In this document: piece by piece, positions 1 through 42,290 of the stretch
Layout of the letters: each line of letters starts with the position of its first letter
Numbering within the stretch: position 1 is the first letter of the stretch
IMG/VR virus record: IMGVR_UViG_3300027545_000003
Coordinates: 1 to 42,290 of that record
DNA: 42,290 bases
Strand: one strand, 5' to 3'
From: a virus
Taxonomy: Duplodnaviria > Caudoviricetes
Position numbers and translations under genes: made by a program
The notes under the pieces: generated by a model
Seen by the model: the letters and a program-made list of their open reading frames with translations, nothing else
What the model was told of the DNA's origin: nothing
Databases searched by the model: none

Positions 1-147
1 GTGGTTCAAGACGCTTTTGTAAAAAAAAAGCGCTCCGAAACCAGAACGTAAAAACCGGACTGCGGATATGGCGGCAACTGAGCGGCTAGCGAACATTCTC
101 GGGGAAGGTGGTGGCCTGGGGATTGTCGAGCCGCAGTACATCGACGT
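1..147. repeat. Terminal direct repeat, copy 1 (circular/permuted assembly overlap)
   Basis: Identical to 42145-42290 except A9 here (21-29) versus A8 in the end copy. Confidence 0.95.
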
Positions 148-289
148 CACGGCTCCGCGGCGGGAGGTTCGCGAAGACCCAGCGGAACGCAAGGCGGCCG
201 AGGAACGCTTTGTCGCCGCGCTCCGGAAGGAGCGTCCGGAACTGGACGATGCGGCGATTGAGAGACTCATGCGAAGGGCAACAGCATGA
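1..289 (+). CDS. 3' part of the DUF1376/YdaU-like replication protein, continuing across the circular junction from 41632
   Basis: ORF 68..289 (MAATERLANILGEG...) is the in-frame continuation of the 41632 ORF when the A8 allele is used. Confidence 0.75.
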
Positions 290-663
290 AGGGCTGTGTT
301 TTGTGTGGTGGATCGGGATGGTTTCCAACCCACCGAAGCGGGCGCGGGGCGTTCAAGGAAATGACGTACGAGACAGTTATCCGCTGCCTTTGTGTCAAGT
401 TCGGAGCGCCCCAGGTGCTTGACGACTCATGTAGTCGCTGCTATGGTCACGGGATCTACGGCGGTCATATCGGAACAAAGTTCGACGGGCCGTGGAAGTG
501 GTGCGATTGTCCCGCTGGTGTGGAACGGCAGCAGCGCCAGCCGGCCCTGATTGCCGAATCCAACACGTGTCGCGAGAAGTGCATCCGGCTGGAGGGAAGG
601 CGTAACGGCAAGGGATTGCAACCAGTTGGGGCGCTCTTTGAGCCGTATCATGGCGCGTTCTAA
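286..663 (+). CDS. Cys-rich zinc-finger protein (two CxxCxGxG...CxC units), replication-module associated
   Basis: CVLCGGSG...CLC and CSRCYGHG...CDC; ATGA overlap with upstream stop. Confidence 0.7.
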   Translation: MKGCVLCGGSGWFPTHRSGRGAFKEMTYETVIRCLCVKFGAPQVLDDSCSRCYGHGIYGGHIGTKFDGPWKWCDCPAGVERQQRQPALIAESNTCREKCIRLEGRRNGKGLQPVGALFEPYHGAF

Positions 664-832
664 CCCCAAACCCGCCTGCATCCCCACCGACCGCGTGTCC
701 TCGCCGTGCCAGATGTGCGGCAAGAAGCCGGATCGCATGCACCTGGTCGACCTCACGGACACAACCGTGGGCATCTACTGCCCGGGCTGCTGTCCAGAGT
801 GTGTACCCCCCACGAAAGCCGCCACAGCGTGA
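650..832 (+). CDS. Small zinc-ribbon protein
   Basis: CQMC...YCPGC; ATG at 650 overlapping the upstream gene end. Confidence 0.55.
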   Translation: MARSNPKPACIPTDRVSSPCQMCGKKPDRMHLVDLTDTTVGIYCPGCCPECVPPTKAATA

Positions 833-862
833 GACTTGCCCGCGCGTGATACGCTGAACCAA

Positions 863-1150
863 ATGGCAGCCGTCCCTGGAATGATCTCCGACTCGATAGC
901 GGTCGCGCTGATTATGTCGATACCGGGGGCGATCGCGGCCATTGGATCGGTGATTGTAATCATCCAAAACGTTCGCAGCCGCGTGGAAGCCAAGGCCGGC
1001 CACGATGAAACCAAGAACAACATCCAGCAGTTAACACTGCGCGTAAACGGCCGGCTTGACCAACTCCTTGCATCGGCGGAAGATAAAGGCAGGGTGGCTG
1101 AACAGGCCGAACAGCATGGCAGAGATGCTGCAAAATTCGAGCAGTCGTGA
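863..1150 (+). CDS. Single-TM plus coiled-coil membrane protein (holin-like)
   Basis: Hydrophobic SIAVALIMSIPGAIAAIGSVIVII followed by NGRLDQLL coiled coil; -10 box TACGCT 7 nt upstream of ATG. Confidence 0.55.
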   Translation: MAAVPGMISDSIAVALIMSIPGAIAAIGSVIVIIQNVRSRVEAKAGHDETKNNIQQLTLRVNGRLDQLLASAEDKGRVAEQAEQHGRDAAKFEQS

Positions 1151-1235
1151 AACGTTTCCCTGGAAACAGTCACCAAAACGGCAGCATCTCAGTAACGTGG
1201 CGGGACCGTGAGCCTCAAGAGCCTGCTGCAATTCA

Positions 1236-1490
1236 TCAAGCCCTAAAGGTCTGATACGGCGCGTCAAGTCTCACGACCCGCATCGCGGGAACCTTGCCCA
1301 AGTTGACAAACTGATTGCGGAGCTTGTTCAGCTCGGCAATCGCCCGATCGTTGGTCCACGGCTCGCTTTCGCCGGTCTCGCTCCAGCCGACGACTGTGGT
1401 TTCGCCGCAAACCTCGATGCCGTAGAATTCGCCGATCTCGACGCCGTAGCGGCGCCGGGGTTTGCACTTAAACACGAGGGGCCGTTTCAT
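1236..1490 (-). CDS. Hypothetical protein
   Basis: MKRPLVFKCK...; ATGA-coupled to the 1654-1487 gene. Confidence 0.55.
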   Translation of the reverse strand: MKRPLVFKCKPRRRYGVEIGEFYGIEVCGETTVVGWSETGESEPWTNDRAIAELNKLRNQFVNLGKVPAMRVVRLDAPYQTFRA

Positions 1491-1654
1491 CGACGCGTCC
1501 CCCGGTGCGGCCATCCGTCTTCCTCGGCCTCGGCGACGTAATCGGAGGCGCGCTCAGCCGGCTTGCGCGGCCGGTCGATGATGTAATCCCAAAACAGGAC
1601 GATCGCCGCGAAAACCACCACGACGACGAAAGCAAGAAAGTGTGCGGTTGTCAT
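1487..1654 (-). CDS. Small single-TM membrane protein (55 aa, not in ORF track)
   Basis: MTTAHFLAFVVVVVFAAIVLFWDYII...; TTGCGC-17-TACCGT promoter 6 nt upstream of ATG. Confidence 0.6.
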   Translation of the reverse strand: MTTAHFLAFVVVVVFAAIVLFWDYIIDRPRKPAERASDYVAEAEEDGWPHRGTRR

Positions 1655-1716
1655 GGATCAACGGTACCGACCGCCTTTGAACCGCGCAATGGTACGATTG
1701 CCTTAGAAATCACCCT

Positions 1717-2172
1717 ATGGACCTTAGCGAAGCGAACCAAACCGAACACCCCAAAAGGGCTGCGTTTCTCGCGGCAATCGCCGAATGTCCATCTGTGCGT
1801 GGAGCTGCGCGGGCCGCTGAAATATCGCGCACCACCCACTACGAGTGGATGAAAGAACAGGACTATAAGCGGGCGTTTGAGGTTGCCTGGGAGCGCGGAA
1901 AGCAGGCGCTTCACGATACCGCGGTAGAGCGCGCCAATGAAGGAAAGAGCGACGTTCTTCTGATTTTCTTACTGAAGGGCGCGTATCCTGAAACCTACCG
2001 GGAAAGATGGGATGGACACCTGAGCGGAAAGGACGGAGGACCGATTGAGCACTCCGACGTCAGCGCCCGGCAACTCCTCGCAGATCGAATTGCTGCGGAG
2101 CTTGCCGGCGGCGGCGAAGGCCAGGATACTTGCGGCACTGACGGAGAAACAATGCCGGGATCTGCTGTATGA
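1717..2172 (+). CDS. terS: Terminase small subunit
   Basis: HTH (SVRGAARAAEISRTTHYEW) and SDVLLIFLLKG...PETYRER motif; immediately upstream of TerL. Confidence 0.85.
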   Translation: MDLSEANQTEHPKRAAFLAAIAECPSVRGAARAAEISRTTHYEWMKEQDYKRAFEVAWERGKQALHDTAVERANEGKSDVLLIFLLKGAYPETYRERWDGHLSGKDGGPIEHSDVSARQLLADRIAAELAGGGEGQDTCGTDGETMPGSAV

Positions 2173-4330
2173 CTGGCAGGCGAACGCCCGGCCGGCGCAA
2201 CTACCGCCCGGCATCCCCGGTGCTCAATTTTCGCGCCGCGACTGGGTCTTCTGGCTCGTGCAGGCTGGCCGCGGATGGGGGAAAACCCGCGTAGGCGCGG
2301 AGACCACGCGCCTGTGGGGGCGCAATCCCAAAGAACGAATCCTGATGGTCGCCTCCGTCGCGTCCGACGTGCGCGAAGTCATGATCGAAGGTCCATCCGG
2401 TCTGATGAGTTGCTACCCGCCGGGCCAGCGTCCAGACTACAACCCGTCAAGGCACCTCGTCACGTTTCCATCCGGCGCAGTAGGAATCACGCGATCGGCC
2501 GACGAACCCGAACGGCTCCGCGGTCCGCAGTTCACCAAGTTCTGGGCGGATGAGCTATGCCTCGCAAGAGGAACGCAAATTGAAACACCATCTGGGCCGC
2601 GTGCGATTGAGACGATTCGATCTGGCGATATCGTCCTCACGCGCGTTGGACCGCGCCCAGTTGTCCGATCACAGCGGACATCTCGAAGCGCGCCACTCTG
2701 GAAACTGACCGCATCCGATGGTAGGACTTTAATTGGCACCGCAGGCCACCCCGTTTTGTGTAACGGTACTTTCGTTCCATTGAGCCAAGCGCAATGCGGA
2801 GCTACCCTGGAAACATGGCAGGCGAGCCAAAATCGGTCATGTGGGGCGGTCGCCGCTGGTTTCTCAACGGCGGCTATTACATGTCGCGAACCGGCTCTCT
2901 GCTTCATCTTGCCGTCTATCGCGCGCACCATGGGGCGATTCCGAAAGGCCACGACGTTCACCACAAGGACGAGAATAAAGCAAACTTTTCACCGGATAAC
3001 TTGGAGGCGCTTACTCGGCGCGATCATCTCAAACGGCATCGACCACGCGGATGGAAGGCCCATACACCCGAGCAGCGAGCTGCCAAGACACGAGCCCAGT
3101 GGGACGCCGCCAATCCGCGAGATGTTGTCTGTGCGCGATGCGGTCGCATGTATCAGTCTCTCGGAACGCGGGCCCGCTTCTGTAGTGGGCTTTGCAAAGG
3201 AAGATGGTGGAGGGCTAACCACCCAACCGTCAATCGCCCACGGAAACCAGCGCGCAAGCGTCCCGAGCAACGCAGACCGGATAAATCTTGCGCCACATGC
3301 GGAACAGCGTTCCACGCGAATGATCCACGCACCCAGACGTGTTCCCGCAAATGCGGAGCCGCTTACCGTGCGACGCGTTTCGAGGACCGACGAGTGCGGC
3401 GAAGTCTACAATCTTGAAGTCGCAGGTCAGCACGAATACTACGCAAATGGCATCCTGACGCATAACTGCGCCTGGCGCTTTGCACAGCAGGCGTGGGATC
3501 AGATCATGTTCGGGTTTCGGCTGAAGTCGAAACATTTGCAGGGCATCATCACCACGACGCCAAAGCCAATTCCGGTCATCAAAGACATCATCGCCAAGCC
3601 TTCAACCATCGTGACGCGCGGCAGCTCCTACGACAATCGGTCGAACCTCAGCGACACCTACTACCAGACGGTCATCACCCCGTACGAAGGAACGCGCCTA
3701 GGCCGGCAGGAGATCAACGCCGAGCTACTCGAAGACACGCCAGGCGCGCTGTGGACTCGCGCTCTGATTGACGCCGGCAGAATCACGTTTACCTCGATCC
3801 GTTGGGACCTGATTCAGCGAATCGTCGTAGCTATCGACCCGGCGGTGACGAGCGGCGAGTCATCAGCGGAGACCGGCATCATCGTGGCAGGACTAACGGT
3901 GAGCGGACACGTGATCATCATCGACGATCTGTCGCTCCGGGGCACCCCGCTTGAGTGGGCCAACGTCGCGGTGCGCGCCCTGCTCAACCATCGCGGCGAT
4001 CGCATCGTCGGCGAAGTGAACAACGGGGGCGACCTGGTCGAAGCCAACATCCGCGCGGTTGCGCCGAATGTTCCGTTTCGTGCCGTGCGGGCCACTCGAG
4101 GGAAGATGCTGCGCGCCGAGCCGGTATCGGCCCTATACGAACAAGGGCGTGTGCATCACGTTGGGGCGTTCCCAACGCTCGAAGATCAGATGTGTCTCTG
4201 GACGCCGGGAGAGAAATCGCCGGATCGCATGGACGCGCTGGTGTGGGCCGTGACGGAATTGGTGGTCGATCCCGAGCCGGTGACGCAGCGGCTGGTGTTG
4301 AGCGCGATGCCGATGGACCCAGGGTACTAG
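2045..4330 (+). CDS. terL: Terminase large subunit (intein-containing precursor)
   Basis: Walker A AGRGWGKT, LRGPQF..WADE Walker B, ITTTPKP coupling motif, RNase H-like VVAIDPA...SPDRMDALVW; exact start uncertain. Confidence 0.95.
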   Translation: MSTPTSAPGNSSQIELLRSLPAAAKARILAALTEKQCRDLLYDWQANARPAQLPPGIPGAQFSRRDWVFWLVQAGRGWGKTRVGAETTRLWGRNPKERILMVASVASDVREVMIEGPSGLMSCYPPGQRPDYNPSRHLVTFPSGAVGITRSADEPERLRGPQFTKFWADELCLARGTQIETPSGPRAIETIRSGDIVLTRVGPRPVVRSQRTSRSAPLWKLTASDGRTLIGTAGHPVLCNGTFVPLSQAQCGATLETWQASQNRSCGAVAAGFSTAAITCREPALCFILPSIARTMGRFRKATTFTTRTRIKQTFHRITWRRLLGAIISNGIDHADGRPIHPSSELPRHEPSGTPPIREMLSVRDAVACISLSERGPASVVGFAKEDGGGLTTQPSIAHGNQRASVPSNADRINLAPHAEQRSTRMIHAPRRVPANAEPLTVRRVSRTDECGEVYNLEVAGQHEYYANGILTHNCAWRFAQQAWDQIMFGFRLKSKHLQGIITTTPKPIPVIKDIIAKPSTIVTRGSSYDNRSNLSDTYYQTVITPYEGTRLGRQEINAELLEDTPGALWTRALIDAGRITFTSIRWDLIQRIVVAIDPAVTSGESSAETGIIVAGLTVSGHVIIIDDLSLRGTPLEWANVAVRALLNHRGDRIVGEVNNGGDLVEANIRAVAPNVPFRAVRATRGKMLRAEPVSALYEQGRVHHVGAFPTLEDQMCLWTPGEKSPDRMDALVWAVTELVVDPEPVTQRLVLSAMPMDPGY
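2558..3466 (+). mobile_element. Intein (303 aa) inserted immediately after the TerL Walker B motif
   Basis: N-terminal CLARGTQIETPSG, block B GTAGHPV, block F VYNLEV, block G YYANGILTHN followed by +1 Cys; removal restores WADEL|CAW. Confidence 0.93.
2794..3417 (+). CDS. HNH homing endonuclease with zinc-ribbon DNA-binding tail, encoded in an alternative frame within the intein
   Basis: LHLAVYRAHHGAIPKGHDVHHKDENKANFSPDNLEALTRRDH (HNH_3-type); CARC..CSGLC and CATC..CSRKC; start at 2794 or 2815. Confidence 0.88.
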   Translation: MRSYPGNMAGEPKSVMWGGRRWFLNGGYYMSRTGSLLHLAVYRAHHGAIPKGHDVHHKDENKANFSPDNLEALTRRDHLKRHRPRGWKAHTPEQRAAKTRAQWDAANPRDVVCARCGRMYQSLGTRARFCSGLCKGRWWRANHPTVNRPRKPARKRPEQRRPDKSCATCGTAFHANDPRTQTCSRKCGAAYRATRFEDRRVRRSLQS

Positions 4331-4389
4331 GACTGGTGGATCTTGCTTTCGTCGCGGGATCTCGGGTAGGATGACTAACTATACAACCA

Positions 4390-4611
4390 ATGCAAATAAC
4401 AATCAGCACCACTTCAAAGGTGGTTCAGCTTAACGGCATAGATTGCCGGATTTGGGAAGGCGAAACAGAGAAGGGAATCAAAATCCACTGTTTCATTCCA
4501 AGGATCGCCGCAAAGGATGATCAGGACCTTTCCCAGTTTGCTGCTGAACTGTCAGAGCAAAGACCACCTTCGGCAGAGGTCGCTGCGATTCCATTGCGCC
4601 TGATCCTGTGA
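4390..4611 (+). CDS. Hypothetical protein
   Basis: Clean ORF downstream of a TTGCTT..TAGGAT promoter-like sequence; overlaps next gene start. Confidence 0.65.
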   Translation: MQITISTTSKVVQLNGIDCRIWEGETEKGIKIHCFIPRIAAKDDQDLSQFAAELSEQRPPSAEVAAIPLRLIL

Positions 4612-5411
4612 CTGACCCACTCGTTTGCGCGATAATGCTGACGCGCGATCGCCCCGGGATGGCTGCTCGCGCCGTGGCCAGCTTCCGGACGCAGACGTAC
4701 GCGAACAAGCGCCTGTTTGTTCTGGATAACGGCGATGGAGATTTGCTGAGATCGACACTACCGTTTCAGTCTGGAGAAGCTTGGCTGAATTGGAATCCCG
4801 CGCGCGGAAAATCCATAGGCGTACTCAGAAACATGGCTGCGGAATTGTCATACACCGGACTAGGAATGCCGCAACTAGAGGATGAGCTGCCGGAGATCGT
4901 TGTGCATTGGGACTCGGACGACGTCAGTCACCCCAACCGCATCGCCGAGCAAGTGGCGCTGCTGCAGTCGAGCGGCGCGGACTGCGTCGGGTACCGCGAC
5001 ATGCTGTTCTGGCGAACAGGAATCCGCAAGCAGTCAACGGTAGGCGACTATATCGAGATCATCGACGGCGAAGCATGGGTGTTCACCGGCGGCACGCCCA
5101 ACTACGCGCTCGGCACGTCGCTCTGCTACTGGCGGCAGACATGGGCGCGCAAGCCGTTCCTCGATCTGTCGCAGGGCGTCGAGGAGAAATGGTGCGACGG
5201 GCTGAAGGTGGTGAGCGTCGCCTCAATGATCGACCCATGTGTCGGGGGGGCGGCCGCTACAGAAATCAGTGAGCCCCGCATGATCGCCTCGATCCACGGA
5301 GGCAACACGAGCACGGGCTACGATATCGAGAAGTACGTGCGCGACGGAAGCAAGCAATGGCAGCGGGCCCCAGAGTGGGACAATTACTGCCACGAAGGGA
5401 TGAAACTATGA
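4608..5411 (+). CDS. Glycosyltransferase family 2 (GT-A)
   Basis: VCAIMLTRDR...QTY...VLDNG; HWDSDD DxD motif; HPNRIAEQV. Confidence 0.88.
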   Translation: MTDPLVCAIMLTRDRPGMAARAVASFRTQTYANKRLFVLDNGDGDLLRSTLPFQSGEAWLNWNPARGKSIGVLRNMAAELSYTGLGMPQLEDELPEIVVHWDSDDVSHPNRIAEQVALLQSSGADCVGYRDMLFWRTGIRKQSTVGDYIEIIDGEAWVFTGGTPNYALGTSLCYWRQTWARKPFLDLSQGVEEKWCDGLKVVSVASMIDPCVGGAAATEISEPRMIASIHGGNTSTGYDIEKYVRDGSKQWQRAPEWDNYCHEGMKL

Positions 5412-5587
5412 GCGAAGAAGACAAGCAGACATTCAATCAGGGGCGTCCGTACGTGGTGGGTGCCGTGGCGTTAGCGGTAATCTTGGCGCGCCCCAAGGCG
5501 CACCTATCCCAGACCCCCGTAGAGATCGCCTTCGATGAAGCGGAGGCTTTTGTTGCCGAGTTCGAGAAACGGAACGGAATCGCATGA
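5408..5587 (+). CDS. Small helical hypothetical protein
   Basis: ATGA-coupled on both sides. Confidence 0.6.
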   Translation: MSEEDKQTFNQGRPYVVGAVALAVILARPKAHLSQTPVEIAFDEAEAFVAEFEKRNGIA

Positions 5588-6396
5588 GCGTCTGGGTGAC
5601 GATCCCCTCGGCGCGCCCGGTCGAGGAAGTGGCGAAGTGGGCCGCGGCGTGGAAGAGTAGCGGGTACAGGATTGCGCTGTGGCGGGACGATGGACCATGG
5701 ACCGAGGAATGGGGCGCAATAGGTGTGGAGATGGTTTTGACGGATGAAAAGTATCCCGGTTACGCACAGGCCATCAATTCCATGATTAAGGTGCTCACGC
5801 TTGGGTATAATGATCCGCTGCATGACGCCGAGTGGTTCATCATCGGCGGGGATGACGTCTGGCCTGACCCGAACCACACAGCAGAACAGATCGCGTGGGA
5901 GTGCGGCAAGCACTTTGCGCTCACCACGTCAAGTAGCGGCGGCTCCTGGGTTCCAGGAACCTTCGGCGTCATGCAGCCCACCTCGGATAGGTGGGGCGAG
6001 AATCCGTCGCATCCGAATCCAGTTCTTCAGTCGGCGTACATTGACCGGGTTGCTGGTAGCGCGTGGTTTGGCCGGGAGTATTGCACGCGCGTGAACCAAG
6101 GGCGCGGCCCGCTTTGGCCCGAGTACCAGCATATGTTCGTAGATCAGGAGGCGCGTGCCGTAGCCGTGAAGCTTGGGGTTTATTGGGAGCGCCCGGACCT
6201 TCTGCACCATCACGCGCACGCGGGGCGCGTAAAGAACTACGATGTGTCGATGATCCCGCCACACCTGAAGAAATGGACCACGGGTCCAGAGGGGCGCGCG
6301 CATTGGCAGGAATCCGAGGCTTTGTACAAGCGCCGGGAAAGCGATGACTTCCCTGGTCACGAACCGTTGCTCTGCTACGACAATCGGATCAAGTAG
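5584..6396 (+). CDS. GT-A fold glycosyltransferase-like protein
   Basis: VTIPSARP, AQAIN, IIGGDDVWP (xDD motif), YQHMFVDQE. Confidence 0.75.
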   Translation: MSVWVTIPSARPVEEVAKWAAAWKSSGYRIALWRDDGPWTEEWGAIGVEMVLTDEKYPGYAQAINSMIKVLTLGYNDPLHDAEWFIIGGDDVWPDPNHTAEQIAWECGKHFALTTSSSGGSWVPGTFGVMQPTSDRWGENPSHPNPVLQSAYIDRVAGSAWFGREYCTRVNQGRGPLWPEYQHMFVDQEARAVAVKLGVYWERPDLLHHHAHAGRVKNYDVSMIPPHLKKWTTGPEGRAHWQESEALYKRRESDDFPGHEPLLCYDNRIK

Positions 6397-6407
6397 GTGC
6401 AAGCTCA

Positions 6408-7148
6408 ATGAAAGCCGTCATCTGCACAGTCGCGTGGAAGGGCTGGTACCGCAAGGGCCTCGAGCGCCAGATCCGGGAATTCGAGCGCGTCTCGCCCGGC
6501 TACGAGTTGCAAGGCTGGCTGAACGTTCTACCGCCCGGTACGCCGCGCCTCGTCAAGGATGGCGTCGACTACACCGGTTACTCCGCGAAGCCTTGGGCGA
6601 TGAAGTACGCGATGGACAGCGGGGCCGATGTCGCGCTGTTGATCGACGCCAGCGTTTACCCGATCAGGCACATTGAGCCACTCCTCGATTTCATCTGGGA
6701 CCACGGGTACTACTTGGCGCCGGCTGGTTTCACTGTTGGCGAGTGGACCAACGATGAGATGCTGGCCAGCTTCGGGATGGATCGCGATCACGCGCTCAAG
6801 ATACCGGACGTGGCGAGCGGAATCGTGGGGCTGAGGTTGGACGGGCTTAATCCAACGCCTATTCAGGTCGCAGTAGAGCAATGGTGTGTTTCCACCACAG
6901 AGCCCGGCTTCGCCGCGCCGCACTCCAACATCCACGCGGCCAACAAGCGCCACCATTACCGGAATGTCGGCCACGTGAGCTACGATCCGCGGTGCTCGGG
7001 CCATCGCCAGGACCAATCGGCGCTGAGCCTCATAGCCCATCGGTTAGGGTTGACAGATCTCACTCCGTGGCCCAGATTTGTTGCGTACCAAGCGGGACAC
7101 GGAGGGAAATCGAATGAGACGACGGTGCTTGAAATTGCGGGGATGTGA
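6408..7148 (+). CDS. Nucleotide-diphospho-sugar transferase-like protein (DUF1647-like GT-A)
   Basis: KPWAMKYA...LLIDASV, HRQDQSALS motif. Confidence 0.7.
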   Translation: MKAVICTVAWKGWYRKGLERQIREFERVSPGYELQGWLNVLPPGTPRLVKDGVDYTGYSAKPWAMKYAMDSGADVALLIDASVYPIRHIEPLLDFIWDHGYYLAPAGFTVGEWTNDEMLASFGMDRDHALKIPDVASGIVGLRLDGLNPTPIQVAVEQWCVSTTEPGFAAPHSNIHAANKRHHYRNVGHVSYDPRCSGHRQDQSALSLIAHRLGLTDLTPWPRFVAYQAGHGGKSNETTVLEIAGM

Positions 7149-7151
7149 ACT

Positions 7152-7346
7152 TTGAAACATTTCGCAAATAACACTGACTACTACGACGCCCTGAAACGGA
7201 TAACCCTTTACGATTCCGTTGAGAGATTACGCAAGAGGGCTGAGCGCGATTACGGATTGACTCCAGGCGAGGCCATCGAAATGGCATACGAGAATATAAA
7301 GGCAGAGGCCGAAGCGGCAATTCGCGGAAAGCGCAGGCCGCGATGA
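7152..7346 (+). CDS. Hypothetical protein
   Basis: Fills the gap in the operon; ATGA overlap with next gene. Confidence 0.6.
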   Translation: MKHFANNTDYYDALKRITLYDSVERLRKRAERDYGLTPGEAIEMAYENIKAEAEAAIRGKRRPR

Positions 7347-7942
7347 CGTATAGCCAGAACAACGAGCAAACCTACATCCTTGAAGCGTTCGGGGAAAAGA
7401 ACGACGGCAGGTTCCTGGACATCGGAGCGTACGACGCGAAGTTGCTATCGAACACCCGCGCTCTGTACGAACGCGGATGGTCAGGGGTGATGGTCGAGCC
7501 TTCGCCGGGCCCGATGAAGCAACTGCTCGCGGAGTACGGCAACGATCCGCGTATCACTCTCGTGATGGCTCCGGTCACCAAGACTTGCGAGATGGTGAAG
7601 ATTCACGGGACTGACGACGCGATCAGCACTTCAAGCGAGACCGCTTTGAAGATTTGGAAGGACGGCGGATACGAGTTCTACGGCTCATTCCTGACGCAGT
7701 CAATCACGCTGGACCTGCTGGTGTACCGCTTCGGCGTTGCGTGGGATTTCATCAACATCGACGTGGAGGGCGGCTCGGCTGACCTGTTTCTTGCGTGCCT
7801 CGGGTTCCCGCTGCGCCCGAAGGTTTACTGCGTCGAGCATGATCACCGGCACGGGGAACTGGTGCCGATCGCGGCGAAGGCGGGATACCGCGAAGTCTCG
7901 CGCAACGGCGAGAATTGCATTTTCGTGAAGGGGGAGGCGTGA
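7343..7942 (+). CDS. FkbM-family SAM-dependent methyltransferase
   Basis: YSQNNE, FLDIGAYD..SNT, GWSGVMVEP, DFINIDVEG. Confidence 0.9.
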   Translation: MTYSQNNEQTYILEAFGEKNDGRFLDIGAYDAKLLSNTRALYERGWSGVMVEPSPGPMKQLLAEYGNDPRITLVMAPVTKTCEMVKIHGTDDAISTSSETALKIWKDGGYEFYGSFLTQSITLDLLVYRFGVAWDFINIDVEGGSADLFLACLGFPLRPKVYCVEHDHRHGELVPIAAKAGYREVSRNGENCIFVKGEA

Positions 7943-8112
7943 CAGTAGTAATCCTCAAGCAGTACATGAAGGCAGCCCTGGAAGATCTCCAGCGTGATGG
8001 GATTTGGGTCCGTGAAATTGATTTACAGTGGGCAACGAACGTAGAGGCTAAGGACGTTGCAAAGCCTAAGGCTTTAGTCGAGTGCGAGATATCCTTCAGG
8101 GCCGAATTATGA
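7939..8112 (+). CDS. Hypothetical protein
   Basis: GGAGG RBS, GTGA overlap. Confidence 0.5.
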   Translation: MTVVILKQYMKAALEDLQRDGIWVREIDLQWATNVEAKDVAKPKALVECEISFRAEL

Positions 8113-8387
8113 TTATCGACCCGCACGATCCCGAGCGCGCCGCAGACATCCTCAACGATTTCGTAGCGCTGTGCCGGAAACACAAATGCGTGATCCTGAA
8201 CAGCAAGGGGCAAACGATTCTAGCGAAGATGAGCGGCGAAATCCCGACGCTGGCGGAAGTAGAGAAAATGCGCATCATGGGCACGCGCCCGGCCTGCACG
8301 GCGCTGGCAGTGGTCGAGGAGATCAACCCCACGTGCGTGGTGTGGGCGAACGTGCAAGGGCCGATCACGGCGAAGGGGAAGGGATGA
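8109..8387 (+). CDS. Hypothetical protein
   Basis: ATGA-coupled ORF. Confidence 0.55.
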   Translation: MIIDPHDPERAADILNDFVALCRKHKCVILNSKGQTILAKMSGEIPTLAEVEKMRIMGTRPACTALAVVEEINPTCVVWANVQGPITAKGKG

Positions 8388-8578
8388 TGCAGCAGGCCAA
8401 TCACACGGTGACGGAGGGCCAAGCTAAGGTGCTCCATGCGGCCCTGGTGGCACTTCGCGCGGCAGAGTCGGCCATCATCGACGCGCTCGCAGACAAGGAC
8501 CCGGCGGCCAACTTCACGCCATCCGAGTCCGCGTGGGTCGAAGCATTTCGCAAGCAGGCGCTTATCGAAAGGATTTAA
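8384..8578 (+). CDS. Hypothetical protein
   Basis: ATGA-coupled ORF. Confidence 0.55.
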   Translation: MMQQANHTVTEGQAKVLHAALVALRAAESAIIDALADKDPAANFTPSESAWVEAFRKQALIERI

Positions 8579-8584
8579 AGCAAA

Positions 8585-8932
8585 ATGAAAATCGTCCCGC
8601 GAACAAAAATCGTGAAAGTGGCGGCCTGCTCAATCCCGGATTGCGACCGTGAGGCGTCGGAGGGGTGCCTTGGGTGCCATATCAGATTCTGCGTTTCTCA
8701 TTCATTCGAGCACGCCGCAAGGGTTTCCACTGAGTTTAGTGTAACCGCGTTGGATTTTACATCCTCCCAGCCGACCGCTCCATTCCGGGTAGTGCTCTGC
8801 GAAGAGTGTCAAAAGAAACCACAGGCAATTGAACTGATCGAGGCGTACAGGGTGGCCAACGAAGCAATCAAGCGCGCCGGGGACTCTATTATGCCGGTGA
8901 TTGAGACAAAGTATCCACAAAGGGGTAAATGA
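8585..8932 (+). CDS. Cys/His-rich zinc-finger protein
   Basis: CSIPDC..CLGC..FCVSH, LCEEC. Confidence 0.6.
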   Translation: MKIVPRTKIVKVAACSIPDCDREASEGCLGCHIRFCVSHSFEHAARVSTEFSVTALDFTSSQPTAPFRVVLCEECQKKPQAIELIEAYRVANEAIKRAGDSIMPVIETKYPQRGK

Positions 8933-8948
8933 TCATCGACGCGGAAGG

Positions 8949-9908
8949 ATGGGCGCTTTGAAAATCATCGCGATCATGCCGGTGAGAAACGAAGCGTGGG
9001 TACTCGGCCTCAGCCTGCGTGCCGCGCTCGAATGGTGCGATGACGTGATGGTCGGCCTCCACGACTGCACGGATGAGTCAAAGACCATCGTCCGGGAGAT
9101 CCAGGCTGAGCGCGGTAAGGTTGCGTACTGCGAGTTCGTGGGCGGAACGTGGACGGAGATGGCTCACCGGCAGACCCTACTGAACGGGGCGCGGGCGATG
9201 GGTGCGACACATATCGTGATCCTGGACGCGGACGAGGTTTTGACGGGAAATCTGTTGGCGCTTATTGAGCCTGCCGTGTTCGACAGGTGGGGTAAACGGC
9301 AATCTGTAATCGGCTACCACGTAACCTGTCTCGCCACTGGAACGGTGCTTCAACTCCCCTGGCTCGCGCTCCCGCGGACCATAGACCGCTATCTGACTGC
9401 GGGAGCCTGGGGGCTTGGCCAGCAAGTCTCGATGTCCTTTGTGGATCAACCGTCGGCACACTGGGCGCTCCACGACGGGCGCGACTTCCACCACCGCAAC
9501 CCGATGGGTATCGGTCGATCTTTTCGCGCTCCGCTAAAACCAGAACAGGGAGGGCTGATGCACCTTCAGTTTCTCGGCGAGCGGAGGCTACGGGCGAAGC
9601 AGGCGCTCTACAAGGCTGTCGAGATGATCCGCTGGCCAGCGCCGTGCATGCTGGAGGGAAAGTACTGCGCGAACAAGGAAATGCTGGCCGAGCGGCTCAA
9701 CTGGATGTACGGACGTGCCGTCTATGAAAGCGACCCGGCCAAGTACGCGAGTGCTCCGTGTCCGGAGAGCTGGTGGCAGCCGTATGAGCGCCTGATGAAA
9801 TACTTGGACGTGGACGCCGAGCCGTGGCAGGAGGGCGAATTAAAGCGCTTGATTGCCGAGCACGGGGGCGAGAAGTTAGCTGGGTTAGACTTCTTTGGCG
9901 TCGCCTAA
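8949..9908 (+). CDS. Glycosyltransferase family 2
   Basis: IIAIMPVRNEA, DCTDES, HIVILDADE DxD motif; start at 8949 or 8958. Confidence 0.88.
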   Translation: MGALKIIAIMPVRNEAWVLGLSLRAALEWCDDVMVGLHDCTDESKTIVREIQAERGKVAYCEFVGGTWTEMAHRQTLLNGARAMGATHIVILDADEVLTGNLLALIEPAVFDRWGKRQSVIGYHVTCLATGTVLQLPWLALPRTIDRYLTAGAWGLGQQVSMSFVDQPSAHWALHDGRDFHHRNPMGIGRSFRAPLKPEQGGLMHLQFLGERRLRAKQALYKAVEMIRWPAPCMLEGKYCANKEMLAERLNWMYGRAVYESDPAKYASAPCPESWWQPYERLMKYLDVDAEPWQEGELKRLIAEHGGEKLAGLDFFGVA

Positions 9909-10006
9909 CAGCGCACACCGCCCAGTATGGCCGCTACTGATCCTGTTTCTATGGCTCGCGTGGCGCGGACGCGACGGCGTTCGACGGCATGCGGTAAACT
10001 TCCTTC

Positions 10007-12049
10007 ATGTTCAAGCGCTTCCTCCGCGCGCTCCTCATTCGCTGGACGCGAGCACTAACCCCGCCGCCACCCCCTAAGGATTACAGCGCCGAAAATCGCG
10101 TGCTCCGCGAGCTCCTCGCGAACCTCACCCCTGACGAGTCCACTAACTTCATGCGCTTTCGCGACATGGCCAGCGAAATGATTGAGGCGCGGCTCATGTG
10201 CGGCTCGGGCCCATCCTTCGGATCGCCAACACAGGCGATGGTCCACGAGGCAAATCAAACGCTAGTACGCATCCAGGAAGCCGCGCTCAAGGGACTGCGC
10301 GAGTCCATCCCAGTTTCCGGCATTGGCGCATTTGGGGATATCGAGCTGGCGTTGCAAAACGTGGAGTGGCGGCGCGAGATCAACCTAAGCTGGCTTGAGT
10401 TCTCGCGATGGGGTATCCAGCAGATTATCCTCATTTCGCGGCTCTACTACATCAAGCAGCCGCTCATGCGCCGGGCGATCGACATCGTTGCAGCGTACGT
10501 CTTTGGCCGCGGAGTGGAGATTTCGAGCACGGATGAGGACGCAAACGATACGCTGAACGAGTTCTTTGAGCGCAACCGAAGGGCATTTGGTCCCACGGCG
10601 ATGGTCGCAAGCCAACGTGCGAAGTCGATGGACGGAAATCTGTTCTGGGTCTTCTTCGTTGACGCGGAGAACACCGGCCAAGTGGACGCCCGCCGCATCG
10701 ACGCCACCGAGATTCAGGAAATCATCACCGACCCGGACGACTCAGACAAGCCGTGGTTCTACAAACGCATGTGGACGGCGAAGGTGTTCGATCCCGTCAC
10801 GGGCGCGCAGTCCACGAAATCAAACGCCTGTTGGTATCCGGCGATAGGATTCGAGCGCCCGGTGGGCATGGGGGAGGCCATCGGTAACGATCAGATCATG
10901 TGGAACGCTCCTGTTTATCACCGTAAGTCTGGAGGTGTTGCCAAGTGGAATTTCGGTTGCCCGGAAGGCTACCCGGCACTCGAGTGGATCAAGACGGCGG
11001 CACGCTACATGCAGAGCTGCGCGACGCTGGCGGCATCACACGCGCAGATTGCCTGGGACATTACCACCAAGGGCGGCCAAGGCGCGATCGAGGGAATCAA
11101 GCGACAACTCCAGACCCAGGTGAATTCGCCGCCTGGTTCGCAAATCTGGGATAGCAACCCGACGCCCGTAAACGCCTCGCAGATCGTGCATGGCCCTGGA
11201 ACCGAAGCGAAGATGGTAAACTCCCGCAATCAGGGACTCGATCCGAAAGAAGGGCTCACCTACAACGTTTACGTCGGTAACGTGTTCGGGATTCCGCCTA
11301 CGTGGCTCGGCGACATGGAAACCTCGAACCTATCGACGGCGACCACGCTTGATCGCCCGACCGAACTCGGGATGCGCTGCCGGCAAAGCGAGTGGGAAGA
11401 CGACCTGGAGATTATCTCGAAGTTCGTGTTGAACGTTTCCGCCGGCGCCGCGAATGGAAAGTTTCGCGAGGCTCTCAACCGGCGCGGCCTCGGGAAAGTG
11501 GTCTGCATTGAATGTCCGCGAAAGACGCTCAAGGATGGCCGTCGCGTCTACGATGAGGCAGCCAAGCCGAAGGATGATGAGATCCACATCCGCGTGACCT
11601 TCCCAGCGATCCGCGAAGGCGACATGCCCGCAATCATCGGCGCGATCGCGACGGCCATGACGCTCGACAACAAGGGCGGACAGATTGTCGGTATCGACGA
11701 ACGCGAAGGCGTGCGGCTGCTGTACGAGACGCTAGGCGTTGAGGACCCGGAAGAGATTCTTGAGGAGATGTACCCGGAGAATGCTACCGGCGTCAAGGGA
11801 ACTCCAGGCTACGAACCGGCGTACGATCCTTCGCGCACCAAGGTTCCGCTTCCACCGCCGATCGGCAAGGCGCTCCCGAACCCAGGTGGGCAACCGCAGT
11901 TACCAGGAGGCTCGCCAGCTCCAGCGACAACGGCCACACCGCCGCCGCCAGGCACTCCAGTGCCGACAGCCGCGCAACCCGCGCAGGAATCGTTCGTCGA
12001 GAAGCTCGCGGCGCTCGTTGAGGCCGTGCGCAAGAGGAAGGCAGCGTGA
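10007..12049 (+). CDS. Portal protein
   Basis: 680 aa between TerL and head genes; DGNLFW, FGIPPTWLGD..TSNLSTATTLDRP portal-like motifs; Pro-rich C-terminal tail. Confidence 0.85.
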   Translation: MFKRFLRALLIRWTRALTPPPPPKDYSAENRVLRELLANLTPDESTNFMRFRDMASEMIEARLMCGSGPSFGSPTQAMVHEANQTLVRIQEAALKGLRESIPVSGIGAFGDIELALQNVEWRREINLSWLEFSRWGIQQIILISRLYYIKQPLMRRAIDIVAAYVFGRGVEISSTDEDANDTLNEFFERNRRAFGPTAMVASQRAKSMDGNLFWVFFVDAENTGQVDARRIDATEIQEIITDPDDSDKPWFYKRMWTAKVFDPVTGAQSTKSNACWYPAIGFERPVGMGEAIGNDQIMWNAPVYHRKSGGVAKWNFGCPEGYPALEWIKTAARYMQSCATLAASHAQIAWDITTKGGQGAIEGIKRQLQTQVNSPPGSQIWDSNPTPVNASQIVHGPGTEAKMVNSRNQGLDPKEGLTYNVYVGNVFGIPPTWLGDMETSNLSTATTLDRPTELGMRCRQSEWEDDLEIISKFVLNVSAGAANGKFREALNRRGLGKVVCIECPRKTLKDGRRVYDEAAKPKDDEIHIRVTFPAIREGDMPAIIGAIATAMTLDNKGGQIVGIDEREGVRLLYETLGVEDPEEILEEMYPENATGVKGTPGYEPAYDPSRTKVPLPPPIGKALPNPGGQPQLPGGSPAPATTATPPPPGTPVPTAAQPAQESFVEKLAALVEAVRKRKAA

Positions 12050-12306
12050 ACATCGCAGAGATCACTGCGGCCCACCGCGCGGCCAAGCTCAAGGCGCAAG
12101 CCGAAGCGCCGCGGGCGATGCTGCACACGCTGATCGATCCGGAGCCGTGCTGTAAGCGCGCCTGGGCGAAGGATGCAAAGCGCGTGGCGATCACGGAAGC
12201 CACGGCGGAATGGGCTTGCGCTGAGTGCGGACAGGTTTACAAGCCCGAGACCGTGGGGAATATTAGGAAGTGGGCGGCGCACATTTTCTTTGAGGTGATG
12301 CGGTGA
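12046..12306 (+). CDS. Small zinc-ribbon protein
   Basis: PCC...WACAECG; GTGA coupled to portal. Confidence 0.6.
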   Translation: MNIAEITAAHRAAKLKAQAEAPRAMLHTLIDPEPCCKRAWAKDAKRVAITEATAEWACAECGQVYKPETVGNIRKWAAHIFFEVMR

Positions 12307-12460
12307 CATCCTGGGAAGCACCGCTCAACGGCGTCATGTCCAAGACGGTCAAGTACGACCGTCGATGCAAGGTGGAGATTGTCAAGCTTCAAACGGACTA
12401 TCGACGTTGCGGCTTTCGCAGGCAGAAATCCAGAGGGACAGACGGTAAAGGATGGCATCG

Positions 12461-13075
12461 ATGAACCTGTATCTGATGCGCCATACGCAGCCCGTAACCG
12501 GCCATCCCGCCAACGCCGAGAGACCGCTAACACCAGAGGGCGAGCAGTGCGCCAAGGACATGGCCGCGTGGCTCGCGGGACACATCGGGCGCGTCGATAT
12601 CGTGATCCATTCTCCGTTTGTCCGCGCAGTTCAAACGGCCATACCGACGAGCGAGGCACTTGGCGCGCACATGGCCGACACGCGCATGCTTCAACCTGAT
12701 GGCAAGCCAGCGGAAATGTGGGCAGAGATCACGCGGCTGGCGCAGGCGTCGAAAGATGTGCTGGTGGTTGGCCACGATCCCAGTTTGAATGCGTTGATCT
12801 GCTGGATGCAAGGAAACGAGCTTGATGACACCGACGGTACGAACTGCGTGCGGCTGGAATGGGGATCGGTGGCTCTGCTGGCGGTGAAGGGGACGGGAAC
12901 CGGAGTGCTTCAGTGGCTGGTGACGCCCGCGATCGTGCTCGCGGACAAGGACGTTGTGGAGGCAGCGCGCGAACTGGTGGATAGCGTCGAAGCCGCGAGA
13001 CCCTCAATCCAAACAATTATGGCTGCGGACAAAGAGATTATCGAGGCGGCTCGGGAGTTGGCGGCATCTCTTTGA
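12461..13075 (+). CDS. sixA: SixA-like phosphohistidine phosphatase (histidine phosphatase superfamily)
   Basis: LYLMRH, RPLTPEG, SPFVRAVQTA, VLVVGHDP, LQWLVTP; extra C-terminal EAARE repeats. Confidence 0.85.
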   Translation: MNLYLMRHTQPVTGHPANAERPLTPEGEQCAKDMAAWLAGHIGRVDIVIHSPFVRAVQTAIPTSEALGAHMADTRMLQPDGKPAEMWAEITRLAQASKDVLVVGHDPSLNALICWMQGNELDDTDGTNCVRLEWGSVALLAVKGTGTGVLQWLVTPAIVLADKDVVEAARELVDSVEAARPSIQTIMAADKEIIEAARELAASL

Positions 13076-13231
13076 AGCGGGACCCAGCGTTGACGGCCCC
13101 TAGTCCGGCCATCATGGTATGGATTGAAGTCACGACGACGTAGCAGAACTCCCCGCGCTTAGGGCACACCCACACAATCACGTGGCAAAGCTCGACGACG
13201 AGGGAGCACCTGATCTCGTACACGATACGTT

Positions 13232-13456
13232 TCAGCATACGTGGATTTCCCTTCCCCGCAGCAGCGCGAGCACGGCCGCCTTCGCCGGGATATCAGCCAC
13301 AGGCACGCCAGCGGTGAAGGCCACCGTCTGCCAATCCCGCTCCGGCATCATCGCCACGCACTTCGCGAGCTGGTGGCGGGTGAGCGTCGATTGCGCCTGG
13401 CAGCCCAACAGGAAAGCGGCGATCACGCGGGCTTTCTTGATTTGATATCCGGTCAT
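13232..13456 (-). CDS. Hypothetical protein
   Basis: MTGYQIKKARV...; TTGCGC-17-CAAAAT promoter just upstream. Confidence 0.6.
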   Translation of the reverse strand: MTGYQIKKARVIAAFLLGCQAQSTLTRHQLAKCVAMMPERDWQTVAFTAGVPVADIPAKAAVLALLRGREIHVC

Positions 13457-13520
13457 GATTAATTTTGCGTCGCAGGCTTGAATCGCGCAATAGTACTTGT
13501 TTCGTAGTACCGTAGTTCCA

Positions 13521-13841
13521 GTGACACCCCAGCGCCAAGCGCTACTCGAAAGGATGAAGAAAATCATGGCCTCCATTGCCAGCAACCTATCCACAACCCA
13601 AGCAAACCTCGCCGCCGCGCAAGCCAGTCTGGCCAATATCGTGGCTGGCGTTGCCGCGCTCGACACCCTTATCCAGAGCTTTGAGAGCGGCTCGACGTCG
13701 GAGTTGAACCCGACAGACCAGGCAGCGCTCAACAGCATCGTCGCGCAATCCGCCGCGCTCGCAGCTCAGGCCGCTTCCATCAACACCGCCGCTCCAGCGC
13801 CTCCGGCTTCGCCGTCCGGTGTCAAACCCAGCGGAAGCTAG
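13521..13841 (+). CDS. Ala-rich coiled-coil hypothetical protein
   Basis: -10 box TACCGT 7 nt before GTG; alternative ATG at 13566. Confidence 0.65.
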   Translation: MTPQRQALLERMKKIMASIASNLSTTQANLAAAQASLANIVAGVAALDTLIQSFESGSTSELNPTDQAALNSIVAQSAALAAQAASINTAAPAPPASPSGVKPSGS

Positions 13842-13843
13842 CC

Positions 13844-14017
13844 ATGCCGCTCAACGTCTGGTATTGGATTCTCATGGCCCTTTGGCTTGTCCTCGGTTTG
13901 TACAGCAACTACACTCCGGGCCAGCCTTATCCGTGGGTGCGCGGCGGCGGAACGCTTCTCCTGTTCCTGCTGTTCATGGTGCTGGGTATCAAAGTCTTTG
14001 GCTCACCGATCCAGTAA
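13844..14017 (+). CDS. Small two-TM membrane protein (57 aa, not in ORF track)
   Basis: MPLNVWYWILMALWLVLGLY...TLLLFLLFMVLGIKVFG; TAATG overlap with next gene. Confidence 0.7.
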   Translation: MPLNVWYWILMALWLVLGLYSNYTPGQPYPWVRGGGTLLLFLLFMVLGIKVFGSPIQ

Positions 14018-14424
14018 TGGGCCTGCGCGCGACAGCATCCTTCAAGCCCGGTGACATCGCCGGGCTTGTCTCGCGCGTGGCCGCTGGCGCTCAGCAAGGC
14101 GCACTCACCGCCGCACAAGCCGGGCAGGCAATCTCTCTAGCTATTGTCCCGCGTGACACCGGAGCGCTGGCGGATTCGATTGACCTGAAGTCAGGCGTCG
14201 ACGGTGCGAGCGCGTGGGCATCGTGGGGCCCGGATATTTTCTACATGTTCTACGTGGAATTCGGGACTGGGCGGCGCGGCGCGGCATCGGCGGAAGCTGG
14301 ACCTGGCCCGTACGATGAGAATTGGGCCGGGATGACACCGAGGCCGTACATGCGCCCCGCGCTCGACGAGATCGCGCCCCAGGTTGTCGATATCGTCGCG
14401 GACGCAATCAAGGACGCGCTATAA
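14017..14424 (+). CDS. HK97 gp10-family tail completion protein
   Basis: VPRDTGALADSI, YVEFGTG, MTPRPYMRPA. Confidence 0.85.
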   Translation: MGLRATASFKPGDIAGLVSRVAAGAQQGALTAAQAGQAISLAIVPRDTGALADSIDLKSGVDGASAWASWGPDIFYMFYVEFGTGRRGAASAEAGPGPYDENWAGMTPRPYMRPALDEIAPQVVDIVADAIKDAL

Positions 14425-14431
14425 TCCCCAC

Positions 14432-14710
14432 ATGCAAATCTCCACCCTTGCGGATATCGCTGGCGCGGGCGCTACCGTTCCACTGACCACGGGCGCGGCC
14501 CAGGCGCGAGCGCTCTATCTAACCGCGATCGGAGGGACGGCGAGATTCGGCGATTCGAGCGTGACGGCAGCGCAGGGCGTCGAGCTTCCCGATGGCGTCA
14601 TGTGCGCCTTTGGCGTCAATAACGACGACAGAGTCGACACGATCCAACTCAACCAGGCCCACGTCTACGTACCAAGCGGCACCACGGTTACGGTAAGCTA
14701 CGGATTATGA
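14432..14710 (+). CDS. Small beta-rich putative virion protein
   Basis: Thr/Ala/Gly-rich; TATAAT 6 nt upstream of ATG. Confidence 0.6.
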   Translation: MQISTLADIAGAGATVPLTTGAAQARALYLTAIGGTARFGDSSVTAAQGVELPDGVMCAFGVNNDDRVDTIQLNQAHVYVPSGTTVTVSYGL

Positions 14711-14907
14711 GCGCGCCACTTTGTTCCGCCACGGCTACCTCTGCCGTGATCGCTGCAATCCAGAAAGCTCTCGTTGGACTTGAGCCGCTTTCTGATTCGC
14801 AAGCGGCGGATTACATCAACACGCATCCGTACCTGACGGCTGGGGTCGCGTACGTGCCAAAGCCACTCACTGCGGCGATGATTGCGGAAATCCGCGCAAT
14901 CAGCTAG
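14707..14907 (+). CDS. Hypothetical protein
   Basis: ATGA-coupled ORF. Confidence 0.55.
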   Translation: MSAPLCSATATSAVIAAIQKALVGLEPLSDSQAADYINTHPYLTAGVAYVPKPLTAAMIAEIRAIS

Positions 14908-14951
14908 CCCTCAGGCTGGCTGGAGGGATTTCTACCTGGCGTTGGCGGTAC

Positions 14952-15755
14952 CTACGGCTTAAATACGCTGGCGATGTACCGAGCGAGCGGATAGGGGATC
15001 TTGGCTATCTGGGCGGATGCGGCCTTGCGTCCAGCGCTACGACTGCTGTGCTTCCGCGTGAGTGATTCGGGATCGTGCCACCAGTTGCAACCCTGCTTGC
15101 GCCCCGTTTCCTCCACCGCGACCGATTGAAAGCTGCGTCCCGGCTTGCCGGTCTTCTCGAACTCGTGGAAGTTCATCGGGACCTTGCGCCCATTGTTGGC
15201 TTCGGCTCCCCTCCGCGCCCGAAGCACTTCCCCGAACCGTGCCGAAGGCCCCACAATCGCGTTGCCGACGCTGTTGACATCGCCCCACAGGTAGAAGCTG
15301 CCGAAGTGCGCCCGCGCCTCACCGACCCACGGCTGCGCTCCTTTGACGTTCTCTACCACCAGCGGGACACCAGCCTCCTTCGCGATGCGGAAGCAGGCAT
15401 CGAACAGCCGGTTCAGGTCTTCGATGGTCCGCGATCCGGTGTAAGATTCGGGAAATTCGCCTTCGCCGCGCAATGCCCGCGCGATCTGCTTTCCGCGGCT
15501 CCATGGCATCGCCATATAAGAATACTCCGTGCATGGCGGGCTGGCCACAATCACAGCCGCATTCCGGAGCTGCCGACCGTCCAGAGTGAGCACGTTTTGA
15601 AGCACGAGCTGCGCCGGGTACTTCTGGATGCTGTCACCGGAGCCGTAAACGTGGCGATGATTATCGAAGCCGACCACGTCATAGCCTTCGGCGAGGAATC
15701 CTTCGGCCCAGCCGCCAAGCCCGCAGAAGAGGTCGATGGCTAGAGGTTTACCCAC
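14952..15755 (-). CDS. C5 DNA cytosine methyltransferase (compact, orphan)
   Basis: Motif I DLFCGLGG, motif IV ASPPC, motif VI VENV. Confidence 0.88.
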   Translation of the reverse strand: MGKPLAIDLFCGLGGWAEGFLAEGYDVVGFDNHRHVYGSGDSIQKYPAQLVLQNVLTLDGRQLRNAAVIVASPPCTEYSYMAMPWSRGKQIARALRGEGEFPESYTGSRTIEDLNRLFDACFRIAKEAGVPLVVENVKGAQPWVGEARAHFGSFYLWGDVNSVGNAIVGPSARFGEVLRARRGAEANNGRKVPMNFHEFEKTGKPGRSFQSVAVEETGRKQGCNWWHDPESLTRKHSSRSAGRKAASAQIAKIPYPLARYIASVFKP

Positions 15756-15819
15756 CTTGCAATTACAGTATTGCGGGACCTGTAACGCAATAGACCGTTG
15801 GTTCTAAGGCTTTAGCCGT

Positions 15820-16128
15820 CTAATCTAAGCGCCCGACCCGCGGGAACTCCGGCAGTTCGGCATCGTTCAGGAACTTGACCACTTCGTGAACGAGTAGCCG
15901 ACCGTTCGGGTGCGCGTTGAGCATCGCCGTCAACAGAACGGCTTTCATCGCTTCCGCGCCGCGCCTCCAGCCGATAGCTTCGGTCTCCTCTGCCCGCAAA
16001 ACCTGCCACTCGCGCTGGTAGCGAGACTTGCAAGCCTTGCACCATTTTGGCCTCCCGGTTGTATCGAGTGGATTTGAGCACCCTCGGTTTGCGCACTTCT
16101 CGGCTACTTCGCTAAAGCTAACTGGCAT
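15820..16128 (-). CDS. Zinc-finger hypothetical protein
   Basis: CANRGC...WCKAC; TG-TAAACT -10 box 7 nt upstream. Confidence 0.6.
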   Translation of the reverse strand: MPVSFSEVAEKCANRGCSNPLDTTGRPKWCKACKSRYQREWQVLRAEETEAIGWRRGAEAMKAVLLTAMLNAHPNGRLLVHEVVKFLNDAELPEFPRVGRLD

Positions 16129-16169
16129 TTTCTAGAGTTTACAGGATTCGTGCCTTATCCTTCGTACCA

Positions 16170-17750
16170 ATGGTATTGCGCAGCGGGTTCCTGCACGTCG
16201 CCGTAAAACTTCAGGAAGCATCAGACATGATGCACTCCGACGTGCGCAACCGTTTACGCGATGCAATTCAGGCAGCGCACGCGGGCACCGGAAGCTGGGC
16301 GCACTATGTTGACCACAACGGCGATGGCGAGTCCGGAGACTGTATTTACTCGGTTGACGACAAGACCAAGTCGGCCCCGTACGAGATCCAGACGCAGGGC
16401 GATAAGACGGTAGCCAATATCGACACGGCCAACGCGGAGACTGTTACGCCGCGCGTCACCTACGATTCGATGGCTGACGACGACGATAACTACGCTTCGA
16501 TGATGGAGGCTGCACTCTACACTAAGGGCGAAATGCCGCTGTGCGAGCGGTTCATCTCGAAGGACGAGCGGGACAAAGCCGACGGCGATTCGTTCGCTGG
16601 CAAAGGCAAGAGCTTCCCAATCCTGAAGCCCGGCGATGTGATGGCTGCCGTGCGATCGATGGGCCGTGCAGGATCGGGCAACTACGGCGTGGCGCAACTC
16701 AAGGCGAACATCATTCGCATCGCCAAGGCGAAGGGCTGGGAGAGTGAACTCCCGAAGACCTGGCGCGGTGGGACAGACGCGAAGGAATCGCTGAAGATTC
16801 GCGAGTCTTACGACTGGACACCGGAACTGGCGTTGCTCGAGTCCTCCGGAAGCGAGATGGAAGTAAAGCTCATCGCCCCCGGCCAGGGCTCCAGTGCGTT
16901 CTATCCCGCAGAGGTGCTCAAGCGCGATGGTCCTGGCGTGTTCAAAAAGAACACCCAGATTTACATCAACCACGCCACGGCAGCAGAGGAAGCCGCGCGG
17001 CCCGAGGGTGATTGGCACAAACTTGTGGGCGCCCTCTCGACGGACGCCGTCTATCACGAATCGCACCCCAAGGGCCCCGGCCTGTACGCGAAGGCGAACT
17101 TCGCTCCCGACATGGCCCCGATCATCAAGGCGAAGGCGCCGTACTCGGGCATGTCGATCCGCGCGAGCGGCGTAGCGGAGTCGGGCAAATCCAAGGGCGG
17201 CGTGCCCGTGCTCAAGTCCCTCACCAGCGCAGAATCGGTTGACATAGTCACCAAGGCGGGCGCGGGCGGCATGATCTTAACGGAATCGGCGCGAGCCGCA
17301 AATCTACAGGAGGTCGATATGACCGAAGCCGAAGTTACCCGGCTCATTGAAAGCCGAACCGCGCCACTCCGCGAGCGAGCCATCAGGGGCGACGCAATCG
17401 TGTTGGCGAACCAGACCCTTGCGCCCCTCACCGGGCTCACCGAGAATCTCAAGCAGTTCGCGATTGACAATGTGCTCCAGCGCGACGCGTTGCCGATCAA
17501 GGAAAACGAACTCGACGCCGAGAAGTTCAAGGCGCTAATTGAAGCCGAGGCCAAGCGCGTTGCGGGGGCGTTCGGATTTCGCGGCGTCCAGGGCATGGGT
17601 GCGGGCGAGCCGGTCGTGATCGACCCGAGGGTTCGCGAAGCGCAAGTACAGGCAGAGAAAGACGAGGAGGCGAACTCAATTCACATCTTCGAGTCGCTCG
17701 GGATGCCGAAGGACGCGGCGACTTTTGCCGCGAAAGGACGGGCCGCGTAA
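16170..17750 (+). CDS. Prohead protease/scaffold fusion with DUF6582-like domain
   Basis: LIAPGQGS..YPAEVL, YINH, GMSIRA, SVDIVTKAGAGG protease motifs; helical C-terminal scaffold; upstream of capsid. Confidence 0.85.
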   Translation: MVLRSGFLHVAVKLQEASDMMHSDVRNRLRDAIQAAHAGTGSWAHYVDHNGDGESGDCIYSVDDKTKSAPYEIQTQGDKTVANIDTANAETVTPRVTYDSMADDDDNYASMMEAALYTKGEMPLCERFISKDERDKADGDSFAGKGKSFPILKPGDVMAAVRSMGRAGSGNYGVAQLKANIIRIAKAKGWESELPKTWRGGTDAKESLKIRESYDWTPELALLESSGSEMEVKLIAPGQGSSAFYPAEVLKRDGPGVFKKNTQIYINHATAAEEAARPEGDWHKLVGALSTDAVYHESHPKGPGLYAKANFAPDMAPIIKAKAPYSGMSIRASGVAESGKSKGGVPVLKSLTSAESVDIVTKAGAGGMILTESARAANLQEVDMTEAEVTRLIESRTAPLRERAIRGDAIVLANQTLAPLTGLTENLKQFAIDNVLQRDALPIKENELDAEKFKALIEAEAKRVAGAFGFRGVQGMGAGEPVVIDPRVREAQVQAEKDEEANSIHIFESLGMPKDAATFAAKGRAA

Positions 17751-17903
17751 ATGGAGCAAGAACAGCAGTTCGTTGCCGTGGTGGCGGCCATCATCATGAG
17801 CGGCAACCACACCCCCGATGCGGCGCGCATCAAGGCTTCCGTGATCGCCGCGCGCGCCATTATCGCAGAGGTCGCAGCGACGGAACCGAAGGAGAAGGCG
17901 TAA
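17751..17903 (+). CDS. Small hypothetical protein
   Basis: 50-aa ORF exactly filling the gap between protease and cement genes. Confidence 0.55.
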   Translation: MEQEQQFVAVVAAIIMSGNHTPDAARIKASVIAARAIIAEVAATEPKEKA

Positions 17904-18326
17904 ATGATAAACCAAATCAATACCGGCAGTCCCACCAGTCGGCGCAACGTCGTCCTTCCGCCAAGCACCACGGTGGTGATCCCGCCAGGCACGCCGCTAC
18001 TGATCGGGCTGCTTCCGTGCGTCACTCTCGACGGAAATCAATTCGCCGTGGGCGCTCCCTCTGTCGTCTGCCTCTTTGGCGGAAGCTTCGACCTGACTGT
18101 GATCGGCCAAACCGCCGAGTCTCCGGTCACCACCCACAAGATCAACCCGGGCGACAAGTTGTATGCCACGGGGACGCTGGACGCAACTACGAACGTCACC
18201 TACAACCTGACGATCGACGCGAACAGCGGCAATACGTTTTTCGGCTGGCTCGATCCGCAGTCTCCCTCGATTGCGGCGGGAACCACGGACACCAGCGCCT
18301 CAGTGCTGCTCGACAAGGGCATGTAA
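17904..18326 (+). CDS. Capsid cement/decoration protein (DUF2190-like)
   Basis: Beta-rich; GSFDLTV, INPGDKLY; directly before MCP. Confidence 0.7.
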   Translation: MINQINTGSPTSRRNVVLPPSTTVVIPPGTPLLIGLLPCVTLDGNQFAVGAPSVVCLFGGSFDLTVIGQTAESPVTTHKINPGDKLYATGTLDATTNVTYNLTIDANSGNTFFGWLDPQSPSIAAGTTDTSASVLLDKGM

Positions 18327-18335
18327 GGGAGACCC

Positions 18336-19751
18336 ATGCAAGGAATTGGAAATTACGGCCAAGTCGTAGACGGGCAACTGATGGGCCCCGCCGGCGGTGT
18401 CCCCGAGTTGCTGCGAAACCAGGGCCTCGGTGACTTCGTGGCGGCCAAGCGCAACGCCAGCGTCACGCGCCAGCGCCGCGTCACGGAAGCGGCGAAGCTC
18501 TACGCCGACGTCCTTCAGGGTCGCCTTGATCCGGTCTTCCTCCGCGAAGCGATCATGCCGCGCAACGAGGTTTTCGTTGCCCACCTGATGGAGAAGTACC
18601 CGAACCTCTACCGCGACGACAGCACCGGGCGGCAGCTCCTGGGATTGCGCGAAACGATGAGCGTTACCGATTATCAAGCGCTCTACGTCGACGTGCTCGA
18701 CCGCCAGTATTACGGGTACTACAACGCGTACCCGATCATCAACAAGCCGCTGGTGAAAGTTCATCCGCTGCGCGACTTCCGCGTGGTCTCGCGCTATCTG
18801 CTGGACGGCGCGGTGTCGCCGTACCTACCCATCGGGCGCAACCGCTCGACGCAGACATCCGGCGGTGGCCCCGCTGGCCCGGTCAATCAGACCGCGCTGA
18901 GTGGTCCGGTTCCTCAGGACGGCGCGACCTTCCCGACGACCAACACGGCACCGATCCAGTACCAACCCCTCGCCTACGGATCAGACACGGCCGTTAACTG
19001 GGCCGCGTTTGTCAACGATGACCTTGGGATTTTCCAGGACCTGCCGAAGCGTCTCGCGATGCAAGGGAATCGCGGCGTCTCGCAGTTCATCACTCAGTTT
19101 TTCTTCGGCTCGGCTGGTCTCAACGCTTCGCTATTCAAGGCCGGCTACAAGAACCTGATTACGCCGACCTACGGAGCACTGGCGACCAATCCGCCCATCG
19201 GCTCGCAGGGCTTGATGGATGCCCTCAAGGTCTTGGCTGGGATGCTCGACTCGAGCGGCAACCCGATCATGATCGGCGGCAAGATGTACCTCATTCATGG
19301 ACCTTCACAGATGGCCGCGGCGAACAACGCAATCAAGGCCGTCAACATGTTCGTGACCAACGAGGGCGGTTCGCAAACCACCAGTAATTCATTCATTCAG
19401 CAAATGCTGCAAGTACCCAACTGGGTGGCGAACAACATCACGCCGATCATGGACCCGCACATGCCGCTAGTGATGGCCGGCGCGGCGGGCAACATCGCGC
19501 AGACCGCGTGGGCCTTGGTTTGCGATCCAGATGAACAGGAACGGCCGGGCGTCGAAATCGGCTTCTTGCAGGGCTACGAAACCCCGCAAATCTTCCAAAA
19601 GGTTCCGAACACTATGCGGGTGGGCGGTGGCGTCGACCCGATGATGGGCGACTACTACTCCATGGATCAGGAGATGAAGATTATCGGAGTAATGGGGGGT
19701 AGTGTCATTGACGGTCGGAGCATGGTTGGCTCGACTGGCGCGAACGCTTAG
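18336..19751 (+). CDS. Major capsid protein (HK97 fold, Mu gpT-like family)
   Basis: LRETMSVTDY..LYVDVLDR, LRDFR, EIGFLQGYETPQIF; GGAG RBS. Confidence 0.9.
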   Translation: MQGIGNYGQVVDGQLMGPAGGVPELLRNQGLGDFVAAKRNASVTRQRRVTEAAKLYADVLQGRLDPVFLREAIMPRNEVFVAHLMEKYPNLYRDDSTGRQLLGLRETMSVTDYQALYVDVLDRQYYGYYNAYPIINKPLVKVHPLRDFRVVSRYLLDGAVSPYLPIGRNRSTQTSGGGPAGPVNQTALSGPVPQDGATFPTTNTAPIQYQPLAYGSDTAVNWAAFVNDDLGIFQDLPKRLAMQGNRGVSQFITQFFFGSAGLNASLFKAGYKNLITPTYGALATNPPIGSQGLMDALKVLAGMLDSSGNPIMIGGKMYLIHGPSQMAAANNAIKAVNMFVTNEGGSQTTSNSFIQQMLQVPNWVANNITPIMDPHMPLVMAGAAGNIAQTAWALVCDPDEQERPGVEIGFLQGYETPQIFQKVPNTMRVGGGVDPMMGDYYSMDQEMKIIGVMGGSVIDGRSMVGSTGANA

Positions 19752-19821
19752 GAGCAAGCGAGTGATTCTCAATAGCGCCATGACCATTATGCGAGTTGTG
19801 GCGCTCTTTCTTTTCGGCACC

Positions 19822-20304
19822 ATGCCTGTTTTCACATACCAGTACGGACAGAATCCCGCTATTGACTACCCGCGCATGCTCGTCTCAGATACGCAACAGT
19901 TCGGCGCGGACGGCACGACGCCAATCTTCGCCTTCTACGATGAGGAGATTCAATCGGCGACTCAGATCGAGCTGTCGGTGTGGCAGAGCGGGCAATACTG
20001 GAGCGGCCCACAGGGAATCGCGAATCTCGGCAACTCCCCGATGCCCTGGCGCAGGATTGCGGCGACACTCATCGATTGCCTGGCGAGCAATCAGGCGCGG
20101 ATTTCGCTAATTTCCCAGCAGCTCGACACGAAACTGAATCCGGGTGCGGTGAAGGATATGCAGGCACAGGCGGCAGCGCTTCGTCTGGCAGACGACAACT
20201 CCGGCTCTTTCGCGATTGTCGAGCAATGCAACGATTATTTCTCATTTTGCGATAGGTACTGGAAGACAGTGCAGCGTCAGAGCGCAGGAGCGCCGATCGG
20301 ATGA
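19822..20304 (+). CDS. Head-tail adaptor
   Basis: RMLVSDT...FYDEEI motif; follows MCP. Confidence 0.75.
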   Translation: MPVFTYQYGQNPAIDYPRMLVSDTQQFGADGTTPIFAFYDEEIQSATQIELSVWQSGQYWSGPQGIANLGNSPMPWRRIAATLIDCLASNQARISLISQQLDTKLNPGAVKDMQAQAAALRLADDNSGSFAIVEQCNDYFSFCDRYWKTVQRQSAGAPIG

Positions 20305-20708
20305 ACCAGGCCGCGCTCAACTATCCGCTGGCGAACATTATGCCGCAGGGCTACGCGGCGGGAATGTTCCCCTCCCTCGCGACGCTCCAACAGCTCGTCC
20401 AGGATCAGGGTCCGACCGGCAACCCTACCGGGGCATGGGTCAACGTATCGGGAGTCGTGAATGTCCCGTGCAAGGATGCGCCGGCGTCCATCGCCAGAAT
20501 CCAGGCGACAGAGATGAAAGACGTGGCCGAGATCATGGCTAAGGGCCTTCGTCACGTGCTCCTAAATCAGTGCTTCCTGAACGCGCCCAACTGGGCGGCG
20601 ATGGCTACCAGGATGGTGGTCGACGGATTCACCTACGAAGTCCTCGGCGCAGAGAACGACAGCGACACGATTCAGACCCGGGTGGACTTACAGTTGGTGC
20701 AACTTTAG
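20301..20708 (+). CDS. Head closure protein
   Basis: Position; MVVDGFTYEVLGAEND beta pattern. Confidence 0.7.
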   Translation: MNQAALNYPLANIMPQGYAAGMFPSLATLQQLVQDQGPTGNPTGAWVNVSGVVNVPCKDAPASIARIQATEMKDVAEIMAKGLRHVLLNQCFLNAPNWAAMATRMVVDGFTYEVLGAENDSDTIQTRVDLQLVQL

Positions 20709-20715
20709 ATGGTAA

Positions 20716-21135
20716 ATGACGTTAAAGGCCAAACTCTTCTCCGCGGCTTCGGTCAACCCAGGCTTGCAAGCGCTGCTCGGCACCAGCCCGTTTCGGTGGT
20801 ACGATACTCAGCTCCCACAGACGGCGACATTCCCTGCCGTCGTGGTGTTCCAGGTGAGCAACCCGCGGGATTACGTGGTGGGCGGCCGCATGTCGACCTC
20901 GTGGAACCGAATACAGTTCACGGTGTACGGGACGGGGAACGACAGCCAAAACGCATCGGCCGTGGTTTCGGCGCTGGAAGATTTCCTAGCCGGGTTCAGC
21001 GCTTACAGCGTCTCGCAGTTTCCGAGCAACGCAAACAGGATTGTGAGCGACCGCGACGGCGGAGTCGCCCAAACCCAGCCGCTCACTTATCAGCGGTTCG
21101 TGGACGCAATTATTCTCAACGACGAGGCAATTTAA
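20716..21135 (+). CDS. Tail terminator (DUF3168-like)
   Basis: LPQTATFPAVVVFQVS, RIQFTVY. Confidence 0.8.
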   Translation: MTLKAKLFSAASVNPGLQALLGTSPFRWYDTQLPQTATFPAVVVFQVSNPRDYVVGGRMSTSWNRIQFTVYGTGNDSQNASAVVSALEDFLAGFSAYSVSQFPSNANRIVSDRDGGVAQTQPLTYQRFVDAIILNDEAI

Positions 21136-21144
21136 GGAGCTACA

Positions 21145-21597
21145 ATGTCTGACACTTCCGCACTCGGCCCCTACGTTCCAGTACAAGGGACCGTCTTCAA
21201 CATCGACAACGGCTTGTCGCCTGACTCCTTTGTGCCGGTGGCCAATGTCTCGTCGATCACTCTTCCGACCGTCCAGAAGACCATCGACGTCACCAACATC
21301 GGCGACCTATGGGTACGCACGGTGCCGACCCTCAAGGACATGGGCAAGATTGCACTCAAGCTGTTCTGGCAGATGGCAGACACCACCCAGAACAACAGCT
21401 CGCCGTACGGGCTGCGCTACTGCCTCGTGGCCTACCCGTCGCCCGTCCGCATCTTCAAGGTGCAGTATCCCGACACGGCCGGCTCACAGGACGTGTTCCC
21501 GGCCTACGTGGTCGGATTTGAAGTAACCGGCGCGGTAGGCAAGTCGTGGGAAGGCTCGATCGATATGGCCAACAGCGGCGCCCCGACGCTCTGTTAG
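21145..21597 (+). CDS. Major tail tube protein
   Basis: TIDVTNI...PTLKDMGKI, FPAYVVGF, SGAPT; AAGGAG RBS. Confidence 0.85.
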   Translation: MSDTSALGPYVPVQGTVFNIDNGLSPDSFVPVANVSSITLPTVQKTIDVTNIGDLWVRTVPTLKDMGKIALKLFWQMADTTQNNSSPYGLRYCLVAYPSPVRIFKVQYPDTAGSQDVFPAYVVGFEVTGAVGKSWEGSIDMANSGAPTLC

Positions 21598-21606
21598 AAT
21601 GGCGGA

Positions 21607-22011
21607 ATGCCAAGCCCTGTTAACGGATTAGACGCGCCGGCCAAGACCGCACCAGTGAAGGTCGGCGCGGCAACTTACGAGCTTCAATGGGGGCCACTCG
21701 CAGAATACATCCTGAGTTCGCGAGCGCTCACCGTATTCTCGATGCTTCCAGAGTTAAACGCGGGCGGACCCCGCGCCACGGCCTACAGGATCGAAATGCT
21801 CGCGGCATTCACGGCGCATCAGTTCCGCGCGGATGCAGCCCCGAACACCCGGGAATGGGCGGCGCGTTTACTGCCTGGCCAACTGGACGAGGCCTTCCTG
21901 GCGATGCGCGGCTTGCTCATCGATGCCGGGCAGTGGAGACCGCTGGCGCAACCAAAAAACGTCCAGGCTCCGACCACGGAGCCATCGACGGACCAAGCCC
22001 CGAAAGCGTAA
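21607..22011 (+). CDS. Tail assembly chaperone (gpG analogue)
   Basis: Between tail tube and tape measure; ends shortly after a slippery site. Confidence 0.8.
   Translation: MPSPVNGLDAPAKTAPVKVGAATYELQWGPLAEYILSSRALTVFSMLPELNAGGPRATAYRIEMLAAFTAHQFRADAAPNTREWAARLLPGQLDEAFLAMRGLLIDAGQWRPLAQPKNVQAPTTEPSTDQAPKA
21954..21960 (+). other. -1 programmed ribosomal frameshift site A AAA AAC
   Basis: X XXY YYZ heptamer in frame (CCA AAA AAC); the -1 frame stays open to 22448. Confidence 0.8.
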
Positions 22012-22448
22012 TCGAGCGCATCACCCGGGAGTGGGCCTTTGCCACTTCGCCGGATGGCCTACGCCTGTCTCCCGCGCGTTTCTGGCGTTCCACGTGGAAC
22101 GGCCTTGCGGCGCTGAAGGAGGTCCACGCGGCTAAGGAACGCGGTAAGCGGTACCGTTGGGCCATTGGAAGGGCTGAGTACCGCAACGCCAACCGCCTGC
22201 TGGGCGAGCACCCAGCGGTGCTGTGGATCGCCGAAGACTTTTTGGGGACGGGCGACCGCTCCGCACGCATCATCGAATACGACCGCAAGCAACTGGAGAC
22301 GCGGCGGATTGCGGCTGAACTCGCCAAGATCACACAAAAGAGCGACCCCAGGGGACTGCCTTCGTGGGCGATCGCCAAGGGCTCGGGGCCTGGCGGCGGG
22401 TGGACGGATGCGGAGATCGCGAAGGCATTAGGAGGCAAGCGTGGCTAA
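21960..22448 (+). CDS. Frameshifted C-terminal part of tail chaperone (gpGT analogue)
   Basis: -1 frame ORF containing LRLSPARFWRST, typical of gpT. Confidence 0.75.
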   Translation, partial: RPGSDHGAIDGPSPESVIERITREWAFATSPDGLRLSPARFWRSTWNGLAALKEVHAAKERGKRYRWAIGRAEYRNANRLLGEHPAVLWIAEDFLGTGDRSARIIEYDRKQLETRRIAAELAKITQKSDPRGLPSWAIAKGSGPGGGWTDAEIAKALGGKRG

Positions 22449-25400
22449 CCAACCGCTAGGCGAGCTAGATGTTGTCATAGGCGTAGATTGGTCCGATCTC
22501 CAATCGGGACTCCAGGATGCCATTCAGGCCGCAGAAAGCGCCGCTGAATCCATCCAGGGGGCTTTTAGCGACACCGGCGCGTTCGATGACCTAGTTGAAT
22601 CCCTCAATGGCCTGTCGTCTGCGCTGGACGGCCTGGGCGCGGGTGCCGGTGGCGATGCCATCGCGGAAGTGGGCGATGCTGCGGGCGAAGCGTCCAGCCA
22701 GCTCGAGCTATTCGGCCAATCAGCCGATCAAGCGGGGCAGGCCGTTGCCAGCATTGCCGAAGCGGCATCCGAGACCGGCGACGCACTCTCCGAAGTGGGC
22801 GACGGCGCGAGCCAAGCCGACGACTCCCTTTCTGAGCTAACCGATTCCGCCGGCGAAACGGACGACGCGATTTCTGAGTTGGGAGACTCAACCGGTGAAG
22901 CGTCCGACTCGCTAGCGGAGATAGGGGACGGTGCCGACGAGGCAGAGCAGTCGCTGTCCGCCCTGGGCGACGCCACATCCGAGGCAACCGGATCACTCGG
23001 CGAAGTGGACGACGCTTCCGCTAGCGCGGGCGATTCGCTCGGCGCTATCGACACGGCGGCGTCTGGGGCAAGCGAGTCGCTTGATACCGTCGCTGGGAGC
23101 GCGGAGGAGACTAGTCAGGCGGTCGGGGGCGTGGGCGAATCAGCCGAGGAAGCTGAGGGCGGCCTCTCGGACATGGTCGAGCAACTTACGCTCTTGGGCG
23201 AAGCGCTGGCCATCACGGAAGGACTGAAGGAATTCGGCGAAGAGGCGCTGAACGCTTACGGCACCGTCCAGAGCGTCACGATTGGCCTAACGGCGCTGAC
23301 GGGGTCCGCAACACAGGCAGATGAGGTAATCGAGCAAATCAAGGAGTTGGCGGCGACGGAACCGTTCGCCTTCCCGGAGATCGCGCCGACAATTCAAAAG
23401 ATGGTCGCCTTGGGCGTCTCGACCGATGAAGTCGGCGGCGTAATGCAGGCTGTAGCTGACACGTCTGCCGCGACGGGAAACGCGTTCGCCTCCGTGGCCA
23501 ACATGCTCGATAGGATGAGTCTTTCCGGCACGGCCAACGCCCGCTCACTGTCTACGCTCGGGATCAGCACCCAGCAACTGGGACAGGCGATGAACGCGCT
23601 TGGCGGCAGCGTCGGAACGTCCACCGCCCAAATTACGGCCGCTTTTAAGGCACTTGACCAATCGCAGCGCATCGCCGTTCTTGAGCAGGCGCTGTCTCAA
23701 TTTGCGGGAACCGCCGAAGCCGAGGCGCAAGGCATCTCCGGCCAGTGGCAAATCTTTCAAAATCAGTTTGAGGAAGTGATGGTCGGGGTTGGCGCGGCGC
23801 TGGCTCCCGTCGTGGGCGATATCCTCCAATTCGGGGAATCGGTGCTACACGGACTCCAGGAAGCTGCGGAGGCGTTCGGAGAGCTTCCCGAACCCGTCCA
23901 GGAGACGACTGTAGCGCTGGGGCTCGCTGTGGCGGCAATCGCCCCGCTCGCTGCCGGGCTAGCGGCGCTGGGGCTCGGGGTGGTCGGGCTCCAGGGCATC
24001 ATCCCCGCGCTTACCGGCATCGTGGGAGCGCTCGGGCTGGCGAGTGAGGAGGCAGCAGTATCCGAAACCACGCTTGCGGAGTCGGAGGCGGCGGTAGGTC
24101 TGGCGGCAACCGAGGCAACGCCCCAAGTCGCGGATTTGGCGGTAGCGGAGGGCGCGGCGGCGGAAGGAGCCGAAGCGGCAGAAGGCGCGGTTGTACTCGT
24201 CACTAGCGCACTGGACGGTGTGGCGGAAGCCGCGATCGCCGTAGCGGCGGCGTGGGGTGCATGGAAGATTGCGGAATGGGCATCCGGAGACGCACTCGCG
24301 CTCGAAGGCGCGCTCGCGGACATTACTTCGTTCGTCAAGAGCGTCGAAACCGAAGTTACAGCCCTGTCGCGCGATTTCTCGGATCTGGTGCAGGTTGGCG
24401 TCACGGCGGCAATGACCGAAGCCGGAACCGCGATCACTGCCGTGGGTGGCTCAATCTCGGCGCTGGTGGGTATTCTCCCGTCCGCCTCGCAGGGTACATC
24501 TGCTTTGGCTGGAATGGTCAATCAGCTCAGACTTGACGGCCTGAATGCGACCACATCCGTAGGTTCGCTCAGCAGTTCCGAAAAAACCCTTGAGACAGCG
24601 ACAAATGCGGCGGCGGTTGCCGCTGGAAGTGCCGGGAGCGCCGTCAGCCTTCTCGGCACTTCACTCGGCGACGCCAAAACAAAGGGCGACGGCACGCACC
24701 TGACGATGCAGCAACTCATCGACGATCTGGATATGATCCCGACCGGCGCGCGCGCCGCCCAAGTCGCCGTCGATGACATGGTCGCCGAGATTGAGAGCAA
24801 GAGTGCGACAGCGCAGCAGAACCTGCAAACTGTCGCGGCGGCCTACCTGCAGATCGGCACGGACGCGAACGCATCTGCGGCGGATGTCGCAGCGGCGCAG
24901 ACGGCCATTGATAAAGCCGTCAAGGAGAGCGGCAACGATTACGGGGCGCTGGCGACAGCTCTGCAAACAGCCGCTCAGGCGCAAGGCGTTTCGCTTCAAA
25001 CGCTCATCACTCAGTGGGAGAATCTTCAAACCACCGGAACCGGAAGCGCGAAGGATATCCAGCAGGCGTTCCAACTCATCCAGACATTCGCGACGGCCGC
25101 GGGTGTTTCGATGCAGGGCCTCGTGTCGGCGATCAACGCCGTCCAGTCTTCGACCGGGGGAATGTCGGCGGCCATCGTCAACGGAAAACTCCAACTCGTG
25201 GGGATTGGAGATCAGGCCGGAACCACCGGCGGCCAGGTCATGCAGGTCAAGGATGCGACCGACAACCTGACGAGCAGCGTTACGGTGCTCACCAGCGCAG
25301 CCCCGAAGGCGGCCGCTTCGCTCCAGTCGCTCAACTCTGCGGCGGTTCAAACTAGCAGCGGACTCAAGGGCGCGAACGCCGATGCAACGATCCTCGCGGG

Positions 25401-27126
25401 AACCATCGCGGGTTCAGGCGGATTGGTGTATGCAGAAAGCGCTGCCGGCAGTGCAACTGCCGCGCTGACTGCGGCGATGGGCGATAACAGCTCTGGCGTG
25501 ATCTACGCTATCAGCACAGCCGGCAACGCAGCGACACAGGCAGCTACGAGCATCACTAATTACGCGGAGGCAGAGGGGAATGCGGTTAATCCCACATCTA
25601 CCCTGACAAGCGACAACAACGCGCTGGCTACCTCCTTCGACAACGTGGCCACCGCAGCGAACAGCGCTGCGTCGGGCATCGGCAATGCGAGTGGCGCGGC
25701 GAGCAAAGGTGGCCAGTCTGCTTCGGAGATAGGCGCAGAGGAAGACGCACTCACCAATCCGTACGATGCCGTAGCGGAGTCCGCTGGAGCTGGCGGCTTG
25801 GCATCATCGGGATTCAACAACTCTCCCGCTGGCCAGGCGAGCGGGGCAGGAATCAACGTCAATCTACCTGGCGGCGCCGCTTACCAGAATCAGTACGCAG
25901 CGCAGGCGCTTGCCGCGGCGATGGACGTTGCGGCCACTTCCGCGACCAATGTGGCCACCGCGCTCGGCTCGGCCACAACATCGCTCGACTCAACCACCGC
26001 ATCCACCAAGGGGCTCGACCATGCACTAGTGGGCGGCTCGCTCCAGCCGTCGCTCGACATGACCACCGCATCGACGCAGGCCACGGACACGGCGATGCAG
26101 GATCTGATTACGTCGCTCGGGACCTCGTCCACCTCCGGGCTCGCCGGAGCGATTGGTACCGTAACGACGCTGGCGAACAAAGCGACCGAGGCCCTGAACG
26201 GGGGGCCGGCGATGGACAACACGCCCACGGGCGATGTCTACAACCCGATCACCACCACAACATCAACGACTGCCCCCACGACCACGACCGGCGACACCAC
26301 CACGTCAACGGATTCGAGCGGCAACGTCACGACCGCCAGCAGCCCGGCGACGGACGCGGAACAATACCAGGGCGACCTGCAAACGCTACAGACGCTACGG
26401 AATGAGAATCTCATCACCGCTCAGCAGTTCCAAGAGGCGATAGGTAATCTTGCGCTCGATCAGGCGCAGGGCATCGCGGCGCCTACCGATCTCAGTACGC
26501 TCTACCCGACTGCGGTTGCGACACAGGCCAGCAGCGGGACGAACCCACTCTCGAGTTCCACGCTTGCGGCGGGGCAGACATCCTCGACGCCGGGCTTCTC
26601 CGCGACGCAGCCGAGCGGGACCACGGTCGAGCCTGGCCTCGTCGACAATTCACAAGGGCAGTGGCAGTATTCGGCGACAGGCGCGAGCGGGGCCGGGTGG
26701 TACCAGTCCGATATCGCGGCCTCGTCGAATCCGCTCAGCGGGCCGACCACTGCGGGAACCAACCCGTTTACGCCAGCGCAGATCGCGGCGCTCGCTGGCG
26801 GCCAGAGTGTTTCTAGCGGGCCACTGACTCCGGCGCAGGTCGCGGCGGTGGGCGAATCCGTGGCGGCCTACGAGGCGGCGCATCCTCCAACCCAGAACTA
26901 CGCCGCGTCCACAGGCTCTTCGCCCTATAACTACAATCCCTACGCCGATCTGCCCGGCGGTGTTCCCACGGCGGCGATGCTGGCCACACAGGGCTCATGG
27001 AGCTATGGAGGCGGGTCCTCCGCGCCGGTAACAATCAACATCACCGGCATGACGCCGTCCAACGCGCAGACCGTCGTAAGCCAAATGACCACGGCGTTGC
27101 GGCAGGCCGGGGCCAAGATCACGTAG
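22441..27126 (+). CDS. Tape measure protein
   Basis: 1561 aa, Ala-rich; LGELDVVIGVD N-terminus; tape_meas motif ELAATEPFAFPEI; GGAGG RBS. Confidence 0.92.
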   Translation: MANQPLGELDVVIGVDWSDLQSGLQDAIQAAESAAESIQGAFSDTGAFDDLVESLNGLSSALDGLGAGAGGDAIAEVGDAAGEASSQLELFGQSADQAGQAVASIAEAASETGDALSEVGDGASQADDSLSELTDSAGETDDAISELGDSTGEASDSLAEIGDGADEAEQSLSALGDATSEATGSLGEVDDASASAGDSLGAIDTAASGASESLDTVAGSAEETSQAVGGVGESAEEAEGGLSDMVEQLTLLGEALAITEGLKEFGEEALNAYGTVQSVTIGLTALTGSATQADEVIEQIKELAATEPFAFPEIAPTIQKMVALGVSTDEVGGVMQAVADTSAATGNAFASVANMLDRMSLSGTANARSLSTLGISTQQLGQAMNALGGSVGTSTAQITAAFKALDQSQRIAVLEQALSQFAGTAEAEAQGISGQWQIFQNQFEEVMVGVGAALAPVVGDILQFGESVLHGLQEAAEAFGELPEPVQETTVALGLAVAAIAPLAAGLAALGLGVVGLQGIIPALTGIVGALGLASEEAAVSETTLAESEAAVGLAATEATPQVADLAVAEGAAAEGAEAAEGAVVLVTSALDGVAEAAIAVAAAWGAWKIAEWASGDALALEGALADITSFVKSVETEVTALSRDFSDLVQVGVTAAMTEAGTAITAVGGSISALVGILPSASQGTSALAGMVNQLRLDGLNATTSVGSLSSSEKTLETATNAAAVAAGSAGSAVSLLGTSLGDAKTKGDGTHLTMQQLIDDLDMIPTGARAAQVAVDDMVAEIESKSATAQQNLQTVAAAYLQIGTDANASAADVAAAQTAIDKAVKESGNDYGALATALQTAAQAQGVSLQTLITQWENLQTTGTGSAKDIQQAFQLIQTFATAAGVSMQGLVSAINAVQSSTGGMSAAIVNGKLQLVGIGDQAGTTGGQVMQVKDATDNLTSSVTVLTSAAPKAAASLQSLNSAAVQTSSGLKGANADATILAGTIAGSGGLVYAESAAGSATAALTAAMGDNSSGVIYAISTAGNAATQAATSITNYAEAEGNAVNPTSTLTSDNNALATSFDNVATAANSAASGIGNASGAASKGGQSASEIGAEEDALTNPYDAVAESAGAGGLASSGFNNSPAGQASGAGINVNLPGGAAYQNQYAAQALAAAMDVAATSATNVATALGSATTSLDSTTASTKGLDHALVGGSLQPSLDMTTASTQATDTAMQDLITSLGTSSTSGLAGAIGTVTTLANKATEALNGGPAMDNTPTGDVYNPITTTTSTTAPTTTTGDTTTSTDSSGNVTTASSPATDAEQYQGDLQTLQTLRNENLITAQQFQEAIGNLALDQAQGIAAPTDLSTLYPTAVATQASSGTNPLSSSTLAAGQTSSTPGFSATQPSGTTVEPGLVDNSQGQWQYSATGASGAGWYQSDIAASSNPLSGPTTAGTNPFTPAQIAALAGGQSVSSGPLTPAQVAAVGESVAAYEAAHPPTQNYAASTGSSPYNYNPYADLPGGVPTAAMLATQGSWSYGGGSSAPVTINITGMTPSNAQTVVSQMTTALRQAGAKIT

Positions 27127-27167
27127 CCGTCTGGCAGTACCACCAAACCTGTAGTACCCTTGTACCA

Positions 27168-27509
27168 ATGCCAAATCCTGAACTTGCCATCGGGACGCCA
27201 GTCCCGGACAATCTTATGGACATGAGCCTGGAGGATCTCCACAAGCTCCACGCGCAGTATTGGGACGAACACGCCCATGTCAAGGCGAAACGCGCGGCCA
27301 TCAAGCCAGCCATCGACGCCAAGCAACTCCAGAAGGATCTAGCGACCCGCGCGGGCTTCGACAACATCCTGCAACTCGGTCCCAAGCGATTCACCCTGGA
27401 CAAGGCGAAGCAGTACCTGTCCGACATGGCAGACGGTATCATCGGGCTTCCGGCCAATCTCGTGGATCGGCTTAAGAAAATCGTCGACAGCGGGAGGGAC
27501 GAAGAGTAA
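27168..27509 (+). CDS. Hypothetical helical protein
   Basis: TACCCT 7 nt upstream of ATG; TAATG overlap with next gene. Confidence 0.65.
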   Translation: MPNPELAIGTPVPDNLMDMSLEDLHKLHAQYWDEHAHVKAKRAAIKPAIDAKQLQKDLATRAGFDNILQLGPKRFTLDKAKQYLSDMADGIIGLPANLVDRLKKIVDSGRDEE

Positions 27510-28150
27510 TGGCAACGACGATGTACGGCCTCGGGCGCGCTGGCTTCCTCACGGGCGCATCCGGCTTCGATTGGCTCACGGGCGCGATTCAACTTGCCTT
27601 TGTGACCAGCACCTATAGCCCGAACTACACCACCGACCAGTATCTCGGCGTCGCCGTTTCTTCGGGTTATATCATCGCCCAGAGCGGCACGTTCTCTTCG
27701 CTTTCGCAATCCCTCGGCACCGCGAACGCGGCCAACGAAACGGTGTCGTCGGTGACCGGCGCGCAGTTCTCCTACGTGACGCTGTACTCGTTCATCACGT
27801 CGAATAACCTCTCGCCGCTTATCATGAATATCGACACGGCGACCGGTTTACCATGCACACCAAACGGCGGGAATATCGTCGTACAGTGGGACACCGGAAC
27901 CAACAAAATCTTCACGCTGTGCGGCGAAGCCGACTACGTGGACAAGGGTGCATGGGCGACGATCCGCGACGCATTCGCGCATATTCTCGACCGCACCTAC
28001 ACCGGGCGGCTGTGGGCGGGCGTCCCGACCATTCAGCAGATGGAGCCGACGTACGAACAGGCTTGCGCTCAGGCCGAGTGGGCAGAGCGGCAGGCGAAGG
28101 CGAAAGAGATCGAAAAGAAGTTCGGCGGCCGCATTCCAGTTTTTAACTAG
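27509..28150 (+). CDS. Tail/fibre-associated structural protein
   Basis: DWLTGAIQLAFV...PNGGNIVVQW pattern of phage tail proteins. Confidence 0.7.
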   Translation: MATTMYGLGRAGFLTGASGFDWLTGAIQLAFVTSTYSPNYTTDQYLGVAVSSGYIIAQSGTFSSLSQSLGTANAANETVSSVTGAQFSYVTLYSFITSNNLSPLIMNIDTATGLPCTPNGGNIVVQWDTGTNKIFTLCGEADYVDKGAWATIRDAFAHILDRTYTGRLWAGVPTIQQMEPTYEQACAQAEWAERQAKAKEIEKKFGGRIPVFN

Positions 28151-28153
28151 CCC

Positions 28154-29502
28154 ATGGCCCTAACGGCTTACTGCGTCTGGGAGGTTCGCCCCGGCTCGGG
28201 TTCCGACACAAACGGCGGCGGCTTCGACAACTCCGTCACGTCGCCGGGCACGGATTACTCTCAGCAGAATTCCGCACAAGTCACGCTGAACGGAACGACC
28301 GTCACTGCTCACGCCGCCGGTGTCACATCCACCATCATCCTGACAGGCTACACCGTGGCGACGGGCGACGTCGGCAATGTTGTCCACATCTCTGGGGGCA
28401 CCGGCTTCACCGCCGGCTGGTACACCATCGTCTCGGTAAGTGTCGGGTCGGTCACTTGGACGCTGGATCGCAACTGCACCACGGGCGTGGCAAGCGGCGC
28501 CACGGGAGCAATGGGCGGCGCGTGGAATAGCGCTGCGAACTTCACGGGTACCAGCATCGCCGTGGCCGGGAATATTGTATGGATCAAGGCGACGGCATCA
28601 ATTACCCTCACGTCCGGGCTAACCTTTCAAAGCAGCGGAGCGAGCGGCCTGCGTCTCTCGATTCGTGGGTACACAACCACGCGCGGAGACGGCTTGCCAG
28701 CCACGATCACCACAGCAACCAACTCCATCGTGTTGTGTTCGGTCACAAATATTAGCGGCCTGGAGTTTATGTCGATCAATTTCACCTCCACTGCCGGTAC
28801 GCCTGGAGACTGTTTCCGTTCAATCGGGACGGGGGACGCTTCTAGCCTCACCTTCCAGAACTGCGTCTTCAGCGGTTTCGCCATCGCCATTGATGGCAAC
28901 TACGCCCTCTATTACGAGTTCGACAATATAGTCCTGATCGAGTGCGAAATCAAAAGTTGCGTCTCTCACGGGATCTTCAACGATGGGGCGACCATCATGT
29001 ATGGATGCTACGTCCATGGAAACGGAGGTGACGGCTTCCGAATGCAGACTGGCAACACCGATTCTTACCTGTTCGCGTACGGCTGCGTCTTCGCCTCCAA
29101 TTCTGGAAATGGCTGCAACGACCAGTCTCAAGCCATTCGCGGCATGTATATTCAAAACTGTGACCTGTACAATAATACTGGCGCGGGGGCTCTCGTGGGC
29201 GCTGGAAACTCGTTCGCCTACCTGACATCCATCAACTGTATTTACTACACCAACGGTACCTTCGGGATCAACTTCCAAACGCCCGGTGCCGGGGCCGCTA
29301 TCGGAACCATCGCCATCCAGCGGAATAACTTCTTTGGTGGAGGTTCACAGGTTGCACGCAACACAGGCGCGCCCACCGGCGTCTCCGATGTCACCCTCAC
29401 GGCCAACCCGTTCAACTCGCCATCGACCGGCGACTTCAGCCTGAACTCGACGACGGGCGGCGGCGCGGCAGTAACCGGCGCTGGATGGCAGTCCGCGATA
29501 AT

Positions 29503-29506
<4 letters not shown>
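28154..29506 (+). CDS. Right-handed beta-helix tailspike / putative depolymerase
   Basis: Repeated NCVFS, GCYVHGNGGDG, NCDLYNNTGAG, NCIYYTNGTFGI; NPF...GDFSLN. Confidence 0.8.
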
Positions 29507-29819
<313 letters not shown>

Positions 29820-29832
<13 letters not shown>

Positions 29833-30122
29833 GGCGCTACTCCCGCGATGCTCGCTTTCGCCTTGGCCGTGACATCCAGGATCTCAATCGCCTGGAGTAA
29901 TTCTACTCGCGGTACAGCCTCTGGAAATTTGCATTCCTTTGGCGCTGACACACCATCTATCGCCAACTGCGAAAGCGACGCTGCGCCCTTCCAGTACCAT
30001 AGGCGCCTTGCGTTCAGAAGAACAACTTCCTGGCCGCTCCGGCTTTCTAGGTCGCCCGCAAAAACGCCCGCTGAATAGGTGCGGACGATAACGTACTTTC
30101 CTTTTGGTTCGGTTTTTGCCAT
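29820..30122 (-). CDS. DUF6948-like small beta-barrel protein
   Basis: YVIVRTYSAGVFAG, LLNARRLWYWKGAASLSQLA, AIEILDV; TTGCGC-17-AAGAAT promoter. Confidence 0.8.
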
Positions 30123-30173
30123 GTGTGGATTCTTGCACACGTTTTATCGCCGCGCAATAGTACCATAGGTTCG

Positions 30174-32669
30174 ATGCCTCTCGGTTGCGACGGCGGTGCA
30201 CTTCAGACGTACCCCGGCGCTTCCGGCGGCGCTCTCCGTAATCTCTACACCCCAACCCAGACCATCTCCCCCACGGGGCTTGCATCCTCCTTCACTGCTG
30301 GCCATCCGACCCTCAAATACAATCAGAATCTATCGCCCGGCGGATTAGCATCCTGGTTCGCCGCCGGCGCGCCGTCGATCGAGTTTATCGGCTACATCAT
30401 GCCGACCGGCAAGCCTTCGGACTTCGCCGTGGGCGTTCCACTCCTGAGCCACGGGACAATCACGCCCACAGGGAAGCCGTCCGACTTTGCGGCCGGCAAT
30501 CCTACGCTGAACCTGGTTCAGGCTGTCTCCACAACCGGCAAAGCGTCCGACTTCGCCGCGGGCAAGCCGTCGCTCATCCCCGCGCAGATCATTAGCCCGT
30601 CTGGGCTCGCCAGTTCCTTTGCGGCGGGTCGCCCTACGGTGGTAGGTGGACCGCAGGCGATCCTTCCACGCGGGCTTCCATCTGGCTTCCAGGCCGGCTT
30701 TCCGACGCTCAGCGGCCCATCGTCAGGCCTGCAAATCTTCCTCGGTGGCGTGGACATGACGAAGTACATTTCCCTCGAGGGTGTCGCCAATCAGGGCCTC
30801 GATGCGACCGACGTAATGCAGCCGCTCCAGATCACCTCGCAGACCATCGGGCGCTGGACGGCGGTCTTCGACTTCATCGATTTGGAAATGGATGCGTACC
30901 CGGAGGTCGATCAGACCTTCATGGTGATGGAGAACGGCGTCAAGTACATGAGCGGCGGCGTCATCGCCGTCCAGATCTCGCGTATGCAATCCTCTATCGG
31001 GCCACTCCAGTGCTACCACGTCACCTGTCAGGATTGGTCAGCGATCTGCGATCGCCGCGAAGTCAACGCCACTTACCCGGAAGGTTCGGACATCGCCGGA
31101 ATTGTTCTATCGATCTGGCAAAACGTGCTTTGCTCGCCAAACGAGGGCATCACCGCAAACAATGTCCCGCCGATTGGAGGCCCGCTCGGATCGATCGACA
31201 AGACGGAGGTGTTTAACTTCGTCTCGGTCACTCAGGCATTCAACCAGCTCGCCACGGACACCGGGTGCATCTGGTGGATCGATGTCAACGCAGACCTGCA
31301 TTTCGTCGACTACACGTCGCTCCCGAGTTGTCCCTACACCCTCACCGAGAGTCTGCTGACGGAGTTCCGCGCGCTCACCGCTACGGCCACACTCGTCGAT
31401 TACCGCAACACTCAGTACGTCGTCTCCAATCTGACTGCGATCCCGGGCGTCGCCAATCAGAGCGGGCCCGGGGGCGGACCGGGAACGCCCGGCTATGGCG
31501 GACCCGTTATCACCGAGACGTACATAATCCCCCAGGCTGCGGCGGAAGCCCGAGGGTTTTTCCTCGGGTGCATCATCACCAACTTTACGATTGCCCAGAT
31601 CACCGCGCTTACGGTCAACGGCGTTTCGCAGCCATTCTACTCTGGCCTCGATGGCTACAACTTTCAGCAAGCCTGGTGGTATTTTCCGGGCTTCAACATC
31701 CTGACGGCCCCGAATGCCGGAAATGACGCGCCGTTCCTGCCATCGCCTCCGGTCACTTCGCCGTACCCGAACATCGGAGACACCGTTGTGGTGTCCTACA
31801 TCGCGATCGCCGGCGCGCAGACAGCCGTAGTCCAGACGGGACCCAACGGGCCATTACAGCCCGTGACGCCCGGTGCGGCCGGATCGTGGGGTTCTGGTGT
31901 CTTCGAGAACGTCTTCCAGGTGCAGAACCTGAATCTGCAATCGGATCTGAACGCGCTCGCCGGAGCGCTGCTGAATCGCTCCGACTTCGTGCCGGTTCAG
32001 GTGCAGTTTGAAACCGACATGCCCGGCGCCGCGGTCGGCCAGAACATCTACATCGACATTCCCATCTCGTTCATCCCTGGATCAACGCAGTGGACGATTA
32101 CCAGCGTCCAGGGGACGGTGCAATCGGGCAAGTTGAGGTACGGGAGCTATTTCCGATGGGTCGTCCAGGCGACGTCCGGGCAGGATCTTGGCAATTCAAC
32201 TTTCTGGTTTGAGCGGCTCTTGCAGCGCACCGAGAACCCGCTTCCGATTCAGCAGAATGGGACGCTAACGTTTACGCTCGCGCCTGGCTACGGCCTCGTG
32301 GCTGGCGATCAGGCGAATAACCCGACACCGCTGATGACGGCAGGAACACTCACGGTCGCCTACGTGATGTGCGGGGTGCCTCCCACCGGGCAGTCGATGG
32401 AGATCGACATTCTGGACAACGGGACCTCGATCCTACTGAGTCCGATTGTGGTGACGGACGGAGACACAACGCAGGAGTTCTCTACCGGCTTCGCTGCGCC
32501 TGGCTTGACTGTGGCGATGGGCGATCTGCTGACCGTGTCCGTGACGTACAAGGTAACCAGCACGTCGCCCACGCCCGCGAGTTACGTCACGGTGTTCGTT
32601 CAGTGGTCGGTGTCGGGGCTTCCGGCTGGGCAGGTTCAGCCGGGCGTGTACCAGCAGTATATCGGCTAG
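30174..32669 (+). CDS. Tail tip/hub minor tail protein with N-terminal ~22-aa repeats
   Basis: ISPTGLASSFxAGxP repeats; CQDWSAICDRR, WWIDVNADLHF hub-like motifs. Confidence 0.8.
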   Translation: MPLGCDGGALQTYPGASGGALRNLYTPTQTISPTGLASSFTAGHPTLKYNQNLSPGGLASWFAAGAPSIEFIGYIMPTGKPSDFAVGVPLLSHGTITPTGKPSDFAAGNPTLNLVQAVSTTGKASDFAAGKPSLIPAQIISPSGLASSFAAGRPTVVGGPQAILPRGLPSGFQAGFPTLSGPSSGLQIFLGGVDMTKYISLEGVANQGLDATDVMQPLQITSQTIGRWTAVFDFIDLEMDAYPEVDQTFMVMENGVKYMSGGVIAVQISRMQSSIGPLQCYHVTCQDWSAICDRREVNATYPEGSDIAGIVLSIWQNVLCSPNEGITANNVPPIGGPLGSIDKTEVFNFVSVTQAFNQLATDTGCIWWIDVNADLHFVDYTSLPSCPYTLTESLLTEFRALTATATLVDYRNTQYVVSNLTAIPGVANQSGPGGGPGTPGYGGPVITETYIIPQAAAEARGFFLGCIITNFTIAQITALTVNGVSQPFYSGLDGYNFQQAWWYFPGFNILTAPNAGNDAPFLPSPPVTSPYPNIGDTVVVSYIAIAGAQTAVVQTGPNGPLQPVTPGAAGSWGSGVFENVFQVQNLNLQSDLNALAGALLNRSDFVPVQVQFETDMPGAAVGQNIYIDIPISFIPGSTQWTITSVQGTVQSGKLRYGSYFRWVVQATSGQDLGNSTFWFERLLQRTENPLPIQQNGTLTFTLAPGYGLVAGDQANNPTPLMTAGTLTVAYVMCGVPPTGQSMEIDILDNGTSILLSPIVVTDGDTTQEFSTGFAAPGLTVAMGDLLTVSVTYKVTSTSPTPASYVTVFVQWSVSGLPAGQVQPGVYQQYIG

Positions 32670-32721
32670 GCAAAATCCAGCACTTCCTGTGCGAGCCGGT
32701 TCATCCTAGTACCCTAGTTCC

Positions 32722-33999
32722 ATGATCCGTGCCGTCGATTCATGCTCATCCCTCACCGCTGCCGCGCTTGGCCGTGGCATCGGCGTCCGCTATCCCGGCG
32801 CGCTGGTGTTCGCGAACAACGCCATCATCACCACGGGCCGAAGCGGCGGCTTCGCCTATTGGGCGTTCGACTGCGATGCGATCTACACCCAGATCCTGAC
32901 GGCTCAGCAGAATTGGCGCAACTCGTTAAGCTTTTACGTCGGTCCGCAGAACGCCACCAACGGGCCAGCGGAAACAAATACCTGGAGTTGGTCGCAGGGC
33001 TCCGACGTTGTGGCCACTGTCACACTTGCGGCCAATGTCAACCGCGCACCATACGACCTGACAAAAGGGCCGCGCTTGAGGATTTACGCGGGAGGCGACG
33101 GGCACAAGACGCTAGGGACACTGCTCTACACGTCGTCGATTCTGCCTACAGCGGCGTGGTGTTCCGTCGACCTCGATTGGTTCTTTCCCTCCACGGGAGC
33201 CGGCCAGGTCAACCTCTACATCAACGACGTGCTGGACACGCTCCCGACCTATCCGGGTGGCCCAACAGTCGGTGCCGTTAATTGGGGCGGCTTGGTGCCG
33301 GATCGCTTCGCCCTCGTGATGTTCAATGGCGGCGGCGCCGGCTCAGGCTGGCAGATTTGCGACCTAGTGGTGTCCGACGCACAGGGCGCGAACAACAATA
33401 CGCGCCTCGGGCCGTGTCAGGTCGGCTTCATGACGTTCGACGCCGATCAGCTCATCCAGTGGGGCAAGCCGTTCCCCGCGTCGCTGGCGTCGACCGTGGC
33501 GGCGATCAGCGAGTATCCAGAGAGTTATCCCACCGCGGACCACGAAGCGCCAGACGGCGACGCGTCGTACATCTCGACATCGACCGCGGGTATCCAGAAT
33601 TTCTACAGCCTGTCTGGCATCCAATGTTTTGCGGAGATCCTCGGTATCGCTGTCGGGTTCTGCCTCCGCGATCCTTCGGCGGGAACGGTGGACATCATCT
33701 GCCGATGGTCGCCTCCGATGGGCGTAGCCTCTGACGTGGTGATCGGGGGGACCGGCGGGAGCTTCGGTCCGGTGAATCCGACCGCGTACACGACACTCCA
33801 GGCCATCAGCGAAGTGGATCTCTCGACGAACACCTTCCCGTGGCTCGACGGGCACATTCAAAACTCGTGGTGGGGGATCAACTGCCTAGGTGGCTCGCCG
33901 TATGTCACTCAGTTCTTTTTGGAGAAGGTGACGACGCGGCGAGCCGTTCCCTACACGTGCGGCTTTATGGGCAACACGTGCGTTCAGGGGATCTCGTGA
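32722..33999 (+). CDS. Tail protein with concanavalin/LamG-like domain (putative receptor binding)
   Basis: WCSVDLDW...VNLYINDV, ICDLVVSD..NNTRLGP, PDGDASYIS. Confidence 0.7.
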   Translation: MIRAVDSCSSLTAAALGRGIGVRYPGALVFANNAIITTGRSGGFAYWAFDCDAIYTQILTAQQNWRNSLSFYVGPQNATNGPAETNTWSWSQGSDVVATVTLAANVNRAPYDLTKGPRLRIYAGGDGHKTLGTLLYTSSILPTAAWCSVDLDWFFPSTGAGQVNLYINDVLDTLPTYPGGPTVGAVNWGGLVPDRFALVMFNGGGAGSGWQICDLVVSDAQGANNNTRLGPCQVGFMTFDADQLIQWGKPFPASLASTVAAISEYPESYPTADHEAPDGDASYISTSTAGIQNFYSLSGIQCFAEILGIAVGFCLRDPSAGTVDIICRWSPPMGVASDVVIGGTGGSFGPVNPTAYTTLQAISEVDLSTNTFPWLDGHIQNSWWGINCLGGSPYVTQFFLEKVTTRRAVPYTCGFMGNTCVQGIS

Positions 34000-34011
34000 T
34001 ACACTCATCCA

Positions 34012-34158
34012 ATGGCTGACCTCGTTGGAGACCTCGGAGACGATACCAAGAATCAGGCGATGCTCACGGCGGTGCTCGACCGGGCGCTCCTGGCGTTCGC
34101 CGCGGCGCTGGTTGCGGCAGGCAACGCGATCACGGCATTTGTGAGTCCGGCGAAGTGA
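34012..34158 (+). CDS. Small hydrophobic protein
   Basis: TACACT 6 nt upstream of ATG; GTGA overlap with next gene. Confidence 0.55.
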   Translation: MADLVGDLGDDTKNQAMLTAVLDRALLAFAAALVAAGNAITAFVSPAK

Positions 34159-34616
34159 GGCTTGCGCTCGCGCTGCTGATTTCAATTCCCGTTGTCGCCC
34201 AGACGCCAGCGACCAAACTTCCCAACGCTGCCGGCTGCGGCGCATCCTTTAGCGATCCTGGATGGACGGGCTACTGCTATTTTGCCACGCCGATGGTCTC
34301 CTCCCAGGCCATCTACAGCTTCTCGCTGTACCAGTTCATCCCAAACGGAAAGAGCGTGCCGACAGAGTCGACGACCACGGGGGCGGCGCTGGATGTGCGG
34401 CAGTTCGCGTTCAAGGCCGGGACGCTGCACATCTTCCTGCTCGGTACTCTTGGAGTGGGAACGAGCGCTACGGCCGTAACGCTTGCGACCTCTGGTGGCG
34501 GGTTGGTGCTGTGGCGATCTGCGAAGGGATGGACGATATCGGCCGGCGGGATCGAGAATAAGGCCAGCGGCGTTACGCGCCCGCAGTGGGTGCTCGGGCC
34601 TGGGTTAACATGGTGA
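34155..34616 (+). CDS. Secreted protein, possible small outer-membrane beta-barrel
   Basis: Signal peptide MRLALALLISIPVVA|Q; amphipathic strands; terminal Trp. Confidence 0.6.
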   Translation: MRLALALLISIPVVAQTPATKLPNAAGCGASFSDPGWTGYCYFATPMVSSQAIYSFSLYQFIPNGKSVPTESTTTGAALDVRQFAFKAGTLHIFLLGTLGVGTSATAVTLATSGGGLVLWRSAKGWTISAGGIENKASGVTRPQWVLGPGLTW

Positions 34617-34754
34617 AACGATGAGACGCAAATTGATCGTGAAATTCCTTAGAATTATGGCGCTGAGGCGCGAATGCCGGGGGAGCGCAAATCAACTCCT
34701 GTGTCTTATCGGCGAGCCATGTGTCACGAACGAGGATGCGGAAGAGTTCCGAAT

Positions 34755-34961
34755 ATGAACATCAAAATTTCAACGAGTCGCATCCTCCAAGTGGTGCTGA
34801 TCGTCTTGCACATCCTCAACATCGCGCTCCCCGTCGTCCCTCCTGCCGCGAAGATCTACATCACCACCGCGATCGGCATCGGTAACGTGATTGTCAACGA
34901 GTGGGCGCACGCGAGCAATCCGGATGGAACGCCTGCACCAGTGAATACGCCGAAACAATGA
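34755..34961 (+). CDS. Putative holin (two TM segments)
   Basis: ILQVVLIVLHILNIAL and IYITTAIGIGNVIV, then SNPDGTP. Confidence 0.6.
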   Translation: MNIKISTSRILQVVLIVLHILNIALPVVPPAAKIYITTAIGIGNVIVNEWAHASNPDGTPAPVNTPKQ

Positions 34962-35050
34962 TCTATCATCAGTCTACTGGCCAACTCTTTGCCGATGTGC
35001 GCGCCATGCTGTCAACAAGCGGAGATAAGATTGTGACCGTGGTTGCGTGA
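34958..35050 (+). pseudogene. Internally deleted Tlde1/DUF2778-like (L,D-transpeptidase fold) gene remnant
   Basis: MIYHQSTGQLF resembles the family N-terminus and ADVRAMLSTSGDKIVTVVA its C-terminus, joined in frame without a catalytic core. Confidence 0.55.
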
Positions 35051-35062
35051 TAGACTTGCCCC

Positions 35063-35587
35063 ATGACTCTACCGAATAAAGTCCCGTTCGTTCAGCCCCC
35101 GGCGATGGAAACTATCTCGTGGGGAACCTCCTTCGCCACGGTGCCAGTGCAGCAGCCGCGCTGGAATCGCTTCTCTACCCGCGCGCAAGCCCAATGCATG
35201 TGCAGCCAAATTGCGGCGGCAATTAGCGCTTCCCAGACCGGCGCCGTGTTCACAAATCCGCTCTCCGTCTCCGATCAACTCGCCTACGAAGCGCCTCCGA
35301 CCGTGTTACTAACACCGCTTGTGCCGAGCAACCCGCAGCCCGGCGACATTTCAATATTTGTGGTGTCTGGCTACGTGTCGATCAACGGCGTGGAGTACGA
35401 AATCAATGAGTACGCCGGTGACCTGGTGCTCCGTTCGCTCGTGCCGAATCCTGGCGAAGGCGACAAGAACCAGGTGCAGCAGGGCGAAGGGGCCAGCGCG
35501 GTGATGGTAGCCACTCCCGGCAAGCTAGCGGTGAACTTGGAGATTTACAGCGGGATTGCCCAGATTTATTGGGCTCTCGCTAGTTAA
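35063..35587 (+). CDS. Hypothetical protein
   Basis: 174-aa ORF; TAGACT 6 nt upstream of ATG. Confidence 0.7.
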   Translation: MTLPNKVPFVQPPAMETISWGTSFATVPVQQPRWNRFSTRAQAQCMCSQIAAAISASQTGAVFTNPLSVSDQLAYEAPPTVLLTPLVPSNPQPGDISIFVVSGYVSINGVEYEINEYAGDLVLRSLVPNPGEGDKNQVQQGEGASAVMVATPGKLAVNLEIYSGIAQIYWALAS

Positions 35588-35588
35588 A

Positions 35589-35642
35589 GGGGCTGTGCCT
35601 ATCTAGTTGTCGTAGCTTGCAGCACCCAGCGGCGAGGATAGG
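35589..35642 (+). ncRNA. Putative minimal HDV-like self-cleaving ribozyme
   Basis: Nested pseudoknot: P1 GGGGCUGUG/UGCAGC(A)CCC, P2 CCUAUCU/GGAUAGG, P3 AGUU/AGCU with GUCGU loop, AGCGGCGA junction before P2'. Confidence 0.55.
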
Positions 35643-35660
35643 CACGCCGCTGGAAACTTT

Positions 35661-35696
35661 GGGCCGTTCGGGAAACCGCGCGGCCCTTCGTGTTTT
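35661..35696 (+). terminator. Intrinsic terminator-like hairpin
   Basis: GGGCCG...CGG-GAAA-CCG...CGGCCC followed by TTCGTGTTTT. Confidence 0.55.
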
Positions 35697-35706
35697 ACAA
35701 TGAGCC

Positions 35707-35931
35707 GTGATCGACATAACTCCAGTAGGGACCATCGATGATCTGCCGTCACTGTGGCGTGGCGACACTCCTCCGATCGGCGCTTACTTCCTGATTCGCG
35801 AGACCGGCATCATCGTGCAGGCGTGGAGGTGGATCGGGTGTTCCGGGGACAAGGCGTGGGTTCCCGTTGGTCGCGTGCTGGAGCGGCAAGCACTTGTCGC
35901 TGAAATTCAATTGCCTCGGCCTTCTCCTTGA
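35707..35931 (+). CDS. Hypothetical protein
   Basis: TACAAT 5 nt upstream of GTG; converges on and overlaps the AP2 gene 3' end. Confidence 0.45.
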   Translation: MIDITPVGTIDDLPSLWRGDTPPIGAYFLIRETGIIVQAWRWIGCSGDKAWVPVGRVLERQALVAEIQLPRPSP

Positions 35932-36172
35932 ATCCGCCTAGGTATTTCCATCTGCGCGGGCGATCCTGCACTTTGATGTAGGCCTCCCACCGCATCCCTT
36001 GACGGTTAAAATAAATTCCCTCGATGCCACTCTTGGGAATCACCGGGACTATAAAGCGGTGGTTCTCCATGCGATTGCGGTACCGGCAGCGCTCGCTGCA
36101 CCACTTAGTGTCCGCGTGCGGGCTAAGGTACGGCTTTTGGCAAAACTCGCACGTCTTGGTCCTGATGGGCAT
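35810..36172 (-). CDS. Zinc-ribbon plus AP2-like DNA-binding protein
   Basis: CEFC..WCSERC; SGIEGIYF...RWEAYI...KYLGGFKEKAEA. Confidence 0.75.
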   Translation of the reverse strand: MPIRTKTCEFCQKPYLSPHADTKWCSERCRYRNRMENHRFIVPVIPKSGIEGIYFNRQGMRWEAYIKVQDRPRRWKYLGGFKEKAEAIEFQRQVLAAPARDQREPTPCPRNTRSTSTPAR

Positions 36173-36175
36173 GAC

Positions 36176-36553
36176 CTACGGCGCGGTAAGCCACAGGACC
36201 CACTCACAGGCCCCCGATGGCCCGTTCATCGCCACGTAGATCCGGTCAGTAGTCCCGGGCACTCCAGGAGCGTTGGTACCAGTAACGTAAGCTTGAGACC
36301 CTAGGCCGAACGGAGTAAACCCCGGGGAAACCATGTTGGCACCAATCGCGGTATTGCACGTCGCAGGAAGGGTCGGCCCGAAGCTCTCGTATTGCACGGG
36401 AGGATTGCAGCAGCGAATCTGAGCGGCACCTATCGCTGGGGCTGTCTGGCTCGCGGTTCCCCCAACCTGTGCGCCAAGGAAGCCGTGTGCCGGCAGCAGA
36501 ATCAGCAGCACCACGCCGAGGGTGAACAGCGCGGCGACAGTGTCGCGCCTCAC
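36176..36553 (-). CDS. Secreted/membrane-anchored hypothetical protein
   Basis: GTGA-coupled start; N-terminal hydrophobic helix. Confidence 0.6.
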   Translation of the reverse strand: MRRDTVAALFTLGVVLLILLPAHGFLGAQVGGTASQTAPAIGAAQIRCCNPPVQYESFGPTLPATCNTAIGANMVSPGFTPFGLGSQAYVTGTNAPGVPGTTDRIYVAMNGPSGACEWVLWLTAP

Positions 36554-36927
36554 TGCGTCGCCCTCACCACCACCACGTCGCCCGTTCCAGGAATCGGCGA
36601 GTTGAAGGTAATCGTCGTGGTCCCGGTCCCGATAACCACGGCTACGTTGGGCATCGTCCCCGCCGGCAGCTCGGCGGCCTGGTGCATCCAGACTCCATTG
36701 AGGAATGGCTCGACCTTGTTCGCCGCCTTTGCCGCGACGGGGATGGTGCAGGTAAATGGGACGGTGCCAAAGGCAACACAGGTCGCGGGATAGGGTAGCC
36801 AGTTGTCGCCAGCGGGCGGCGTTGGCACAGGGCGCACCTGATCGGGGTTGATAGTGGGAGCAGCCTGGGCCGCGATGTTCTGAGCCAGGGCGAGTCCAGT
36901 GAAGAGAGCGAAGAGGAGTGGTTTCAT
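36550..36927 (-). CDS. Secreted protein with tail-fibre-like beta domain
   Basis: Signal peptide MKPLLFALFTGLALA|Q; FLNGVWM...TITFNSP..GDVVVV. Confidence 0.7.
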   Translation of the reverse strand: MKPLLFALFTGLALAQNIAAQAAPTINPDQVRPVPTPPAGDNWLPYPATCVAFGTVPFTCTIPVAAKAANKVEPFLNGVWMHQAAELPAGTMPNVAVVIGTGTTTITFNSPIPGTGDVVVVRATQ

Positions 36928-37023
36928 AAGTCAATTGTACTGGCGGCATCGGGTTCCCCGGAACGCGTCGGAGGGAAGCGTCCCATCTACTCAATGCCGC
37001 CAGTGAAGCGAGAATATCACCAC

Positions 37024-37053
37024 TTGACACAAAATGCAATACCGTGCAAGAAT
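37024..37053 (+). promoter_or_regulatory. Sigma70-type early promoter, leaderless
   Basis: TTGACA-18-AAGAAT, ATG 6 nt downstream. Confidence 0.7.
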
Positions 37054-37059
37054 GCACGC

Positions 37060-37257
37060 ATGCCGGAAATTCGAGTATCGCTTTCGAGGGAATCGCACAA
37101 TCAACTTAAGATCATCGCAATAGGTCTCGATACCACCCTCAGTGGTGTGGTAGTGCAGGCGTGCGAGAGATACATCGATCTCGTGGGAATACGTTCGCCT
37201 AAGGCGAAACCCTCCCGCAAAACAGTACCTTCAATGGATTCCCGCAAGCGTACTTGA
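37060..37257 (+). CDS. Ribbon-helix-helix (Arc/CopG/ParG-like) regulator
   Basis: IRVSLSRESHNQLKIIA..LDTTLSGVVVQACERYI. Confidence 0.75.
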   Translation: MPEIRVSLSRESHNQLKIIAIGLDTTLSGVVVQACERYIDLVGIRSPKAKPSRKTVPSMDSRKRT

Positions 37258-37272
37258 GGAGCAAACTAAATC

Positions 37273-37566
37273 ATGGCAAACAACTACCCCGCTGGCGTAA
37301 CCGACGCGACGATTGATGATTACTTCGGACCCGACCAACCGGAGGACTTGGAAGTGATCACTCCTCGCGAGATTCTTGACCGGCTGATCGAGGAGGGATG
37401 CGAGGAGATGGATGCAGAAGGGCTGTACGCGCTTGAAGGAGCCCGCGTCTATCTCGCCCGCATGAATCGCCTCGACAGCACCGGCATGGCCGATGTGGCG
37501 CTCGCCCGTTTCCACACTGGCGATGCGACGGCTTCGGTGAGGACGGACGGGAGGCGCGAGCGATGA
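37273..37566 (+). CDS. Hypothetical protein
   Basis: GAGGAG RBS; NYPAGVTD..ID N-terminus common in phage early proteins. Confidence 0.7.
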   Translation: MANNYPAGVTDATIDDYFGPDQPEDLEVITPREILDRLIEEGCEEMDAEGLYALEGARVYLARMNRLDSTGMADVALARFHTGDATASVRTDGRRER

Positions 37567-38660
37567 GCACTGCACTTGCAGGAAATTCAACAGTGGCCGT
37601 AGAGCACGCCGAGGCATCGCTTCTAGACCGAATAGCGGAGGAAACTCAGAGATCGGCGGCGCGGTACATGCCAACGCTCAGCGTCAAACAGTTCAGCGAG
37701 CGCGAGCAAATGCTGCGCGAGCTAAAGGCTTTACTGGTAGAGGGGATCGACTACGGCCCAATACCGGGCACGAGCGATAAGCCCGTTCTATTGAAGCCCG
37801 GAGCGGAAAAGCTCTGCGCGTTCTTTGGCTATGCCCCGCACTATACCAGCGAAATCATAGAGGACTGGGACGGAAAGAATTACGGAGAGGCGCTGTTCTA
37901 CTACAAGTACACATGCACGCTCTCAAAGGACGGAAAGCCGGTTGGTGAAGGTCAAGGCTCCTGCAATTCCTGGGAGTCCAAATATCGGTATCGCAATGCC
38001 GGGCGCACTTGCCCAACTTGCGGAATCGCGGCAATCATCAAGGGCAAGGATCAGTACGGAGGCGGCTGGATATGCTTCGCCAAGAAGGGCGGCTGCGGTG
38101 CCAAGTACAAGGACGGAGATAAGGCAATCGAGGGCCAGGAGGTTGGACGAGTTCCGAACCCGGACTTCGCGGATCTCATCAACACAGTGCAAAAGATGGG
38201 CCAGAAGCGAGCCATGGTGGCCGCCGTACTGAGTGCCACTGGAGCCAGTCAATACTTCACTCAGGATCTTGAGGACGCGCCACAGCCGGAACCAAAGCCA
38301 AAGGCGGCTCCGAAGGCAACGGCCACCACAAATCGCCCCGTCCCTGAGGAGCTCGAGCTTGTCATCGGCGGAATCCGGCGCGGCGACTACTCGATGCTGA
38401 AAGGCGTCACGGAGACGCTCAAGGCTGACTGTGAAGCTGCCGGCGTCGGCAAGCGCTTTGAGGACATGTCGAGCGGCCTGCGGGCATCGTTCCCCAAGGG
38501 CAATCCGATCCCGGCTCTGACGATGGAATCCTTTCTGCTTGATATTTGGGATGCGATCACTGAGGCCAAGGCCGCGAAAGCTACCGCGCCTGCTGAGGAT
38601 GACAGGGCCGGGTGGCTGCCTGAAGGGCTGTTCGGCGAGGAGAAGGAAGTCGCGAAGTGA
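37563..38660 (+). CDS. Putative ssDNA-annealing recombination protein with zinc-ribbon insert
   Basis: DYGPIPG..KPVLLKPGAEKL and NTVQKMGQKRAMVAAV...FTQDLED; near Gp157. Confidence 0.65.
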   Translation: MSTALAGNSTVAVEHAEASLLDRIAEETQRSAARYMPTLSVKQFSEREQMLRELKALLVEGIDYGPIPGTSDKPVLLKPGAEKLCAFFGYAPHYTSEIIEDWDGKNYGEALFYYKYTCTLSKDGKPVGEGQGSCNSWESKYRYRNAGRTCPTCGIAAIIKGKDQYGGGWICFAKKGGCGAKYKDGDKAIEGQEVGRVPNPDFADLINTVQKMGQKRAMVAAVLSATGASQYFTQDLEDAPQPEPKPKAAPKATATTNRPVPEELELVIGGIRRGDYSMLKGVTETLKADCEAAGVGKRFEDMSSGLRASFPKGNPIPALTMESFLLDIWDAITEAKAAKATAPAEDDRAGWLPEGLFGEEKEVAK

Positions 38661-39277
38661 AGATTAAGGAAATATACGCGTTGCCGCTGAACGAGCATGG
38701 CTGGCGAGTGTTGCCAACCGGCAACTGGGTGATGCTCGGCAACGGGGTGAAGCTCGGCGACGAAGTGACGCTCGGCGACTGGGTGAAGCTCGGAGACGGG
38801 GTGAAGCTCGGCAACGAAGTGACGCTCGGCGACGGGGTGACGCTCGGCAACGGGGTGACGCTCGGCAACTGGGTGAAGCTCGGCGACTGGGTGAAGCTCG
38901 GCAACGGGGTGAAGCTCGGAGACGGGGTGAAGCTCGGCAACGAAGTGACGCTCGGCGACGGGGTGATGCTCGGCAACGGGGTGACGCTCGGCAACGGGGT
39001 GACGCTCGGCAACTGGGTGAAGCTCGGCGACGAAGGCCTGGAATATAAATGGTCTCCGCTTCAGATCCAGGGCTCCAGACATCTGTTGTACGTGGTAGGG
39101 CCAACTATGATCGGGGTGGGTTGTCTTCGCCATCCAGCGGAATGGTGGCGTGAAAATGGGGCGGCGGTCGGCCAAAGAGAAGGATATACGTCAGATCAAG
39201 TCGCAGAGTATCTGCGATGGCTGGATGTTGCCTATGCCTGGCAGGCGACCATGCAGCCCGTGGAGGCCGCGAAATGA
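38657..39277 (+). CDS. Left-handed beta-helix hexapeptide-repeat protein
   Basis: 17 G[ND][GWE]V[KTM]L repeats; C-terminal VGCLRH..WW domain. Confidence 0.85.
   Translation: MKIKEIYALPLNEHGWRVLPTGNWVMLGNGVKLGDEVTLGDWVKLGDGVKLGNEVTLGDGVTLGNGVTLGNWVKLGDWVKLGNGVKLGDGVKLGNEVTLGDGVMLGNGVTLGNGVTLGNWVKLGDEGLEYKWSPLQIQGSRHLLYVVGPTMIGVGCLRHPAEWWRENGAAVGQREGYTSDQVAEYLRWLDVAYAWQATMQPVEAAK
38720..39034. repeat. 18-bp tandem repeat, ~17.5 copies
   Basis: GGC(A/G)AC(GGG/TGG/GAA)GTGA(A/C/T)GCTC units. Confidence 0.95.
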
Positions 39278-39891
39278 CGCCCACCAAGCGCGAGTCCATC
39301 TTCGAGATGACGGCCGAGATTTTGCGTCTCGGCCAAGAGCGCGAGATTGCCGAGGAGGAGGGCGACAGTGTCGAAGTCGAGCGCATCGACCAAGCGCTCA
39401 AGGCGTACCTACACGAGAACCTGCCGGCAAAGGTGGACGGCATTCGCGGGTATGTCCAATCGCAGATTAACGCCGCAGAGGTTCACGCTGCCGAGGCCGA
39501 GTATCACCAGTGGATGGCCAAGCGGGCCAAGGGCAACATCGAGCGCGTGAAGGCGATGTGCCTGGAAGTGATGCAGCACTTCCAGGTGAAGCTGTACCAG
39601 GGGCGACTGCACAAGATCACGCGATGCGGGAACGGCGGACTCAAGCCGCTGGTGATCCGGCAGCCAGAGTTAGTGCCGGACGCGTTCGTAGAATTGACAG
39701 TTAAGATGCCCCCTGCCTCGGTTGAGGAGTTAATGCGTTTGACGAAAAACGGAACCTTTAACGGCCTGTGGAATTGCCGAACAACGGAGCGTGCAATTTG
39801 CACCGAGGCCGTCCGCGCTACCCTGGAACGCGGCGAAGGCGTCCCGGGCTGCGAACTGCAAGAGCGCGGCGAGCACGTGAGGTTTACTTAA
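39274..39891 (+). CDS. Siphovirus Gp157 family protein
   Basis: KVDGIRGY, VPDAF, LERGEGVPGCELQERGEHVRF. Confidence 0.85.
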   Translation: MTPTKRESIFEMTAEILRLGQEREIAEEEGDSVEVERIDQALKAYLHENLPAKVDGIRGYVQSQINAAEVHAAEAEYHQWMAKRAKGNIERVKAMCLEVMQHFQVKLYQGRLHKITRCGNGGLKPLVIRQPELVPDAFVELTVKMPPASVEELMRLTKNGTFNGLWNCRTTERAICTEAVRATLERGEGVPGCELQERGEHVRFT

Positions 39892-40194
39892 ATGGCGGAC
39901 AGTAACAAGGCGCGTGACATCAACCACGCGACCCGGCTAGAGATCGCCCGCGAGCACGGGCCTTTTGTGGGTAGCTGGAGCTTTACCCGGCGCGTCAGTC
40001 TCGGGGGAGGTGGCCGCCGGGGTTTCCTCCAGCTACGCACAAAATGAGCCATTTCAAACATACTGACCGCTTCGCTTCCTCGATCATTCCAACCGAGGAC
40101 ATGCACCGCATTTGTAAGGCGATCAAAGCGCCGCGCACGGGTTTGCAGAAATTCGAGGAAATTGTAGTTAAATTCATGGAAAAGGTGATAAATC

Positions 40195-40722
40195 ATGACA
40201 ACCGAGGAAGTGAACCTCAGACACAGCCTGACCGACAAAGAGATGGCGGCGCTCGCCAAACAGCAAGCTGAGGGGCTTCAACAGAAGCGGCTCGCCGAGT
40301 CTGAATTTGAGAGCATCCGCACTGTCTACAAAGCGCGGATAACTGAAGCTGAGGCGCTCGTGCAGGGTATTTCGGCGCGAGTGCAGGCTGGCTTTGAAAT
40401 GAAGAATGTCAGGTGTATGATCGCAAACGAGCGCCCAGAAGGATATCGGCTGGTGATCCGCATGGACACAGGCCATATAGCGATCCGTCGTAAGCTTGAA
40501 CAGTCCGAGCGTCAGATAAAGTTCACCGAAGTCAACGATCCGTACGTGGCAGTCGCCTATCTTCCTATCGACGATCCGACGTGGAATGACGCGGACTTTT
40601 TCCAGTGCCCAGTACGGCAGGATGAGTTTGACGCGCTTCGCGTGCTGCCTGAAATCAAGATGGCCGACCTGAAGCCCGTCAAGGCTGAACTGGAAGCGCC
40701 GAAGGGTAGCAAGAAGAAGTGA
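40195..40722 (+). CDS. Hypothetical protein
   Basis: LTDKEM coiled coil...RMDTGH..RKLEQSERQ pattern of phage early proteins. Confidence 0.7.
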   Translation: MTTEEVNLRHSLTDKEMAALAKQQAEGLQQKRLAESEFESIRTVYKARITEAEALVQGISARVQAGFEMKNVRCMIANERPEGYRLVIRMDTGHIAIRRKLEQSERQIKFTEVNDPYVAVAYLPIDDPTWNDADFFQCPVRQDEFDALRVLPEIKMADLKPVKAELEAPKGSKKK

Positions 40723-41042
40723 GACGCGCTGCGCACATCGACGCCAATCAGCCGGAGATCGTCAACGCTGCGGTGACAGCCGGCGCAACAGTCTTGAGCT
40801 TGTCCGCGCTCGGCTGCGGCGTGCCTGACCTGCTCGTCGGCTTCCAGGGCTTCAATATGCTCTGGGAGGTCAAGAATCCAGAGCGAGACACACCGAGCCA
40901 GCGCAACGCGGACAAGGAATCGCTCAAGGCCCAGGCGGATTGGCACGCCTGGTGGCGCGGTCCGCGGCCTACCGTGGTCACCAGCGTTGACCAGGCACTC
41001 TCGATTCTCGCGAACATCGTGCTTGCTGAGCCGGAGGCGTAG
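40719..41042 (+). CDS. VRR-NUC/PD-(D/E)xK nuclease (putative Holliday junction resolvase)
   Basis: DANQPEIV, GVPDLLVG, WEVKNP, Q..W..WW. Confidence 0.85.
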   Translation: MRRAAHIDANQPEIVNAAVTAGATVLSLSALGCGVPDLLVGFQGFNMLWEVKNPERDTPSQRNADKESLKAQADWHAWWRGPRPTVVTSVDQALSILANIVLAEPEA

Positions 41043-41047
41043 CGTGT

Positions 41048-41296
41048 ATGTCCGAGTCCAGCTGGCGCGATATCGCCGCCCCAATCATTCGCCAGGTGCT
41101 CGCTCTCGGCCTGGAAACCAAGGCGCAACGCAAGGCCCTTCACGCGGCCTACCCCTTCGGCGAGCGCAAATATCACCCATACAAGATTTGGCTAGACGAG
41201 ATCTCGCGACAGACTGGGCGAAAGCCCAAGTTGGGTAGTTTTGCGCGAATTGCGGACGATCCAGACCCACGGCAGGAGTCGCTTTTCAAACCGTGA
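41048..41296 (+). CDS. Hypothetical protein
   Basis: AYPFGERKYHPYKIWLDE motif. Confidence 0.7.
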   Translation: MSESSWRDIAAPIIRQVLALGLETKAQRKALHAAYPFGERKYHPYKIWLDEISRQTGRKPKLGSFARIADDPDPRQESLFKP

Positions 41297-41493
41297 TGCT
41301 CTGCTGGCACCGTCTCCGAATGCGTGGCAAGCACCACACGTGCGCCCATTGCGGCGTTCTGATCGAAGAATACCCATGCGTCATCTGGCGCGTGTCTGAC
41401 CCGCACTGTCCGTGATGTAGCGGCTCGGGCTGGGTTTCTGTAGTGCGCGGCCACGTCGAAAAGTTTTTGGAATACCTCGCGCTGCAAGATTGA
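41296..41493 (+). pseudogene. Small zinc-finger gene with an in-frame TGA at 41413-41415
   Basis: Reads CAHC...HCP*CSGSGW...; the stop falls inside a CxxCxGxG motif. Confidence 0.55.
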
Positions 41494-41499
41494 TCCCAC

Positions 41500-41528
41500 T
41501 TGCCTTCGTGGGCCGCGTGGCATAGAAT
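41500..41528 (+). promoter_or_regulatory. Sigma70-type promoter for the replication gene
   Basis: TTGCCT-17-TAGAAT. Confidence 0.6.
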
Positions 41529-41631
41529 TGAGCATCCCCACAAGGACGCGGCCGGCCAGCCGCTAATTTTACCGCGGCGCAAGGAGCTTTTCTCCAAGGG
41601 CTCCCTGCCCGCGGTGTGACTTGGAGAACCA

Positions 41632-42290
41632 TTGAGACACTCATACCCGTGGTACGTCGCGGATTGGCGGCTTTCTGACGCCAGGATGCGGCTGAATTGC
41701 GAGGAGCGCGGCATCTACCGTGAGCTCTTGGACCACCTCTACTACACCGGATTTCTTCCAAACGATCCCAAAACCCTCATAAAAATCGCATCAACAACGG
41801 AAAAGGAGTGGAAGCGTAGCCATAAGGCTGTGCTATCGTGTTTTATAGAGAAGGATGGAGGACTCGTTAACCAAAAAGCTTCGGAAGTTATTACAAGGCT
41901 AGACGGTTATAGTAACGAGAGGGCGGAAGCAGGCAAGAAGGGAGCCATGGCTCGCTGGAATGGCTCAGCTAAGGAAAGTGGTATAGCTAAGCCATCCGCG
42001 GAAAATGCCCATCCTCAACCTCAACCTCAACCAGCAGCCATAACCCCGGCCACGGACATCCCTCGGGCTTCGCCCTCGGGAGTGGAGATTTATAATCGTC
42101 CGGCGGCTGAACCGAGCCCGCCGAAGCCGAACGGGGTTGATACCGTGGTTCAAGACGCTTTTGTAAAAAAAAGCGCTCCGAAACCAGAACGTAAAAACCG
42201 GACTGCGGATATGGCGGCAACTGAGCGGCTAGCGAACATTCTCGGGGAAGGTGGTGGCCTGGGGATTGTCGAGCCGCAGTACATCGACGT
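41632..42290 (+). CDS. DUF1376/YdaU-family replication initiator-like protein (5' part; continues at 148-289)
   Basis: TTG start after GGAG; YPWYVADW, EERGIYRELLD, LPND, AGKKGAMARW; absent from the ORF track because it runs off the end. Confidence 0.85.
   Translation, partial: MRHSYPWYVADWRLSDARMRLNCEERGIYRELLDHLYYTGFLPNDPKTLIKIASTTEKEWKRSHKAVLSCFIEKDGGLVNQKASEVITRLDGYSNERAEAGKKGAMARWNGSAKESGIAKPSAENAHPQPQPQPAAITPATDIPRASPSGVEIYNRPAAEPSPPKPNGVDTVVQDAFVKKSAPKPERKNRTADMAATERLANILGEGGGLGIVEPQYID
42145..42290. repeat. Terminal direct repeat, copy 2
   Basis: Matches 1-147 with A8 instead of A9. Confidence 0.95.

What the first reader, a model, noticed from the sequence alone, without database searches (positions are those of the whole stretch)
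2558..3466. Terminase intein carrying its HNH homing endonuclease as an overlapping out-of-frame gene
Seen: TerL contains a complete intein (C1 at 2558, HN|C at 3461-3469). Its ~200-aa central region has no recognisable LAGLIDADG or HNH motif in frame. A second frame (+2 relative to TerL), 2794/2815-3417, encodes an intact HNH domain (HHKDENKANFSPDNL...H) plus two CxxC..CSxxC zinc ribbons, and it lies entirely between intein blocks B and F. Both frames stay open for more than 600 nt. Established: intein endonucleases are normally in-frame domains at this position, and terminase ATPase motifs are common intein sites. Inference: a free-standing HNH invaded a mini-intein, and the DNA now encodes both a splice-tolerant filler and a separately translated (internal start or frameshift) endonuclease, uncoupling homing from splicing. 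I cannot say from here whether this family is already reported.
Basis: partly seen in the sequence, partly recalled or inferred. Interest (0 to 1): 0.88.

Follow-up and report, generated by a model that had tools for sequence, protein, structure and literature searches.

The report
Terminase intein hiding out-of-frame HNH nuclease
A phage DNA-packaging gene carries a predicted self-splicing insert (intein) whose DNA also encodes, in a shifted reading frame, an intact HNH nuclease that is likely made as a separate protein and likely copies the insert into empty versions of the gene; the layout is real and widespread, and its general kind has been in print since 2015.

Summary
Confirmed. terL (2045-4330) of a tailed phage holds a 303-aa class 1 intein (2558-3466) right after Walker B. 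Its spacer is the shadow of an HNH_3/two-zinc-ribbon gene in the +2 frame (probable start 2815, stop 3417). A sister phage, mostly 95-99% identical, lacks exactly these 909 nt. The layout is a family trait: 68 non-redundant loci in terL and portal genes, all with an intact HNH. dN/dS is mostly 0.1-0.45 in the HNH frame and about 1 in the spacer, and stops are purged from the intein frame. Family-wide Shine-Dalgarno enrichment and no conserved slippery site favour internal initiation; this copy's own signal is weak. Likely action: nick-initiated homing. Expression, cutting and splicing are untested. Corrections: the HNH stop lies inside block F, and related mini-inteins are deletion products, so any invasion is ancient. 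The kind is in print: brucellaphage terL intein with out-of-frame HNH (2015), endonuclease VII in frame 3 (2025), dnaX +2 LAGLIDADG (2026). This I-HmuI-like +2 family was not found in print. The scan has noted this layout before (44 findings, at least 42 genomes). New variant of a known kind; interest 0.4.

The parts
1717..2172 (+). terminase small subunit gene (context)
   Evidence: PHROG terS E 2.4e-12
2045..4330 (+). terL precursor ORF, 761 aa (N-extein + intein + C-extein)
   Evidence: TTG start with strong anti-SD pairing, -9.5 kcal/mol
2540..2557 (+). Walker B motif (FWADEL) ending the N-extein; left half of the insertion site
   Evidence: sequence; motif name recalled; D169 and E170 invariant in alignment A2
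2558..3466 (+). class 1 intein, 303 aa, Cys1 ... His302-Asn303; absent as an exact 909-nt block in the sister phage
2558..2827 (+). N-terminal splicing region (block A Cys1; block B Thr61-x-x-His64 at 2738-2749)
   Evidence: pLDDT 83-97; C1, T61, H64 invariant in 14 family inteins
2837..3340 (+). in-frame filler (residues 94-261), predicted disordered, the shadow of the HNH codons
   Evidence: pLDDT <50; dN/dS 0.62-1.97
3365..3466 (+). C-terminal splicing region (blocks F and G); block F spells the HNH stop
   Evidence: pLDDT >90
3467..4330 (+). C-extein beginning with Cys+1; rest of the ATPase and the RNase H-like nuclease domain
   Evidence: Terminase_6C E 3e-10; 286 of 287 aa identical to intein-free P0046
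2815..3417 (+). HNH endonuclease gene in the +2 frame, 200 aa from the probable start ATG 2815 (alternative ATG 2794, 207 aa)
   Evidence: closest homologues begin at the Met equivalent to 2815
2899..3027 (+). HNH_3 catalytic core (H56, H57, D59, N64, N69, H78 of the 207-aa form)
   Evidence: Pfam E 1.7e-15; these residues invariant in 19 family members (numbered there from 2815); best fold match I-HmuI 1u3e
3130..3195 (+). zinc ribbon 1 (C113, C116, C130, C134)
3289..3354 (+). zinc ribbon 2 (C166, C169, C183, C187)
   Evidence: weak Pfam DUF2116 treble clef E 6.3e-5
2798..2801 (+). GGAG, the only SD-like core near the start; 13 nt before ATG 2815, longer than usual
   Evidence: -5.8 kcal/mol; matched by 13% of synonymous resamples; no core at 4-11 nt

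Best explanation
The 909-nt insert in terL is a dual-coding element: its terL frame encodes an intein with all class 1 splicing residues that is predicted to splice itself out together with a disordered filler, and its +2 frame encodes an intact HNH zinc-ribbon endonuclease that is likely translated on its own from ATG 2815 and likely nicks the empty terL site of co-infecting relatives, so that repair would copy the whole insert across (homing). Shown: the two open frames, the catalytic residues, purifying selection on the HNH frame and stop avoidance in the intein frame across the family, and an exact presence/absence difference between near-identical phages. Inferred: splicing (terL is essential, all residues present), internal initiation (family-level SD signal), nicking rather than double-strand cutting (likeness to I-HmuI), and the target site (spliced junction after Walker B). 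The +2 phase is cheap: a stop in the intein frame needs a Leu/Ile/Val/Met codon in the HNH, and these proteins are poor in those residues.
For: Selection: in 31 pairs with at least 52% HNH identity the HNH frame is always the more conserved; dN/dS 0.11-0.45 in 26 of 27 computable pairs (one 3-substitution pair 0.66; 4 saturated) against 0.62-1.97 in the filler (30 computable); window vs L190 53% vs 27% identity, 0.16 vs 1.28. All 68 non-redundant nested loci keep an unbroken HNH frame. Stops: 5.1 of 68 expected stop-free in the intein frame; third frame 14.3 expected, 14.5 seen; 8 free-standing relatives have 2-10 stops in that frame; LIVM 12.8% vs 24.7% in TerL. Start: ATG in +2 at offset 240-292 in 52 of 68 vs 33 of 204 background windows; SD core 4-11 nt upstream in 23 of 62 vs 137 of 1364 controls, p 4e-8; mean pairing -4.08 vs -2.56 and -1.80 and vs -3.26 under synonymous resampling, p 0.008; the base after the start codon is never A (0 of 62), which would put TGA in the intein frame. 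Mobility: contigs of runs X2, X3, X4 join 2557 to 3467 with flanks about 95-97% identical and match the phage over 4.4-24 kb mostly at 95-99% or more; third-position GC 0.48 in the intein vs 0.74-0.77 in the exteins; HNH groups with HNHs from the same site (SH-aLRT 88). Folds: HNH pLDDT 90, best match I-HmuI E 9.5e-4; intein matches gp41-1 intein, TM 0.86 of target. I-HmuI nicks one strand (PMC3017599 passages).
Against: No expression, splicing or cutting data. This copy has no SD core at normal spacing and its -5.8 kcal/mol is matched by 13% of resamples; 27 of 62 family loci are no better than their resampled mean, and part of the purine signal may come from intein codons. dN/dS pairs are not independent (15 of 31 come from one cluster of 6), were aligned and picked on the HNH frame, and those involving the window are near saturation. 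The intein-free sister shows gain or precise loss, not which; X2/X4 and X3/X5 look like duplicate data sets, so there are two observations. The I-HmuI match is weak (TM 0.28 of query; sequence E 0.016).
Confidence: 0.8

Rival explanations
1. The HNH is reached by a programmed -1 ribosomal frameshift (+2 equals -1), giving a TerL-N/intein-N/HNH fusion instead of a free protein.
For: The phase is the one a -1 shift would enter; the +2 frame opens 51 nt before ATG 2815; this copy's SD is weak.
Against: No X_XXY_YYZ heptamer in the window; 10 of 68 loci have one, at scattered offsets. No unusual RNA structure at 2770-2850 (z 0.35). A start codon at a conserved offset and SD enrichment are not needed for a frameshift.
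Confidence: 0.07
2. The HNH is kept for the phage's benefit (a terminase cofactor in packaging, or a weapon that cuts terL of competing relatives), with homing secondary.
For: Strong purifying selection; nearly all hosts are packaging genes; the brucellaphage paper raises a terminase link (PMC4422536 passage); a search listing shows interference competition by an intron endonuclease (PMC11620839, abstract start only).
Against: A near-identical phage lacks the whole element and mini-inteins that lost the HNH persist, so it is dispensable; HNH relatedness follows insertion site, as expected for a site-specific selfish nuclease. Interference is a side effect of the same cutting, not a separate mechanism.
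Confidence: 0.08
3. This copy is a silent relic or an artefact: a once in-frame or once active HNH, shifted by compensating indels or assembly errors.
For: No raw reads or RNA were available; weak SD; in-frame (L059) and split (L008, L022) relatives exist.
Against: All catalytic and zinc ligands intact; +2 phase in 61 of 63 and 47 of 51 long inteins, including cultured phages TJE1, Highwayman and phiCDHM19; start and stop at family-typical offsets.
Confidence: 0.04

Closest known systems
Brucellaphage (Tb, Pr and others) terL intein with out-of-frame HNH (Tevdoradze et al. 2015, PMC4422536; GenBank JN939331 ORF07/ORF08)
   Same: [quoted passage not shown] Its splicing domains hit this family's profiles.
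   Different: Phase +1, not +2; zinc ribbons first and HNH (PF01844) last; only the 35-column catalytic motif aligns (HHalign 49%, E 1.7e-4); another insertion site.
Actinobacteriophage inteins with an endonuclease VII-like HEN in frame 3 (Gosselin, Arsenault, Gogarten; bioRxiv 10.1101/2025.01.02.630785)
   Same: Same strand, same phase, unstructured in-frame spacer, same proposed origin by a free-standing HEN invading an intein.
   Different: Endonuclease VII-like enzyme; called rare; the HNH inteins there are in frame. No Endonuclease VII family hit for this protein at E 0.1 and no actinophage of that set among its phage matches. Supplementary tables could not be seen.
Cyanobacterial dnaX intein with +2 LAGLIDADG HEN (Phillips, DeSimone, Gogarten; bioRxiv 10.64898/2026.09.14.751524)
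   Same: +2 overlapping ORF, SD motifs before its start, frame-dependent dN/dS, coexisting empty, mini and full alleles.
   Different: LAGLIDADG enzyme, cellular host gene, a single site.
ShiLan domain: hidden frame-3 HNH in a phage methylase (Arsenault et al. 2025, PMC11855218)
   Same: HNH with zinc fingers in frame 3, open in-frame shadow, own start codon.
   Different: No intein; central HNH with ribbons on both sides; only weakly similar (24 bits to this family's profile).
I-HmuI / I-BasI nicking HNH homing endonucleases
   Same: N-terminal HNH_3-type core; best fold and sequence match among solved structures.
   Different: Intron-encoded; C-terminal part does not match (TM 0.28); this protein has zinc ribbons.
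[quoted passage not shown] 2009, PMC2677866)
   Same: Endonuclease gene inside intein-coding DNA; relatives L008 and L022 have this layout with the same HNH family.
   Different: Here the intein frame is unbroken, so splicing would be in cis.

Membership tests
Class 1 intein | Cys/Ser at 1, block B TxxH, penultimate His, terminal Asn, Cys/Ser/Thr at +1 | tested here: met
   C1, T61-A-G-H64, H302, N303, C+1; block names recalled
Class 1 intein | Hint fold from the two termini | tested here: met
   pLDDT >90 at both ends; gp41-1 intein TM 0.86 of target
Class 1 intein | Precise in-frame insertion relative to an empty allele | tested here: met
   909-nt skip 2557 to 3467; P0046
Class 1 intein | Protein splicing | not testable with these tools
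   needs expression of the precursor
Canonical full intein (in-frame HEN) | Endonuclease domain in frame between blocks B and F | tested here: not met
   no endonuclease family in frame; spacer disordered
Non-canonical intein with out-of-frame HEN | Unbroken intein frame with a same-strand endonuclease ORF in another frame | tested here: met
Non-canonical intein with out-of-frame HEN | Purifying selection on the endonuclease frame, relaxed on the spacer | tested here: met
Non-canonical intein with out-of-frame HEN | Separate translation of the endonuclease | tested here: inconclusive
   family-level start and SD enrichment; weak in this copy; no expression data
Brucellaphage terL intein HNH family | +1 phase, ribbons first, C-terminal HNH (PF01844) | tested here: not met
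Endonuclease VII-like frame-3 inteins | Endonuclease VII-like domain | tested here: not met
   HNH_3 only; fold search led by I-HmuI; their sequences were not fetched for direct comparison
HNH homing endonucleases (I-HmuI type) | Intact beta-beta-alpha-metal core with His, Asn and metal ligands | tested here: met
HNH homing endonucleases (I-HmuI type) | Site-specific nicking of the empty allele and gene conversion | not testable with these tools
   indirect only: empty sister allele, site-linked HNH grouping
Group I/II intron | Ribozyme core | tested here: not met
   no intron family in 2300-3700 at E up to 1

The most novel reading that the evidence does not exclude
This is the standard form of homing endonuclease in a large, undescribed clade of phage packaging-gene inteins (hundreds to perhaps thousands of sequence clusters, ten or more sites in terL plus portal), hidden from annotation because gene callers keep one frame only. 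It arose when free-standing terL-targeting HNH genes, which still sit just behind terL, moved into inteins at the one phase their Leu/Ile/Val/Met-poor codons leave almost open, borrowing block F for a stop; separate translation then lets the nuclease dose be set apart from terminase. Nested, split, in-frame, free-standing and mini forms of one family would make the origin and decay of intein endonucleases directly testable.
Probability: 0.5. Interest if true: 0.6.

Novelty: new variant of a known kind. Interest (0 to 1): 0.4.

Why it matters
The layout itself is known, so this locus is no conceptual first. What is added: published cases are called rare, yet this HNH family fills nearly all long inteins of its clade in viral contigs and prophages, including cultured phages where the HNH is unannotated (TJE1, Highwayman, phiCDHM19). 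It is a natural series of 200-codon overlapping genes with a simple codon-level reason for the phase, it holds all life-cycle stages in one family, and this locus comes with a near-identical empty sister allele that names the likely target for a cleavage test. Inteins annotated as having a 'degenerate' spacer should be read in the other frames.

Tried and rejected
No RNA holder listed for the stretch: no evidence either way. Raw reads not available; only contigs were laid. Intein alone as query found 2 proteins and no annotated phage; the family appeared only with the whole precursor and with profiles. Intein-free protein P0046 found no locus in viral contigs. Internal promoter: one 9/12 sigma-70-like match at 2607-2634 and a 5-bp terminator-like hairpin at 2751-2766; across 68 loci 16 seen vs 18.7 expected, rejected. 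Slippery heptamer and RNA structure at the start: none. Intron: no Rfam intron family; one sub-threshold COG3860 match, E 0.041, taken as chance. HNH tree: only the quick tree finished; deep branches open, so single origin and direction (free to nested or the reverse) are not settled. No look-alike windows among the scan's notes. Family size (2,200 clusters at E up to 1e-30) includes multi-Hint proteins and is an upper bound; by my count 125 of the best 150 match over the whole profile including the filler, but their DNA was not checked for the HNH. Papers searched for this family without finding it; subscription journals and bioRxiv supplements were not visible.
Full report
Observation. The window is a tailed-phage contig (terS, terL, portal, protease, tail and tape-measure genes by PHROGs; soil metagenome runs). 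terL runs 2045-4330 without a stop and holds a 303-aa insert from Cys1 (2558) to His-Asn (3461-3466), followed by Cys+1, directly after the Walker B motif FWADEL (motif name recalled). Pfam finds Hint and intein domains but no endonuclease in frame. The +2 frame is open from 2764 to 3414 and encodes HNH_3 (E 1.7e-15) and two zinc ribbons. AlphaFold gives the intein two confident ends and a spacer under pLDDT 50 (residues 94-261), matching gp41-1 and DnaB inteins; the HNH frame folds at pLDDT 90 with I-HmuI as the only match at E up to 0.001. One correction: the HNH stop (3415-3417) is spelled by Leu-Glu codons of block F, as in the family, where 64 of 68 stops fall in the last 30 intein codons, most often on Tyr-Asn, Tyr-Asp, Val-Glu or Leu-Glu.

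An empty sister allele. Contigs of runs X2, X3 and X4 join 2557 to 3467, skipping exactly 909 nt, with 12 differences in 222 nt before and 13 in 452 nt after. The same runs match 4.4-24 kb mostly at 95-99% or more, so this is nearly the same phage without the element. X2/X4 and X3/X5 look like duplicate data sets, so this counts twice. Protein P0046 is such an empty TerL: 74 of 74 residues identical before and 286 of 287 after the site. Third-position GC is 0.48 in the intein's N-part against 0.74-0.77 in the exteins, as expected of foreign DNA. Run X1 matches the window with no difference, but may be its source.

A family trait. Of 81 complete inteins in them, 63 were long: 61 carry the HNH in +2 with no stop in the intein frame and 2 gave no HNH hit; 18 were short, 2 with HNH remnants (17 of the 61 are near-copies). 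In 75 loci from prokaryote genomes, 51 long inteins gave 47 of the same kind, 1 with one stop, 1 with a frame break, and 2 without HNH. Ranking was against the window's intein with its filler, which favours this type, so these shares describe the clade, not all inteins. HNH-led searches added nested, split (L008, L022), in-frame (L059) and free-standing members. The 100 nested loci from viral, metagenome and named phage records (the copy of the window dropped; genome loci not included) collapse to 68 at 95% and 63 at 60% identity, all with an unbroken HNH frame. Of 63 N-exteins scanned, 52 hit terminase families, 2 portal and 9 nothing, several of these with terL motifs by eye; insertion sites fall into ten or more classes. 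Cultured phages TJE1, Highwayman and phiCDHM19 carry it with only terL annotated. A profile search gives 2,200 clusters at E up to 1e-30, an upper bound.

Which frame is selected. In all 31 pairs with at least 52% HNH identity the HNH frame is more conserved than the filler. dN/dS is 0.11-0.45 in 26 of 27 computable pairs for the HNH and 0.62-1.97 for the filler; window versus L190 gives 53% against 27% identity and 0.16 against 1.28. The pairs are not independent and were aligned on the HNH frame. Catalytic His, Asp, Asn and the first ribbon's Cys are invariant in 19 members. The intein frame is selected only to stay open: synonymous resampling predicts 3.6 stops and 5.1 of 68 loci stop-free, the third frame has the stops expected (14.5 vs 14.3), and 8 free-standing relatives carry 2-10 stops in that frame. 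The phase has a simple cause: in +2 nesting a stop needs an NTA or NTG codon in the HNH, and Leu/Ile/Val/Met make up 12.8% of these proteins against 24.7% of TerL; the other phase would cost four times as many stops.

How the HNH is likely made. An ATG in +2 lies at offset 240-292 in 52 of 68 loci against 33 of 204 control windows, and an SD core precedes the first ATG/GTG there in 23 of 62 against 137 of 1364 controls. Anti-SD pairing peaks at the start and exceeds synonymous resampling modestly (-4.08 vs -3.26, p 0.008, 35 of 62 better). The base after the start codon is never A. Slippery heptamers occur in 10 of 68 loci at scattered places and not in the window. For this copy the homologues point to ATG 2815, but its GGAG is 13 nt away and no stronger than chance, so expression may be low; it is inferred, not shown.

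Mechanism. Most likely (0.8): terL mRNA yields a precursor that splices out intein and filler to give TerL, and, from an internal start, a small HNH that nicks the empty terL site of a co-infecting relative; repair off the intein-bearing genome copies the 909 nt. Nicking follows from the likeness to I-HmuI, which nicks one strand (PMC3017599, passages). The window's HNH groups with those of L190, L133, L135 and L111, all at the same Walker B site (SH-aLRT 88, quick tree). Intein and HNH distances correlate (rho 0.19, p 0.001; same nearest neighbour in 12 of 63 against 1 by chance), so the two move as one unit, with room for exchange. Rivals: frameshift fusion (0.07), phage-benefit role (0.08), relic or artefact (0.04).

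Origin and decay. Free-standing relatives exist, and L005, L035 and L196 sit directly behind terL, which fits invasion of an intein by a terL-targeting HNH, the route drawn by Dassa et al. (PMC2677866, abstract and section 16). The tree cannot give direction. The mini-inteins seen are losses: L109 equals L135 minus 199 codons, L110, L118, L132 and L136 keep HNH fragments in +2, and P0006, the splicing domain closest to the window's (70%), keeps the first codons of the filler.

Comparison with print. Tevdoradze et al. 2015 (PMC4422536, passages) already state that an intein-encoded HNH lies out of frame within brucellaphage terL; that HNH is in +1, has its catalytic domain last and shares only the motif. 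Gosselin et al. (bioRxiv 10.1101/2025.01.02.630785; abstract, sections 8 and 15, passages) describe frame-3 endonuclease VII-like inteins and the same origin model. Phillips et al. (bioRxiv 10.64898/2026.09.14.751524; part 1 of 4 and passages) describe a +2 LAGLIDADG with SD motifs and frame-dependent dN/dS. Arsenault et al. (PMC11855218; abstract, section 19, first part of section 12) describe a frame-3 HNH without an intein, only weakly related. Eight searches found no account of this +2 I-HmuI-like family; bioRxiv supplements, which may list members, could not be seen. The scan's own notes hold 44 findings of this layout in at least 42 genomes; two gave the leads to the 2015 and 2026 papers, which were checked here.

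Verdict. Real, well supported by comparative evidence, a new variant of a known kind. Interest 0.4; 0.6 if the family's breadth and origin hold up.

Noticed in passing
window 2060-2336: In the intein-free sister phage this stretch (end of terS, first 97 codons of terL) is replaced by 269 unlike letters; protein identity 61 of 95 there against 74 of 74 next to it. A mosaic patch ending 221 nt before the intein; a link to homing co-conversion is possible but untested.
   Followed up: partly
window 4608-9908: Two glycosyltransferase-2-like genes and an FkbM methyltransferase, with two unassigned ORFs, lie between terL and portal; possibly virion or host-surface glycosylation.
   Followed up: partly
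window 7152-7348, 8387-8945, 12309-12425, 13038-13241, 17753-17976: Small blocks that the sister phage lacks or replaces.
   Followed up: no
window 13340-13760: The X1 assembly breaks into short, higher-depth contigs here, suggesting a repeat or variable region.
   Followed up: no
L116 2501-3889, L135 1487-3496, L269 1374-3089, L300 1730-4132: terL genes with two inteins of this family, in L116 and L135 only three codons apart around Walker B.
   Followed up: no
L014 2232-2996, L191 1473-2234, L194 1991-2848: The same nested element in portal genes (for L014 and L191; L194 by flanks), with HNHs fairly close to the window's: a likely host-gene switch.
   Followed up: partly
L005 2540-3022, L035 2465-2932, L196 2513-2947: Free-standing HNH relatives directly downstream of terL; in L005 (Brevundimonas phage Poludnitsa) unannotated.
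   Followed up: partly
L008 2265-3374, L022 2101-3204: Split terL inteins with the same HNH family between the halves; in Vibrio phage 1.238.B the HNH keeps the +2 phase to the N-half.
   Followed up: partly
L288 2001-3052: Closest-type element at the same site with a frame break in the spacer that puts the C-terminal splicing region in the HNH frame; assembly error or a natural step to an in-frame form.
   Followed up: partly
window 2045-4330 in public protein sets: Two gene callers kept the HNH ORF and cut TerL to a 320-aa piece, a third kept the 761-aa ORF: the overlap causes mis-annotation either way.
   Followed up: yes
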